DNA of 54,299 nucleotides from Prasinococcaceae sp. CCMP 1430 (lineage: Eukaryota; Plantae; Prasinodermophyta), in the NCBI GenBank assembly GCA_013416795.1, contig RQSC01000014.1, positions 431,400 to 485,698 of the forward strand. The letters run 5' to 3'. The position numbers and the translations under genes were made by a program. Under the pieces are notes generated by a model. It saw only the letters and a list, made by a program, of their open reading frames with translations, did no database searches and was not told where the DNA came from. This document shows positions 1-54,299 of this stretch, piece by piece; position 1 is the first letter of the stretch, and each line of letters starts with the position of its first letter.

Positions 1-1
1 C

Positions 2-193
2 GCGGGCGCGCCCGACGCGCACCGCTGCGCCGCGGCCGTGCGCGCGCTGGCGAAGCTCGAGCTGCCCATCGGCGTGGACGCCATCGACGCGGCGTTGCGC
101 GTGGCCGCCAGCGCGGGCGTCGCGACCGCTGAGATGGGCAGCGAGGGCTACCTCGACGCGCTGCTCGAGGCGCACGAGGTGCCGGGCACGTAG
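2..193 (+). CDS. 3' end of an unknown protein (5'-truncated by window edge)
   Basis: Open frame from 2 with GC3-rich codons (AGAPDAHRCAAAVRALAKLELPIGVD...HEVPGT), TAG at 191-193, TGTAA at 259-263. Confidence 0.55.
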   Translation, partial: AGAPDAHRCAAAVRALAKLELPIGVDAIDAALRVAASAGVATAEMGSEGYLDALLEAHEVPGT

Positions 194-290
194 GGGTTCG
201 CCCAGGGCCTCGCAGGGCTGCACGTGGCGATGCCTTGCGCGAGCGTGGCGCAGTGCGCTGTAATGTACTTGTTTGTAGCGTTTACGGGCC

Positions 291-2616
291 TCAGGCGTCC
301 ATCTCCCCCAGCGCCACCAGCAGATCGACCATGTCAGTTTCCTGCACGCGGCCACCTCCGCCGGCGTCGACCTCTGCTGGCGCTGGCGCCGGCACCCGCG
401 CATCCGGCACGCCGCTGAAGCGCACCATCGGGGTCGGCCGTGGCAGCTCCAGGTCGTCGGGCGACAGGACCAGCATCTCGAGCTCGGACTCCGCCAAGGC
501 CGCTGGGTCGCCTCCGGGTGATGCGGGCGAGCCTGCGGATTCCTCTTCCGTTGGCTCGCAGGAGGGCGCAACCCCGGCGGCCTTCCCCTCGTGGTCGGAG
601 TCGTCATCGCCGACGCTGTCCCGGAGACGTTCAGAGGCGACGCCCGCTGCCTCCTCCTTGAAGGCCCGTCGCGCGTCCTCGACCTCCATGTTCGAGCCCG
701 CCGCAGTCCCTGCGCCATGCGCGGCCGCGCGCGCGAGCGCGCAGTCGCCCTCGGCGACGCGCGCCGCAGCGACTGCCTCGCGCGCGGCTGCGGCAGCGTA
801 CTCCTCTGCTGCGCGGTGCGCGAGATCGAGCTCGCCTGGCTCGCGCGGATTGGTGCAGCTCACCATTGCCGCGCGAACGCGCCCGCTCCGCGCACTCGTC
901 TTCTCGCTGCCGTTCGAGGTGGCGCCGCCAAAGTCTGCCGACTGGACGGCCGCCGGAATCGCCGTAGGCTCGGGTTCGTCCACGATCGTGCCCGCGGCTC
1001 CGCTGCGCGGATCGAAGCGCGCCATCGACTGCGGCGCCCTTTGCGGCCGCGGCGCGGCCGTCGCGTTCTCGAGCGGCGCGCCTCGGCCCGCTGCAGGCCT
1101 CGAGCCTTCGCTGGCGCTGGGGTCCAGCGCGCCCGCGCCCTCCGCCGCGCCCGCGCCCTCGTCGGTGGGGCCATCGCCGAGGACACGCTGGTCGTACACC
1201 GGCGCTGGCTCGTATGCCTCGAGCCGCAGCGGCTGCTCAAAGCGCGCTGCAATCTCTGCCAAGGTCGGGTCCGACGCCGTGAGCAGCGGTGCGGATGTCG
1301 CGCGCGCGCAGGGTTTTGCGCCAGCCTTCGACGCCGCGCGCGCGTCCGCCGCAGCGTCACAGCCGCGCGCTTCAACCTCCACCTCGGCCCGGGGCCTCTC
1401 GTGGCGCTCTCCGCACTCGCTGTCGCGGCGGTCGCCGCCCTCCGGCGTTGCCATGCGCGAGCCTGCCTCGGCGAGCGCAGCTGCCTCGCCCACGAGCGCC
1501 TCGCCGTCCGAGCCCTCGCCCTCGCGGACGATTCGCTCGGTGACGATCGGGGCCCTCTCGCGCGCCACGCGCGCTCCGCCCGCGGGCATGGCCGAGCGCG
1601 CGACGACCCCCGAGCCGGCACCAGCGGAGGCCAAGTCAGCCTCGCGGTCGGCGACGTCGGCGCATGCGCCAGCAACGAGGCCAGTGTCTCCCACATTGAG
1701 CGCGTCCGCGTCGGCGATCTCAGCGCGCGCGCGAGCCAGCGCGGCTCGCTCGGCGGCCGCGGCGTGCGCCGCGCTCTCGGTGTGAGCGCCACGCGCGTGC
1801 GCGCGCTCCGACTCGGAAGGAGGTAGCGCGACCGGCGGAATTGACGTCGCCGCCAGCAGCTCGCTCAGCGCGCCGGCGTCCCCCGCGCCCCTCGTGCTGC
1901 CTTCGGCACCCTCATCGCCAGCGCGGGCCGCGTCTGCATCGCCGGGCCCGGCTTCTGGATCGAGGTCGCTCGCGGACGCGCCTTGGCTGTCGCGGGGGGG
2001 CAAGGCGGCGCCGGCGTCCGCTTGCTGGCCTCCGGGGTGCTCCTCGCCCAGCTGTGCCTGCGCACTCGCCTCCTCGCCGGTGCCGGCGACTTCGTGCGCG
2101 CCGGCTTCACCCCCAGCGTGCGCTTCGCCGGCTGGGTCGGAGGGCGCGATCGCCCGCACGCCCTCCGCGAGGTGCTGCTTGAGCATGACCACCTGGTGCT
2201 GGTAGACGCGCGCGAGCGCATGCGTGTGCACGAGCTTCGCGCGCAGCCTCGCCGCCTCGGCGAGGGCATCGCGCTCGCGCGCGATGCCGACCGCACGCGT
2301 CTGCTCGGCGCGCAAGCGCTCGTGCGCGCGAGCGGCGCGCTCAGAGCGCAGCGCGGCCGCGGCAGCCTCGTTCTCCTTGCGCAGGCGGGCCACATCGTGG
2401 ACGAGCGAGGCAACCTTGCGCTTGTCTTGCGCGCACAGCTCCCCGAGGCGGGCGCCGCCGCCGCCGTCGCCACCGCCCTTGTCTCCCGCGCTCGCCGCGG
2501 AGCGAGCCGGCACCGCTCCCGACCCCGCGCTCTTGCTGTCGGCGTCGCCGCTTTTGCGGCCGACTCCGAGGGCCGCTGCCTGCCTCCCCGCCGCGGCCAC
2601 TCCCGCGGCCCGCCCG

Positions 2617-2657
<41 letters not shown>

Positions 2658-2807
2658 ATGGGGCGGGCGTCGCGGGCGGTCCTCCTCATGTTGGTCGCGG
2701 TGCTTCTGGTGGTGGCCTTGCCGCTTCTGGTGCGGCGCGGCAGGCGGCGGTTGGGCGCGCGCGCGCAGGCGCGCCTGCTGCGCGCGCGAACCCAACCCAA
2801 ACCACAA
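291..2807 (-). CDS. Coiled-coil protein with KIAA1328/hinderin-like domain and long acidic low-complexity tail; 5' end unresolved
   Basis: 838-codon frame. LGELCAQDKRKVASLVHDVARL...RERDAL...LARVYQHQV resembles the recalled hinderin motif [22 protein letters not shown]...EREALQ. No in-frame ATG near the start; an ATG at 2689 is in another frame. Confidence 0.6.
2617..2657 (-). repeat. (CAG)n trinucleotide tract
   Basis: About 13 consecutive GCT/CTG units on + (poly-Q or poly-S depending on frame). Confidence 0.9.
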
Positions 2808-3170
2808 ACAATTCCGAATCCCTCAACATGGAACCCTTCTTTTTATCACATCTCATTTAATTACGATCGCATCCTCATGGAACCCTTTTCCGTGAGGAAT
2901 CCACGGATGCGAAATCCTCCGAAGGCGCGCGTGGCGCCCGCTGCGGAGGCCATCGGAGCGCACCCCGTCAATGCGCGCGGATATTTCTGTCGCCGGGCGC
3001 GCGCGCGCCCGAAACCCCCTTCCGTCGAATCCCAACCCGGCGGCGTTTGAGGTTTTATGGAAGTTGTGAATGAAATAGGGTTCGCAAAGAAAGGCGCTCA
3101 GCGTCGCCTGCGTTTTCGCCTCCGCCGCGGCGGTTTGAAAAATACTCTCCCGTTTGTATATTTGACGTTA

Positions 3171-4043
3171 CTATGAATGTGTAAATGTGTTGCGGGTTGG
3201 AGGGGATGGAATTTTCCATTCATTTTGATAGTGATTTTGGGTCTTCGCCGCGCGTGTACAAAACGCGCCCGCGGCGCGCGGGCGCCGGGTGTGGGCCCGC
3301 AGCGGCAGAGCGCGCGCCTGCGGCGTGGCGGCGGCGGCGGCGGCGTCGACGACGCGGCCGTCCCGGTGGGCGGACCAACGGCCGCGCGCGGTCGGGTGCG
3401 CGTAGCGCGCGCCGCACCGATTCCAGAGGAGGTCGAAGTCCTCGTCGAGCACGAAGCCATTCTTGTGCCCGTACCACAGCATGTCCATCGAGTCGGCCTG
3501 TGCGTCGTTGTCGGTGCATGGGTCGCCCACGGCCATGCCGGTGAGGTTGATGCGCGTCTCGCCGCGGTCGTTGGCGTCGAGGATGGCCTTCGCGAGCGTG
3601 GGGCAGTACACGCCCGCGTAGCTCTCGCCCGAGATGAAGAAAGGCGCTGCCTGCAGCTCGGGGAACTTGTCGCGCACGAGCGTCTGGAGCGCGGCGAGCA
3701 GCGTGTCGGCCGTGCGCACGTCGTCGTTGTCGCAGGCGCCGCCGCTGAGCATCTCCTCGCAATACGAGTAGCCCACACCAACCGGCGACTCGATGGCCAC
3801 GAGGTTCGCGAGTTTGGTCCACGCGTACGGGTTTCGCACGAGCGCCTTGCCCCCAGCGGCGGCCTCCGCGCTGCCGAAGAGCAGCGGGCCCTGCTCCTGC
3901 AGGAACCCGATGAGCGAGGACGAGCCTGGCCCGCCGTTGAGCCACAGGACGAGCGGCTTTTTCGTCCAGTCGCCCTCGCCCTCGTACTGCGCGAACCAGT
4001 AGTGGAGCCGCGCGCCCGGGCGCGCCCGCGACGCGTCGAGTCC
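3171..4043 (-). pseudogene. Serine carboxypeptidase (S10) fragment, truncated at both ends
   Basis: Frame open 4043-3171: HYWF, PLVLWLNGGPGSSS, RNPYAW, ESPVGVGYSY, FFISGESYAG (nucleophile), GMAVGDP. No signal peptide (in-frame TGA at 4044-4046). The frame runs into AT-richer DNA before the catalytic Asp/His region. Confidence 0.8.
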
Positions 4044-4247
4044 TCACCACCTCCCTCCCTCCCTCTTCCCTCCGGAGGCACCTGTGCGCACGAAGAGAGG
4101 GAGAGGGAGAGAGGGAGGGATTGGCGCGGGCAGAGAGGCAGGCGGGCGGCGCGGCGCGGCGCGGCGCGTAGCGGCCTGCGGATTGTCGCTGCTCGAGGCG
4201 GTGCGTCTGTCTGGCTGCCCTGCCTGCCTGCCCGTCTGTCTGCTGCG

Positions 4248-6593
4248 ATGGCGAGCGTGCGCGCGGCTGCCTGCACCAATGCGGCGGGTGGCGCCGCGGA
4301 CAAGGAGAACCCCGGCGAGGCGGGCAGGTTGATAGAAGCGCTCGCGTGTCAGGCGACGCTCCTGCTGGACGGCGGCCGCCGGCGCGTCGTGCTGCGCGGC
4401 GCCAGTGTGCGCGTCGCGCACGACGAGGAGCGCGGGCCGGCGCTCGAGGTGTCCAGCCGCACGCCCAAGCCGCGCCGCGAGCTCGTGACGCTGCGCGGCG
4501 TGCCCGTCGCTGTGATCAAGAACTTTGTGCGTGCGGGCAAGGCGACCGTCACCGCGGGACCCATCTCGGTCATGCTCGCCCAGGCGGATCCGCTCGACCT
4601 GCGCGATTGGCTGGCGGCACTGCACCTCTTCCTCACGGGCAAGGTGTGCGACGCGTGCCCGCGCCCCATTCCGTGCGTGCGTGTGTGAACGCGCGCGCGT
4701 GCGCGCGCGCGCTTGACAAGGTGTGCGCCCGCCGTCCCACGCGTCGCGCGTGCACTCGTATGCCTTGATGCTAACCAGAGCCGCCGGCCACGTCGCGCTC
4801 CGCACAGCTGAAAATGGGCGCGAGGAAGTCTCCGACCATGCCGGGCTCGGGCGGCAAGGTCAAGCGGCGAAGGCCTTTCAGCCCGCTCGAGCGGCAGACG
4901 CGGCCAAGGACCGACGACGCCGGCGCCAACGACGCGAGCTTCGGCGGCTTCGGCGGCGCGTCGGACGTGCGCGACCCTGGCACGCACGGCGTCACGGGGG
5001 GCGCCGTGCGGCTCAACTTCGAGCAGGCCGAGGCGCTTCGCTACGTCCGCGGCGGGCGGTCCATCCTGCTCACGGGCTCGGCGGGCACGGGCAAGACGCG
5101 CACGCTCAACGAGATCATCAGGAGCCTGCCACGAGCGACGACCTTCGTGACGGCCACGACGGGCCTCGCCGCGAGCCACGTGGGCGGCATGACGGTGCAC
5201 GCATTCGCCGGCGTGGGTGTGTCCGACTCGACGAGCGTGGCTGGCTTCGTCGCGGCCGCCAGGCGCCCGGCGGCAGCCGCGCGCTGGCGGTCGTGCACGC
5301 ACCTCGTCGTGGACGAGATCTCCATGCTGAGCGCAGACCACTTCGACTGGCTCGAGGCGGCCGCGCGCGTGGCGCGCGGGAGCGACGCGCCGTTCGGGGG
5401 GATTCAGCTCGTGCTCAGTGGCGACTTCTATCAGCTGCCGCCAGTTGAGAAGTACGACAAGCACAGGAAGGTGCGTGCAATGCAATCCCTCGTCGCCGCG
5501 GCGACACGAGAGGCACCGCACACCTCTCGCGGCGTCTCGTGCCTCCGCGCGCTCGTGCCTCGGCCCGTGCTTCCCCCACGGCTGACGCGCGCCTGCCGCG
5601 CCGCTCGATGGCCGCGCGCGCGCATCCTCGCGCACGGGTCGCGCGCAGCCGCCGCCGCATTCGCGACGCTTCGCGTTCGAGGCGGAGAGGTGGGACGCGT
5701 GCCGCCTCGCCCCAATGGAGCTGCGCCAGGTCTTCCGCCAGGAGGACGTGGAATTCAGCGCCATGCTCGATCGCGTGCGCGAGGGGCGCGTCGGGAGCGA
5801 GCTGCTGCAGGAGCTGCGGGCAAAATCTGGAGCGGTGAGTGCGCACGCGAGTGCGCGCGCAGCGTCAAGCCCGCGCGCGCGCGCGCGCGCCGTCCGGGCT
5901 GGGCGCAATGCCGCGCGCGCACTTGCTCGAACGCGCGCGAGCTGACCGCCGTCGCACGCGCAGGACCTGGATGAGGACGACGGAATTCTTCCCACGTCGC
6001 TGTTCACCCATCGCGCGGATGTCGCTGCGATCAACGCGCGCCAGCTCGAGGAGCTGCGAAGCCAGGCGAACACGTACATCGCGCGCGACGTCGGGTCATT
6101 CAGCGGCTCGTCATGCCCAGCGCGCGACAAGCTGCAGCTCAAACTGGGGGCGCAGGTGATGCTCGTGCGGACCATCGACACCAGGCGAGGCCTGGTGAAC
6201 GGCGCGAGGGGCGTGGTCACCAAGCTCGGCGGCGCCACCGGCCTGCCGACGGTGCGCTTCGCGTGCGGCGTGGAGGAGGTCGTGCAGCGCGAGCGGTGGA
6301 CTGTGGTCTCGCAGGGGCGCACCATCGGCTCGAGGGAGCAACTCCCCCTGGAGCTCGCGTGGGCGCTCTCCGTGCACAAGTCGCAGGGGATGACGCTCGA
6401 CCGCGTCGAGGTGTCGCTGGCGAACTGCTTCGAGTGCGGTCAGGCGTACGTGGCGCTCTCCCGCGCGAGGTCACTCGCGGGCCTGCGGATCATCGGCGCG
6501 CTGCCGGCGTCGTCCGTGCGGACGCACCCCAAGGTCGCCGCCTTCTACCGCGACATGCGCGTGCAGATCGCTCAGGCCACCGCCAAGGCGTGA
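4248..6593 (+). CDS. PIF1: PIF1 5'-3' DNA helicase; exons 4248-4643, 4808-5470 (alt. acceptor 4781), 5649-5834, 5964-6593
   Basis: PIF1 N-terminal PH-like domain (KNFVRAGKATV...VMLAQADPLDLRDWL), GSAGTGKT, DEISM, GGIQLVLSGDFYQLPPV, VFRQ, HKSQGMTL, GQAYVALSR. Three GT-AG introns in phase; TGTAA 6624-6628. Confidence 0.93.
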
Positions 6594-6623
6594 CCGGGCC
6601 CGGTGTCGGCGTTTCTAATACAC

Positions 6624-6628
6624 TGTAA
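6624..6628 (+). terminator. TGTAA polyadenylation signal (representative; also 259, 10651 and, on minus, 13278, 42720)
   Basis: TGTAA downstream of predicted stops (31 nt for PIF1); UGUAA is the known near-upstream element in many chlorophytes. Confidence 0.6.
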
Positions 6629-6677
6629 TACGGGTGGTACATTCACATCCTAACGTCTCTCGCGGGCGCTGGCTGGC

Positions 6678-7557
6678 TCAGCGTCGGCGGCCGGCGGTGG
6701 CAGTTCGCCGCAGCCATTCCAACGTGATGTCGATGTTGGTCTGGTTCTTGCAGCTGATGCAGTAGCAGCACACCTCGCGATTCTTGAGCTCCTTGAGCTC
6801 CATGCGATCGATGAGCGCGTCCACCCCAAGCGCCTGCGGCAGGTCGTTCTTGTTGCCCAGCACGAGCAGCGGCACGCCCTGCAGCGTGGGCTTGCTGAGG
6901 AGATCGTGCAGCTCGCTCTTCGATATCTCAATGTTATCGTGGTCCGCCGCGTCCACCACGTACACGATCGCATTGACGCCGCGGCAGTACCGCTCCCACA
7001 TCGAGCGGAAGCGCGGCTGCCCACCGAGGTCCCACAGCTTGATCGTCACGTTGCCCTTGGTCACCTTGCGCATGTTGAAGCCCACGGTGGGGATCATGTC
7101 ATCGCTGAAGGTGCCCGTCTGCCGGGGCGCGGCGGAGCGCGCGGCGGACGGCGAGGCCGCGGGCAGGCGCGCGGTGCGTGGTGCGGGCGGGAGCGGACGC
7201 CGCAGGCGCACGAGTCGGGGTCAGCATCTGGGCGGGCGCGCTCGTCGGGGCGGGATTCGGCGCGCGCGCGGCCGTGGCCGCGGAAGAGTCTCTCGCGCTC
7301 TATCTCTCTCGCGCAGCGCCACGCACCGCAAGCACGTTGACGAGGCTGGTCTTGCCTGCGTTCTGCAGGCCGATGAGCGACAGCTCCATCTCCTGCTTGA
7401 AGAACAAGCTGGAGGGCCACCGCGTGCGTCGCGTCAGCGGCGGAGGCGGTGGAGGATGCGGAGGGGGCGGAGGAGGAGGACGAGTGAGCCTCGGAGGGGA
7501 GGGGACAGGGACGCGCGAGCCGGAGGGGTGGGGGGGGGGGGCAGCGATGAAACGAGT

Positions 7558-7610
<53 letters not shown>

Positions 7611-7740
7611 CGATGAAACGAGCGCAACGGCGCCCCTCGCTTCGCCGCGGCGCGCGGCGCGACGACGACTCCAGGACCCCCGCGCGCCGCGCGCGCCCTC
7701 ACCTGCGCAGCCAGTCGAGGAACCTGCTCCAGAGCCCCAT
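6678..7740 (-). CDS. ARL8: ARF-like small GTPase ARL8; exons 7740-7703, 7408-7327, 7118-6678
   Basis: Spliced product [34 protein letters not shown]...[41 protein letters not shown]...GNKND; canonical splice sites. Confidence 0.95.
7527..7622. repeat. G-run plus GCAGCGATGAAACGAG tandem duplication in ARL8 intron 1
   Basis: Two copies of (G)n-CAGCGATGAAACGAG separated by a long G run. Confidence 0.75.
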
Positions 7741-8105
7741 GGCGGCCGCGCCACGGCGCGCGGTCGCGCCCCCGCTGTGGCGTCCCGGGCGGGTTGAACG
7801 ACTGCGAGGCCCGCTCGGAGCTCGCTTCCGCCCGAACCCGGTTCGCGCGCGACGAACCAGGTTCGAAAAGTTGTGATGAGCTGGGTCTCTCGGGGCATAG
7901 ACACTGTCTGAACCCCCGCGGACCCGGGACCGACCAGCGCGAGCGGGGCAACGCGCAGCGCGACCGTTATTCGCAGGCGCAGCAGAATCGGGTGCGCCAC
8001 AGCAAACGCGCGGGGCGCGCGCTACGCACCGCTGCGTACGCGTGCGCGCTCAGGGTGCGGGCGTCAACACCAAGGGCAAGCGTGGAGCGAGCGGTCTGCT
8101 GGCGG

Positions 8106-10514
8106 ATGATGCTACCAAGAACAAGACACGGTGCGTCGCGTCCCCGCTGCGAGCGAGCGAAAGAGCGAGCGAGAGACTGGCCAGGCAGCGGGGCGTCAGA
8201 GGTGCCGGCGATCTGACCTGCGCTTCGCGTCCCCTCCCGCACTCGGTCCCTCCCCCACTTCCTCCCTTCCCGCGCGCCTCTTTCCGCAGTGAGCGCGTNC
8301 GTTGCTCGCCGCGCTTCTCGCCGCGCCCCCGCGGCCGTGCGGGGCGTCCAACGTCTTCGCGCCTCTGCGCCCCGGCGGCGACCGCGGCATCCACGGCGGC
8401 ACCGGCCCGCACGGTCGGCACGGGCACAGCGCGGTGACCACCGGTCGCCACGTGACGGTCTTCGGCGGGCGGTCCGAGTTTCGCAACGGCGACTTCCTGA
8501 ACGACCTCTGGGTGTACGACGTGGACACCGGCGACTGGACCGCGGGCTCGCCGAACGAGCTGGTGTGCGCCGTGTGCGAGGAGTGCCAGTCGCGGATAGG
8601 CAACCAGCAGGAGCGCATGCTGTGCTACGACTGGACGGGCCTGCGCCCGTACACCGAGCCGCAGCTCACCGTCGGCAACAACCGGCAGGATCGCGACGCG
8701 CCCAGCGGGCGCTACGCGCACCGCGCAGAGCTCGTGCTCAACCGCGCCAGCGGCCAGCGCGACCTGATGGTGATGTTCGGCGGCTACTCGGTGGACTGCA
8801 CGTCCTACTGCGACGACTACTGGCACTACTTTCCGCTGCAGCACGTGTGGACCCGCATGGAAAACGCGACGCGCGCCACGCCGCCGCGCCGCTGGCAGCA
8901 CGCGACCACCGCGTACCTCGACACGGTCTTCATGTTCGGCGGGCACGGCCCCACGGACGCCGAGGCCGAAAGCAATGCCAACCTGTACTACGGCGCCGGG
9001 CAGTACGTGCGCTCGGTGGAGTACTACTACACGCCGCTCTTCGATGACTTGTGGGCGTACAACGCCACCCTGCGCGAGTGGGAGAGGCTCTACCCCGAGT
9101 GCACCACGTGCAGCATCAACGACACGGACATCGACGGCACCGCCACGCGCGACGTCGCGGGCCCGCGCGCGCGCTACGGCGCCACGCTGGTCGAGTTCGA
9201 CAAAACGGTGTACCTCTTCGGAGGGTACGCGTACGGCGGTGGCACCCTCTTCCAGCGGCGCTACCCGACGGGCTTGCCCGAGGACTACCCGAGCATGACG
9301 AGCAAGTTCTACCGCAACGACCTGTGGGCGTTCTCCATCGAGAACAACACGTGGACGGAGATATTCCCCGACACGTCGACGGGGCGGTCGACGCTGCCGC
9401 CGCCGCGCTACGGCCACGCGGCCGCCATGAGCGGAAACATCATGATGGTGTTCGGCGGGCGCACGTGGGAGGACGAGGTCGGCGACATGTGGCAGTACAA
9501 CATCAGCGACAACACCTGGGTGAAGGTGCTCGGCGAGGGCGAGTTCCCCAGCCGGCGGCTGGGCGCGACCATGTCGTCGGTGGGCTCGTACCCCAGCCCC
9601 AATCCCGTCGGCTACGAGGAGCGCATGCTCATCTTCGGCGGCTACGGGTGCGAGAGAGGCGAGAACTACGTGGACGCGGCCGCCGAAAGCGGCAGGCGGC
9701 TGCGCGACTACAAGGCGCAGTCGGGCGGGCTCGGCGCGGACGAGGACGACGCCTTCGACATCGTCGCGAAGACGCAAGGCGCGTACGGCGAGAAGTACTG
9801 CTTGAAGAGCCTCAACGACATGTGGCTGTGGTACCCCAACAGCTGCCCGCGCGACTGCTCGCGCCACGGCGTGTGCCTGTACAACTTCTGCGTGTGCGAC
9901 GACGGCTTCACGGGCATCGACTGCTCGAACGTCACCTGCCCCAGCGGCCGCTGCGCGTACGACTACCAAGGCCACGTCCTCAACTGCGACCAGTGCGGCG
10001 CGCTCGACCAGGCCTACGTCGACTTCTTCGACGTGCCGCGCGGCGAGTGCGACGGGTACATCGGCCAGTGCAGGTGCAACTACCCGGCGTCCGGGGCCGA
10101 CTGCAAGCAGACCGAGTGCCGCAACGACTGCAACGGCGTCGGCGAGTGCGACAAGCAACTCACCAACCCCGACACGGGGTACGGCACGTGCTCGTGCATG
10201 CTCCGCGAGGGCACGGAGGAGCTGGCCTTCGGGGGCGACGACTGCGGCATCCCTCTGTGCATCAACGGCTGCAACTCGCAGGGCAACTGCGTGAACGGCA
10301 CCTGCGTGTGCTACCCCGGCTTTGGCTACCCGGCGGGCCTCGATCCGCTCGAGGACTGCAGCTACGTGATGTTCCAGTTCTCGCCCGCGGCGGCGCGCTC
10401 CGCGCCGGCCGCCGCGGCGAGAACTGGAACATCACGTAGCTGCAGTCCTCGAGCGGATCGAGGCCCGCCGGTGCGCTCGCGGCGCTCGCGGCGCTCGCGG
10501 CTGGCCTGGCGTAG
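8106..10514 (+). CDS. Secreted kelch-repeat + EGF-like repeat protein, probably GPI-anchored; C-terminus frameshifted by an inverted duplication
   Basis: Six kelch-type [VFYML]x[FM]GG blades, then Cys-rich EGF units (CPRDCSRHGVC...CDDGFTGIDC; CINGCNSQGNCVNGTCVCYPGF). Putative exon 1 at 8106-8130 (intron 8131-8289); N at 8299 inside a signal-peptide-like stretch. Restored stop 10512-10514; TGTAA 10651-10655. Confidence 0.85.
10330..10471. repeat. Perfect 56-bp inverted repeat (10330-10385 / 10416-10471) forming a ~142-nt hairpin
   Basis: Arms are exact reverse complements by direct comparison; the spacer adds a further 8-bp pairing (10387-10394 / 10408-10415). Confidence 0.95.
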
Positions 10515-10670
10515 GCGCGCGACTCGCGGCGCGCGACCCCTACCGCCTGCGGGCGTCGCGAAGGCGTCGTGCGCGCGCGGCGCTCTCCTTTGCCGCCCCG
10601 GCTGCCGGCTCGTCCGTCGCGGCGAGCGTGCGACACTCTTCCCTACTGTCTGTAATAATAACGCGAATAA

Positions 10671-11714
10671 TCACTTCTTTCTTTGGCGCGATCGTGCGCA
10701 TCGTAGCAGCTTTGCGACATCGTCGTTGCCGAACGACTCGGCGATATCGAGTGCCGTGCGGCTGTCGTTCTCAGCAACGGTCATGGACGCGTCGGCGCCC
10801 GCGTCGAGCAGCGCTTGGGCGCAGTCGGCGTGGCCATCCCGGGCAGCGAGCATGAGCGCAGTCCATCCATTGTCGTTGGTCTTGTCCGTGTCGGCGCCCG
10901 CGTCGAGCAGCGCTTGGGCGCAGTCGGCGTGGCCTTCCTGGGCAGCGAACATGAGCGCAGTCCAATCGTCGTTGGTCTTGTCCGTGTCGGCGCCCGCGTC
11001 GAGCAGCGCTTGGGCGCAGTCGGTGTGACCTTTAAAGGTTGCGAGCATGAGCGCAGTCCATCCCTCGTCGTCTTTCATGTCCTTGTTGGCTCCCGCCCCG
11101 AGCAGCAGCCGAACGCAATCGAGGTGGCCACATATGGCTGCGATCATCAATGCAGTGGGGCCATCTACTGCGGCGTTCTTGTCGGCGCCCGCCTCGAGCA
11201 ACATCCGGAGACACTCCGCATGGCCAAAACCGGCTGCGAGCATCAACGCAGTACGGGCACCCTTTCCTACATTTTCCTTGTTGACGCCTGCCTTGAGCAG
11301 TACTTGGAGGCAGTCGACGTGCCCTTCAATGGCTACCATCATCAACGCAGTAAAGCCATCAGAATTCTCAGCCTCAAGATCTGCGTGGCGCGAGAGTGCG
11401 TGCCTGACTGCGCGCTGCTGGCCGTCCCCTGCGGCACGCACGAGGACCTCGTCTGCGCCGCACTGCTCGACGAGCGCATCGAGGGCCCAGCCGAGATCCT
11501 TTCGCGCGGCATCGCGATCCTCTCGCGCCTCGCACACGGCAGTAGCGTTGACACCGAGCGCCTGTGTGGCGAGCAGCAGCGCGTGGCGCGTGCTCTCTGC
11601 CATCGCGGATCCTGAGCCCGAGGCGCGAGCGAGGTTGCCGCCGCCGCCGCCGCCGCCGCTACTGCCGCCCGCGGCGCCGCCGCTACTGCCGCCCGCGGCG
11701 GCGCCGTCCGCCAT
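10671..11714 (-). CDS. Ankyrin-repeat protein (about 7 repeats), paralogue A
   Basis: ATG 11714; repeated TALMxAAxxGHxDCxxxLLxAGAD; three near-identical ~96-99-bp repeats at about 10790-11050. Confidence 0.9.
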   Translation of the reverse strand: MADGAAAGGSSGGAAGGSSGGGGGGGNLARASGSGSAMAESTRHALLLATQALGVNATAVCEAREDRDAARKDLGWALDALVEQCGADEVLVRAAGDGQQRAVRHALSRHADLEAENSDGFTALMMVAIEGHVDCLQVLLKAGVNKENVGKGARTALMLAAGFGHAECLRMLLEAGADKNAAVDGPTALMIAAICGHLDCVRLLLGAGANKDMKDDEGWTALMLATFKGHTDCAQALLDAGADTDKTNDDWTALMFAAQEGHADCAQALLDAGADTDKTNDNGWTALMLAARDGHADCAQALLDAGADASMTVAENDSRTALDIAESFGNDDVAKLLRCARSRQRKK

Positions 11715-12376
11715 CTTGGACTGCACGAATGCGCCAGCACGCGTGCTCGTCTATGCACGCGGTCGACTCGGAAGACGCGGCCGCCGGGGGGGAGGGGATG
11801 GGTGGGTGGTGGTGGGGGGGCTGCCACTGTGCGCGCGCAGTGGCGCCGCGCTGCGCGCGCAAAAACGCGCCGCTGTCACATCGGTCGCGACTGCAAATAC
11901 ATCAAAATGCACGCGGCCGCTGAGTGGCTCACTGAGCAGTTACCCGGAAGCGCCACAGTGCGCGCGCGGGTTGTGTCGAAGCCGCATCCCAGGGTACGCC
12001 GACGAGCCCGCCCCGCGCGGTGGGGGCTCGGCGAGAGCTGCGCGCGCACGTGTCTATGGGAGGGGCGCATCGTGGGCCGGGCGGCTCGACGGCCAGCTCC
12101 TTCTCCGGCCTGCGTCCCCGTGCGGCTGCGTGTTTGTCAATGCCGCCTGGGCGTTTTTTGGCGCGCGGCTGTTCGCATCGGAAAAAGCCTGGCGCTGACG
12201 CTAACAGCCCCCCCCCCCCATCCCATCTCGGCCCCGCGCGCGCGCCCGTGCGCCTCGCATCTCGCTCGATCGGCGCTCGCGCCATTCATGCTGTGCGTGC
12301 AGGTCCCCTGCGCTCGCTCCACGCCTCTGCTACCGTGCGCGAGTGGACGTTGTGCCGAGTCGTCGCTGCAGACGTC

Positions 12377-13069
12377 ATGTCCGAGGGCGAGGACGCGTTC
12401 GTCGGCGGGGGCGACCCGATATCGGAGGAGGCCGTCGTGGTCGAGGGCACTGACGTCGGTGATGAGCTCGTCGACGGCGGCGTGCCGATGGCGGCGCCCG
12501 CCGTCGGCATCTCCCCGGCGGGCGGCTTTGATGCTGGCGCTGAGAAGGCAGCCGCGGAGGAGGAGACCGTCGCCGGGGCGGGTGACGTTGCTGCTGGTGA
12601 TCCCACCGAGGGCGAGTTCGTCGACCAGGCGAACGCATCGGCTGTTGCGCCCCTCGACGACATTGGCGCGCCGCCTGCGACGGCCGCGCCCGCGCCTGGC
12701 GTCTCGGATGCCTACCGCGAGTGGCAGGAAGCCAACCGCTCGGCGCTCGCGGAGCGCACGGCCGAGGAGAGCGTGCGCAAGGACCAGCTCCGCCAGGAGG
12801 CGCAGGAGCGGCTGGCCTCGATGGCGGAGGAGCGCGCGCGAGTGCTCGCTCAGCGCCACGAGAACAACTTGCGCGACAACGAGGTCGCAGACGACACTCT
12901 CGCAAGCTCCATCGGCGCCACCGGGCGCGAGTGGGCGTGCATCGTCGACGTGTGGACCCAAAACTTCACTGTGAACACTCGCCGCGACCAGAGTCGCATG
13001 CGCGAGGTGATCATCAGGCGGCGCGACAAGGAACGGAAGGAGACGGCCCAGGCCGCCGCCGCGTTCTAG
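12377..13069 (+). CDS. CLC: Clathrin light chain
   Basis: Acidic disordered N-terminus, AYREWQEANRSALAER helix, REWACIVDV and C-terminal DQSRMREVII, matching the recalled CLC pattern (REW...W..I.....DLSRMR.IL). Confidence 0.78.
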   Translation: MSEGEDAFVGGGDPISEEAVVVEGTDVGDELVDGGVPMAAPAVGISPAGGFDAGAEKAAAEEETVAGAGDVAAGDPTEGEFVDQANASAVAPLDDIGAPPATAAPAPGVSDAYREWQEANRSALAERTAEESVRKDQLRQEAQERLASMAEERARVLAQRHENNLRDNEVADDTLASSIGATGREWACIVDVWTQNFTVNTRRDQSRMREVIIRRRDKERKETAQAAAAF

Positions 13070-13365
13070 GCCGGCCCATCGATGGATGGATGGTGCGAGA
13101 GAGCACAATATATTGCGTCAGGAGGAGGCACCCGCGTGAGCTGACCAGCTACTCCCGGGACCACGCCGCGGAGACGGAGGAAGGGGCCACTTCGCCTGCC
13201 GCTGCGAACGCGAGAGTGCACGCGCCCAGGGGACGTCACGCGGCGACGCGCGGCGGGCGGGCGCCGGCGCTCGTTACACTGCCGATCGATGACATCATTA
13301 AAAATTATGGCGCAGCAGGAGATGGCCCGCTGAGACCGAACGGTGGCGGCGCGCGCGCGCGGCGC

Positions 13366-14301
13366 TCACGGCGCCTGCGCGCCCGCGCCGCGCGGCGTGG
13401 GCTTCGGTTGCGATGGCGGCCCCGGGGGGGGCGCGAAGGCGATGTTGGGCGCTTGCGGCTTGGGCCTCGGCTCGCGCCCCTGCAGTATGGCATCGATGGA
13501 GTCGTCGACGGCCGCGCGGCCGAGCTCGCGGTTGAGGTGGTCGGCGCGCTTCCACTGCTCCACCTCCTCGAGGTCGCGGAAGCTCTCCACCTCCTCGCGC
13601 GTCATGCCGCGGTCCTCCACGGCGAGCATGTTCTCCATGTTGAAGTAGGCGCCCCACAGCGTCCTGCCCGCGTCGGTGCGCTTCATCCAGTGGCAGACCT
13701 CCTCGAGCGCGTAGAGCTCGGCGTAGTCTCGCGAGGCGCGCTTGGTCACCTGGGCGAGCGCGTCGACCGCCGCCCCGCTCGGGTTGACGCTGTTGCGCCG
13801 CATCCACTGGAAGGGCTCCAGCAGGCACACGAACGGCGGCTCCGGCTCCATGGCGAGGCGGCGCAGCGCGATCGTGACGAGGCACTTGCCGGTCGGCGGG
13901 CACCTGCCCTCCGTCTCCATCCACGCGACGACGTCGGCCGCCGCCTGCGGCTGGCCCACGCGGCTGAGGCACACCAGCACGGACGTCCAGCCCTCCATGT
14001 CGAGCCTCGTGCCGAACTGCCGCAGCGCCGCCGCGACCGGCACGCCCTGCGCGGCGCACACGAGCACGGCGTGCGCGGCCTCGGCGTGCATCCCCTCCTC
14101 GTTCTCGAAGTCGTCGTAGGCCTCGCCCGCGGCGAGCGCGGCCTCCAGCAGGTCCTTGGACTCCGAGCCGTCCCCTCCGTCCTGGTCGCGCTCGGCCGGC
14201 GCCGCGGGGGCGTCCGCCGCGGCCGCCTGCGCCGCGGGCGCNGCGGCGGGGGTCGGCGCGCGCGCGGCGGGGGTTGCCGCGCCCACGGCGAAGAGCCCCA
14301 T
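13366..14301 (-). CDS. Protein with about two degenerate PPR-like motifs; N-terminus uncertain (N at 14242)
   Basis: WTSVLVCLSRVGQPQAAADVVAWMETEGRCPP and LLEPFQWMRRNSVNPS resemble PPR helix pairs; GC3-rich codons; TGTAA (TTACA on +) at 13274-13278. Confidence 0.55.
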   Translation of the reverse strand: MGLFAVGAATPAARAPTPAXAPAAQAAAADAPAAPAERDQDGGDGSESKDLLEAALAAGEAYDDFENEEGMHAEAAHAVLVCAAQGVPVAAALRQFGTRLDMEGWTSVLVCLSRVGQPQAAADVVAWMETEGRCPPTGKCLVTIALRRLAMEPEPPFVCLLEPFQWMRRNSVNPSGAAVDALAQVTKRASRDYAELYALEEVCHWMKRTDAGRTLWGAYFNMENMLAVEDRGMTREEVESFRDLEEVEQWKRADHLNRELGRAAVDDSIDAILQGREPRPKPQAPNIAFAPPPGPPSQPKPTPRGAGAQAP

Positions 14302-15031
14302 GGCCTCCTAATGGCTTCTTTCTCGCTCCCTCTCTCTCTCTCGCTGCCCCTCTCTGCCCAGCTCGCCGGCGCGCCAGCCGCCGCCTCGGCCGCCGCCGCG
14401 CGACGTCCGCTCTCTCGCGCCCGCGGACCGCGGCGGGCGCGCAGGCGCGTGGTCTCGACCTCCAAGCGCGCGCCCCTTCTCCACACACACGCGCGCACAG
14501 CACAGCACAGCACAGCACGCCGCCCACCCTAACCCCGCCCCACGCTGCCCTCCCTGGTGCGCGCACCGCGAGCGCTGTGGCGTCCAGGCCGGCGGCCCGC
14601 AAACCGCCGCGCGGCTGGGCTGCGCGGCCTGCCGCGAGCCCAGTTCAGCTGACATTACAAGTCCAATATTCATTTGTATATTTTATCAAACCACGGGAAA
14701 CTCATTGATGTTGTGCTGCTGCCCGTGCGGCATTGTTTGTGATATACGCCGCTGCGCGGTGCTAGTTCATAGTCCTCAAAGTCCCTTTTGATTTGATATG
14801 ATTCACACGCCATACACAAAACCTGGTCAAAAAGTGACCGAGGTCTGACGAGACTCAAACTTCGCCCGTTACATTACGCGCGATGTGCTGGAGGGTGTTG
14901 CGGGCGGGGGAGGTGTGTGTGTGGGGGGAGGAGGGGGTGGCACAGCGGGCGCCGCAGGCGCGTGGTCGGTGGGTGGTGTGGTTCGGATCGGGGGCTGCAA
15001 CTCGCCCTCGTGAAGGAGGAATTGCGAGTAA

Positions 15032-16773
15032 TCGCTGCCGGCGGGGGGGGAGGCGCGCGCGTACGCGGGGCGCCTCGAGGCGGCCGTGGCGCGCGCGAGG
15101 GAGCGCGACCTCGAGACGCTCGGCATGCTCATACGGGAGCGGACCGTCACGATCGACGGCCAGGAGCTCTCGGACGACGCCAAGGCCGCGCTGCTGCGAT
15201 GCCACGCCGTGCTCGCCGAGCGCTTCCCGGATGCGCACGCGGCGGCGCGCGTCGACACCGTCAGCGACTACTCGCTGCTCTACGAATGGGAGGGCAGCGA
15301 CGCCGCCCTCGACCCAATCGTGCTCGGTGCGTGGAGCGCTTTTTTCTGTGCCTGTCTCGCTCTCTCGCTCGCTCTCGTCGGCACGCTGCTGCTGCCGCCG
15401 CCGCCGCTTCGCTGACTCCCCCCCGGCTCCCCCTCGCTCCCCCCCTCCCCCGTCCCACCGCGCCGACGCCGTCCCGCGCGCAGTCGCCCACCTGGACGTC
15501 GTGCCGGTGTCGCCCGAGCAGCACCGGCAGTGGTCGCGGCCGCCGTTCGGCGGCGTGGTCGAGGGCGGCGTGGTGTGGGGGCGCGGCGCGCTCGACGTCA
15601 AGGGCCGTGTGGTGGCGCACCTGGCGGCGGTCGAGGCGCTGCTCGCGGCGGGCGTCGAGCGGCCGCGCCGCACCGTCTTCTTGGCGTACGGCCACGACGA
15701 GGAGATCGGCGGCGCCGCCGGCGCCCGCGCGATCGCGGCCGAGATCGAGCGGCGGCTGGAGGGCAGGCGCATCGCCGCGCTCGTCGACGAGGGCGGCGCG
15801 GTCGCGTCGGGCGCCGTGCCCGGCATGGGATCGCTGGAGGGGGCGATGGTGGGCGTCGCGGAGAAGGGGGTGTGCAGCGTGAAGCTGCGCGCGTCGAGCA
15901 TGGGGGGCCACGCCGCCTGGCCGCCGCTGGGGGGCACGCCCGTGACGGCAGTGGCGCGCGCCGTCGCCGCGTGGCACGCTGCGCAGCCCCCGCCGCGCGT
16001 CAGCGCGCCCGTCGTGGAGATGCTCGAGCGCGCGAGCCCGCTGGTCGGCGAGCCGTGGCGCACGCTCTTCGCCAACCTCGACCTGGCGGGCGGCCTCCTC
16101 GCGCGCGCGCTCGCGTCGCACTCGGAGAAGGCCAACGCGCTCGTGCGCACCACCTACGCGGCCACCATCGCGCGCGCGGGCGAGAAGAACAACGTGGTGC
16201 CCGCCTCGGCCGAGGTGACGCTCAACCTGCGCGTGCTGCCGGGCGACACGCTCGAGGGCGCGCTCGAGGCCGTGCGGCGCGTCGTCGAGCCGCTCGGGGT
16301 GCGCGCCGACCTCGACGCCTCGGCGATGCGCGCCGACCCCGCGGCCGGCCGCGTGAGCGACAACCTCGCCGCGTGGGAGGCGCTGGAGCGCTCCTTCCAC
16401 CGCGTGTACGGCTTCGACGGCGTGGTGGTGCTGCCCTTCATCATGTGCGTGCGCGGCGTCGAAAGCGTCTGTCTGTTTGTCTGGTGTTTTTTTTTTATGG
16501 TGTGTGTGTGTGTGTCAAGCGAGCGCGTCGAGGCGCCCGGGGCGACCGCCGCTGACAGGAGCGCCGCCGCCGCGGCGCTCGCTGCCGTGCAGGTTGGGCA
16601 CGACCGACTCCAAGCACTTCGTCGGCCTCTCGGACGCCGTCTACCGCGTGGGCCAGCGGATGAGCGACGCGGCCATCGCCTCCGTCCACGGCGTGGACGA
16701 GCGGGAGACCGCGGAGGGCATCGCCGAGCAAGCGCTGCTGTTCGAGTCGTTCATCGAGCTTTACGCCATCTAG
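15032..16773 (+). CDS. M20 metallopeptidase (PM20D1/carboxypeptidase S-like); exons ?-15326, 15484-16444, 16593-16773; 5' end unresolved
   Basis: YSLLYEWEGSDAALDPIVL-VAHLDVVP, GRGALDVKG, GHDEE, DEG, GGHAA, GTTDSKHF, VHGVDER; two GT-AG introns restore the frame. Confidence 0.9.
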
Positions 16774-16934
16774 CGAGCTGGGGGGGGGGGGGTGGATGGT
16801 GGCCGAGCGAGCCAGGCTGCGGGTGGGCGGGTGGGCGCGTGGGCGGGCGGATGAGCCAGGGCGTCGCGCTGTGCAGGGCCCCTGCTGTCTGTGGTGAAGA
16901 GCGCGCCCATGTCGGCCGCCTCAAGTGGTACTAA

Positions 16935-17837
16935 CTATGTTTGAGCTTTAACGTGGTGGCGACATCGAGCTGTGAGCACCGCGACGCAGTGATCGTCGCC
17001 GATCTCTGCTGCGTAAATTAAGGCAGTCTTGCCGTCGTTGTCCACCTTGTTGGCGTTGGCGCCCGCCTCGAGCAGCAGCCGGAGGCAATCCGTACCTTCG
17101 CCAGAGTCCACTGCCCAGAACAACGGAGTCCAGCCAAAGACGTCTGCTTTTTCCGTGTCTGCGCCCGCCTCGAGCAGCAGTCTGAGGCAATCCGTACCTG
17201 CGCCAGAACCTACTGCCCAGAACAACGGAGTCCAGTCGTTGCTGTCTGCTTGTTCCGGGTCGGCGCCCGCCTCAAGCAACAGCCGGAGGCGGTCGATGTC
17301 GCCAGCTATGGCTGCGCGCGAGGTCGCGGGCAAGCGCCAAGCGTCCATCGCGGCGAGCTCGCACTCCGCTCGCGCCTCGCGCACGGCGGCAGCGCTGACG
17401 CCCATCACCTGGGCCACCAGGAGCAGCGCCTGGCGCACACGCTCCGCCGACGTGGCGCGAGGGCCGTCGGCTCCGTCGCAACCGTCTAAAGAGCCGCCGA
17501 TGCGATGGCCGCTGCTTTTGCCTGCGGCACCGACTTGGCGGCACTGGCGCCCGTGTTGCTCCCGCGGGCACCACACTAGTGACCAAGGAGGATCGCGACC
17601 ATGCTTGCGCAGCCACGATTTGAGGTGCCAGACACATATCTCATCACACCAAGCCCGAGTCCGTATCGCGTCAAGATCCTCTTGCGCCTCGCGCACGGCA
17701 GCTTCGTTGACGCTCACCGCCTGCACGGCCAGCAGCAGCGCATGGCGCGCGCTCTTCGCCGATGCGGAGACCAAAGGCCGAGGGTCGCCACCGGCGCCGC
17801 CGCCGCTGCTGCCGCCCGCGGCGGCGCCGTCGGCCAT
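16935..17837 (-). CDS. Ankyrin-repeat protein (about 4 repeats), paralogue B
   Basis: ATG 17837; same MADGAAAGGSSGG start as paralogue A; WTPLFWAV...DCLRLLLEAGAD repeats. Confidence 0.88.
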   Translation of the reverse strand: MADGAAAGGSSGGGAGGDPRPLVSASAKSARHALLLAVQAVSVNEAAVREAQEDLDAIRTRAWCDEICVWHLKSWLRKHGRDPPWSLVWCPREQHGRQCRQVGAAGKSSGHRIGGSLDGCDGADGPRATSAERVRQALLLVAQVMGVSAAAVREARAECELAAMDAWRLPATSRAAIAGDIDRLRLLLEAGADPEQADSNDWTPLFWAVGSGAGTDCLRLLLEAGADTEKADVFGWTPLFWAVDSGEGTDCLRLLLEAGANANKVDNDGKTALIYAAEIGDDHCVAVLTARCRHHVKAQT

Positions 17838-18391
17838 CGTCGACTGCACGAATGCGCAAGCACGCGTGCGTGTGTGCGCGCGCGCGCGTCCCGTGCGGCG
17901 GCTGACTCGGGAGAGGCTGTCGTTGTCCGGGAAGGTGGGGGGGGGGGGGCGCTGCCAGCGCGCGCGCAGTGGCGCCCCGCCATGGCCACGGGCGCGCGCA
18001 AAAAAAGCGCCGCTGTCACATCGGTCGCGACCGCAAATACATCAAACTGCATTCGGGCATTCAGCGCATGCTATTTGATGTCGATATCGGTACATTTATC
18101 GCCCGTGGGTAAAATTATAATCTTTTCTGTTTCTTTATCCTCAGAGCCCTGCGGAGCTCCTCAGCGGCAGCCGACGCGGGCTCGCGCCACACGCCGCGCG
18201 CGCGCCGGCCGCGCACATCCACCCCACCCTCCCACAGTGCCACGGCGCAACGGTGCCTCCCGTGCCGCGCGGGCGCCGTCAGACCACCGCCGCCGCTGTT
18301 GAGAGCTGCTGCAGCGTCAGGCGTGGGCAAAGCTCCGCCCCGCGCGCGCCCCGCGGGCGTCGGCGCTCTCGTGGCGGGCGACGGCGCGGCG

Positions 18392-18882
18392 ATGGCGGCG
18401 CCGGGCGCAGCGGACGTGCTCAAGAAGGAGGAGGAGCAGCTGCGGTCGGTGATGAAGCGCAACGCGCTGCGCGCGTGCGACGGCGCGGTCAAGGCGTACG
18501 TCGACTGCACGAAGGGTGCGTCCTGCGGCGCGGCGGCTGCGCGCCGCGCGTTCTCTGCTCTCTGCTGCGCTCGCGCTCGCGCTCGCCCGCGAGCCCGCGA
18601 AAGGGATTGTCGGTCGCGCCGCCGCCGCCGCCGTCGACGGCGACGCCAACGCCCCGACCGCCGCTCGCCCTCCTTCAATCCGGGCCTGTGCATCCGCCCT
18701 CGCCTGACGCTCGCGCGGCCGGCTCGCGCGCAGCCAACTTCCTGAGCGTCGTGTGGACGTGCCGCCCGGCGCTCAGGGCGATGAACGAGTGCCTCCACCT
18801 GGAGACCACCGACGCCAAGCTCGAGGAGCTCAAGGCGGACTACGCGCGGAGACGGGGCCAGGAGGGTCTGGAGCAGGGATAG
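18392..18882 (+). CDS. CMC1: Twin CX9C mitochondrial COX assembly protein (Cmc1 family); exons 18392-18515, 18734-18882
   Basis: 90-aa spliced product EEQLRSVMKRNALRACDGAVKAYVDCTKANFLSVVWTCRPALRAMNECL: two CX9C motifs and the family SVVWxCR motif. Confidence 0.85.
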
Positions 18883-19007
18883 GGGGGGCGCACGGGGCGC
18901 TCGGGGCGCGCCGCGCCGCGCCGCGCGCTGGGCGCGTCGCAGTACACATCTCGCGTCCCCCTTATTACGGTACACTGGCTGGCGCGTGGCCGCGGACGCA
19001 GCTCGGC

Positions 19008-19774
19008 TCAGTCCGCCGCCGCGCGCGGCAGCGCGCTCGCGACGGCGCCGAGCTCGTCCGCGAAGGCGAGCTTGGCGCGGTTGGAGCGCCCACCGATGAG
19101 CAGCACGCCCTCGCGCTCGAGCGCCCACACCTGCGCGTGCGAGGCGTAGCTGAGCACGGTGGTGAGCATGAGCCCGCCGAAGCCCGCGTAGACGTACGGC
19201 ACGCCCGGGTCGGACTTGACCTGCACGCCCGTGGAGCCCTCGATGCCCTCGATCACCAGCGTCATGCCGCCGGCCTCGATGGGCTTGCCCGACGTCACGC
19301 GGCGCACGCCCACGAACTGGCCGTCCTCGCCGTACACGTACACCTGCTGCATGTCCTTGGCCACCACCGTCGCGCCGCGGCGCTCGCCCCTGAGCACCGA
19401 GCCCGGCGCCGGCACGAAGGTGCCCCACGTCTTGTCGTCGCCGCCGCCGTTGGCCTGCTCGAAGGCCGGCACGGCCGCCAGGTCGGCCAGCGGCAGGCGC
19501 AGCGCGCGGTCGGCGCCGTCCACGCGCACGCGCAGCGCGCTCATGCCCCAGCTGGTCTGGTAGATGGTCAGGCCGTTCACGCGCAGCGGGTCGTTCACCG
19601 AGATGCGCTTGCGCTGCAGCTGGCGCCCCGAGAGGTCGTCCACCACGCTGAGGTCCGAGTAGAACTGGCTCACCTTGCCCGCCGGCGTGTACTCGATCTC
19701 GAAGTCGTTGACGCGCAGCGAGAGCCCCCCCGCGGCCGCCGCGCCGCCGCCGCCGTCGCGCTTCTTCAGAGTGA
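19008..19774 (-). CDS. CCS1: Plastid cytochrome c biogenesis protein CCS1/ResB, 3' part; 5' lost in poly-G
   Basis: LRVNDFEIEY...QFYSDLSV...ISVNDPLRVNGLTIYQTSW...STGVQVKSDPGVPYVYAGFGGLMLTTVLSYASHAQVWAL...GGRSNRAK. Confidence 0.92.
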
Positions 19775-19775
19775 N

Positions 19776-20630
<855 letters not shown>

Positions 20631-20919
20631 ACCGGGCCGGCGGGTTGCGCGCGCTGTGGCGCGACGACGGCGCAGCCAAGCCCTCGCGGCCATGGGCAGG
20701 TGCTACGTGATGGTGCTCAGGAATGGGGGGAATGCCCAACCTCGGGTCACATCAACCTTCCACTCCGGTTCGTCCAGATGCATGTCGGCTACGCTCGCTG
20801 GACTCGAAAGAAAATTACCCGGGTCACGCGGGTCAGCACGCCCGAGTCTGAGCAAGTGTTGCCCCGGATGAGTTGACATCAATGTATGGCAAAGTTTTCG
20901 GCCCCCGTCACATCAGTGG

Positions 20920-21011
20920 GCTCCCATAGTCTAGGTGGTTATGACAACAGACTCTGACGCAAATCTATGCACAGCTATCTGTAGGCCTGGGTTCGACTCC
21001 CAGTGGGAGCT
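20920..21011 (+). tRNA. trnQ-CUG: tRNA-Gln(CUG) with a 19-nt intron at the canonical 37/38 site (20958-20976)
   Basis: Acceptor GCTCCCA/TGGGAGC; D-arm GTC/GAC; anticodon stem ACAGA/TCTGT with CT-CTG-A; T-arm CTGGG-TTCGACT-CCCAG; discriminator T; TTTTTT terminator 21013-21018. Confidence 0.93.
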
Positions 21012-21112
21012 CTTTTTTCCCCGTTGTATCTGAGTCTCCCGTGGGTAAGTTATATTACTATTTACATTACACATCGCATCGCATATGTCCTGTCATGCCT
21101 CTGTCACGCATC

Positions 21113-21130
21113 TTTTTTTTTTTTTTTTTT
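21113..21130 (-). repeat. T18 run (poly-A on minus) at the edge of a lower-GC island
   Basis: Direct count of 18 T. Confidence 0.9.
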
Positions 21131-22104
21131 ATGCCAAATTGCCCACTGAACCACCGCAGCGACACGCAAAGTCGTCGATGGAGATGCCCAGCCTTTCGCC
21201 GCACGCGCGAGCGCTAGCACGCGGATCGCCTTGGCGGAAATCTTCCGGCCACCGTTCTCCACTTCCTCGACGCCCTTCCGCTACGTGTCGAGCCACTTTA
21301 TCATGCCCTTGGCATGCTTGTGGCGGCTCTTCTCCTTTTGCTCCGCGGACTGGGATGCCATGGTGGCCGTGAGAAGCTCGCCAAGGGAAGCCCACCAACG
21401 CAACTCTCCTCAGGGCCCGATGGAAGGTGGCGTCACTGGTACACGAACATGTCTAAAGAAGACTTCGAAGAGCTCACGAAGAGGCGCGTGGGGGGCAGTT
21501 GCGCGAGGACCGTATGTCGCGGGCCTAGCTCATCCTTGTCGAAGGCTCCGTCGTCATCAATGTATCTCTGTGTTGACATCCCCTACGGCGACACGCTCGC
21601 ATTTGTGCGCGTCATGCCGAAATCGAGCGGAGAGGTCGCCTTGGGGACCGACTCGATGTGCGTGGCTCTAGGCAACAAGGTGACACGAGCTACGAATCGC
21701 GCACCGCGAGGAGCCTTGCGCGATCCACGGGAAGGCCTTCCGTCGTTTTTGCTGACCGCTCTCATCGGATCGCACCTCTTTTTTACGGAATGACGGGGGC
21801 GAATCGCACACGAAATCACGTCGCCCACGCGCGCGCGCACGACCTGGTTCCTCAACAGAAGACCCCGGTGTCCAAATCCAATAAACCCGGGACGGCAAAG
21901 CGAGTCATTACATCCGCATCCGAGGACCTGGTTCCCTATATCCGCATTGGTGAAATAGACCCTTTACCTTTTGGTCCCAATAACGACAATGCATCCCCAA
22001 ACCGCCGAACGGCATCGCGCGGGCGCTGCGCTGCAGCGCCACAGCAGACCCCCCCCTCGCCGCCGGCCGCTCCTGAGACCTCCTCAACCACGCGCTCAGC
22101 TGCC

Positions 22105-22542
22105 ATGCCCGCCGCCGCTTCCCCCTCGCCACCACCTCAACCCAGCCGCTCCTCCTCCTCGAACGCCGCCGCCAACCTCGCGATCGGGCCGGTCATCCAG
22201 ATGGCCGAGGCCGCGAGCCTCGGCATGCCCTTCGAGGTGTGGAAGACGCGCATGGGCAGGCATCGAAACGAGACCACCCTCGAGGCGTTCAGGAAGGTGC
22301 GCCCCCGCCGCGCTCGGGGCCGAACGCCGCCCCCCCGGCCAGCCGCCGCCGACAGCTCGCCGACGGCCGCGCCTCCACCCCCAAACCGCAATTCCGCGCT
22401 CTTACTGTACGTGCTCCCTCCCTCCCTCTCTCTCTCCCCTCGCGCGCGCACACTCACGCGCGCTTATGCACGCACGAACACACCCACACCACCCACGCCC
22501 ACACCCACACGCACACACAACATACATACACACGACGCCGTC

Positions 22543-22573
<31 letters not shown>

Positions 22574-23330
22574 CCAACACCAACAACCACTCATCCTCAT
22601 CACCCGCAACACTCAATCGAAGGTGTACGCCTCGGGCGGCCCGCGCGCGTTCTGGGCGGGCACCAGCGCCAAGATGGTGGAGTCCGCCTCCAAGGGCGCC
22701 ATCCTGATGGCGGCCAAGGAGTCCCTCAACGACTCGCTGCTCGCGGCGGGCGCGTCGCCCACGGCCGCGGGCCTGCTGGCGGGCGCGGGCGGCGGCGTGG
22801 CGCAGGTCTCCATCATGGCGCCGTGCACCTTCCTCGTGACGGGCGCCGTCACCGGCGACAAGGGCGTGAGCACCATGGAGCGCGTGCGGCGCACGTACGC
22901 CGCCAAGGGCGTCCGCGGCTTCTACCCCGGCGGCACGGCCATCGCCTTCCGGCAGGCGACCAACTGGGCGAGCCGGCAGGGCTTCACCGAGGCGGTGCGC
23001 GAGCGCCTCAAGCTGCACTTCCACGGCTCGGCGGACGCCACCCTCACGCGCTCGCAGGAGGTGTGCGCGGGCGTGGTGGGCGGCACGCTCGCGTGCTGGA
23101 ACCACCCTTTCGAGATGGCGCGCATCGAGGCGCAGGCGCGAGCGGAGGCCGGCCAGAGGGCGCTCTCCATGCCCGGCGTGTTCAGCCTGGTGCTCAAGGA
23201 GCAGGGCCCGGCGGGCCTCTTCGCGGGCGTGATCCCGCGCATCGGGCTGGGCATCTGGCAGACGCTCTTCATGGTGACCGGCGCCAAGATCGTCAAGCAG
23301 GAGCTCAGGGAGCGCGGCATCATCGACTGA
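22105..23330 (+). CDS. Mitochondrial carrier (SLC25), Yhm2-like citrate/2-oxoglutarate type; exons 22105-22296, 22623-23330
   Basis: NLAIGPVIQMAEAASLGMPFEVWKTRM, MVESASKGAILM, RQATNWASRQG, ACWNHPFEMARIEAQ resemble recalled Yhm2 motifs (LGQPLEVxKT, EASTKGAVLL, RQxTNWGSRFG, WNQPIEVIRVEMQ). Confidence 0.85.
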
Positions 23331-23657
23331 CGCGGCCGGGCAGGGCTGCAGGGGGAGGCCGGCCATTGAGGGCGCTCTCCATGCCCGGCGCATTCAGGTG
23401 GCGGTGGCGAGAACGGACGCAGCGCGCGCTCCCTCGCACACACCGTCCTGCCGTGTATGTATCTTGCCACAGAAACGAAAAAAAATATGACACGAGTTCG
23501 CTCGCTCTCGTCGCACGATCGGGACCGCTCGTCCCCTCGCTCGGACAGCAGCAGTGGCGCGCGGGAAGGAAGGGTGAGCCCCTCTCTCGCGCCCCGCCCC
23601 CCCGAACAAACAAACAAGCAAACAAGAAACCCAATCGGGTTCCCAACAACAACCAAC

Positions 23658-25459
23658 CTAGCAGACCTCCTCCCCCGCTCCCTCCCCCTCGGCAGCAGCA
23701 CCCCCACCCCTTCCACTCTCCTCCTCCCCCCCACCTCCCATCAGCGCGACCTGCACCGTCTTCACGCCCCCCCCAGAGGCGTCCCTGGGCACGACCGCGA
23801 TGACGCGCTGGCCGTCCGGGAGGGCCAGGCCCGACTCGCACAGCGCGGCCGCCAGCCGCCCCCCGAAGCCCACCTCGCCCTGCTCGTCGTACAGCAGCCC
23901 CCACTCGTCGTCGTCCTCGCCGACGTTCATGAAGGGCGCGACGCTCTTGTACGCCATCAGCTGCGCGGCCTCCAGGTCGGAGCCCTTGGCCATGGGCAGC
24001 ACCACCGTGAAGTCGGGCGAGAGCGCGGCGATGTCGCGCGCGATCTGCAGCGTGCCCGCCACCACGAACGGCTTGCCCTCGCCGCCCTCCTGGGCGTCCA
24101 GCACGAGCTCGTACGCCTCCACCACCGCCTCGTAGAACTCGCGCGCGGCGCGGCGGTCCTCCTCGGCGCCCTCCTCGTCGCCGCCCTCCCCCCCAGCCCC
24201 AGCCCCCTCACCCTCCTCCTCGTCATCAAAGAAGCCGTACATCTCGCCGATGGACTCCAGCGTGCGCTCGAAGTGCGTGTCGCGCCGCGCGAGGCGCTCC
24301 TCGCCCGCGTGGCAGAGCTCCTCCATGGTGCGCACCGTCTTCTGCGCGTACCTACCGTTGGCGGTCTCGCCCGAGGTCATCACGCCGGTGGCGCCCTGCT
24401 GCACGGCGCAGTACACGTCGTTGGCCTCGGCGCGCGTCGGGCGCGGCGCCTTCTGCATGGAGTCGAGCATCTGCGTGGCGACGATGGCCGGCTTGCCGAA
24501 CTCGCGCGCGCGCTCCACCATGAGCTCCTGCAGCATGGGCACCGTCTGGTAGGGCACCTCGATGGCCAGGTCGCCGCGCGCCACCATCAGCCCGTCGGAC
24601 TCGGCGAGGATCTCGTCGAGGTTGCCCACGCACTGCTCGTTCTCCATCTTGGAGATCACCAGCATGGACTCGCCGTGCTCACCCGCGTCGGCCAGCACGC
24701 GGCGGATCTCGCGCACGTCGTCCGCCGAGCGCACGAAGGACGCGAACACCATGTCCAGCCTCTGCTCCACCGCCCAGCGCAGGTCGCGCTCGTCCTTGGG
24801 GAGCACCACCGGCAGCTCGGCGAGCGCCACGCCGGGCACGTTGACGCCCTTCTTCCCGCCCAGGCTGGCGGCGTTCTTGGCGACGCACTCGATGACGCCC
24901 GCGGCGGCGGCGGCCGACACCACCTCGAGCTCCAGCTCGGCGTCGTCGATGAAGATGGCGTCGCCGGGGCCCACCGCCGCCGCCAGCGGCGCGTGGTCCA
25001 CGAAGACGCCCTCGGCGCTCCCCCGCGCGCGCATGGCCTCGTCGGTGTACAGCCTGAACGGCTGGCCCGCCGCCACGGCGGCCTTCTCGTAGTCCGAGCC
25101 GCCGATGGTGCCCGTGCGGATCTCGGGGCCCTTGAGGTCCATGGCGATGGCGGCGATGTCCTGGCCGAAGGCCACGCCCGATATGCGCTCGGCGCGGCGC
25201 TCGGCCATGATCTCGCGCAGGTTCCGGATGCGCGCGCCCTGCTCCTCGTGGTCGCCGTGCGACAGGTTGAGGCGCATGATGTTCATGCCCGCCTCGAGCA
25301 CCTCGCGCAGCCTGGGCTTGGCCTCCGAGGCGGGGCCGATCGTGCACACGATGGACGTCGCGCGCGTCACCTTGCCCGCCGACTCGTCCGGGTCGAACGG
25401 CAGCGCGTCGTCGGCCGCCGGGGCCGCCTCGGCGGCGTGGCCCCGCCGCGCGGCCTCCG

Positions 25460-25460
<1 letters not shown>
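23658..25460 (-). CDS. PK: Pyruvate kinase, 5' end cut at a (CA)n tract
   Basis: [73 protein letters not shown]...[16 protein letters not shown]. Confidence 0.93.
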
Positions 25461-25500
<40 letters not shown>

Positions 25501-25512
25501 CACACACACACG

Positions 25513-25601
<89 letters not shown>

Positions 25602-25641
25602 GCACGCACACACACATGCGCACACACATGCGCACACACAC
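25461..25641. repeat. (CA)n microsatellite
   Basis: About 180 nt of CA with CG/TG interruptions. Confidence 0.95.
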
Positions 25642-25651
25642 TTGCTCTCAG

Positions 25652-25892
25652 GTATGCGGACGCGGCGGTGCTGTACACGCGCGCGATCGACGCGGACCCG
25701 TCTTCCGCGGGCGGCTACCTGAAGCGCGCGCAGGCGCACGTGCGCGCGCAGCTGGTGGACAAGGCGCTGAAGGACTACACGGCGGCGATCGGCGTCGACG
25801 CGGCGTCCACGTCTGCGCACCTCAGCCGGGGGAAGCTGCTCGCGCGCGCGTGCAGGTTCGCGCCCGCGCGCGCCGACTTCGAGCGCGTGCAG
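25652..25892 (+). CDS. Isolated internal exon encoding TPR repeats, DNAJC3/P58IPK-like
   Basis: ctcag| ... |gtgcgt boundaries; YADAAVLYTRAIDADP...YLKRA...KALKDYTAAI...AHLSRGKLL...ARADFERV resembles recalled P58IPK TPRs. Confidence 0.65.
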
Positions 25893-25970
25893 GTGCGTCT
25901 CGTGTGCGCGCTCGCGCGTGTACATGCGCGCGCACGGGCGCACATGCACACACTGACCCGCACGCGCGCG

Positions 25971-26059
<89 letters not shown>

Positions 26060-26069
26060 CGCACACACA
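25971..26069. repeat. (CA)n microsatellite
   Basis: About 100 nt of CA repeat. Confidence 0.95.
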
Positions 26070-27027
26070 GCGTACGCGCGCGCCCCCGTTCAAAGCCGCG
26101 CTCCCGCCTGCGCGCCGCCCGGTGTCCGCCGGGGACGAAAATTTGGCCATGGCGCGCTCTCGACACCTTCTTTGACATATACAATCACGTAAGAGGGGAT
26201 TGAAATTGGCACGAAATATATATTGGGGAAAATTGCATTCCACGACCGAGAGCGGCGCGCGGAGGCGCGCGGTGCGGGCGCCACAGCACCGTGCCCGCTC
26301 GGCCCCGCCTACCCCCCCCCACCGCCCCTCCTGCTGCAGACGCCGCAGGCGCGCTGCTGAGCAGGAAATTCAGCAGAACCCGTTTCCAATTACCAACTCC
26401 TCTGCATTTTAAATTGTATTTCAACTCCACAATCTCCAATTGACGGAGTTAGAAATGCGCACAGCGCTGGGGCGGCTTCCGATCGCGCGCGCTCCGGCGA
26501 GCGACGGACGGACGGACAGCAACCGCCAGCCGGCCGCAGGGGCGCGTTTCGCGGATGATTTTACGGGATTTACCAAACAGCTTCATCGTCGCATTTGGGA
26601 CGCACTCCCGCCAGATTCGGATCGTTTTGTGGGGTGGTTGGTTGGTCAGCGGCGCCTTCCCATTCCGACCGACCGACCGATGCGCCCCGCCGAAGCCGAA
26701 GCCGAAGCCGAGGCGGCTCCCGGGGGGCCGCCGGCCCGTCCTCGGCGGCAGCCGCGCGCCCCTCCCGCGCCTCAGCGCCAGCCAGCCAGAGGGAGAACGA
26801 GACACAACCAAGAGGGGGGGCGGCGGGACGATGAGCAAGCAAGCAAGCGAGCGAGCGAGCAATGGTGCACATTCTTCGGCACTATGGTTAAATGGGTCTC
26901 TTATTACTCAGTGTACAGACTAGCTGCGCGTCGAGAGAAGAGGGGGGAGGCATGGCATAGGACGGGGGACGGGCGCGCTCCGCGCGCCCTCCCCAGGGAA
27001 GGCCCCGGCGGTCGTCGCGCCGCGCGC

Positions 27028-28227
27028 TTACAGCAGGTCGGCGACGTTCGAGGGGAGCTCCTCGATGACCGTGTTGTAGAAGCGCTGGATGTCCTGCAGC
27101 ATGCGCTCGTCCTCACGGGCGCAGAAGTTGATCGCCACACCCTTGCGGCCGAAGCGGCCGGAGCGGCCGATGCGGTGGAGGTAGTTCTCCGGCTGGGTGG
27201 GCAGGTCGAAGTTGATGACCAGGCTCACCTGCTGCACGTCGATGCCGCGGGCGAGGAGGTCGGTGGTGATGAGCACGCGCGACGAGCCCGAGCGGAACTC
27301 GCGCATGATGATGTCACGCGTGTTCTGGTCCATGTCGCCGTGGGTGGCCGACACGGTGTGGTCGCGGCTGCGCATCTTGTCGGTGAGCCAGTCGACCTTC
27401 CGGCGGGTGTTGCAGAAGATCACCGACTGGGTGATGGCGAGCGTCTCGTACAGGTCGCACAGCGTGTCGAGCTTCCACTCCTCGCGGTCGACGTTCACGT
27501 AGAACTGCTTGATACCCTCGAGGGTCAGCTCGTCGCGCTTGACCAGGATGCGCACCGGCTGGTTCATGAACTTGCGGGTGAGCTCGAGCGCCTCGGGCGG
27601 CATGGTCGCCGAGAACACGCCCACCTGCAGGGTGGTGGGCAGCAGCTGGAAGATGTCGTAGATCTGGTCCTTGAAGCCGCGGCTGAGCATCTCGTCGGCC
27701 TCGTCGAGGCAGAACATCTTGATGGACGAGGGGTTCATCGCGCGGCGGCGGAGCATGTCGTACACGCGGCCGGGGGTGCCCACCACCACGTGGACGCCCG
27801 ACTGCAGGATGCGCTGGTCCTCGCGCACCGAGGTGCCGCCGACGCACGCGTGGCACTTGACCTGGAGGTAGTCGCCGAGGGCGCGCATCACCTTCTCGAT
27901 CTGCTGGGCGAGCTCGCGGGTGGGCGCGAGCACGAGCGCCTGCACCTCGTGCTGCTCGTAGTCGACGTTCTGCAGGATGCCCGCGCAGAAGGTGGCGGTC
28001 TTGCCGGTGCCGGACTGCGCCTGCTGGATCACGTCGAGCTTCTTGGCGAAGGGGACGATGCCGCGCTGCTGGATGGCCGAGGGCTTCTCGAAACCGTACG
28101 CGTAGATGCCGCGCAGGAGGTTCTCGTGCAGGCCCATGGCGTCGAAGGTCTCGTGCACCTCGTCCCAGGTGGAGATGGCCTCCTCGCCCTCGAAGAGCTC
28201 GCCCATCTTGGCGTCGTACTGCTTGCT
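27028..28227 (-). CDS. eIF4A: Translation initiation factor eIF4A (DEAD-box); true start probably upstream of Met 28206
   Basis: [61 protein letters not shown]. In-frame SKQYDAK before the Met matches the plant/algal N-terminal extension. Confidence 0.97.
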
Positions 28228-28693
28228 CTTCTTCGGATTCGTCTTTGCCGCGCAAATTTACAACGGGCGGTTACTGATCGAAGGGTACACGACTTTTTTT
28301 TTGGCCTTCACTAACTGCTTCAATCTGCTCTTCGACGCGTTTGACTCCAGCCTTTTCCCTCCCGCGAGCAGTTGGGTTTTCTGGATTTGGTGCGCTGCTA
28401 CTCGCGCGTGCGCAAATCGCCGTGGTGTTCGTGCTAGGTCCTGATCGCGACGGCGCTGTGGCTAGAACTGACCCTCGTTCGCCGGCTGGGCCCCCGCTCT
28501 TCGTTGCAGGTACTTCTCATTCATGATTTTCCTGACATTAGTGGAGCTTAACTTAATAGTTGCGATTCTCGTGGGCGCTTTCGACGCGGCCAGGGAGCAC
28601 GCCGCATCGAAACATGTACCGGAGAGGACAATCGGCGCGACTGTCACCGAGTATCGACTCTTGCGCCGGGCCACGCGCCTGCAGGCAGACGGG
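28216..28693 (+). CDS. Polycystin-2/TRP-like channel fragment (S5-pore-S6); exons ~28216-28389 and 28510-28693
   Basis: Spliced (GTGCGC donor 28390, CTGAC branch, CAG acceptor 28509): [17 protein letters not shown]...[21 protein letters not shown]...[33 protein letters not shown]. Pattern resembles PKD2 S5, pore helix and S6 (LNMFLAII). Confidence 0.6.
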
Positions 28694-30159
28694 GTGCGNG
28701 CGGGGGGGGGGAGGAGGCCAGGCGCTGGAGGGCGCGGGCGCCGTCGCCCGCGTGCGCACCTTGGGGGGTCGCTGGGAACGCTGGGGCGGTGTGGCGATGA
28801 GCCTGGCCTATGTGGCACCTCGCGGCGCGCGCGCGCTCCCCCCCCCCCCCCCCCCCCCCCCGCGCCCGCCTGCGCAGCGCTGCTCTGACCGCAGCCGCTC
28901 GCGCGCGGGGGAACCCCCCCAATACCGGCGAAAGCATCCGTTTTCACGGAAATACATTTCAAGTCCATTTCAACCCGATTCCGTTGCGGAGCGGGGAGGT
29001 GCGTGATTGCGGGCTGTGGGCCCGACCCCGTTTGTTCGGTGATGAAGACCCCGTCCACCCGCTGTTCCACCGGGTTCTTTCCCAGGTCATCCATTTTTTT
29101 AAAATCCGACTCCGGTGTGCGCGTCCCAGAAATACTTCCGGGATGCGTCGGGGGCTGACCCCGCCGAGAACCGGAACCGGAGCGGGAACCGGGACTCTCC
29201 CCCCCGCCACACACACACACCGCCGGCCGGATCATCCGCAGGGCAGGCGGGGTTCCGCGTCCGTGGGTTCCGCGTTGGATTCGTCCTTCCGAGGCGGGAA
29301 AGATTGGGTTCCGCGCGACCAGGCGGGGCGGCGCGCGAAATTGGCCCCTTCCCGCCGCCTCGCAGGGCCGGGCCGGCCGGCCGCGCGAAAAAAAAGGTAA
29401 AACATAAAATGGGAAAATAAGGTGGCGGCGACGGCGACGCGACGGCGACGCGACGGCGAGGCTGGGTGAAACGGCGGCTGAACGGAGAGGGGTGGGTGTC
29501 CCCACCGTCGCGGCGCGGTGCAGGTTGTGCGCACGTGCGAGAGGTGCGGGTCGCCACGAGGGGGGCGGAAGGGCGTCCCGGTCGCTCGCTGCGCCCGTCG
29601 TGGCCGCACGGCAGCCTGGCGGCCGCGAGCACCTCTGCGTGCCCGGCGCGGCGAGCCGTAAAACGCCGCGCGTCGCAGGCTCTCGCCACAACGCAGGACG
29701 AAGCCACGTCAAATTCTTCCGCGAGAACGGCGCATTCACGTAATGAAATGTTCGTCCGTTCCGCATGATGTACGTACAGTTGAATTCAAAAAGACATTAA
29801 AAAGCGCTCGAGCGGCATCGAAATGCGTTCCAATCCGTGCGCGAAAAAACGGTACAGGAGGGTCCGAAAGGGAGCCCGCTTCCGCGAAACAGTAGGGTTT
29901 CGCAACGCCGCAAGCGGGTGCCCGGCGCGCAGGCGCGCGGGCGCGTCGCGCGCCCCGCCGTCGTCGGTTTTTTGGGGTTGCGACGCGCACCATCAAAACG
30001 CATGCTCTGCACGCGTGGAATACATAAATACGTAATGACACGCGCAAACAGATTTATCACGCGTTATTCATATTTCTTTTGACACAATGAGAACATATAA
30101 GCGTCGATGAAAGTATGTGTGAGGTTTGGGTTTTGGCGCGGCGGCCGGCCGCGCCCCTG

Positions 30160-30303
30160 TCAGAGCAGGAAGTCCGTGCGCAGCTTGAGCCGCATCTGCC
30201 CGATGGAGCGCTCCAGAGCGGCGAGCTCCGACTCCATCGCCGCGCGCCGGCGGCCCTCGCCAGCACACCCGCGGCGGACCACGGGGCAGGGCTGGGACGG
30301 CCC
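30160..30303 (-). CDS. Last exon of an unknown coiled-coil protein
   Basis: cacgcag acceptor after a (TG)n intron; AAMESELAALERSIGQMRLKLRTDFLL* with nearly all G/C-ending codons. Confidence 0.45.
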   Translation of the reverse strand, partial: GPSQPCPVVRRGCAGEGRRRAAMESELAALERSIGQMRLKLRTDFLL

Positions 30304-30808
30304 TGCGTGTGGCAGCACCCCCCCCCCACACACACACACACACACACACACGCAACAGAGCACGCCCCGCCCCCCTCCCGCCACGCGGGGATTTTGCGGT
30401 GCGCGGATCGCGCAGATTCGCTCTCATGCGCCGCGTGCGAATCTCGCGCACGCCTGCCCGGTGAACCCCCGACCCGGAACTAAAAACGTCCGAAGCCGGC
30501 GACCCCCAGGGGAGGGGCGAACGGGAACCCGAACCGGAGATAACAAAAGTCTGAAGCTGGCGACGCCCAACACACACACACCGCCGTCGAAGAAGGTTCG
30601 GAACAAACGAGCTGCGTCGCCCGTGGTGAAAAGAGTAGTGTAAAGTGGATGCAATATGTCACCCCCGGCGGTGCCCATTTGGGGTTGGGACTCTAGAAGA
30701 ACTGAAGAAGGTCGTGTGGGGCCAGTTGTGGATCGCGCGGCGGCGGCGTGGCGCACCGATGGTGGCCACACGCGCGTGCGCGGGCGCGCGGAGGGGGGGG
30801 CGGGGCGC

Positions 30809-31163
30809 NNNNNNNNNNNNNNNNNNNNNNNNNNNNNNNNNNNNNNNNNNNNNNNNNNNNNNNNNNNNNNNNNNNNNNNNNNNNNNNNNNNNNNNNNNNN
30901 NNNNNNNNNNNNNNNNNNNNNNNNNNNNNNNNNNNNNNNNNNNNNNNNNNNNNNNNNNNNNNNNNNNNNNNNNNNNNNNNNNNNNNNNNNNNNNNNNNNN
31001 NNNNNNNNNNNNNNNNNNNNNNNNNNNNNNNNNNNNNNNNNNNNNNNNNNNNNNNNNNNNNNNNNNNNNNNNNNNNNNNNNNNNNNNNNNNNNNNNNNNN
31101 NNNNNNNNNNNNNNNNNNNNNNNNNNNNNNNNNNNNNNNNNNNNNNNNNNNNNNNNNNNNNNN
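30809..31163. other. Assembly gap (355 N)
   Basis: N run. Confidence 1.
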
Positions 31164-31568
31164 GGCGTCGACGTGGCCGCCCCGGCGCCGTCGCTGCAGC
31201 CCCAGCAGCGCCAGAAGCCGGAGCCGGGCATGGACTTCGTGCCCGCGGCCGCGTCGGGCATGACTCCGGGCCTCGCGACGGGCGGCGTGACCGGATCCGA
31301 GGCCGCCAACGCGGCGGCGACCGCGCCGCCGCCCGACCTCGCCGCTGAGTTCGCGGCGCTCGACGCCGAACTCGAGGCGGCGAGCGACGCCGTGCGTGGC
31401 GCCAGGAATGCGCTCGAGGCGGAGGCCGCCGCCGCCGCGCAAGCCGCCGCGGAGGCGCCCTCCGCTGAGGAGGAGCCGGCCACGCAGGGACCGGCCGCGG
31501 ACGGACCGGCCGGCGCCGACGAGCCGTCCGCGGAGGAGCCACCCGCGTCCGATCCTGCCGAGCAGTGA
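31164..31568 (+). CDS. 3' end of an unknown Ala/Pro/Glu-rich protein (duplicated at 33340-33677)
   Basis: Open frame from the gap to TGA; DLAAEFAALDAELEAASDAVRGARNALEAE coiled coil. Confidence 0.55.
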   Translation, partial: GVDVAAPAPSLQPQQRQKPEPGMDFVPAAASGMTPGLATGGVTGSEAANAAATAPPPDLAAEFAALDAELEAASDAVRGARNALEAEAAAAAQAAAEAPSAEEEPATQGPAADGPAGADEPSAEEPPASDPAEQ

Positions 31569-32412
31569 GAGCGCGGCGGCGACGCGAGGGCGAGTTTTAT
31601 TATGAGGAGGAGGTTAAAAAAAAAAATTGAGGAATGCATGCCTCGATCGCGGCCGCGCTCGCCAGGCGCGCTCACCCGCCGGCGCGCCGCTCGTCGCCGT
31701 CTCCCCTGGCGCGCTTGCCGCCGCTGTGCGAGTGGCCCCTGCTGCGCCGCTGCGCGCGCTCCCTGCGCTGCCGCCGATCGGGCGTGTGCGTGTCTCTGTC
31801 CATGCGCTGGCGCTCAAACTCCGCGAGCGGCACGCCCGCGCCGGGGCTCTCGGCGGGGGCGCCGATGGCCAGCTCGCCGCCCAGCGGCGACGTGGGCCTC
31901 CAGAGGTCGAACGTGCCCCAGAGCGCCTCCGACGTCGCCGCGCTCGCGCGCAGCTCGCCGCCCTCGGGCATGAGCGCCACCACGCTGGTCGGCGGCGCCG
32001 TGGCGGGGCTCGCGGCGCCCGCCCTCGCGAGCGGGTGCGCCGCGCCCAGATACACCACGGTGGCAGCCTCCTCGTCGCCCCCGGCGCCGCCGCGCTCGTC
32101 GCTGTCGGCGCCGCCGACGGCGAGCGTGGCCTCCTCGAGCTCGCTGATCCACGCGATGTCGGGCGCGGCGAGTCGCACCTTGGACTGCCACGCGAAGCGC
32201 GAGCGCTCCGTGTCGAGCCACTGGCGCGTGAGCGACGCGGGGGGGAAGAAGCGCGACTCGCCGTCCTCGGAGGCGGCGAGCAGGCTCTCCATGGCCTCGC
32301 GGCAGTCACGGCGCTCCGCCAGGCAGGCGTCGGCGCTCTCGGGCGGAATGACCGACAGCAGCGCGACGGACACGCTCAGCGGGCCCTCCTGGAAGGCGCG
32401 GGCGTCGCGGCG
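31231..32412. repeat. 1182-bp direct duplication, copy 1 (copy 2 at 33340-34521)
   Basis: Identical by inspection and by identical ORF translations at offset 2109; carries the convergent 3' ends of two genes. Confidence 0.93.
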
Positions 32413-32789
32413 GGATGAGCACCGACCCGTACTTGCGCAGCAGCGTCGAGTTCCAGTGGTTTCCCGCCCTGCGGCGGCCGGGGCGACGCCGCGGCCACAG
32501 CGCGCGCGAGCGGCGAGCTCCCCCCCCCCCTTCCTCCCGCAAGCCTTCAGCGGCGCCCGAGGAGGCCGGTCGGCAAGAGAGGAGAGGAGGGGAGGGAAGG
32601 AGCGTGGCGTGTGCGTGGTGTGTGTGGGGACGCAAGGGGAGGCGAAAGAGGAGGGGGCTCCCTCGGACGGGGCGCCCGGGGCGCGTAAAAGCAAGCGAGG
32701 CGGCGCGGGCGGGAGCGCGCGCGGGGGAGGGGGGCTCTCGCGCTCGCCCGGAGGCCGCAGACTGACGGGGACTGACGGGGAGGCCCACG

Positions 32790-33074
32790 ATGAGCAGCAA
32801 GAACAACAAGAGCACGCGCCGCCGCCAGCACGACTACGACCGCGAGCGCGAACGCCAGGCGGAGGAGAAGCGCAGGCAGAAGGCGGAGAGGAAGGCGGCG
32901 AAGCAGGCGGCGGAGAAGAAGGCGGGGGACATGGTCATGAAGAAGAAGCGCGCGGGCGAGCGCATCGGCATCAAGGCGAGCAGCAAGATCGCGAAGCGCA
33001 AGGCGAAGATGGACCGCAAGAAGAGGGAGCTCAACGCCAAGCGCATCGCATCCGGCGGCATGGACATCTACTGA
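32790..33074 (+). CDS. Small Lys/Arg-rich basic protein (94 aa), possibly nucleolar
   Basis: ATG to TGA, GC3-rich codons; MSSKNNKSTRRRQHDYDRERE...; function inferred from composition only. Confidence 0.7.
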   Translation: MSSKNNKSTRRRQHDYDRERERQAEEKRRQKAERKAAKQAAEKKAGDMVMKKKRAGERIGIKASSKIAKRKAKMDRKKRELNAKRIASGGMDIY

Positions 33075-33339
33075 GTGCCCAGAAAGTGGCAGAAGGGGGG
33101 CGCATAGGCGGCGAGGAGGTACGGTAGCGGGGTGGGCGGCGGCGGTGGCCACGCGGTGCTAGAGGGGCGACCGCGAAGAGGAAGGGGTTAGGGAGGGGCG
33201 AGCACTACTAGAGGGAGAGAGCGACAACAAAGACCAACGAAGAGGGTCAACCATGGCGCCAGCGATGATCGCGGCGCCAGCCGGGGTGTGCGCGGCGCGT
33301 GTCAGTACCAACTCGAGCAGGTCGAGCGCGCCGGCGCGN

Positions 33340-34521
33340 TGGACTTCGTGCCCGCGGCCGCGTCGGGCATGACTCCGGGCCTCGCGACGGGCGGCGTGAC
33401 CGGATCCGAGGCCGCCAACGCGGCGGCGACCGCGCCGCCGCCCGACCTCGCCGCTGAGTTCGCGGCGCTCGACGCCGAACTCGAGGCGGCGAGCGACGCC
33501 GTGCGTGGCGCCAGGAATGCGCTCGAGGCGGAGGCCGCCGCCGCCGCGCAAGCCGCCGCGGAGGCGCCCTCCGCTGAGGAGGAGCCGGCCACGCAGGGAC
33601 CGGCCGCGGACGGACCGGCCGGCGCCGACGAGCCGTCCGCGGAGGAGCCACCCGCGTCCGATCCTGCCGAGCAGTGAGAGCGCGGCGGCGACGCGAGGGC
33701 GAGTTTTATTATGAGGAGGAGGTTAAAAAAAAAAATTGAGGAATGCATGCCTCGATCGCGGCCGCGCTCGCCAGGCGCGCTCACCCGCCGGCGCGCCGCT
33801 CGTCGCCGTCTCCCCTGGCGCGCTTGCCGCCGCTGTGCGAGTGGCCCCTGCTGCGCCGCTGCGCGCGCTCCCTGCGCTGCCGCCGATCGGGCGTGTGCGT
33901 GTCTCTGTCCATGCGCTGGCGCTCAAACTCCGCGAGCGGCACGCCCGCGCCGGGGCTCTCGGCGGGGGCGCCGATGGCCAGCTCGCCGCCCAGCGGCGAC
34001 GTGGGCCTCCAGAGGTCGAACGTGCCCCAGAGCGCCTCCGACGTCGCCGCGCTCGCGCGCAGCTCGCCGCCCTCGGGCATGAGCGCCACCACGCTGGTCG
34101 GCGGCGCCGTGGCGGGGCTCGCGGCGCCCGCCCTCGCGAGCGGGTGCGCCGCGCCCAGATACACCACGGTGGCAGCCTCCTCGTCGCCCCCGGCGCCGCC
34201 GCGCTCGTCGCTGTCGGCGCCGCCGACGGCGAGCGTGGCCTCCTCGAGCTCGCTGATCCACGCGATGTCGGGCGCGGCGAGTCGCACCTTGGACTGCCAC
34301 GCGAAGCGCGAGCGCTCCGTGTCGAGCCACTGGCGCGTGAGCGACGCGGGGGGGAAGAAGCGCGACTCGCCGTCCTCGGAGGCGGCGAGCAGGCTCTCCA
34401 TGGCCTCGCGGCAGTCACGGCGCTCCGCCAGGCAGGCGTCGGCGCTCTCGGGCGGAATGACCGACAGCAGCGCGACGGACACGCTCAGCGGGCCCTCCTG
34501 GAAGGCGCGGGCGTCGCGGCG
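33340..34521. repeat. 1182-bp direct duplication, copy 2
   Basis: Begins right after an N at 33339 and is continuous with the XRN gene. Confidence 0.93.
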
Positions 34522-36325
34522 CGACTTGGCGACCGCGCGCCGCGCGGCGTCGGCGCGCTGCGCGATCGCGCGCGTCGCCGCGTCCAGCCGGCGCTTGCCG
34601 CCGCGCGTGGGCGCCTCGGCGAGCGCCTCCCTGGCGGCTGCGTCGGCCTCCTCGGCGTGCTCCGCCAGGTGCTGCAGCCGCTCGGGCGTGTCGAGGAAGT
34701 CGCGGCTGGCCGCGACCGCCTGCGGCAGGTCGCGCATGAGCGGGGCGTCGTCGTAAGGGTAGCGCCAGCGCCACGGCGCGCCGGTGTCCGTGCCCGGGCC
34801 GCGGTAGTAGTACGCGAGCGTCCAGCTCAGCCCTCGGATGAACTCGTTGGCCACCGAGGCGCCCTCGCGCGCCTTGACGCCCACGCGCCCCTGGTACCAG
34901 CGGTCGTGGTCGCCCGCCTTGGCCAGCGCCAGCCGGTCGCGCGAGGGCGCAAAGACGGAGTCCACCACGTCGGTGATGCGCGCCTTGAGCTCGGAGCGCA
35001 GCTCCGACGGGTCGAGCGCGTCGACATCGGGCTCGGGAGCGCCGCCGCCGCCGCCGCTCCCCGCGCGCCGCGTCTTCTTCTCGCCCTCCTTGAGCGCCTC
35101 CCTCGCCTTGCGGCCGGCGCGCAGCTCGGCGAGCTTGCGGAAGCTCTCCAGCCGCTTCATCTCGCCGTCCGCCAGCGCCTGCAGCAGCATGGCGAGCCGC
35201 TCCGGCTCCTCGACCTCGCCGCGGTTGGTGAGGTAGCCGCCGAGCTGGGGCAGCAGCTGCGCGTACGTGTTCCAGAGCACGTCGAGCGCGCTGGGCTGGT
35301 CGTAGTACGACATGCACGGCGTGCTGGGGATGAAGTCGTTGCCCGCGATGAAGGTGAGCAGGATCATGTCGTCCAGCACGCGCTCGAACTCGAAGGCGGG
35401 CGCGGCCTCGCCGTCGAAGAGGAAGTCGTACTCGTGGTAGAGGCACGCGCGCAGGGCGCCCAGGTCGAACGACTCGAACGACATGCCCTCGATGCGCGCG
35501 ACGCCCTCTGGCTTGCTGATGCCCATCGCGCCCGCGGCCGCGGTCCTCGCGCGCACCGCCTCGCGCGTCTGCCGCTCCACGCGCGCGGCGTCCTTCTTGG
35601 TCACGTACTGCTCGCGCACGATGCGCAGCCGCGGGTCGTGCGTGGTGAGGCCCAGCAGGATGAGGTCAGCGTCGTTGCCCACGATGGCTATGGAGCCCGC
35701 GCCCGCCTCTCCCCCCCCCTTGCCCTCCTCCGCGGCGGCCGCCATGACGCCGCGCTGCGCGCGTATGAGCTGCATGATTTTGTGCTCGCCCTCGCCGGGC
35801 TCCTTCATGCCGCTGAAGACGATCTCGAGGTGGCCCCACTCGCCGGCGGCGCGCCGGGCGAGGTGCGCCCTCAGGTGTGCCTCGAGGCGCTCCATGAAGC
35901 CCGTGCCGGGCGTGATGACGTTGGAGTCGAAGGAGTGCAGCGGCGGGGCGATGGCGCCGGAATGCTCGCGCTCGAGGTCGTCGCGCGCGAGCACCTCGGC
36001 GTCGCGCTCAGTGGCGTGCCGCAGCGCCGCCGTGTACCGGCGCTCGCGCTGCTGCACCACCTTCGCGAGCGGGGGCACCCCGTCGATGGCGATCATCAGC
36101 CGCCGCCGCGGTCGCGTCGCCTCCACCAGCCGCGCGAGGTACGCCTCCATCTCCTCCATGGGCTCCGACTCGCTCGCGTGCGGCTCCTCGCGCCACGCGG
36201 GGTGCGTGCAGTGGTGCGCTACCGCGTTGAAGTCCACGTACAGCTCGTCGCACCCCCACGCGGAGGGGCTCTCCCCGCCGGCGGACGCGCCGCCCGCCGC
36301 GAACCCGGTGCGCGGCGCGCCGGCG
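33781..36325 (-). CDS. XRN: XRN-family 5'-3' exoribonuclease; N-terminus in gap
   Basis: DELYVDFNAVAHHCTHP, IAIDGVPPLAKVVQQRERR, FDSNVITPGTGFM, PGEGEHKIM, GNDADLILLGL, DDMILLTFIAGNDFIP, W.YPY..AP...DL, RFAWQ. Confidence 0.93.
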
Positions 36326-36574
36326 NNNNNNNNNNNNNNNNNNNNNNNNNNNNNNNNNNNNNNNNNNNNNNNNNNNNNNNNNNNNNNNNNNNNNNNNNNN
36401 NNNNNNNNNNNNNNNNNNNNNNNNNNNNNNNNNNNNNNNNNNNNNNNNNNNNNNNNNNNNNNNNNNNNNNNNNNNNNNNNNNNNNNNNNNNNNNNNNNNN
36501 NNNNNNNNNNNNNNNNNNNNNNNNNNNNNNNNNNNNNNNNNNNNNNNNNNNNNNNNNNNNNNNNNNNNNNNNNN
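36326..36574. other. Assembly gap (249 N)
   Basis: N run. Confidence 1.
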
Positions 36575-36599
36575 TGGGTGGGGGGTGGGGGGGGGGGGT

Positions 36600-38497
36600 A
36601 CGTGCGATGTCGGTCAACCTCGGACCGAAGCCGGGCTTCAGCCTGTTCAACCTGCACGTGCACGGGCACCTGCACCAGGAGGGCAAGGAGAAGGACGAGA
36701 AGGACGAGAAGGAGAAGAAGGACGAGGAGGAGGCGAAGGAGCAGGACGACGCAGACGCGGCCGACGGCGAGGACGAGGGCGAGGACGAGGGCGAGGGCGA
36801 CGAGGCGGAGGAGGAGGAGGAGGAGGAGGAGGAGGAGAATGCGCGCGCGCACGTGCCGCTCGCGCCGGCGTTCGCCGTGCTCGCAGGCGCGGTCACGGGC
36901 GTGCTGCTGTGGGCGCGGCGGCGGCGGCAGCGTCGGCGCGCGCAGGAGGAGCGCCAGCGTCGCAAGTTCGCCGTGCCGCGGCAGCGCACTGCGGGCGCCG
37001 TGGAGGTGCGCAACCGCGGCCGTAGCTGCGCGCGCGCACGCGCAAGCCCGATTGCGCGGACTCGCGTACGTGCTTTGTAAGCGCTTACAAATGCTCGCGC
37101 CCTCACGCGCTCACACGCCCGCGGCAGGTCGAGGCAGCCGCTGCTGCCTCCGAGGCAGCCTCCGAGGCAGCCTCTGCTGCCTCGGTTGGGGAAGATGCAC
37201 AGCATCAGCAGGTGCAGCCTGTCGCTGCCGGTGCAGCAAGCGCGCCACACGCCGGGCCGCCTACGGCACCCATTCCGCCCGCTGCGCCCGCAGTGCCCGC
37301 AGCGCCCGCCTCGGTGATCGCTCCGCCCGCGCCACCTGCTGCACCCATTCCGCCCGCTGCGCCCGCAGTGCCCGCAGCGCCCGCCTCGGTGATCGCTCCT
37401 TCGCTCCGCCCGCGCCACCTGCGGCACCCATTCCGCCCGCTGCGCCCGCAGTGCCCACAGCGCCCGCCTCGGTGATCGCTCCGCCCGCGCCACCTGCGGC
37501 ACCCATTCCGCCCGCTGCGCCCGCAGTGCCTGCAGCGCCTGCTGCGACGCCCGCCGCGCCTGAGGCTGGAGTTGATGCCCTCTGGTCGCGACCGGTGGCG
37601 ATGCCCGCGATGCCCGCTGCGCCCGCCGTGCCCGCCACCGCGCCTGTCGCGGGCGGAGAAAACGCAGACGTTGGCAGCCGAGACGGTGGGGACGGCGACT
37701 GCGGCGTAGGTGGCGGCGGCAGCAGCGTCGCCCAAGGCGGTGGAGGCGACGGCGACGGCAACGGCCACGACAGTAGCGGTCATGGCGGCAGCGGCAATGG
37801 CGGCGACAGCAGCGCGTACTCCTCCGAGCCGCTTCTCACGCCTTCGAGGGTGATGCGGCGAAATTACAGTGACACCGACGCGCACGGTGCCCAGGGTATA
37901 GGCGGGCCCCGCCGTCACCAGCGGCGAGCGAAGGAGGTGCGTGTGCGTGTATGCGTGCGGGCGTGCAAGCGTGCATGCGTTGGCGACGGCCACCGGTGCT
38001 GACGCGGGCGCGCTGCGCGCGAACGCGTGCCGCAGGGGCTCGGTCTGGTGAACGCGCTCGAGGCAGACGAGAGCGAGCAGGAACACGCCGCGACTGCGGT
38101 GGCTGTTGCCGTCGCGGACGTCGACGGTGGTTCCATTGAGGGCGCGCGGGCGCGCCAGGCCAAACGCACAGGCCCGGTCTTCGTTGGCGAGCAGGTATTC
38201 GAGTCGGAAGCTGCGCTCGAGAAGGAGGCTGTCGCCGCTCAGGCTGCGCGCGAGGCCGCCGAGGCCGCAGCCGGTGCTGCCGAAGCAAAGCGGCTGGCCG
38301 CAGAGAAGGAGCGCGCGCGCAAGGTCGACCGCCTTGAGGCAGCCGAGAGGGATGCCGCCGAGGCCGCCACCGCGGTCGAGAGGGCCAACCAAGACGCCAG
38401 CGAGGCCGCTGCCGCCGCCGTCGACGCCGCCGTGCGCGCGCGCCGCCTGCAGCGCGCGCGCAATCGCCAAGAGGACCCGCCTGAATACATCGGCTGA
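36600..38497 (+). CDS. Unknown single-pass membrane protein, 5'-truncated; exons <36600-37005, 37128-37936, 38036-38497; 8-nt frameshift at 37400-37407
   Basis: Acidic tract, TM PLAPAFAVLAGAVTGVLLWA followed by RRRR, Pro/Ala tandem repeats, then coiled coil. Both introns are GT-AG and phase 0; removing TTCGCTCC joins the frames. Confidence 0.65.
37266..37545 (+). repeat. ~69-bp coding minisatellite, about 3.5 copies (APIPPAAPAVPAAPASVIAPPAPPA)
   Basis: GCACCCATTCCGCCCGCTGCGCCCGCAGTGCC... recurs four times. Confidence 0.88.
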
Positions 38498-38863
38498 GAT
38501 GCGTGTCTTTGAGTTGCCGCACGGGGTACATGCCACTGCTGCTCCGCTTCCGCACGTCCGCTGTCGCACGCCACCAGGCGCAGCGCAGCGCCGCGCCAGC
38601 GCCAGAGCGCCTCACCAGACACGAGCGCCCGCGCGCTCCTCGCCCCCCTCTCCCTGCCCCCCTCCTCTCCCTCCCCCTGCCGCTCGACCCGGCGCAGGCG
38701 CTCGACACCGCTGTGCGCGTCCATAACCCACGGGAGACACAAAGGAACGGCAAAATCAAAGCACCCTTTTCGAATCCTGCGGCGCTTGGTGCATGCGTTT
38801 TGACCTCTGCGGGCGGCGGCTGCCGGCGGCGGCGCGGCGGCAGGGCAGGGAGGGGAGGGGTCG

Positions 38864-40546
38864 ATGGAGGCGCTGCGCGCCGCGTACGGCGGCGAGAGCT
38901 CGAGCGACGACGAGGGGGCGGCACCGGCGGCGGCGGCGGCGGCGGACGCGATGTGCTCGTCGGGCTCAGATTCGGACTCGGACTCGGACTCGGACTCGGC
39001 CTCAGACTCCGGCTCGGGCTCGGGCTCAGAGCGGGGCGGCGACGCCAGCAGCGAGACGAGCAGTCTTTTTTCTGACGAGGAAGAGCAGCGCGCGCGCGAC
39101 GCCGCGCGGGAGATGAAGACCGCGCGCCGCGCTGTGGCGGCCATGGATGCGGGTGACGACAGCGACGACGAGGGTCCGGGCGGCGCGGGCGGCATCGGCG
39201 TTGCGCCGCGCACAAAGAACGAGGCGGCCGCCCCTCCCGCGCTGCCGCCCGTTGCCTTTCAGCCCGTCGCCACCGACGCGGCAATTGGCGCCGCAGGCAC
39301 CGTTGTCGCAGGCGTGCCCGAGTGGCTAGGATACGCATGGTACGTCATACGCGCCGACGTGACCGCAGGCATCCTCGACGAGGGCTCGCAGCTCTGCACG
39401 GGCGACCGGGAGCCGCTGGGCGTCGTTGACGAGGTGTTCGGGCCCGTGAGCGCGCCCTTCTACACGCTGCGCATGCCTGTGCCAAAGGCGCGAGCCGCGC
39501 AGCGCGAGGACGCCCCCTCAGCATCGGCCGGCGAGCCCGAGCAATTGCAGCCCAAAGCAGACACGCCCGTGCCGGCGGAGCCGGCGGCGGCCACCGACGC
39601 CGCGGACGCCCCCCCTGCCAACCAGCCGGAGACAGCGAGCGTTGCGCCAGCCGACCAGAGCGAGGACGCGCTGCCGGGGATGCGCGGCGCCGAGGCCGCA
39701 GCTCAGGCTGAGGACAGGGCCGCCGCTGCTGTGGTCACCGAGGTCGGGGGCGACGCAGGCGCTGCTGCTGCCGAACCCGAGCTCCCGCCATCCACGCGTT
39801 TTCCCTGTGCCGGCGAAGAGGTGTACTTCGTGCGTGAGCAAGCGCTGTGGCTACTGCCCACGGAGCACTACCGCAACAAGGGCTATGACGCGAGCGGCGA
39901 GGCCGACGAGGAGCTGCCTGCGCACATGCAGGAGTACTCTGATGACGAGGCCGAGGCGGAGGCGAGGGCCGCGCGCAAGCAGAAGCGTCGCGAGCGCGCT
40001 GCCGGCGCGATGGACGCTGAAACTGCGCTCGCGGGCGGCAGCGGTGGTGGGCGTGGTCAGGGCAGGGGACGCGGCAGGGGGAACGGCGGGCGCGGTGGAA
40101 AATCAGGTGCAGAGGGGCGCGGCCGTGGCCGTGGGCGCGGTCGTGGGCGCGGCGCTGGGCGCGGCGTCGGGGGTGCGACGCCCGGCGCTATGATGCCCGG
40201 CGTGGGCATAATCCCGGCGATGACTGGAGGGGCGGTGCCCGCTATGGGCGGCATGGGCGGCCCGTACATGGGCGGCGCGTATGGCGCACCGATGGGCATG
40301 GGTATGCCTGGTATGCCCGGCATGCCAGCGGGGGGGCTGCCGCCCACGTCGATGATGCCGCCGCAGCTGGCGATGGCCTTCGCCAACCACCAGATGGGTG
40401 CAATGGGCATGGGTATGCCGCCACCCAGTGCATGGCATCCGCAGCACCCGCAGGTGCAGCCCGGCCAGCAGCCACCGCCGCGCGGGCCACCGCCGCACGG
40501 CCCGCCCCAAGGCTATCCGCCGCCGCGCATGCCACCGCCGAGATGA
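38864..40546 (+). CDS. NAF1: H/ACA RNP assembly factor NAF1
   Basis: Ser/Asp-rich N-terminus, Gar1/Naf1 core LDEGSQLCTGDREPLGVVDEVFGPVSAPFYTLR, NKGYDASGEADEE, RG-rich and Pro-rich tail. Confidence 0.88.
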   Translation: MEALRAAYGGESSSDDEGAAPAAAAAADAMCSSGSDSDSDSDSDSASDSGSGSGSERGGDASSETSSLFSDEEEQRARDAAREMKTARRAVAAMDAGDDSDDEGPGGAGGIGVAPRTKNEAAAPPALPPVAFQPVATDAAIGAAGTVVAGVPEWLGYAWYVIRADVTAGILDEGSQLCTGDREPLGVVDEVFGPVSAPFYTLRMPVPKARAAQREDAPSASAGEPEQLQPKADTPVPAEPAAATDAADAPPANQPETASVAPADQSEDALPGMRGAEAAAQAEDRAAAAVVTEVGGDAGAAAAEPELPPSTRFPCAGEEVYFVREQALWLLPTEHYRNKGYDASGEADEELPAHMQEYSDDEAEAEARAARKQKRRERAAGAMDAETALAGGSGGGRGQGRGRGRGNGGRGGKSGAEGRGRGRGRGRGRGAGRGVGGATPGAMMPGVGIIPAMTGGAVPAMGGMGGPYMGGAYGAPMGMGMPGMPGMPAGGLPPTSMMPPQLAMAFANHQMGAMGMGMPPPSAWHPQHPQVQPGQQPPPRGPPPHGPPQGYPPPRMPPPR

Positions 40547-40682
40547 CGCGCGAGGCGAGCCGTCGCACGGCACATTGCGAGCCTGTCTGCATGCGGAATG
40601 AAAGAATCAATTTTGTTACCCGCAGGCGTTGCGGCAAGCTCCAGGGCGGGCCAGCGCGTGGCCGCACGCGAGCTGGATGGCG

Positions 40683-42632
40683 CTAGAGCGCGAAGCTGCT
40701 CGCGATGAACAGCCAGATGCGCGAGCCGAGGAACATATTGGACCAGCGCAACGCCACCGATGCGCTCTGCGCTACCTTCTCCCTGAAGTTGCGGTAGAGA
40801 AGCATCTCCAGGCCATTGACCAGGTTGTAGCGCGTGTTCGACGAGAACGCCATGTGCACGAAGCCCGCGGCCGCCGCGCGCGCCATGTAGCCCAGGGTGA
40901 AGGTCTCCCAGCTGCAAATGCACGCGGCGACGATCGCGCGGCTTAGCACGCAATTCACGGCGCCGATGGCGCCGTACAGCTTGACCTTTCCAAAGAAGCA
41001 CGCGGCACGGTCGGCCAGCGTGTAGTCGCCCGGCTCGAACACGTGCGCGCACTTGCGCTCTGCCTTATCGGCGTTGTCCTTGGCCCCGCCAGGCGCCAGG
41101 AAGTACACCAGCATGAAGTCGTTGAGAGCTGCCTGTACCATGTGGCACAGAACCTGCACCCAGTCTGTCATCGCCCACGTGAGCATCGACCCTCGCACCG
41201 CGATGTTGGTGAGGATCGTCGTCACCTCGTCCAGGCAAATCTCCGTGCCCACCTTGAACAGAAATTTGGGGTCCTTCTCGAGCCTGCTGTCCACCCCCGC
41301 GCGGAGTCCTCGGATCAGCCCTTTGCGCGGCGCCTTGTCCTCCTTGGGTACGTCGGGTGCCGCAATGCGCGCCACCCCGGCGTTCTCCTCGACCAAGCCG
41401 GGCAACAGGCTGCTCAGCTCCCTCTGTCCCCGCGCGTGCGCGGCGAGCGAGCGCAAAATGAGCTCCCTCGCGTAGTAGAAGTCCGACCAGTCGAGCCCGC
41501 GCACGGTGTAGCTCCCGATGGCGGTGCCCTTGACGGTCAGGAGATTGCATCGCTGGATGTGCAGGTCCAGACCCGTCGTGAGCGTGTTCAACGAACGCAG
41601 GAAGACACCGGCGGTATCGGGACACTCAACCAGGACGTGCGCGACCCGGTCGCCCGCCTCGCCCGCGGGCACGAGTTGCGCGGTGAGCACGCGCGGCTCG
41701 CGGCCCGGAAGGCGGACCCCCGAGTCGAGGGTGACCTTCTTGACGCCGCGCACGGGCATCTCGTGGTGGTCGCCGTCGTCGGGCCGCCAGCCTTTGAACA
41801 GCTCGCCGATGGGCATGGCGATGGAGAAGGTCGCCAATGCCTCCTCGCCTGCGGGCCAGCCGGCCTGCTCCATCATTTGCCTGTCACCGCGGATCTGCTC
41901 GCACACCTTACTCGCGAGCTGCTCGAAGCTGCTGCGCGGGAGCTGGCCGTACTCGCCGGGGCGCCGCCCCATCTGCTGCACGAAGAACCGCAGGCGCGAG
42001 AGGCCCTGCCAGTTGGCGTCCTCGGTGTACGCGCGCGAGATGTTCAGCCTCGCCGCGCCGCTGCCCTCGTCGAAGACGTTGACGATGTCGACCAACATGC
42101 CCTTCCTGTCGATGCCCTCGGCAGTCACCAGCGTCCACGCCTCGCCGGGCTCGTTGTACAGCGAGCAGCGCGCGCCGCCGGTCGACTCGGTGTAGTACAC
42201 GCTCGGCGTGAACTGCACGCCCTGCGGGCTCGACACGAGGCCGGGAGCGCTGGCCGGATCTGTCGCCTGGACGTCCTGCGCGGCGGCCCTGCCCCCCCCT
42301 GTGGCAGCGAAGAGCTGAAAGGAGCCGCCCGAGCCGCCATCGTGCTCGGACTCGGCCTCCTTGGCCGCGCTCACCTCGTGCTCGACGACGACCGCCTCGA
42401 GCCTCTCGGCCGCCTGCGGCTGGTAGAGCACAATGCCATCGCCGTCGGCGCTCCTCTCAGCGGTCACGCCGTCGGCATCGACCTGCAGTCGGAGCGAGGC
42501 CGGAGGCTCGACGGTCGACAGCTCGGCGGCGACCTCGACATCCGTGGGCGCCTCGCCCGCACCGCCGGTCGCGGCCGTACGCGGCGCCGCGCGCCAGCTC
42601 TCATTCCCCCCCCCACCGGCGGGAGGGGGCAC
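40683..42632 (-). CDS. Two ACT-like domains fused to a RETICULATA-related (DUF3411) membrane domain; start codon unresolved
   Basis: DPKFLFKVGTEICLD, FEPGDYTLADR, KVKLYGAIG, FSSNTRYNLVNGLE, VALRWSNMFLG match recalled RER motifs. TLVTAEGIDRKGMLVDIVNVF and HVLVECPDTAGVFLRSLNTL...LHIQRCNL are ACT-like. The ORF-track start is GTG; ATG 42711 is out of frame across a C9 run. Confidence 0.82.
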   Translation of the reverse strand: MPPPAGGGGNESWRAAPRTAATGGAGEAPTDVEVAAELSTVEPPASLRLQVDADGVTAERSADGDGIVLYQPQAAERLEAVVVEHEVSAAKEAESEHDGGSGGSFQLFAATGGGRAAAQDVQATDPASAPGLVSSPQGVQFTPSVYYTESTGGARCSLYNEPGEAWTLVTAEGIDRKGMLVDIVNVFDEGSGAARLNISRAYTEDANWQGLSRLRFFVQQMGRRPGEYGQLPRSSFEQLASKVCEQIRGDRQMMEQAGWPAGEEALATFSIAMPIGELFKGWRPDDGDHHEMPVRGVKKVTLDSGVRLPGREPRVLTAQLVPAGEAGDRVAHVLVECPDTAGVFLRSLNTLTTGLDLHIQRCNLLTVKGTAIGSYTVRGLDWSDFYYARELILRSLAAHARGQRELSSLLPGLVEENAGVARIAAPDVPKEDKAPRKGLIRGLRAGVDSRLEKDPKFLFKVGTEICLDEVTTILTNIAVRGSMLTWAMTDWVQVLCHMVQAALNDFMLVYFLAPGGAKDNADKAERKCAHVFEPGDYTLADRAACFFGKVKLYGAIGAVNCVLSRAIVAACICSWETFTLGYMARAAAAGFVHMAFSSNTRYNLVNGLEMLLYRNFREKVAQSASVALRWSNMFLGSRIWLFIASSFAL

Positions 42633-43083
42633 GCCCCTGCCGCCGCCGCCGCCGCGCTCGCGCGCGCGCGCGGTCCGTTTGTTTTCCCGCCCGTATTAGG
42701 ATACGCTCCATTTCGTTACAAATGAAGGATTCCAAAATCGCCATAATACTTCACATAACATCCAAAACATCCGATGTGGATTCCGTTATACTTCGGTACA
42801 GCACCGAATCCATTCGGGGGTTTGGGGGGGCACCTCGCGCCGTGGTGCGAGCCGGGAGTACATGGTTCGTAATGAGGTGAAGTGAGGGCACGGGCGAGCT
42901 CAGTTTTGAGATGGCGACAAGGGCAGGGCTGCGGTTAGGGCTTGCGGTGACCCTTAGGGTTGTTGAGTTTAGGGTTCATGCTATCGGAGCTGCTCCGGCG
43001 ACGAGTCCGATCCGATCCGGGCGCGGCGACCGCTGGCCCGTGCCCGCGCTCCGCTGTTGGTCGCGCGGGCGTGCGCTCGCTTC

Positions 43084-45111
43084 TCACGTGGCCCTGACCT
43101 CCTTGCTCGCCGCGTGCCCCCGGTCCCACACGCAGTAGAGGTTGCGCCCGCCGCCCTCGAGCGCGTACTGCACGTACCGGCGCCGGGGGCGCAGGTGCGG
43201 GAACGCGTCGCTGTCCCCGTTGATGTGTGTGTGGCCGTACACATGGACGTCTGCGTCGACGGCGTCGATCTGCTCGTCGAGCTCGAGGCAGCCCACCGCC
43301 TTGGCCATCTCAGGCACGCACGTCGAGAATGGCAGCTCGCGCCGCGGCAGGAAGTGCGACAAGGTCAGCACGCGATCGCCCTCCTCGCGCTTGAAGGTGC
43401 GCATCTGCGCCTCGTTGAGCTTGAGCATAATCTTCCACGCGACCAGGTGGTCCACGGGCCACTTGCAAAACTTGTCAAAGCGGACTCTCCCTGGCCGCGG
43501 GTCATCAACGTCGTACTCGTGGCTGTACCAGCTGTAGAGCGGAACGACGAACAGGCCGCGCGCCACCTCGGCGGGCGCCACCTCGACGCCGAGTTCGTCG
43601 CAACAATCGACGAGCGACAGCAGCTTACACACTGAATCAGGAAAGTCTCTGTCCTCTAGCCCCGGGCGGATCCAGAGGTCGTGGTTGCCTGGAACGTAGA
43701 AGACGCGCCTGAACTTCGCCTTGAGCTTACGCAACCCCTGGCGCACGGCGTTCAGCGTGTCGCCCACGTCGCCGGCGACGAGCAGCACGTCCTCCTGAAA
43801 GTTGGTGTCGTGGATGGTGGAGCACCAGCCGATGTTGCCGTTCGTGTCAACGTGCAGGTCGGAGCACGCGAACACGCGCGTGGATGTGCGCGGACGATGT
43901 GCGTGCGCGCGCGCCCAGCGCGCGAGACGCTTGCGCGCCCGCGGCGAATCCCATCTGCACATCGCGCCGAAGGCGTCTGAGCGCGCCTGGCGGAGCGAGC
44001 TCAGCTCGGACGCGGCGACGCCTGCTGCGTTGCACGCCTGTAGGCCACGAGCGGCTTGCCAGTACGCTTCTTCAGCCTCACCCGCACCAAGCTGCGCGGC
44101 CACCGCGCGCACATGCGCACGCGGCCAAGCGGGGGCGTGTGCGAGTGCACTGCGTGCGTCCGCCAGAGCCCCCTCCCACTCGCCGAGCTTCGCGCGGCAG
44201 GCAGAGCGATTGGACAGAAGACGCGCGGCGGCATCGCCGCGCGTGGCGTATGGCAGCGTGCGCGAGTACGCGTTCGCAGCAGCCTCGTAGCGGCCCTCCT
44301 TGAATGCCGCGTCGCCATCGGCCTTTTCTGCCCCCGCGCGCTCACCACCGTCAACCGCGAGAATCGCGCGCTCGTACTCACGATTTGAAGGGTCGAGCGC
44401 AAGCGCGCGTTCGTACGCCTTGCGCGCGTCCGAGTGGCGCCCAAGTCCATAGCACGCCACCGCTCGTCGGGCATGCGCCTTCGGCCACCCTGGGCGCAGC
44501 GAAACGCAGGCTTCGGCATGCTGCAGCGCACGCTGGTGGTCATCGCACGCTGACCTTGCCGCGGCGGCATTAGACAGTAGCGTGGCGCGTTCCCTCGCGT
44601 CGACGGCGTCCTCCTCGCCACCACCAAAGATCTCGCTGCAGTCCTCGAGCATCGCAAGCATGCGTTCGTAGAGCCGGGCGGCGAGCTCGTGGCGGCCGGC
44701 CTTGAAGAGGCCCGCCGCGCGCTCGCGGTCATTCGAGCCGAGCGAGATTACGTCTCGGCACATCTTGAGGCCACTTCTGCATCCTTCATCAGCGGCGGTG
44801 ACCTGCAGGCCCGCCATGAAGGCCGCCTCTGCTTCGCTGAAGCGCGCGAGGTAGAACAGCGCGGTGCCGCGGCGGCCGTGGCCCTTGGCCCATCGGGGGC
44901 GCGCGCGCAGGCCGCGATCGGCGTCGGCCAGCGCGTCCTCGAAGCGCCCTAGCTTTGCGAGCGCGGCGCTGCGATTGCCGAGCGGGCGCACGTCATCAAC
45001 AGGCGCGCCCTCGCGCACGGCTTCCGTGTAGTGCCTCACGGCTTCCGACCACGCTCCCCGCCGGAACGCCTCGTTGCCGCGTGAGCGCGCCGCCTCGCCC
45101 GCGGACGACAT
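43084..45111 (-). CDS. Three TPR clusters (STI1/Hop-like) fused to a calcineurin-like metallophosphoesterase
   Basis: GNEAFRRG...NRSAALAKLG...WAKGHGRRG-type cluster occurs three times, then SDLHVD, AGDV, VPGNHD, LSHFLP, YGHTH. Confidence 0.88.
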   Translation of the reverse strand: MSSAGEAARSRGNEAFRRGAWSEAVRHYTEAVREGAPVDDVRPLGNRSAALAKLGRFEDALADADRGLRARPRWAKGHGRRGTALFYLARFSEAEAAFMAGLQVTAADEGCRSGLKMCRDVISLGSNDRERAAGLFKAGRHELAARLYERMLAMLEDCSEIFGGGEEDAVDARERATLLSNAAAARSACDDHQRALQHAEACVSLRPGWPKAHARRAVACYGLGRHSDARKAYERALALDPSNREYERAILAVDGGERAGAEKADGDAAFKEGRYEAAANAYSRTLPYATRGDAAARLLSNRSACRAKLGEWEGALADARSALAHAPAWPRAHVRAVAAQLGAGEAEEAYWQAARGLQACNAAGVAASELSSLRQARSDAFGAMCRWDSPRARKRLARWARAHAHRPRTSTRVFACSDLHVDTNGNIGWCSTIHDTNFQEDVLLVAGDVGDTLNAVRQGLRKLKAKFRRVFYVPGNHDLWIRPGLEDRDFPDSVCKLLSLVDCCDELGVEVAPAEVARGLFVVPLYSWYSHEYDVDDPRPGRVRFDKFCKWPVDHLVAWKIMLKLNEAQMRTFKREEGDRVLTLSHFLPRRELPFSTCVPEMAKAVGCLELDEQIDAVDADVHVYGHTHINGDSDAFPHLRPRRRYVQYALEGGGRNLYCVWDRGHAASKEVRAT

Positions 45112-45231
45112 CCTCGCCGCGCGCGCGGGGACCCATGCGCGGCGCATGTGCCACCCACTCTGCCTTGCTCCGTCCGCCCCACCACCACCACCACCGGCGC
45201 GCCCATCCGCGGCGCCGGCGCCCGCCTCGCG

Positions 45232-45468
45232 ATGTCGCGACGCTGCGCGCAGGAGCCCGTCCCTCGGCACGTGGACCCCGAGGCTCCGCGGGTGGCGCGG
45301 GACCCGAACCGCGCGCTCACGAGCGAGACGGCTCTGCACAAGGCGCGCAAGGACAGCGCGCGGCGGCAGTCGGACCGCCACGCCGTCGTACTGCTCGCCA
45401 TCGCCGTCGTCGGCGTCATCGTCTTCTTCGGAGCCGCGGCCGCGTACCTGTTGGGGCGCTACGGCTGA
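45232..45468 (+). CDS. Small protein (78 aa) with a C-terminal TM helix, possibly tail-anchored
   Basis: ATG to TGA, GC3-rich; VVLLAIAVVGVIVFFGAAAAYLLG at the C-terminus. Confidence 0.55.
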   Translation: MSRRCAQEPVPRHVDPEAPRVARDPNRALTSETALHKARKDSARRQSDRHAVVLLAIAVVGVIVFFGAAAAYLLGRYG

Positions 45469-45643
45469 GTGCGCCAAGGGAGGGGTCGCTGGCTGCGCTG
45501 GCACCACGCACGACGGCGCGGCGCCCGGCGCCGCGCCGCGCGCGCCACTCCCACAGTAATAAGATCTTGCACTCTTCACACCGGCCGCGCGGCGCGAGCG
45601 GGCGCGCCGACGGGGTGGTGGTGGCCGTCCCTCGCGCGCCTCC

Positions 45644-45946
45644 TCAGTCGTCGGCGCCCGGGATCTGCAGGAAGAACGACTCTTGCCTCTGGAAGCCGAG
45701 CTCTCCGAGCGTGCTGCCCGCCGCGTCCGACGCGCGCTGCATCACGCGCCTGGGAAACTGCGTGACGAGCTTCGCCGCGTCCGAGCCGCCGTCGGCGCCC
45801 TCCGCGGCCACCCAGTCGAAGAGCGACAGCAGGCAGTCGGACGAGGCGAACGCGCGCGTCAGCCGGCCGCCCTGCGGCAGCCGGACCATGACGCGCACGA
45901 CGCCCTCGGCGCCTTCGGCGGGGGCGGCGGGGACGCGCGCGGCGGC
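45644..45946 (-). CDS. UBX-domain last exon (PUX family), upstream exons absent
   Basis: VRVMVRLPQGGRLTRAFASSDCLLSLFDWV...LVTQFPRR...TLGELGF: UBX R..FPR signature. Confidence 0.8.
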   Translation of the reverse strand, partial: AAARVPAAPAEGAEGVVRVMVRLPQGGRLTRAFASSDCLLSLFDWVAAEGADGGSDAAKLVTQFPRRVMQRASDAAGSTLGELGFQRQESFFLQIPGADD

Positions 45947-46001
45947 CTTCACACACTCCCTTTTTTTTTTTTTTTTTGCCCCACGCGGCAGAGGTGGGCC
46001 T

Positions 46002-46033
<32 letters not shown>

Positions 46034-46125
46034 AGTGTGCGCACGGCAGCCGTGGCGGTGGCGTTGGCGGCGGCGGGGTCAGTGCGCGGACAGCGGCCGC
46101 GACGGCCGCGGCGGCCGCGCGCGCG

Positions 46126-46887
46126 ATGAAGCTGCGCGAGCTGGAGGGCGCGCTGGGCGAGGTGCGGCCGTTCGGCAAGCCGAAGGTGGCGCTGGAACAG
46201 TACCCCACGGGCGCCCACCTCGCGGCGTGCATGCTGCACACGATGGCGGGCGCCTTCGACGAGCTGGAGGGGTGCGTGGTGGCCGACCTCGGCTGCGGGA
46301 CGGGGGTGCTCAGCATCGGCGCGGCGCTCGCGGGGGCCGAGCGCGTGGTTGGCGTCGACGTGGACCCCGACGCGCTCGCCATTTGCAAGGAGAACATCGA
46401 CGACTTCGAGCTCGAGGGAGAGATTGACCTCCTGCACGCCGCAATCGGCGCAGGCGTCCCGCTACCGATGTGCGCACGCGCCCCGGCCGCGCTGCATGTC
46501 AGATGCGCCCAGACGACTCGTCGCGCACCCCCCTCTCGCAGATGCGGAGCTGACCCCCTCGCCGCGCCGTGCCCGCACGACAGTCGCCCTGGCAGCGTGG
46601 ACGTCGTCGTGATGAACCCTCCATTCGGCACCAAGACCAAGGGCGCGGACGCGGCGTTCATGGCCGCCGCGCGGGCGCTGGAGCCCCGTGCTGTGTGGTC
46701 GCTGCATAAATCAAGCACGCGTGGCTTCCTGGAGAAGCACGCACTCAAGACGCTTGGGTTCTCGAGCGCGGAGGTCGTCGCCGAGATGCGGTACGATTTG
46801 CCGAAGACCTACAAGTTCCACAAGAAGGCCTCGCTCGACATCGAGGTTGACCTGTGGCGCTTCGGGCTCGAGCGCGACGAGGACTGA
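46126..46887 (+). CDS. METTL5: 18S rRNA m6A methyltransferase METTL5; probable intron 46470-46583
   Basis: PKVALEQYPTGAHLAACML, VADLGCGTG, VDVVVMNPPFGTK, SLHKSSTR, EMRYDLPKTYKFHKKASLDIEVD. Confidence 0.95.
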   Translation: MKLRELEGALGEVRPFGKPKVALEQYPTGAHLAACMLHTMAGAFDELEGCVVADLGCGTGVLSIGAALAGAERVVGVDVDPDALAICKENIDDFELEGEIDLLHAAIGAGVPLPMCARAPAALHVRCAQTTRRAPPSRRCGADPLAAPCPHDSRPGSVDVVVMNPPFGTKTKGADAAFMAAARALEPRAVWSLHKSSTRGFLEKHALKTLGFSSAEVVAEMRYDLPKTYKFHKKASLDIEVDLWRFGLERDED

Positions 46888-47075
46888 GGACTGTACACGC
46901 GTGCTCTTGTTGTAGTCTAGTCTAGCTATTGTACCATAGGTGCCAACCGAGAGCTCGCCACGCCAGCCTCCACGCGCACCATAATATCCCCGACGACCGT
47001 GGAACAGCTGCACGAAGGAGCGTGGCGTACAGATACAGCTTACAGTATGTCACATCGCGCGCGGCTGTTTCATCC

Positions 47076-48400
47076 TCATGCCGCTTGCGCATGGGCAAGG
47101 TGCGCATCGACCGCGCTCATGACGGCCCGCGCGTCGAGCTGCCAGCCCGCGAGGGCGGCGCTGGCTGGCCCAGCATCCGCCGCCGCGTGCTGTTGCCGCT
47201 CTGGCTGCTTTCCCCCGCGCACGGACGGCGAGGCCTGCGCGGTGACGCCTGCCGCGCCTTCGAGCGCCGCGAGCGTCATCGCACCCTCTGGCACGGCAAG
47301 CGGCTCCACCAGAGGGGGCGCCTGGATGCCTGGCATGCCTCCCACGCCACCCATCGGGAAGTTGAAATCAGACATGCCAGGCAGGTGCATGTCCATGCCA
47401 TCGTAGTACTGCGCCTGCTGGGCGCCTCCGGCCACCGCGCCCTGCGGGACAGCGCGGGCGCTCTTGGAGTCAGCGACGCTCGTTGAGCTGCGCATGGGGC
47501 AGGGAGAGAGGGCGAGGGCCGGGGGGGGGGGTGGGATGGGGGACATTGACGCACCTTCTTCTTGAGGTCCTTGATGTACCTGCGGAGGGGCTTGACAAAC
47601 GGGTGCACATTCCAGTACTTGTTGCCATTGGCGCCCTTGGCGTCGCGCGTGGTGGGCAGGTCGGCCACCTTGTGCCACTCTATCTTCGATATCTCCTTGC
47701 GCGCGATGGGCGCCATTCTGGCGGCGTCCTCGTCGCAACCCCGCACGATGTACATTCGGCTCACCTGCCCCGCCATGGTCACCTCGAGGAAGGTCTCGGG
47801 GTCCACCAGCGTCTCGAGGTTGAGGCCGGTCTCCTCATACACCTCGCGCGAGGCGCAGATCGCCGGGTCCTCATCCTTGTTGACCTTGCCACGCGGGAAG
47901 CCCCAACTCGCACCCGCCTTCCATCCCTTCACCATCAGCGCCCGGCTGCACGCCGAATTGAGCACGATGCAGCCGTAGACTGGCACGGTCACCTTGTAGG
48001 AGGTGAAGCTCTTGTAGATCGTGTCGAGGTGGCCTACGTAGGGCCGCAGCGACACGCACGTGGTGAACAGGTGCGTCGCGAACTCACGCAGAGAGAGTGA
48101 CTTGAGGTCGGTCCTCTTCTCGCGCACGAAGTCCTCGTAGAACCAGTGCGCCTGCTCTACGAGGAACATGATCCGCTCGAAGGACGCCAGCTCCTCGGCG
48201 GGGCAGTTCAGGATGAAGCGCGAGCACAGATCCTCGCACGTCAGCGCGTCTGGCAGGCCCGTCGGCGCCTGCTTCTTCTTCTTGGCCTTCTTTCCCTGCT
48301 GCTGCTGCGGCTGCGGCTGCGGCTGCGGCGGCTGCGGCGGCAGCAGCACTGGCTGCTGCGGCGTGGGCAGCAGCTGCGGCTGACCCGGCGCGGATGCCAT
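47076..48400 (-). CDS. DCP2: mRNA decapping enzyme DCP2; exons 48400-47555, 47441-47076
   Basis: Box A (DLCSRFILNCPAEE...FLVEQAHWFYEDF), Nudix WGFPRGKVNKDE...REVYEETG, EISKIEW; C-terminal WQLDARAVMSAV resembles the plant DCP2 tail; GT donor 47554, CTGAC branch, CAG acceptor 47442. Confidence 0.93.
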
Positions 48401-48938
48401 TGCGACGTGCGTGGGCGCGCGCGCCCCGGTGAGCGCGGGGTGTGCCTCCGCACACCCACTCCTCACCACACCCACCCACCCACCCCCTCGACCCCCTCCA
48501 CCCCGCTCGCGCAGCAGCCGCCGACGGCTGCAGGGGGGAAAAACGTCCAGAGCTCAAACTTTGCCTTTTCGCGCGAAAATGCATGCCTTTTGATACGGGT
48601 CACAGAGTCGCCCGTTTGTATATCATTCATACATTTGAATGTTCTATTCTTGTCAGTGCGTGTGCGGTGCGTCGCGATCCGCTCTCTCCGCGCGCGCGCG
48701 CGCGCGCGCGGGGGCGGCGGTGCCGGGCAGGCGCGGAGGGACCCCTTCCCCCGCCCATCGCCACACCGCCTTCCCTCGGCGCACCTGAGGCTTCAATCGC
48801 GGGACGCGATGGCTGCCGTGCGGGCGGTGGCGGCGGCGAGGGCGGCGGCCGGTGCGCGCTGCACACCCCGCGCGCGCGCAGCGCGCGTCCGCAGCGTGCG
48901 CGAGGGTGCGTGAGGCGGCGAGGAAGAGGGGCGGCACG

Positions 48939-51425
48939 ATGTCCACCCCCGACGGCGCCGCGGCGCCCGCCGCGGCGGTGGCGATGACAGCCGGCGAGAA
49001 CGCCGCGGGCGAGGTCGTCGCGTCGGTCGAGGAGACGAATCGCGTGCGCGCGCTCTTGGGGCTGAAGCCGCTCGACATGGGGGGTGCACGCGGCGCGGCA
49101 GGCGGCGGCGCGGACCGGGGCCTCAAGGAGGGCGAGGTGGCGGTGGACTGGGAGGCGCGCAGAGCTGAGCAGAGTGCCGAGGAGCTGCGCGCGCGCGTTG
49201 CCAAGGCGCGCCAGCGCCGCGAGGTCGACGCCAAGTTCGCGGGCGTCAAGGGGCTCGGCGAGGCGTCGGATGACGAGGACGGCGGCAGTGGCGGTGGCGA
49301 CAGCGCGGCGGCGTGGGTCGCCAAGTCGCGGGCCGAGGGCGCGAAGAAGGAGCAGGAAAGGCAGCGAAAGGAACGCGAGCAGGCCGAGCGAATGGCCGCC
49401 ATGCTTGCGGAGCAGGACGAGGGCAGCGACAGCGATGCGGACGACGTTGGCGCGGGGGTTTCCGCGCCGCCTGTTGCGGCAGGCGCTACGTACACGTCGC
49501 GTGATCTTGCGGGGCTGAAGGTGACGCATGGCGGCGACGCCATGAAGGAGGGCCAGACCATTGTGCTGACCCTCAAGGACACGGGCGTCCTGGACACTGG
49601 AGACGATGGCGAGCTCGCCGTCAACGACGAGGAGGATGAGCTCGAAAATGTTCGCATGGCCGAGCTCGACAAGCAGGCGAAGGCCAAGCGCGAGGCCAAG
49701 CCGCTGCCCAAGAGCGTCTACGTGGACAAGTTTGCAGAGGAGGACGCAGCGGGTGGCGGCGGCGGCGGCGTGCTGGCAAAGTACGACACCGTCATTGAGG
49801 GCGGCGAGGAGGCCGACGGCGGGATGCAGCTGGGCGCAGACGGGGGCGTGGCGGCAGAAGAGGCAGCACGCCGCGCCGAGGTCAAGCGCAAGCTCGCTGG
49901 CGGCCTCCCGCAGCCGGGCTCCGCCGCCGAGACTCTCGATACCGAGATGAAGCAGGCGAGCGAGTTTTACACCGAGAAGGAGATGGCGTCATTCCGCAAG
50001 CCAAAGAAAGAGAAGAAGAAGAAGAAGAAGATCCGATCCAGGCGACTCGCCGCGGACGACCTGGAGGCGATCGTGGCCGAGGAGGGCGGCCTGCCCTCGG
50101 CTGGCACTGGGCTTGGCTCCCGCAAGGACAGCGCCGCGCGGCGAAAGGAGCAAGCCCAGGCCTCGAAACGAGGCGTCGCCGCGCAGAACTACGCGCAGGC
50201 GCGGGCGAAGGCGGAGGACAGGGCCAAGGTGTTGCGCGAAGAAGGCCGCGTCGCGGCCGCTCGTATGGCTCCCGAGGCCAGTGTTCCACCACCGGCAGAC
50301 ATCGACGAGGAAGAAGCAGATGAGGACGAGCTTGCCGCTAGCATCGAGCGCGCGCGCCTCGCTAAGATCAAGGCTTCTGGCGCTCAGCGAGACGCCGCCG
50401 CGAGGGTCGCAGCCCGCGTGGAAAGCATCAACAAGGCCGACGAAGAAGCGGGAACCGCGGCCGGCGGAGGCGGCCCCGATGGCGTCGCGGTGAAGACCGA
50501 GGAGGGCGACGGGCTGGTGTTCACCTCCACCACTGAGTTCGTCAGGTCCATTGTCGACGAGGAGGAGGATAAGGACATCAAGCCCACGATCGTGCCCGAG
50601 GCCGAGGCACCACATGAGCAAGAGCCCAACGTCGGCGGACGCGAAGACACCCAGATGGACGACATGGATGAGGGCGAAATCCCTGCGGATGGCGGCGAGG
50701 CTGAGGGAGGCCAGCGTTCAGCCCAAGGCGAGGAAGGAGCAGGCGCAGAAGCAACCATGGGCGCGGGCGTCGCCGTTGCTTCTCGCCGCAAGGGCCTCGC
50801 GGGTGCGCTCGAGATGTTGCGTGGGAGCGGCGCGCTCGGTGCAGACGCCAAGACTACTCTCGGCGTATCCGGCCGCCGCAATGAGCTCAAGGGCCACGCA
50901 GCTCAGGCACTCAAGGACCGCATCGGAGATGCCAACGACCGTGTCCGCCTGGAGCGCTACGACGAATTCGGCAGGGTGATGACCCCGAAGGAGGCATTCC
51001 GTGAGCTCTGCCACCGCTTTCACGGCAAGGCGCCTGGCAAGAAAAGGATGGCCAAGCGGCTCAAGCAGTACAGGGACGAGCAGGCGCGTCTCAATGCCAC
51101 GACGGTGAACTCAGCCGCCCAGCAGATGGAGGCGCTCCGCAAGGCGAACGAGGCCCGCCAAGCGCCCTTCCAGGTGTTATCGGGCAAGGTCAATGCAGGG
51201 CAATCCTCGGACTTCCACGTTGTGATGGAGAAAGACGCTGGCGACACCCTCGTGGGTGCGGGGGAAGCGAACCAACCGTTCCTGCGCGACGCAGGCGCCT
51301 CCGCGGCCGGTGGTGGGACTGCGGGCGGCTCCGGTGGGTGGACTCAGGTCGCGCAGGGCGAGACTGGCAAGGCCAAGCTCATGTCGGACATCCCTGTCGC
51401 CAAGCGCGCGCGCACGGACCAGTGA
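48939..51425 (+). CDS. SART1: U4/U6.U5 tri-snRNP protein SART1/Snu66
   Basis: HIND motif SVEETNRVRALLGLKPL, LAGLKVTH, VLTLKD, ERYDEFGRVMTPKEAFRELCHRFHGKAPGK. Confidence 0.95.
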   Translation: MSTPDGAAAPAAAVAMTAGENAAGEVVASVEETNRVRALLGLKPLDMGGARGAAGGGADRGLKEGEVAVDWEARRAEQSAEELRARVAKARQRREVDAKFAGVKGLGEASDDEDGGSGGGDSAAAWVAKSRAEGAKKEQERQRKEREQAERMAAMLAEQDEGSDSDADDVGAGVSAPPVAAGATYTSRDLAGLKVTHGGDAMKEGQTIVLTLKDTGVLDTGDDGELAVNDEEDELENVRMAELDKQAKAKREAKPLPKSVYVDKFAEEDAAGGGGGGVLAKYDTVIEGGEEADGGMQLGADGGVAAEEAARRAEVKRKLAGGLPQPGSAAETLDTEMKQASEFYTEKEMASFRKPKKEKKKKKKIRSRRLAADDLEAIVAEEGGLPSAGTGLGSRKDSAARRKEQAQASKRGVAAQNYAQARAKAEDRAKVLREEGRVAAARMAPEASVPPPADIDEEEADEDELAASIERARLAKIKASGAQRDAAARVAARVESINKADEEAGTAAGGGGPDGVAVKTEEGDGLVFTSTTEFVRSIVDEEEDKDIKPTIVPEAEAPHEQEPNVGGREDTQMDDMDEGEIPADGGEAEGGQRSAQGEEGAGAEATMGAGVAVASRRKGLAGALEMLRGSGALGADAKTTLGVSGRRNELKGHAAQALKDRIGDANDRVRLERYDEFGRVMTPKEAFRELCHRFHGKAPGKKRMAKRLKQYRDEQARLNATTVNSAAQQMEALRKANEARQAPFQVLSGKVNAGQSSDFHVVMEKDAGDTLVGAGEANQPFLRDAGASAAGGGTAGGSGGWTQVAQGETGKAKLMSDIPVAKRARTDQ

Positions 51426-51980
51426 AGCCGCCGATGCTGTACGCAGTAATGGTAGAGGATGCACAATGCGCGCTCTTGCGCGTCAGTGAGCTAGAGAGGC
51501 GATCCTCGAGCGGGTCATCTCCGAGCCGCGTGCGCAGCTGATCTACTCGAAAACCTTGTCCCTACCGGTCGCGATGCTGTCCGCGTCTGGGACGAGCTGC
51601 ATGCCCAAGACGCTGCCGGAGGCTGGCGCGGCGTCGGCGCGTCCCTCTTGCGACGGTCGCGAGATGCGCATGACGATGCTCCGTTGGGTCATCGAAGATC
51701 CACGCATGCGCGGCTCGTCGCTTCGCGTAAAACATACAAGTGCGAGCGTCGTCGCATCGTGGCCACGCTGGCCAACGGACGCGCTAATGGCAACCACACC
51801 GCGTGCGGACGCCCCCTCTCCCTTGCGCCTCTGCGCCCTCGCGCGCGAGCGCCCCGCAGCCGGCCCTCGCTCGCACCCCTTCGCGCGCGTGCGCCCGCTC
51901 GCGGCTTCTGTGCCCTTTCGAGACATCGCTCTGTCTCGCTCCCCCTTCTCGCTCTGCGCGCGCCCTCACGCGTGCGCGCG

Positions 51981-53312
51981 ATGGCGGCGTGCTGGGAGGA
52001 TGCGGATGCGGTGCTGCCTGCCGTGGGCGTCAGCGCGGGGATGCCCCCCGCCCTGGACGCGACGCTGGCAGCGGCGCTTGCCGACACCGCGCACCGCCCG
52101 ACGCTGCTCAGGCTGGACGCCGAACTGCGCAAGTTCGTCAACATGAGCGCGCGCACGAGCTGCACGTTGCCCGCGGCGCTCAGTGCGCACCACCGCGCGT
52201 GCGCGGCAGCGATCGCGGAAACTTGCGGCCTCGCCACACAAGAGGTGGACGCGCCAAGCGGAGGGACAAAGCTGTCGATAAGCAAGACCCCACAGACACA
52301 CTGCCCGCCGTGGAAGCTCGCCGATGTCATCGCCGCGCCCGTAGCCGCCCACGCGACACCAGGAGATGCGACTGCCATCAATCCGCTGCCTGCTCAGCAG
52401 CCGGCGGTGATGATGCAACGGCGCACAGGACGCGGAACCTCTCCCGGCGGCGCCGGACCGCAGGGCCGGGGCGCTACGAGCATAGCGGGCCGTGGGCCCC
52501 CGCGGCGAACACTCTCGGGGCGTTCCCTCGAGGAGCGAGAGGCGGAGTACGCGAGGGCACGTCAGCGCCTGCTGGGCAGCGGAGACGGGGATGACGGGGA
52601 TGGCGAGGGCGCGGATGGCACGGGCGCGGGCAGCGCCGATGCATGCGGAGGCGCGGGTGACGGTGGCGAAGCGCTCGTCGACGAGCACCCGCACGAAGCC
52701 GCGCACGGTCAGCAGAGTCAACAGCGCCCTGGCAACTGGGGGAATAGCGATGGCTTTGGCTTGCCTGGCTTGGATGGAGGCGGCGGCAGCGGCAGCGGCA
52801 GCGGCAGCGGCGACGCCGGCAGCGGCGGGGGAGGAGGGCATCAGCGGAGCCGCAAGGCAATCTTTCGTGATCGCGCCTCCGAGCGTCTCGACCCTGAGTT
52901 TCGCCGGCAGCCGTCGCGAGCGCAGCAGCATCAGCAGCATCAGCAGCAGTACTACGCGCACCATTTTTACGAGCAGCAGTTCTACGCGCAAGGGCACAAC
53001 TCCGCGTACGGATACGACGTTGGCCAGGTCATGCTTGGCGTGCCGGGGGTGCCAGGCGTGCAGGGCGTGGCCATGCCGTACGACTACGCGGCGGAGTACC
53101 CCACGCTCGCCGCCGCCAGCAACGGCGCCGTGGTGGGCGGCATCCCCCAGCCATCGCCCTGGGACACGGCGACGCAAGGCACTGCTCAGGTCGCACGCGC
53201 GCCACAGTACGACCAGGGTGGGGCGGGCGCCATGGGCGGCGTGCGGCCGGTCCAGGCGCCAGACGCAGCGCAATACGCGCCGCAGCACGGGCTGCCGCGG
53301 CCATCGGAGTAG
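51981..53312 (+). CDS. R3H-like + SUZ domain RNA-binding protein
   Basis: RPTLLRLDAELRKFV...SAHHRACAAAIAETCGL...KTP, RSLEEREAEYARARQRLLG (SUZ), KAIFRDRASERLDPEFRR, Q/Y-rich tail. Confidence 0.8.
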   Translation: MAACWEDADAVLPAVGVSAGMPPALDATLAAALADTAHRPTLLRLDAELRKFVNMSARTSCTLPAALSAHHRACAAAIAETCGLATQEVDAPSGGTKLSISKTPQTHCPPWKLADVIAAPVAAHATPGDATAINPLPAQQPAVMMQRRTGRGTSPGGAGPQGRGATSIAGRGPPRRTLSGRSLEEREAEYARARQRLLGSGDGDDGDGEGADGTGAGSADACGGAGDGGEALVDEHPHEAAHGQQSQQRPGNWGNSDGFGLPGLDGGGGSGSGSGSGDAGSGGGGGHQRSRKAIFRDRASERLDPEFRRQPSRAQQHQQHQQQYYAHHFYEQQFYAQGHNSAYGYDVGQVMLGVPGVPGVQGVAMPYDYAAEYPTLAAASNGAVVGGIPQPSPWDTATQGTAQVARAPQYDQGGAGAMGGVRPVQAPDAAQYAPQHGLPRPSE

Positions 53313-53492
53313 GCACGTGCGCGGCGCCGCTCCGTCAATGGGCCGGGCGAATGGGAGGGAGGCGCCGCCTCCCTCCGACGGCAATCTGCGCCTGCTGGCG
53401 CTGCAACCCGCCTCTTGTAGACTATTCCTTTAGACTAGCTGATTAATGTCTATGTCCACGACGCGGCCGCGACCTGAGCCGAGTACGCGCGC

Positions 53493-54077
53493 CTACTTGC
53501 CGTCCATGCGTGGCCTGCGACTGGGCGGCGCGTCGCCGGGCTTGAAGGACTCGGGCAGGAACGCGGCGTTGCCGGCGGCGCCGCCAACCCACCCAAGCAT
53601 AGGCGAGTCGCAGACGATGCCCTCGCTCTTCCTGCCGCCCACGGTGGTCTTCTTGACTACCACTTCGTCGCCCTTTTGGGTGATAGTGGCGCCCACAGTC
53701 GCAATGCACACGCGCTGTCCCTCGGCCATGTACGGCGCACTCGTCACAACGTTCAGTGGCTCGCCTGCCCCGACGTCTACGGTGATCGCGGAGAGCTTGC
53801 CAGCGAGCTCCTCGACCGCCTCAATTTGGCCTACCTTGAATCCCTTGAATCGCTGCTGCTCATCCTCCTCACCCTCGTCGTCATCGCCTCCGCCGGGGCG
53901 CGCGGGCCGCGGCGCCTCGCACGCCAGGCACTTCTCCTCCGCCGCCTCCTCACCCTCGTGCTCGTACATGCACTCCGGACACGTCCACGCCTCGGGCGCG
54001 GCGGCCGCCGCCTCCGCCGCCGGCTCGGCTGCGGCCGCCGCGGCCTTCTTGGCGGCCTTCTTGTCCTTGCGTGGCAT
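53493..54077 (-). CDS. RanBP2-type zinc finger + tRNA-binding OB fold (Trbp111/PheRS-beta B2-like)
   Basis: WTCPECMYEH...KCLACEAPRP; FKVGQIEAVE...KLSAITVDVG...LNVVTSAP...RVCIATVG...VGGRKSEGIVCDSPMLG. Confidence 0.85.
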   Translation of the reverse strand: MPRKDKKAAKKAAAAAAEPAAEAAAAAPEAWTCPECMYEHEGEEAAEEKCLACEAPRPARPGGGDDDEGEEDEQQRFKGFKVGQIEAVEELAGKLSAITVDVGAGEPLNVVTSAPYMAEGQRVCIATVGATITQKGDEVVVKKTTVGGRKSEGIVCDSPMLGWVGGAAGNAAFLPESFKPGDAPPSRRPRMDGK

Positions 54078-54299
54078 CGTGGCAGCGGCGGCGCTCCCAG
54101 GTGCGGGGCGCGGGTGGCGCTGAGGGGAGGGGGGCGGCGCGCGTGCGAGGTGTGGGGCCCAGGCGCCGGCGGCCGTTTTTTCGTCGCATTTCAGAGGGAT
54201 TTCTTTCTGAAAATGTTTTTTTTGTGCGGCGGCGGCTGCCCCCACCAGCCGCCGGTGCGCCGCGCGGCGCCCCACTGGGTGCGCGCCTGCCGCCGCGGC

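Follow-up and report, generated by a model that had tools for sequence, protein, structure and literature searches.

The window, the whole 54,299-nt stretch of DNA analysed here, encodes on its minus strand a single protein that joins a tandem pair of ACT-like modules to a RETICULATA/DUF3411 membrane domain, a fusion that is real and rare. Our preferred reading, which we hold at a probability of about 0.5, is that the gene is nuclear and belongs to a GC-rich, plastid-bearing alga, probably a green picoalga, and that its product would be a plastid-envelope amino-acid carrier with a ligand-gating, GlnD/ACR-type ACT-like pair. The parts of the gene and its upstream region, listed in the direction of transcription, are as follows.

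42933..42976, minus strand: three CCCTAA telo-box-like motifs, ~220-265 nt upstream of ATG 42711
42712..42830, minus strand: AT-rich upstream region (promoter or 5′ UTR), GC 0.37-0.38 at ~42693-42790, without codon periodicity
42604..42711, minus strand: candidate start codon (ATG 42711-42709) and leader, with the frame broken somewhere within
42682..42685, minus strand: A4 run, the other possible place of a one-base length error (A3 in L004, an independent contig of the same species from another assembly)
42606..42614, minus strand: G9 run (C9 on the plus strand), the candidate error site of the original prediction (G10 in L004)
42243..42632, minus strand: N-terminal region, aa 1-130, rich in Ala, Gly and Glu, with short Gly runs, poorly conserved
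41862..42200, minus strand: ACT-like module 1, aa 145-257, with two predicted leading strands and then β-α-β-β-α; DRKGML at aa 175-180
41742..41861, minus strand: inter-module linker, aa 258-297, pLDDT 32-50, conserved between the two closest orthologues only
41433..41741, minus strand: ACT-like module 2, aa 298-400, with two predicted leading strands and then β-α-β-β-α; loop PDTAGVF
41286..41432, minus strand: linker between module 2 and the membrane domain, aa 401-449, of varying length among orthologues; in-frame third-position GC 0.86
40809..41285, minus strand: RETICULATA-like/DUF3411 domain (PF11891), aa 450-608
40683..40808, minus strand: C-terminal tail, aa 609-649, ending ...SSFAL, and stop codon (40685-40683)

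Positions 40683..42632 form a single open frame of 649 codons plus stop, whose start as listed is a bacterial-code GTG. Along this entire ORF, GC at third codon positions is 0.83-0.97 and at second positions 0.42-0.67, a pattern that marks all of it as coding, the stretch that links N-domain to membrane domain included. Nor does the ORF contain any AT-rich trough like those between genes: its minimum 90-nt GC is 0.54, compared with 0.37 just upstream, at ~42693-42790. Residues 1-130, which can be aligned with a 59%-identical orthologue in short patches only, are coding by the same measure (third-position GC 0.83-0.87) and contain the Gly stretches GGGG (aa 6-9) and GGSGGS (aa 99-104). The GC content of the window is ~0.70; that of Prasinoderma coloniale is 69.8% (PMC7455551). 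The opposite strand at the locus holds an ORF of 560 codons and, elsewhere in the assembly, an 854-base G run following an N is an artefact. The original prediction had described an uninterrupted frame and a single gene, and both descriptions hold: the 649 codons are coding throughout with no internal gene-boundary signal, and one coding frame spans both halves in four lineages.

The gene product belongs to the RETICULATA/DUF3411 family. PF11891, the sole curated Pfam match of the ORF, scores 62.4 bits against a cut-off of 25 (E 6e-17) and is matched over profile positions 2-177 of 177, and the orthologues score 54-72 bits; a complete DUF3411 domain, previously placed at 41273-40683 (aa 454-649), is thus recovered at aa 450-608. 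DUF399 gave no match in the Pfam scan of the window protein. The membrane domain is the best-conserved part among the aligned family members. Kyte-Doolittle analysis (19-residue window) finds two clearly hydrophobic blocks, at aa 491-513 and 544-584, and weaker ones at the C-terminus of orthologues; RETICULATA proteins cross the membrane with four to six helices, located within DUF3411 and close to it (PMC12449267). The four family members aligned end in FAL, FAL, GGL and VGL, with an invariant Leu in the same alignment column, and all four lack the C-terminal GxQ motif that is conserved in RE1 and RER1 and whose terminal Gln is essential in RE1 (PMC12449267). This absence argues against orthology to RE1 or RER1, not against family membership, and with (A/G)-L in place of GxQ the protein may have another substrate and even a different transport activity.

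The sequence signal for ACT domains is carried mainly by the orthologues. Pfam ACT models gave no match on the window protein at E<=1, nor on the isolated modules at E<=10. P0003 and P0004, both distant orthologues, give sub-threshold matches to Pfam ACT and ACT_4 at the expected positions of both modules: ACT at E 2e-4 and ACT_4 at E 3e-4 to 3e-3 for module 1, and ACT at E 2.3e-3 and 0.077 and ACR10_N at E 0.15 for module 2, with scores of 18-19 bits (ACT) and 21.7 bits (ACT_4) against a cut-off of 27. P0004 also has a faint precomputed ACT_ACR_D1 match. Aligned with each other by hhalign, modules 1 and 2 match at E 8e-5 (probability 61%), so that an internal duplication is detectable. In the PDB, sequence and profile searches found no significant match for the N-region, for either module or for the N-domain profile as a whole; the best profile matches, both non-significant, were the SerB ACT domain for module 1 (E 0.86) and the IlvA regulatory domain for module 2 (E 0.17).

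The DRKGML motif noted in the original prediction lies at aa 175-180 of module 1, where D-R-x-G is invariant (DRKGLM or DRPGLL in the orthologues), and module 2 conserves P-[DN]-x(2-4)-G-[LV]-F with an invariant Gly. The glycine of the β1-α1 loop is thereby invariant in both modules in 4/4 lineages. In ACT domains, the glycine-containing β1-α1 loop is the usual ligand site.

Structure prediction adds to this signal. A first AlphaFold model, built on two aligned sequences, was set aside for its poor quality (pLDDT 42); an AlphaFold2 model of the N-domain, built from four sequences and cut at aa 400, reached a mean pLDDT of 66.5 and a pTM of 0.46. It places β-α-β-β-α cores at aa 167-257 and aa 330-399, at pLDDT about 70-86 (~67-85 over the whole of module 1 and ~66-86 over module 2), and these coincide with the positions 42140-41930 (aa 165-234) and 41650-41440 (aa 328-397) given in the original prediction. 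In this model, cut at aa 400, no strand is predicted after α2 in either module and two leading strands are predicted instead, which makes the modules ACT-like in topology, not textbook ACT; the predicted topology fits a strand-first ACT-like variant. In a Foldseek search against the PDB, 11/12 matches at E<=1e-3 are tandem-ACT proteins, among them the large GDH, 2nyi, the GcvR-like 1u8s, SerB2 and aspartate kinase (E 9e-6 to 1e-3, probability 0.99-1.00). Single-domain matches include the ACT-like domains of maize R and GL3 (TM 0.66-0.75, rmsd 2.5-3.4 Å), and non-ACT matches also occur, to BMC-shell proteins (EutL at rank 6) and Arp2/3 chains.

We therefore assign an ACT nature to both modules with moderate confidence, on the strength of sub-threshold matches in orthologues, a medium-confidence model and the internal duplication. 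The earlier identification of the modules as ACT gains from the modelled fold, the Foldseek result, in which the best PDB matches of the two modelled ACT-like modules are mostly tandem-ACT proteins, and the orthologue matches; the curated threshold is never reached on the window's own sequence.

The architecture is rare and is conserved where it occurs. A profile of the N-domain searched against 1.84 billion representative proteins retrieves three real clusters, two of which (2/3) carry PF11891 downstream; the third, P0002, is a frameshift-broken fragment of the same gene. A fourth match, P0005, was rejected as spurious, being a repetitive coiled-coil zinc-finger protein matched through a biased repeat. 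The continuous frame of N-domain and PF11891 is found in four lineages at 36-59% identity, so that the fusion described in the original prediction extends beyond this one genome. The closest orthologue, from a TARA metagenome, shares 59% identity with the window protein over aa 131-649, and its gene, like the window gene, lies next to a convergent Naf1 gene; the orthologue P0010 is an intact, ATG-led ORF of 681 aa whose leader has an in-frame ATG, is rich in Arg and Ala, contains no acidic residues and includes a G7 run.

Protein searches by word index, for which the ORF, P0004 and the alignment of four sequences served as queries, gave only P0001 or the query among the matches listed; low-complexity words overran the limit of 8000 candidates, P0003 and P0004 were missed, and the result says little on the absence of relatives. 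JGI metagenome contigs were scanned for peptide patterns of the family and for an exact match to a leader 26-mer, and yielded nothing. In the searchable literature we found no report joining RETICULATA-RELATED proteins with an ACT domain, and the papers that name PF11891 do not concern an ACT fusion.

At the 5′ end, TAA 42698-42696 bounds the main frame upstream, and no in-frame ATG lies between that stop and aa 178, so that the window as given lacks an intact eukaryotic ORF. The frame from ATG 42711 ends at TGA 42603-42601 and is offset from the main frame by 79 nt (1 mod 3), which means that deleting one G of the G9 run (42606-42614) would join the two. The original prediction had accordingly proposed a 1-nt error in the C9 run and an Arg-rich leader read up to it. 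The arithmetic stands, but codon usage and L004 suggest that the defect is not simply there: over 42680-42604 the codon log-odds are -20.2 bits for the leader frame versus -1.4 bits for the main frame, which disfavours the proposed leader up to the C9 run, and the main frame is favoured from ~42695 onward. These codon statistics point to a frame break near 42680-42711, not at the C9 run. In L004, ATG 42711 and the following codons are conserved, and the G10 at the G9 site is followed by ~300 extra, very GC-rich bases that the window does not have. A length error in the A4 run instead of the G9 run would agree with codon usage; because L004 is error-prone, we only infer this site. A 19-nt GT...AG segment (42616-42598) would restore the frame arithmetically if it were an intron, and was rejected as too short and not mirrored in L004. 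Further upstream, AACCCTAA occurs in 2 copies at 42933..42976, the sole ones in the 54-kb window, with 0.21 expected by chance.

On the preferred reading, the protein would run from a targeting leader through a Gly/Ala/Glu-rich low-complexity stretch and the ACT-like pair to the DUF3411 membrane domain. The family is confined to plastid-bearing organisms (PMC12449267); indirect evidence of a plastid in this organism comes from another gene of the window, nuclear and coding for a ResB/CCS1-like protein of plastid cytochrome c biogenesis (PF05140, E 3.8e-26). That gene, the intron-poor structure and the GC content would together fit a prasinophyte-grade green alga such as P. coloniale. RETICULATA transport, described in the original prediction as proposed, has since been demonstrated for RE1 and RER1, which carry basic amino acids across the plastid inner envelope and are the only two of the eight Arabidopsis family members with a demonstrated substrate (PMC12449267). 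Most likely, the ACT-like pair would bind an amino acid that is itself the transported substrate or that stands at the end of a pathway, such as glutamine or one of the basic amino acids, at the glycine-containing β1-α1 loops or at ACT-ACT interfaces between protomers of a carrier oligomer. Binding would then throttle transport allosterically, through feedback or trans-inhibition of the kind mediated by the ACT-like domains of MetNI; this sensor-gating is the step that we infer purely. Tentatively, at somewhat under even odds, such a self-regulating plastid amino-acid carrier would be the first DUF3411/RETICULATA transporter with a built-in tandem ACT sensor.

If so, the ligand of the ACT pair would reveal which class of substrate is carried by a divergent RER clade lacking GxQ, and flux through RETICULATA carriers could be gated allosterically by metabolites. 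Basic amino-acid transport by the RETICULATA family was shown only in 2025, and the ACT-like fusion offers independent support, of the Rosetta-stone type, for linking the family to amino-acid or small-metabolite homeostasis beyond land plants. As an expressible soluble domain, the ACT-like pair lends itself to ligand screening more easily than a hard-to-handle membrane protein lends itself to reconstitution and, should gating be real, it could be transferred as a regulatory unit when amino-acid export from plastids is engineered.

The ACT-like pair could alternatively be a structural oligomerisation or docking module that assembles or stabilises a multimeric carrier without ligand gating. ACT-like domains of plant bHLH factors serve dimerisation, and the best single-domain matches (TM 0.66-0.75) are to such dimerising domains, those of maize R and GL3; the predicted strand-first topology and the drift of the motif from canonical DRPGLL to DRKGML in the window protein point the same way. 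RE1 and RER1, moreover, form a complex of ~250 kDa, and RE1 acts as a high-molecular-weight homo-oligomer (PMC12449267). Yet canonical RE and RER proteins oligomerise without any ACT-like domain, the β1-α1 loop glycine is invariant in both modules across four lineages, and tandem ACTs regulated by ligands (SerB2, aspartate kinase, GcvR-like) make up most of the best two-domain matches, which leaves a purely structural role rather unlikely.

Two further readings are less likely still. The protein might be a membrane-anchored metabolite sensor, or a member of a divergent RER clade with a non-amino-acid substrate, with DUF3411 acting mainly as an anchor or as another kind of carrier: the GxQ that RE1 needs (PMC12449267) is missing, with Leu at the end of every member, PF11891 is matched at a modest 62 bits, and a substrate is established for RE1 and RER1 alone. 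We consider this improbable, since the DUF3411 profile is matched at full length, the membrane domain is the family's best-conserved part, and ACT domains are mostly tied to amino-acid metabolism (PMC7932691). The fusion might also be an artefact, a chance read-through of two genes in 70%-GC DNA, or a pseudogene whose 5′ end is genuinely disrupted in this genome. No in-frame ATG precedes aa 178, ATG 42711 being out of frame, the opposite-strand ORF is a reminder that long ORFs arise by chance in this DNA, and the 854-base G run attests to gross assembly artefacts elsewhere. This reading we regard as very improbable, given the same continuous frame in four lineages, codon-position GC and codon usage that mark coding sequence from ~42695 onward, and the intact ORF of P0010; furthermore, two assemblies of this species disagree at the site of the defect, which is very rich in GC and rich in homopolymers, a pattern that points to a sequence or assembly error. 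We therefore retain the gated carrier as the preferred reading.

Among known systems, the closest comparison is with RE1 (LCD1) and RER1. Like them, the window protein has a full PF11891 near its C-terminus, a short tail with a sharply conserved end, and a putative N-terminal leader followed by Gly-rich low-complexity sequence, and it probably comes from a plastid-bearing organism; an N-terminal plastid transit peptide and a polyglycine stretch are family features (PMC12449267). Unlike them, it inserts ~260 residues of tandem ACT-like modules between leader and membrane domain and ends in (A/G)-L, not GxQ. The known case of DUF3411 joined to a second domain is that of the land-plant proteins RER5 and RER6, which carry an extra DUF399 (PMC12114778); their partner domain is C-terminal, whereas that of the window protein is ACT-like and N-terminal.

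On the side of the sensor, the modules resemble GlnD/ACR ACTs (PF01842, PF13291, PF26956) in their order of leading strand, strand, D-R-x-G-L-L loop and helix and in their tandem repetition; the corresponding models match the orthologues weakly, always below gathering thresholds, and do not match the window sequence. ACR proteins are soluble and consist of ACT repeats only, and GlnD carries enzyme domains. Mycobacterium avium SerB2 (5is2, 3p96), Corynebacterium glutamicum aspartate kinase (3ab2), the GcvR-like 1u8s and Galdieria 2nyi are among the best Foldseek matches (probability 0.99-1.00, E 4e-5 to 1e-3), at a sequence identity of 9-12% and a whole-model TM of 0.20-0.25, which is low because module-to-module orientation and linker are not comparable. 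Finally, the MetNI methionine ABC importer is, like the proposed carrier, an amino-acid transporter with paired ACT-like domains; these are C-terminal and mediate trans-inhibition, according to the passage of PMC7932691 that cites Kadaba et al. 2008. MetNI is an ABC ATPase with its ACT-like domains on the ATPase subunit, unlike a DUF3411 carrier, and the resemblance, functional only, provides a precedent for substrate gating.

The open reading frame at 40683–42632 on the minus strand encodes an N-terminal domain (N-domain) with two modules (aa 145–257 and aa 298–400), followed by a RETICULATA-like domain; its 649 codons are counted from a GTG start of the bacterial code. Because long open reading frames arise by chance at a GC content of ~70%, which the window keeps throughout, the coding character of this frame was checked separately; the opposite strand carries a 560-codon open reading frame over the same ground. 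GC at third positions is 0.83–0.97 versus 0.42–0.67 at second positions across the whole frame, and the linker that joins the N-terminal region to the membrane domain shows the same bias. There is no AT-rich dip of the upstream-intergenic kind within the frame (lowest GC inside 0.54), and upstream of the gene GC falls to 0.37 at ~42693–42790. The sole curated Pfam match in the protein, RETICULATA-like/DUF3411 (PF11891, aa 450–608, 62.4 bits, cut-off 25), covers the full profile. Codon-position GC, this match and the conserved fusion described below confirm the original prediction of two modules ahead of a complete DUF3411 domain in one frame. Beside this coding bias and the single frames of the relatives, a broken gene is one of the lesser alternatives.

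A word-index protein search with the target frame returned one homologue, P0001, from a TARA ocean metagenome scaffold (L001), which is 59% identical to the target protein over aa 131–649 and unalignable before aa 131. Both genes have the same convergent neighbour downstream:

Window 38864–40546, plus strand: Gar1/Naf1-domain gene
L001:2447–4138, minus strand: Gar1/Naf1-domain gene

The stop-to-stop gap between the target gene and this neighbour is only ~137 nt, and the conserved micro-synteny marks P0001 as a syntenic orthologue. A profile built on aa 131–430, the conserved part of the N-terminal region, and scored against 1.84 billion representative proteins gave only four matches at E ≤ 1e-3. 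One of these, P0005, a repetitive coiled-coil zinc-finger protein, was rejected as a compositional match. P0002 is a fragment of the window's own gene on an error-prone contig (L004; 93–96% identity to the window) and is too short to reach PF11891, which L004 encodes just downstream, split off by frameshifts. The remaining two, P0003 (602 aa, JGI sample 3300017048, which we take to be a culture transcriptome) and P0004 (538 aa, 5′ end cut, Logan assembly of SRR13370304), are 36–37% identical to the target protein, and in each a single frame runs from the N-domain into PF11891. This linkage indicates that, as far as HMMER can see, the N-domain is found only ahead of a RETICULATA-like domain and that the predicted fusion is conserved in four lineages, which answers, as far as sequence can, the worry that the two halves are separate transcripts.

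The ACT nature of the N-domain was predicted on the basis of its motifs, and this has held in part. No Pfam ACT family matches the whole target protein at E ≤ 1 or its isolated modules at E ≤ 10, and the N-domain is not a demonstrated member of the curated Pfam ACT family. Among the relatives, module 1 of P0003 matches ACT (E = 1.5e-3 in the whole-protein scan, 2e-4 as the best isolated-module value), module 1 of P0004 matches ACT_4 (E = 3.3e-4 and, in isolation, 3e-3) and module 2 of P0004 matches ACT (E = 2.3e-3, whole-protein scan); the best isolated-module values for module 2 are E = 0.077 (ACT) and 0.15 (ACR10_N), and a faint ACT_ACR_D1 match is precomputed for P0004. Against PDB sequences, the profiles of modules 1 and 2 rank the SerB ACT domain (E = 0.86) and the IlvA regulatory domain (E = 0.17) first, neither significantly. 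Compared by hhalign, module 1 and module 2 prove related across strand, loop and helix (E = 8e-5, probability 61%). In the four-sequence alignment, module 1 has the invariant pattern Y-N-E-P ... T ... E ... D-R-x-G and module 2 the pattern P-[DN]-x(2-4)-G-[LV]-F, which we take to correspond to the leading strand, strand, glycine loop and helix of GlnD/ACR-type ACT repeats. Taken together, these similarities are sub-threshold yet consistent.

Structure modelling supports the same assignment with medium confidence. AlphaFold with a two-sequence alignment was useless (pLDDT 42), and with four sequences gave a mean pLDDT of 66.5, with ~70–86 in both modules, each of which is modelled as two leading strands followed by beta-alpha-beta-beta-alpha. 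In a Foldseek search of the PDB with the N-domain model, 12 matches reached E ≤ 1e-3, all but one of them (11/12) to tandem-ACT proteins, namely mycobacterial large glutamate dehydrogenase, Galdieria 2nyi, GcvR-like 1u8s, SerB2 and aspartate kinase. Maize R and GL3 match the model through their ACT-like domains, with TM 0.66–0.75, and non-ACT matches occur too, to tandem BMC-shell proteins, with EutL at rank 6, and to an Arp2/3 subunit. With about 80% confidence, we read the N-domain as a tandem pair of ACT-like modules.

Besides the target gene and its convergent neighbour, the window has these features:

4814–5974, plus strand: PIF1-like helicase frame (PF05970, E = 1.5e-31)
10791–11200 and 17058–17290: tandem repeats of 99 and 102 nt (33–34 codons), 84–86% identity
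19008–20693, minus strand: ResB/CCS1-like gene of plastid cytochrome c biogenesis (PF05140, E = 3.8e-26)
20920–21012, plus strand: tRNA gene, 92–93 nt (Rfam, 54.9 bits)
25461–25641 and 25971–26069: (CA)n microsatellites of 90 and 49 units, inside a 911-codon ATG frame
43084–45579, minus strand: TPR repeats fused to a calcineurin-like metallophosphoesterase domain, the target gene's upstream neighbour on the same strand

Within the ResB/CCS1-like gene, 19775–20629 reads as N followed by 854 uninterrupted G, poly-Pro on the minus strand, and another run, of 50 G, is found at 7558–7607. Assembly or gap filling almost certainly created both runs; they account for the GC-skew spike at 20–22 kb and lessen trust in the assembly at G-rich spots such as the 5′ end of the target gene. 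With its ResB/CCS1-like gene in the nucleus, as is the case in green algae and plants, the window is in keeping with a plastid-bearing host of the green lineage, and the GC content of Prasinoderma coloniale (69.8%; PMC7455551) is similar to that of the window. The tRNA gene, for which ARAGORN made no anticodon call, suggests an intron-containing nuclear tRNA; the tandem repeats may encode ankyrin-type repeats; the helicase may belong to a Helitron-like or other mobile element or be a host PIF1; and the 911-codon frame has no Pfam match.

The main frame of the target gene is closed upstream by a TAA at 42698–42696, and its first ATG falls at aa 178, within module 1. The candidate start, ATG 42711, borders on the AT-rich upstream region and, with its first eight codons, is the same in L004; its frame stops at a TGA (42603–42601). 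The original prediction joined this leader through a 1-nt error in the C9 run (G9 on the minus strand, 42606–42614). Removing one G does join the frames; codon usage and L004 complicate the proposal, and it needs revision. Over 42680–42604, codon-usage log-odds, trained on the target gene and three of its neighbours, score the main frame at −1.4 bits and the ATG frame at −20.2 bits, so the point where the two frames meet probably lies before the G9 run, no more than ~30 nt from the ATG. At 42682–42685, an A4 run is A3 in L004, a lead only, because this independent contig (ENA ERZ28548065, labelled 'chicken_3'), from the same organism or one very close to it, is riddled with deletion-type differences. 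At the G9 run itself, opposite window 42598–42606, L004:4247–4557 has ~300 extra, extremely GC-rich bases absent from the window, which could reflect a collapse in the window's assembly or strain polymorphism; they include an ATG followed by Ala/Gly-rich codons. As the 681-aa form of the orthologue (P0010) has an intact in-frame ATG and an Arg/Ala-rich leader without acidic residues, with a G7 run further on, the target gene very likely has a leader too. In the P0003 contig (L002), the fusion gene is flanked by L002:3351–5903 (minus strand) and L002:21–1460 (plus strand), by eye a STE20-type kinase-like gene and a long RelA/SpoT-homologue-like gene; the kinase-like frame and the beginning of the P0003 frame share ~85 nt, making that 5′ end doubtful as well. 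Three telo-box-like CCCTAA motifs lie ~220–265 nt upstream of ATG 42711 (42933–42976, minus strand), and AACCCTAA occurs there in two copies, the only ones in the 54-kb window (0.21 expected by chance).

A plausible and best-supported reading is a carrier with an ACT-like allosteric regulator: the DUF3411 part would carry amino acids or closely related compounds across the envelope, and the tandem ACT-like pair would regulate it when an amino acid binds to the glycine loops or to the interfaces between protomers of an oligomer. The main rival, itself reasonable, is that the pair is purely structural and serves oligomerisation, as the strand-first topology of the modelled modules and their matches to dimerising bHLH ACT-like domains would favour. 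Less likely, with the C terminus speaking for it, is a role as a sensor or in the transport of compounds other than amino acids. Work from 2025 established that Arabidopsis RE1 and RER1 carry Arg, Lys, ornithine and citrulline across the plastid inner envelope and reported that their family occurs in plastid-bearing organisms only; RE1 forms a complex of ~250 kDa, RER proteins with predicted inner-envelope localisation have an N-terminal polyglycine stretch, and a C-terminal GxQ motif is essential, function being abolished by loss of the last Gln or by a C-terminal tag (PMC12449267). The proteins with the ACT-like fusion have a sharply conserved C-terminal end, but it is (A/G)-Leu in 4/4 members, and with GxQ missing they are not of the RE1/RER1 type in that respect.

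The architecture is real and rare. The analysis shows the domain order, its conservation, the similarity of fold and the family membership; location, substrate, ligand binding and gating are inferred. In the literature searched, no paper pairs RETICULATA-RELATED proteins with an ACT domain, and those mentioning PF11891 concern other matters; as far as we can tell, the fusion is undescribed. In the protein collection searched, these proteins are labelled RETICULATA-like only, as automatic annotation would show with the ACT part below Pfam thresholds. The known two-domain architecture of land plants joins DUF3411 to a C-terminal DUF399, in RER5 and RER6 (PMC12114778); the fusion here is a new domain architecture made from two known families. 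For the regulated carrier, the closest functional precedent is the MetNI methionine importer, in which paired ACT-like domains mediate trans-inhibition (PMC7932691).
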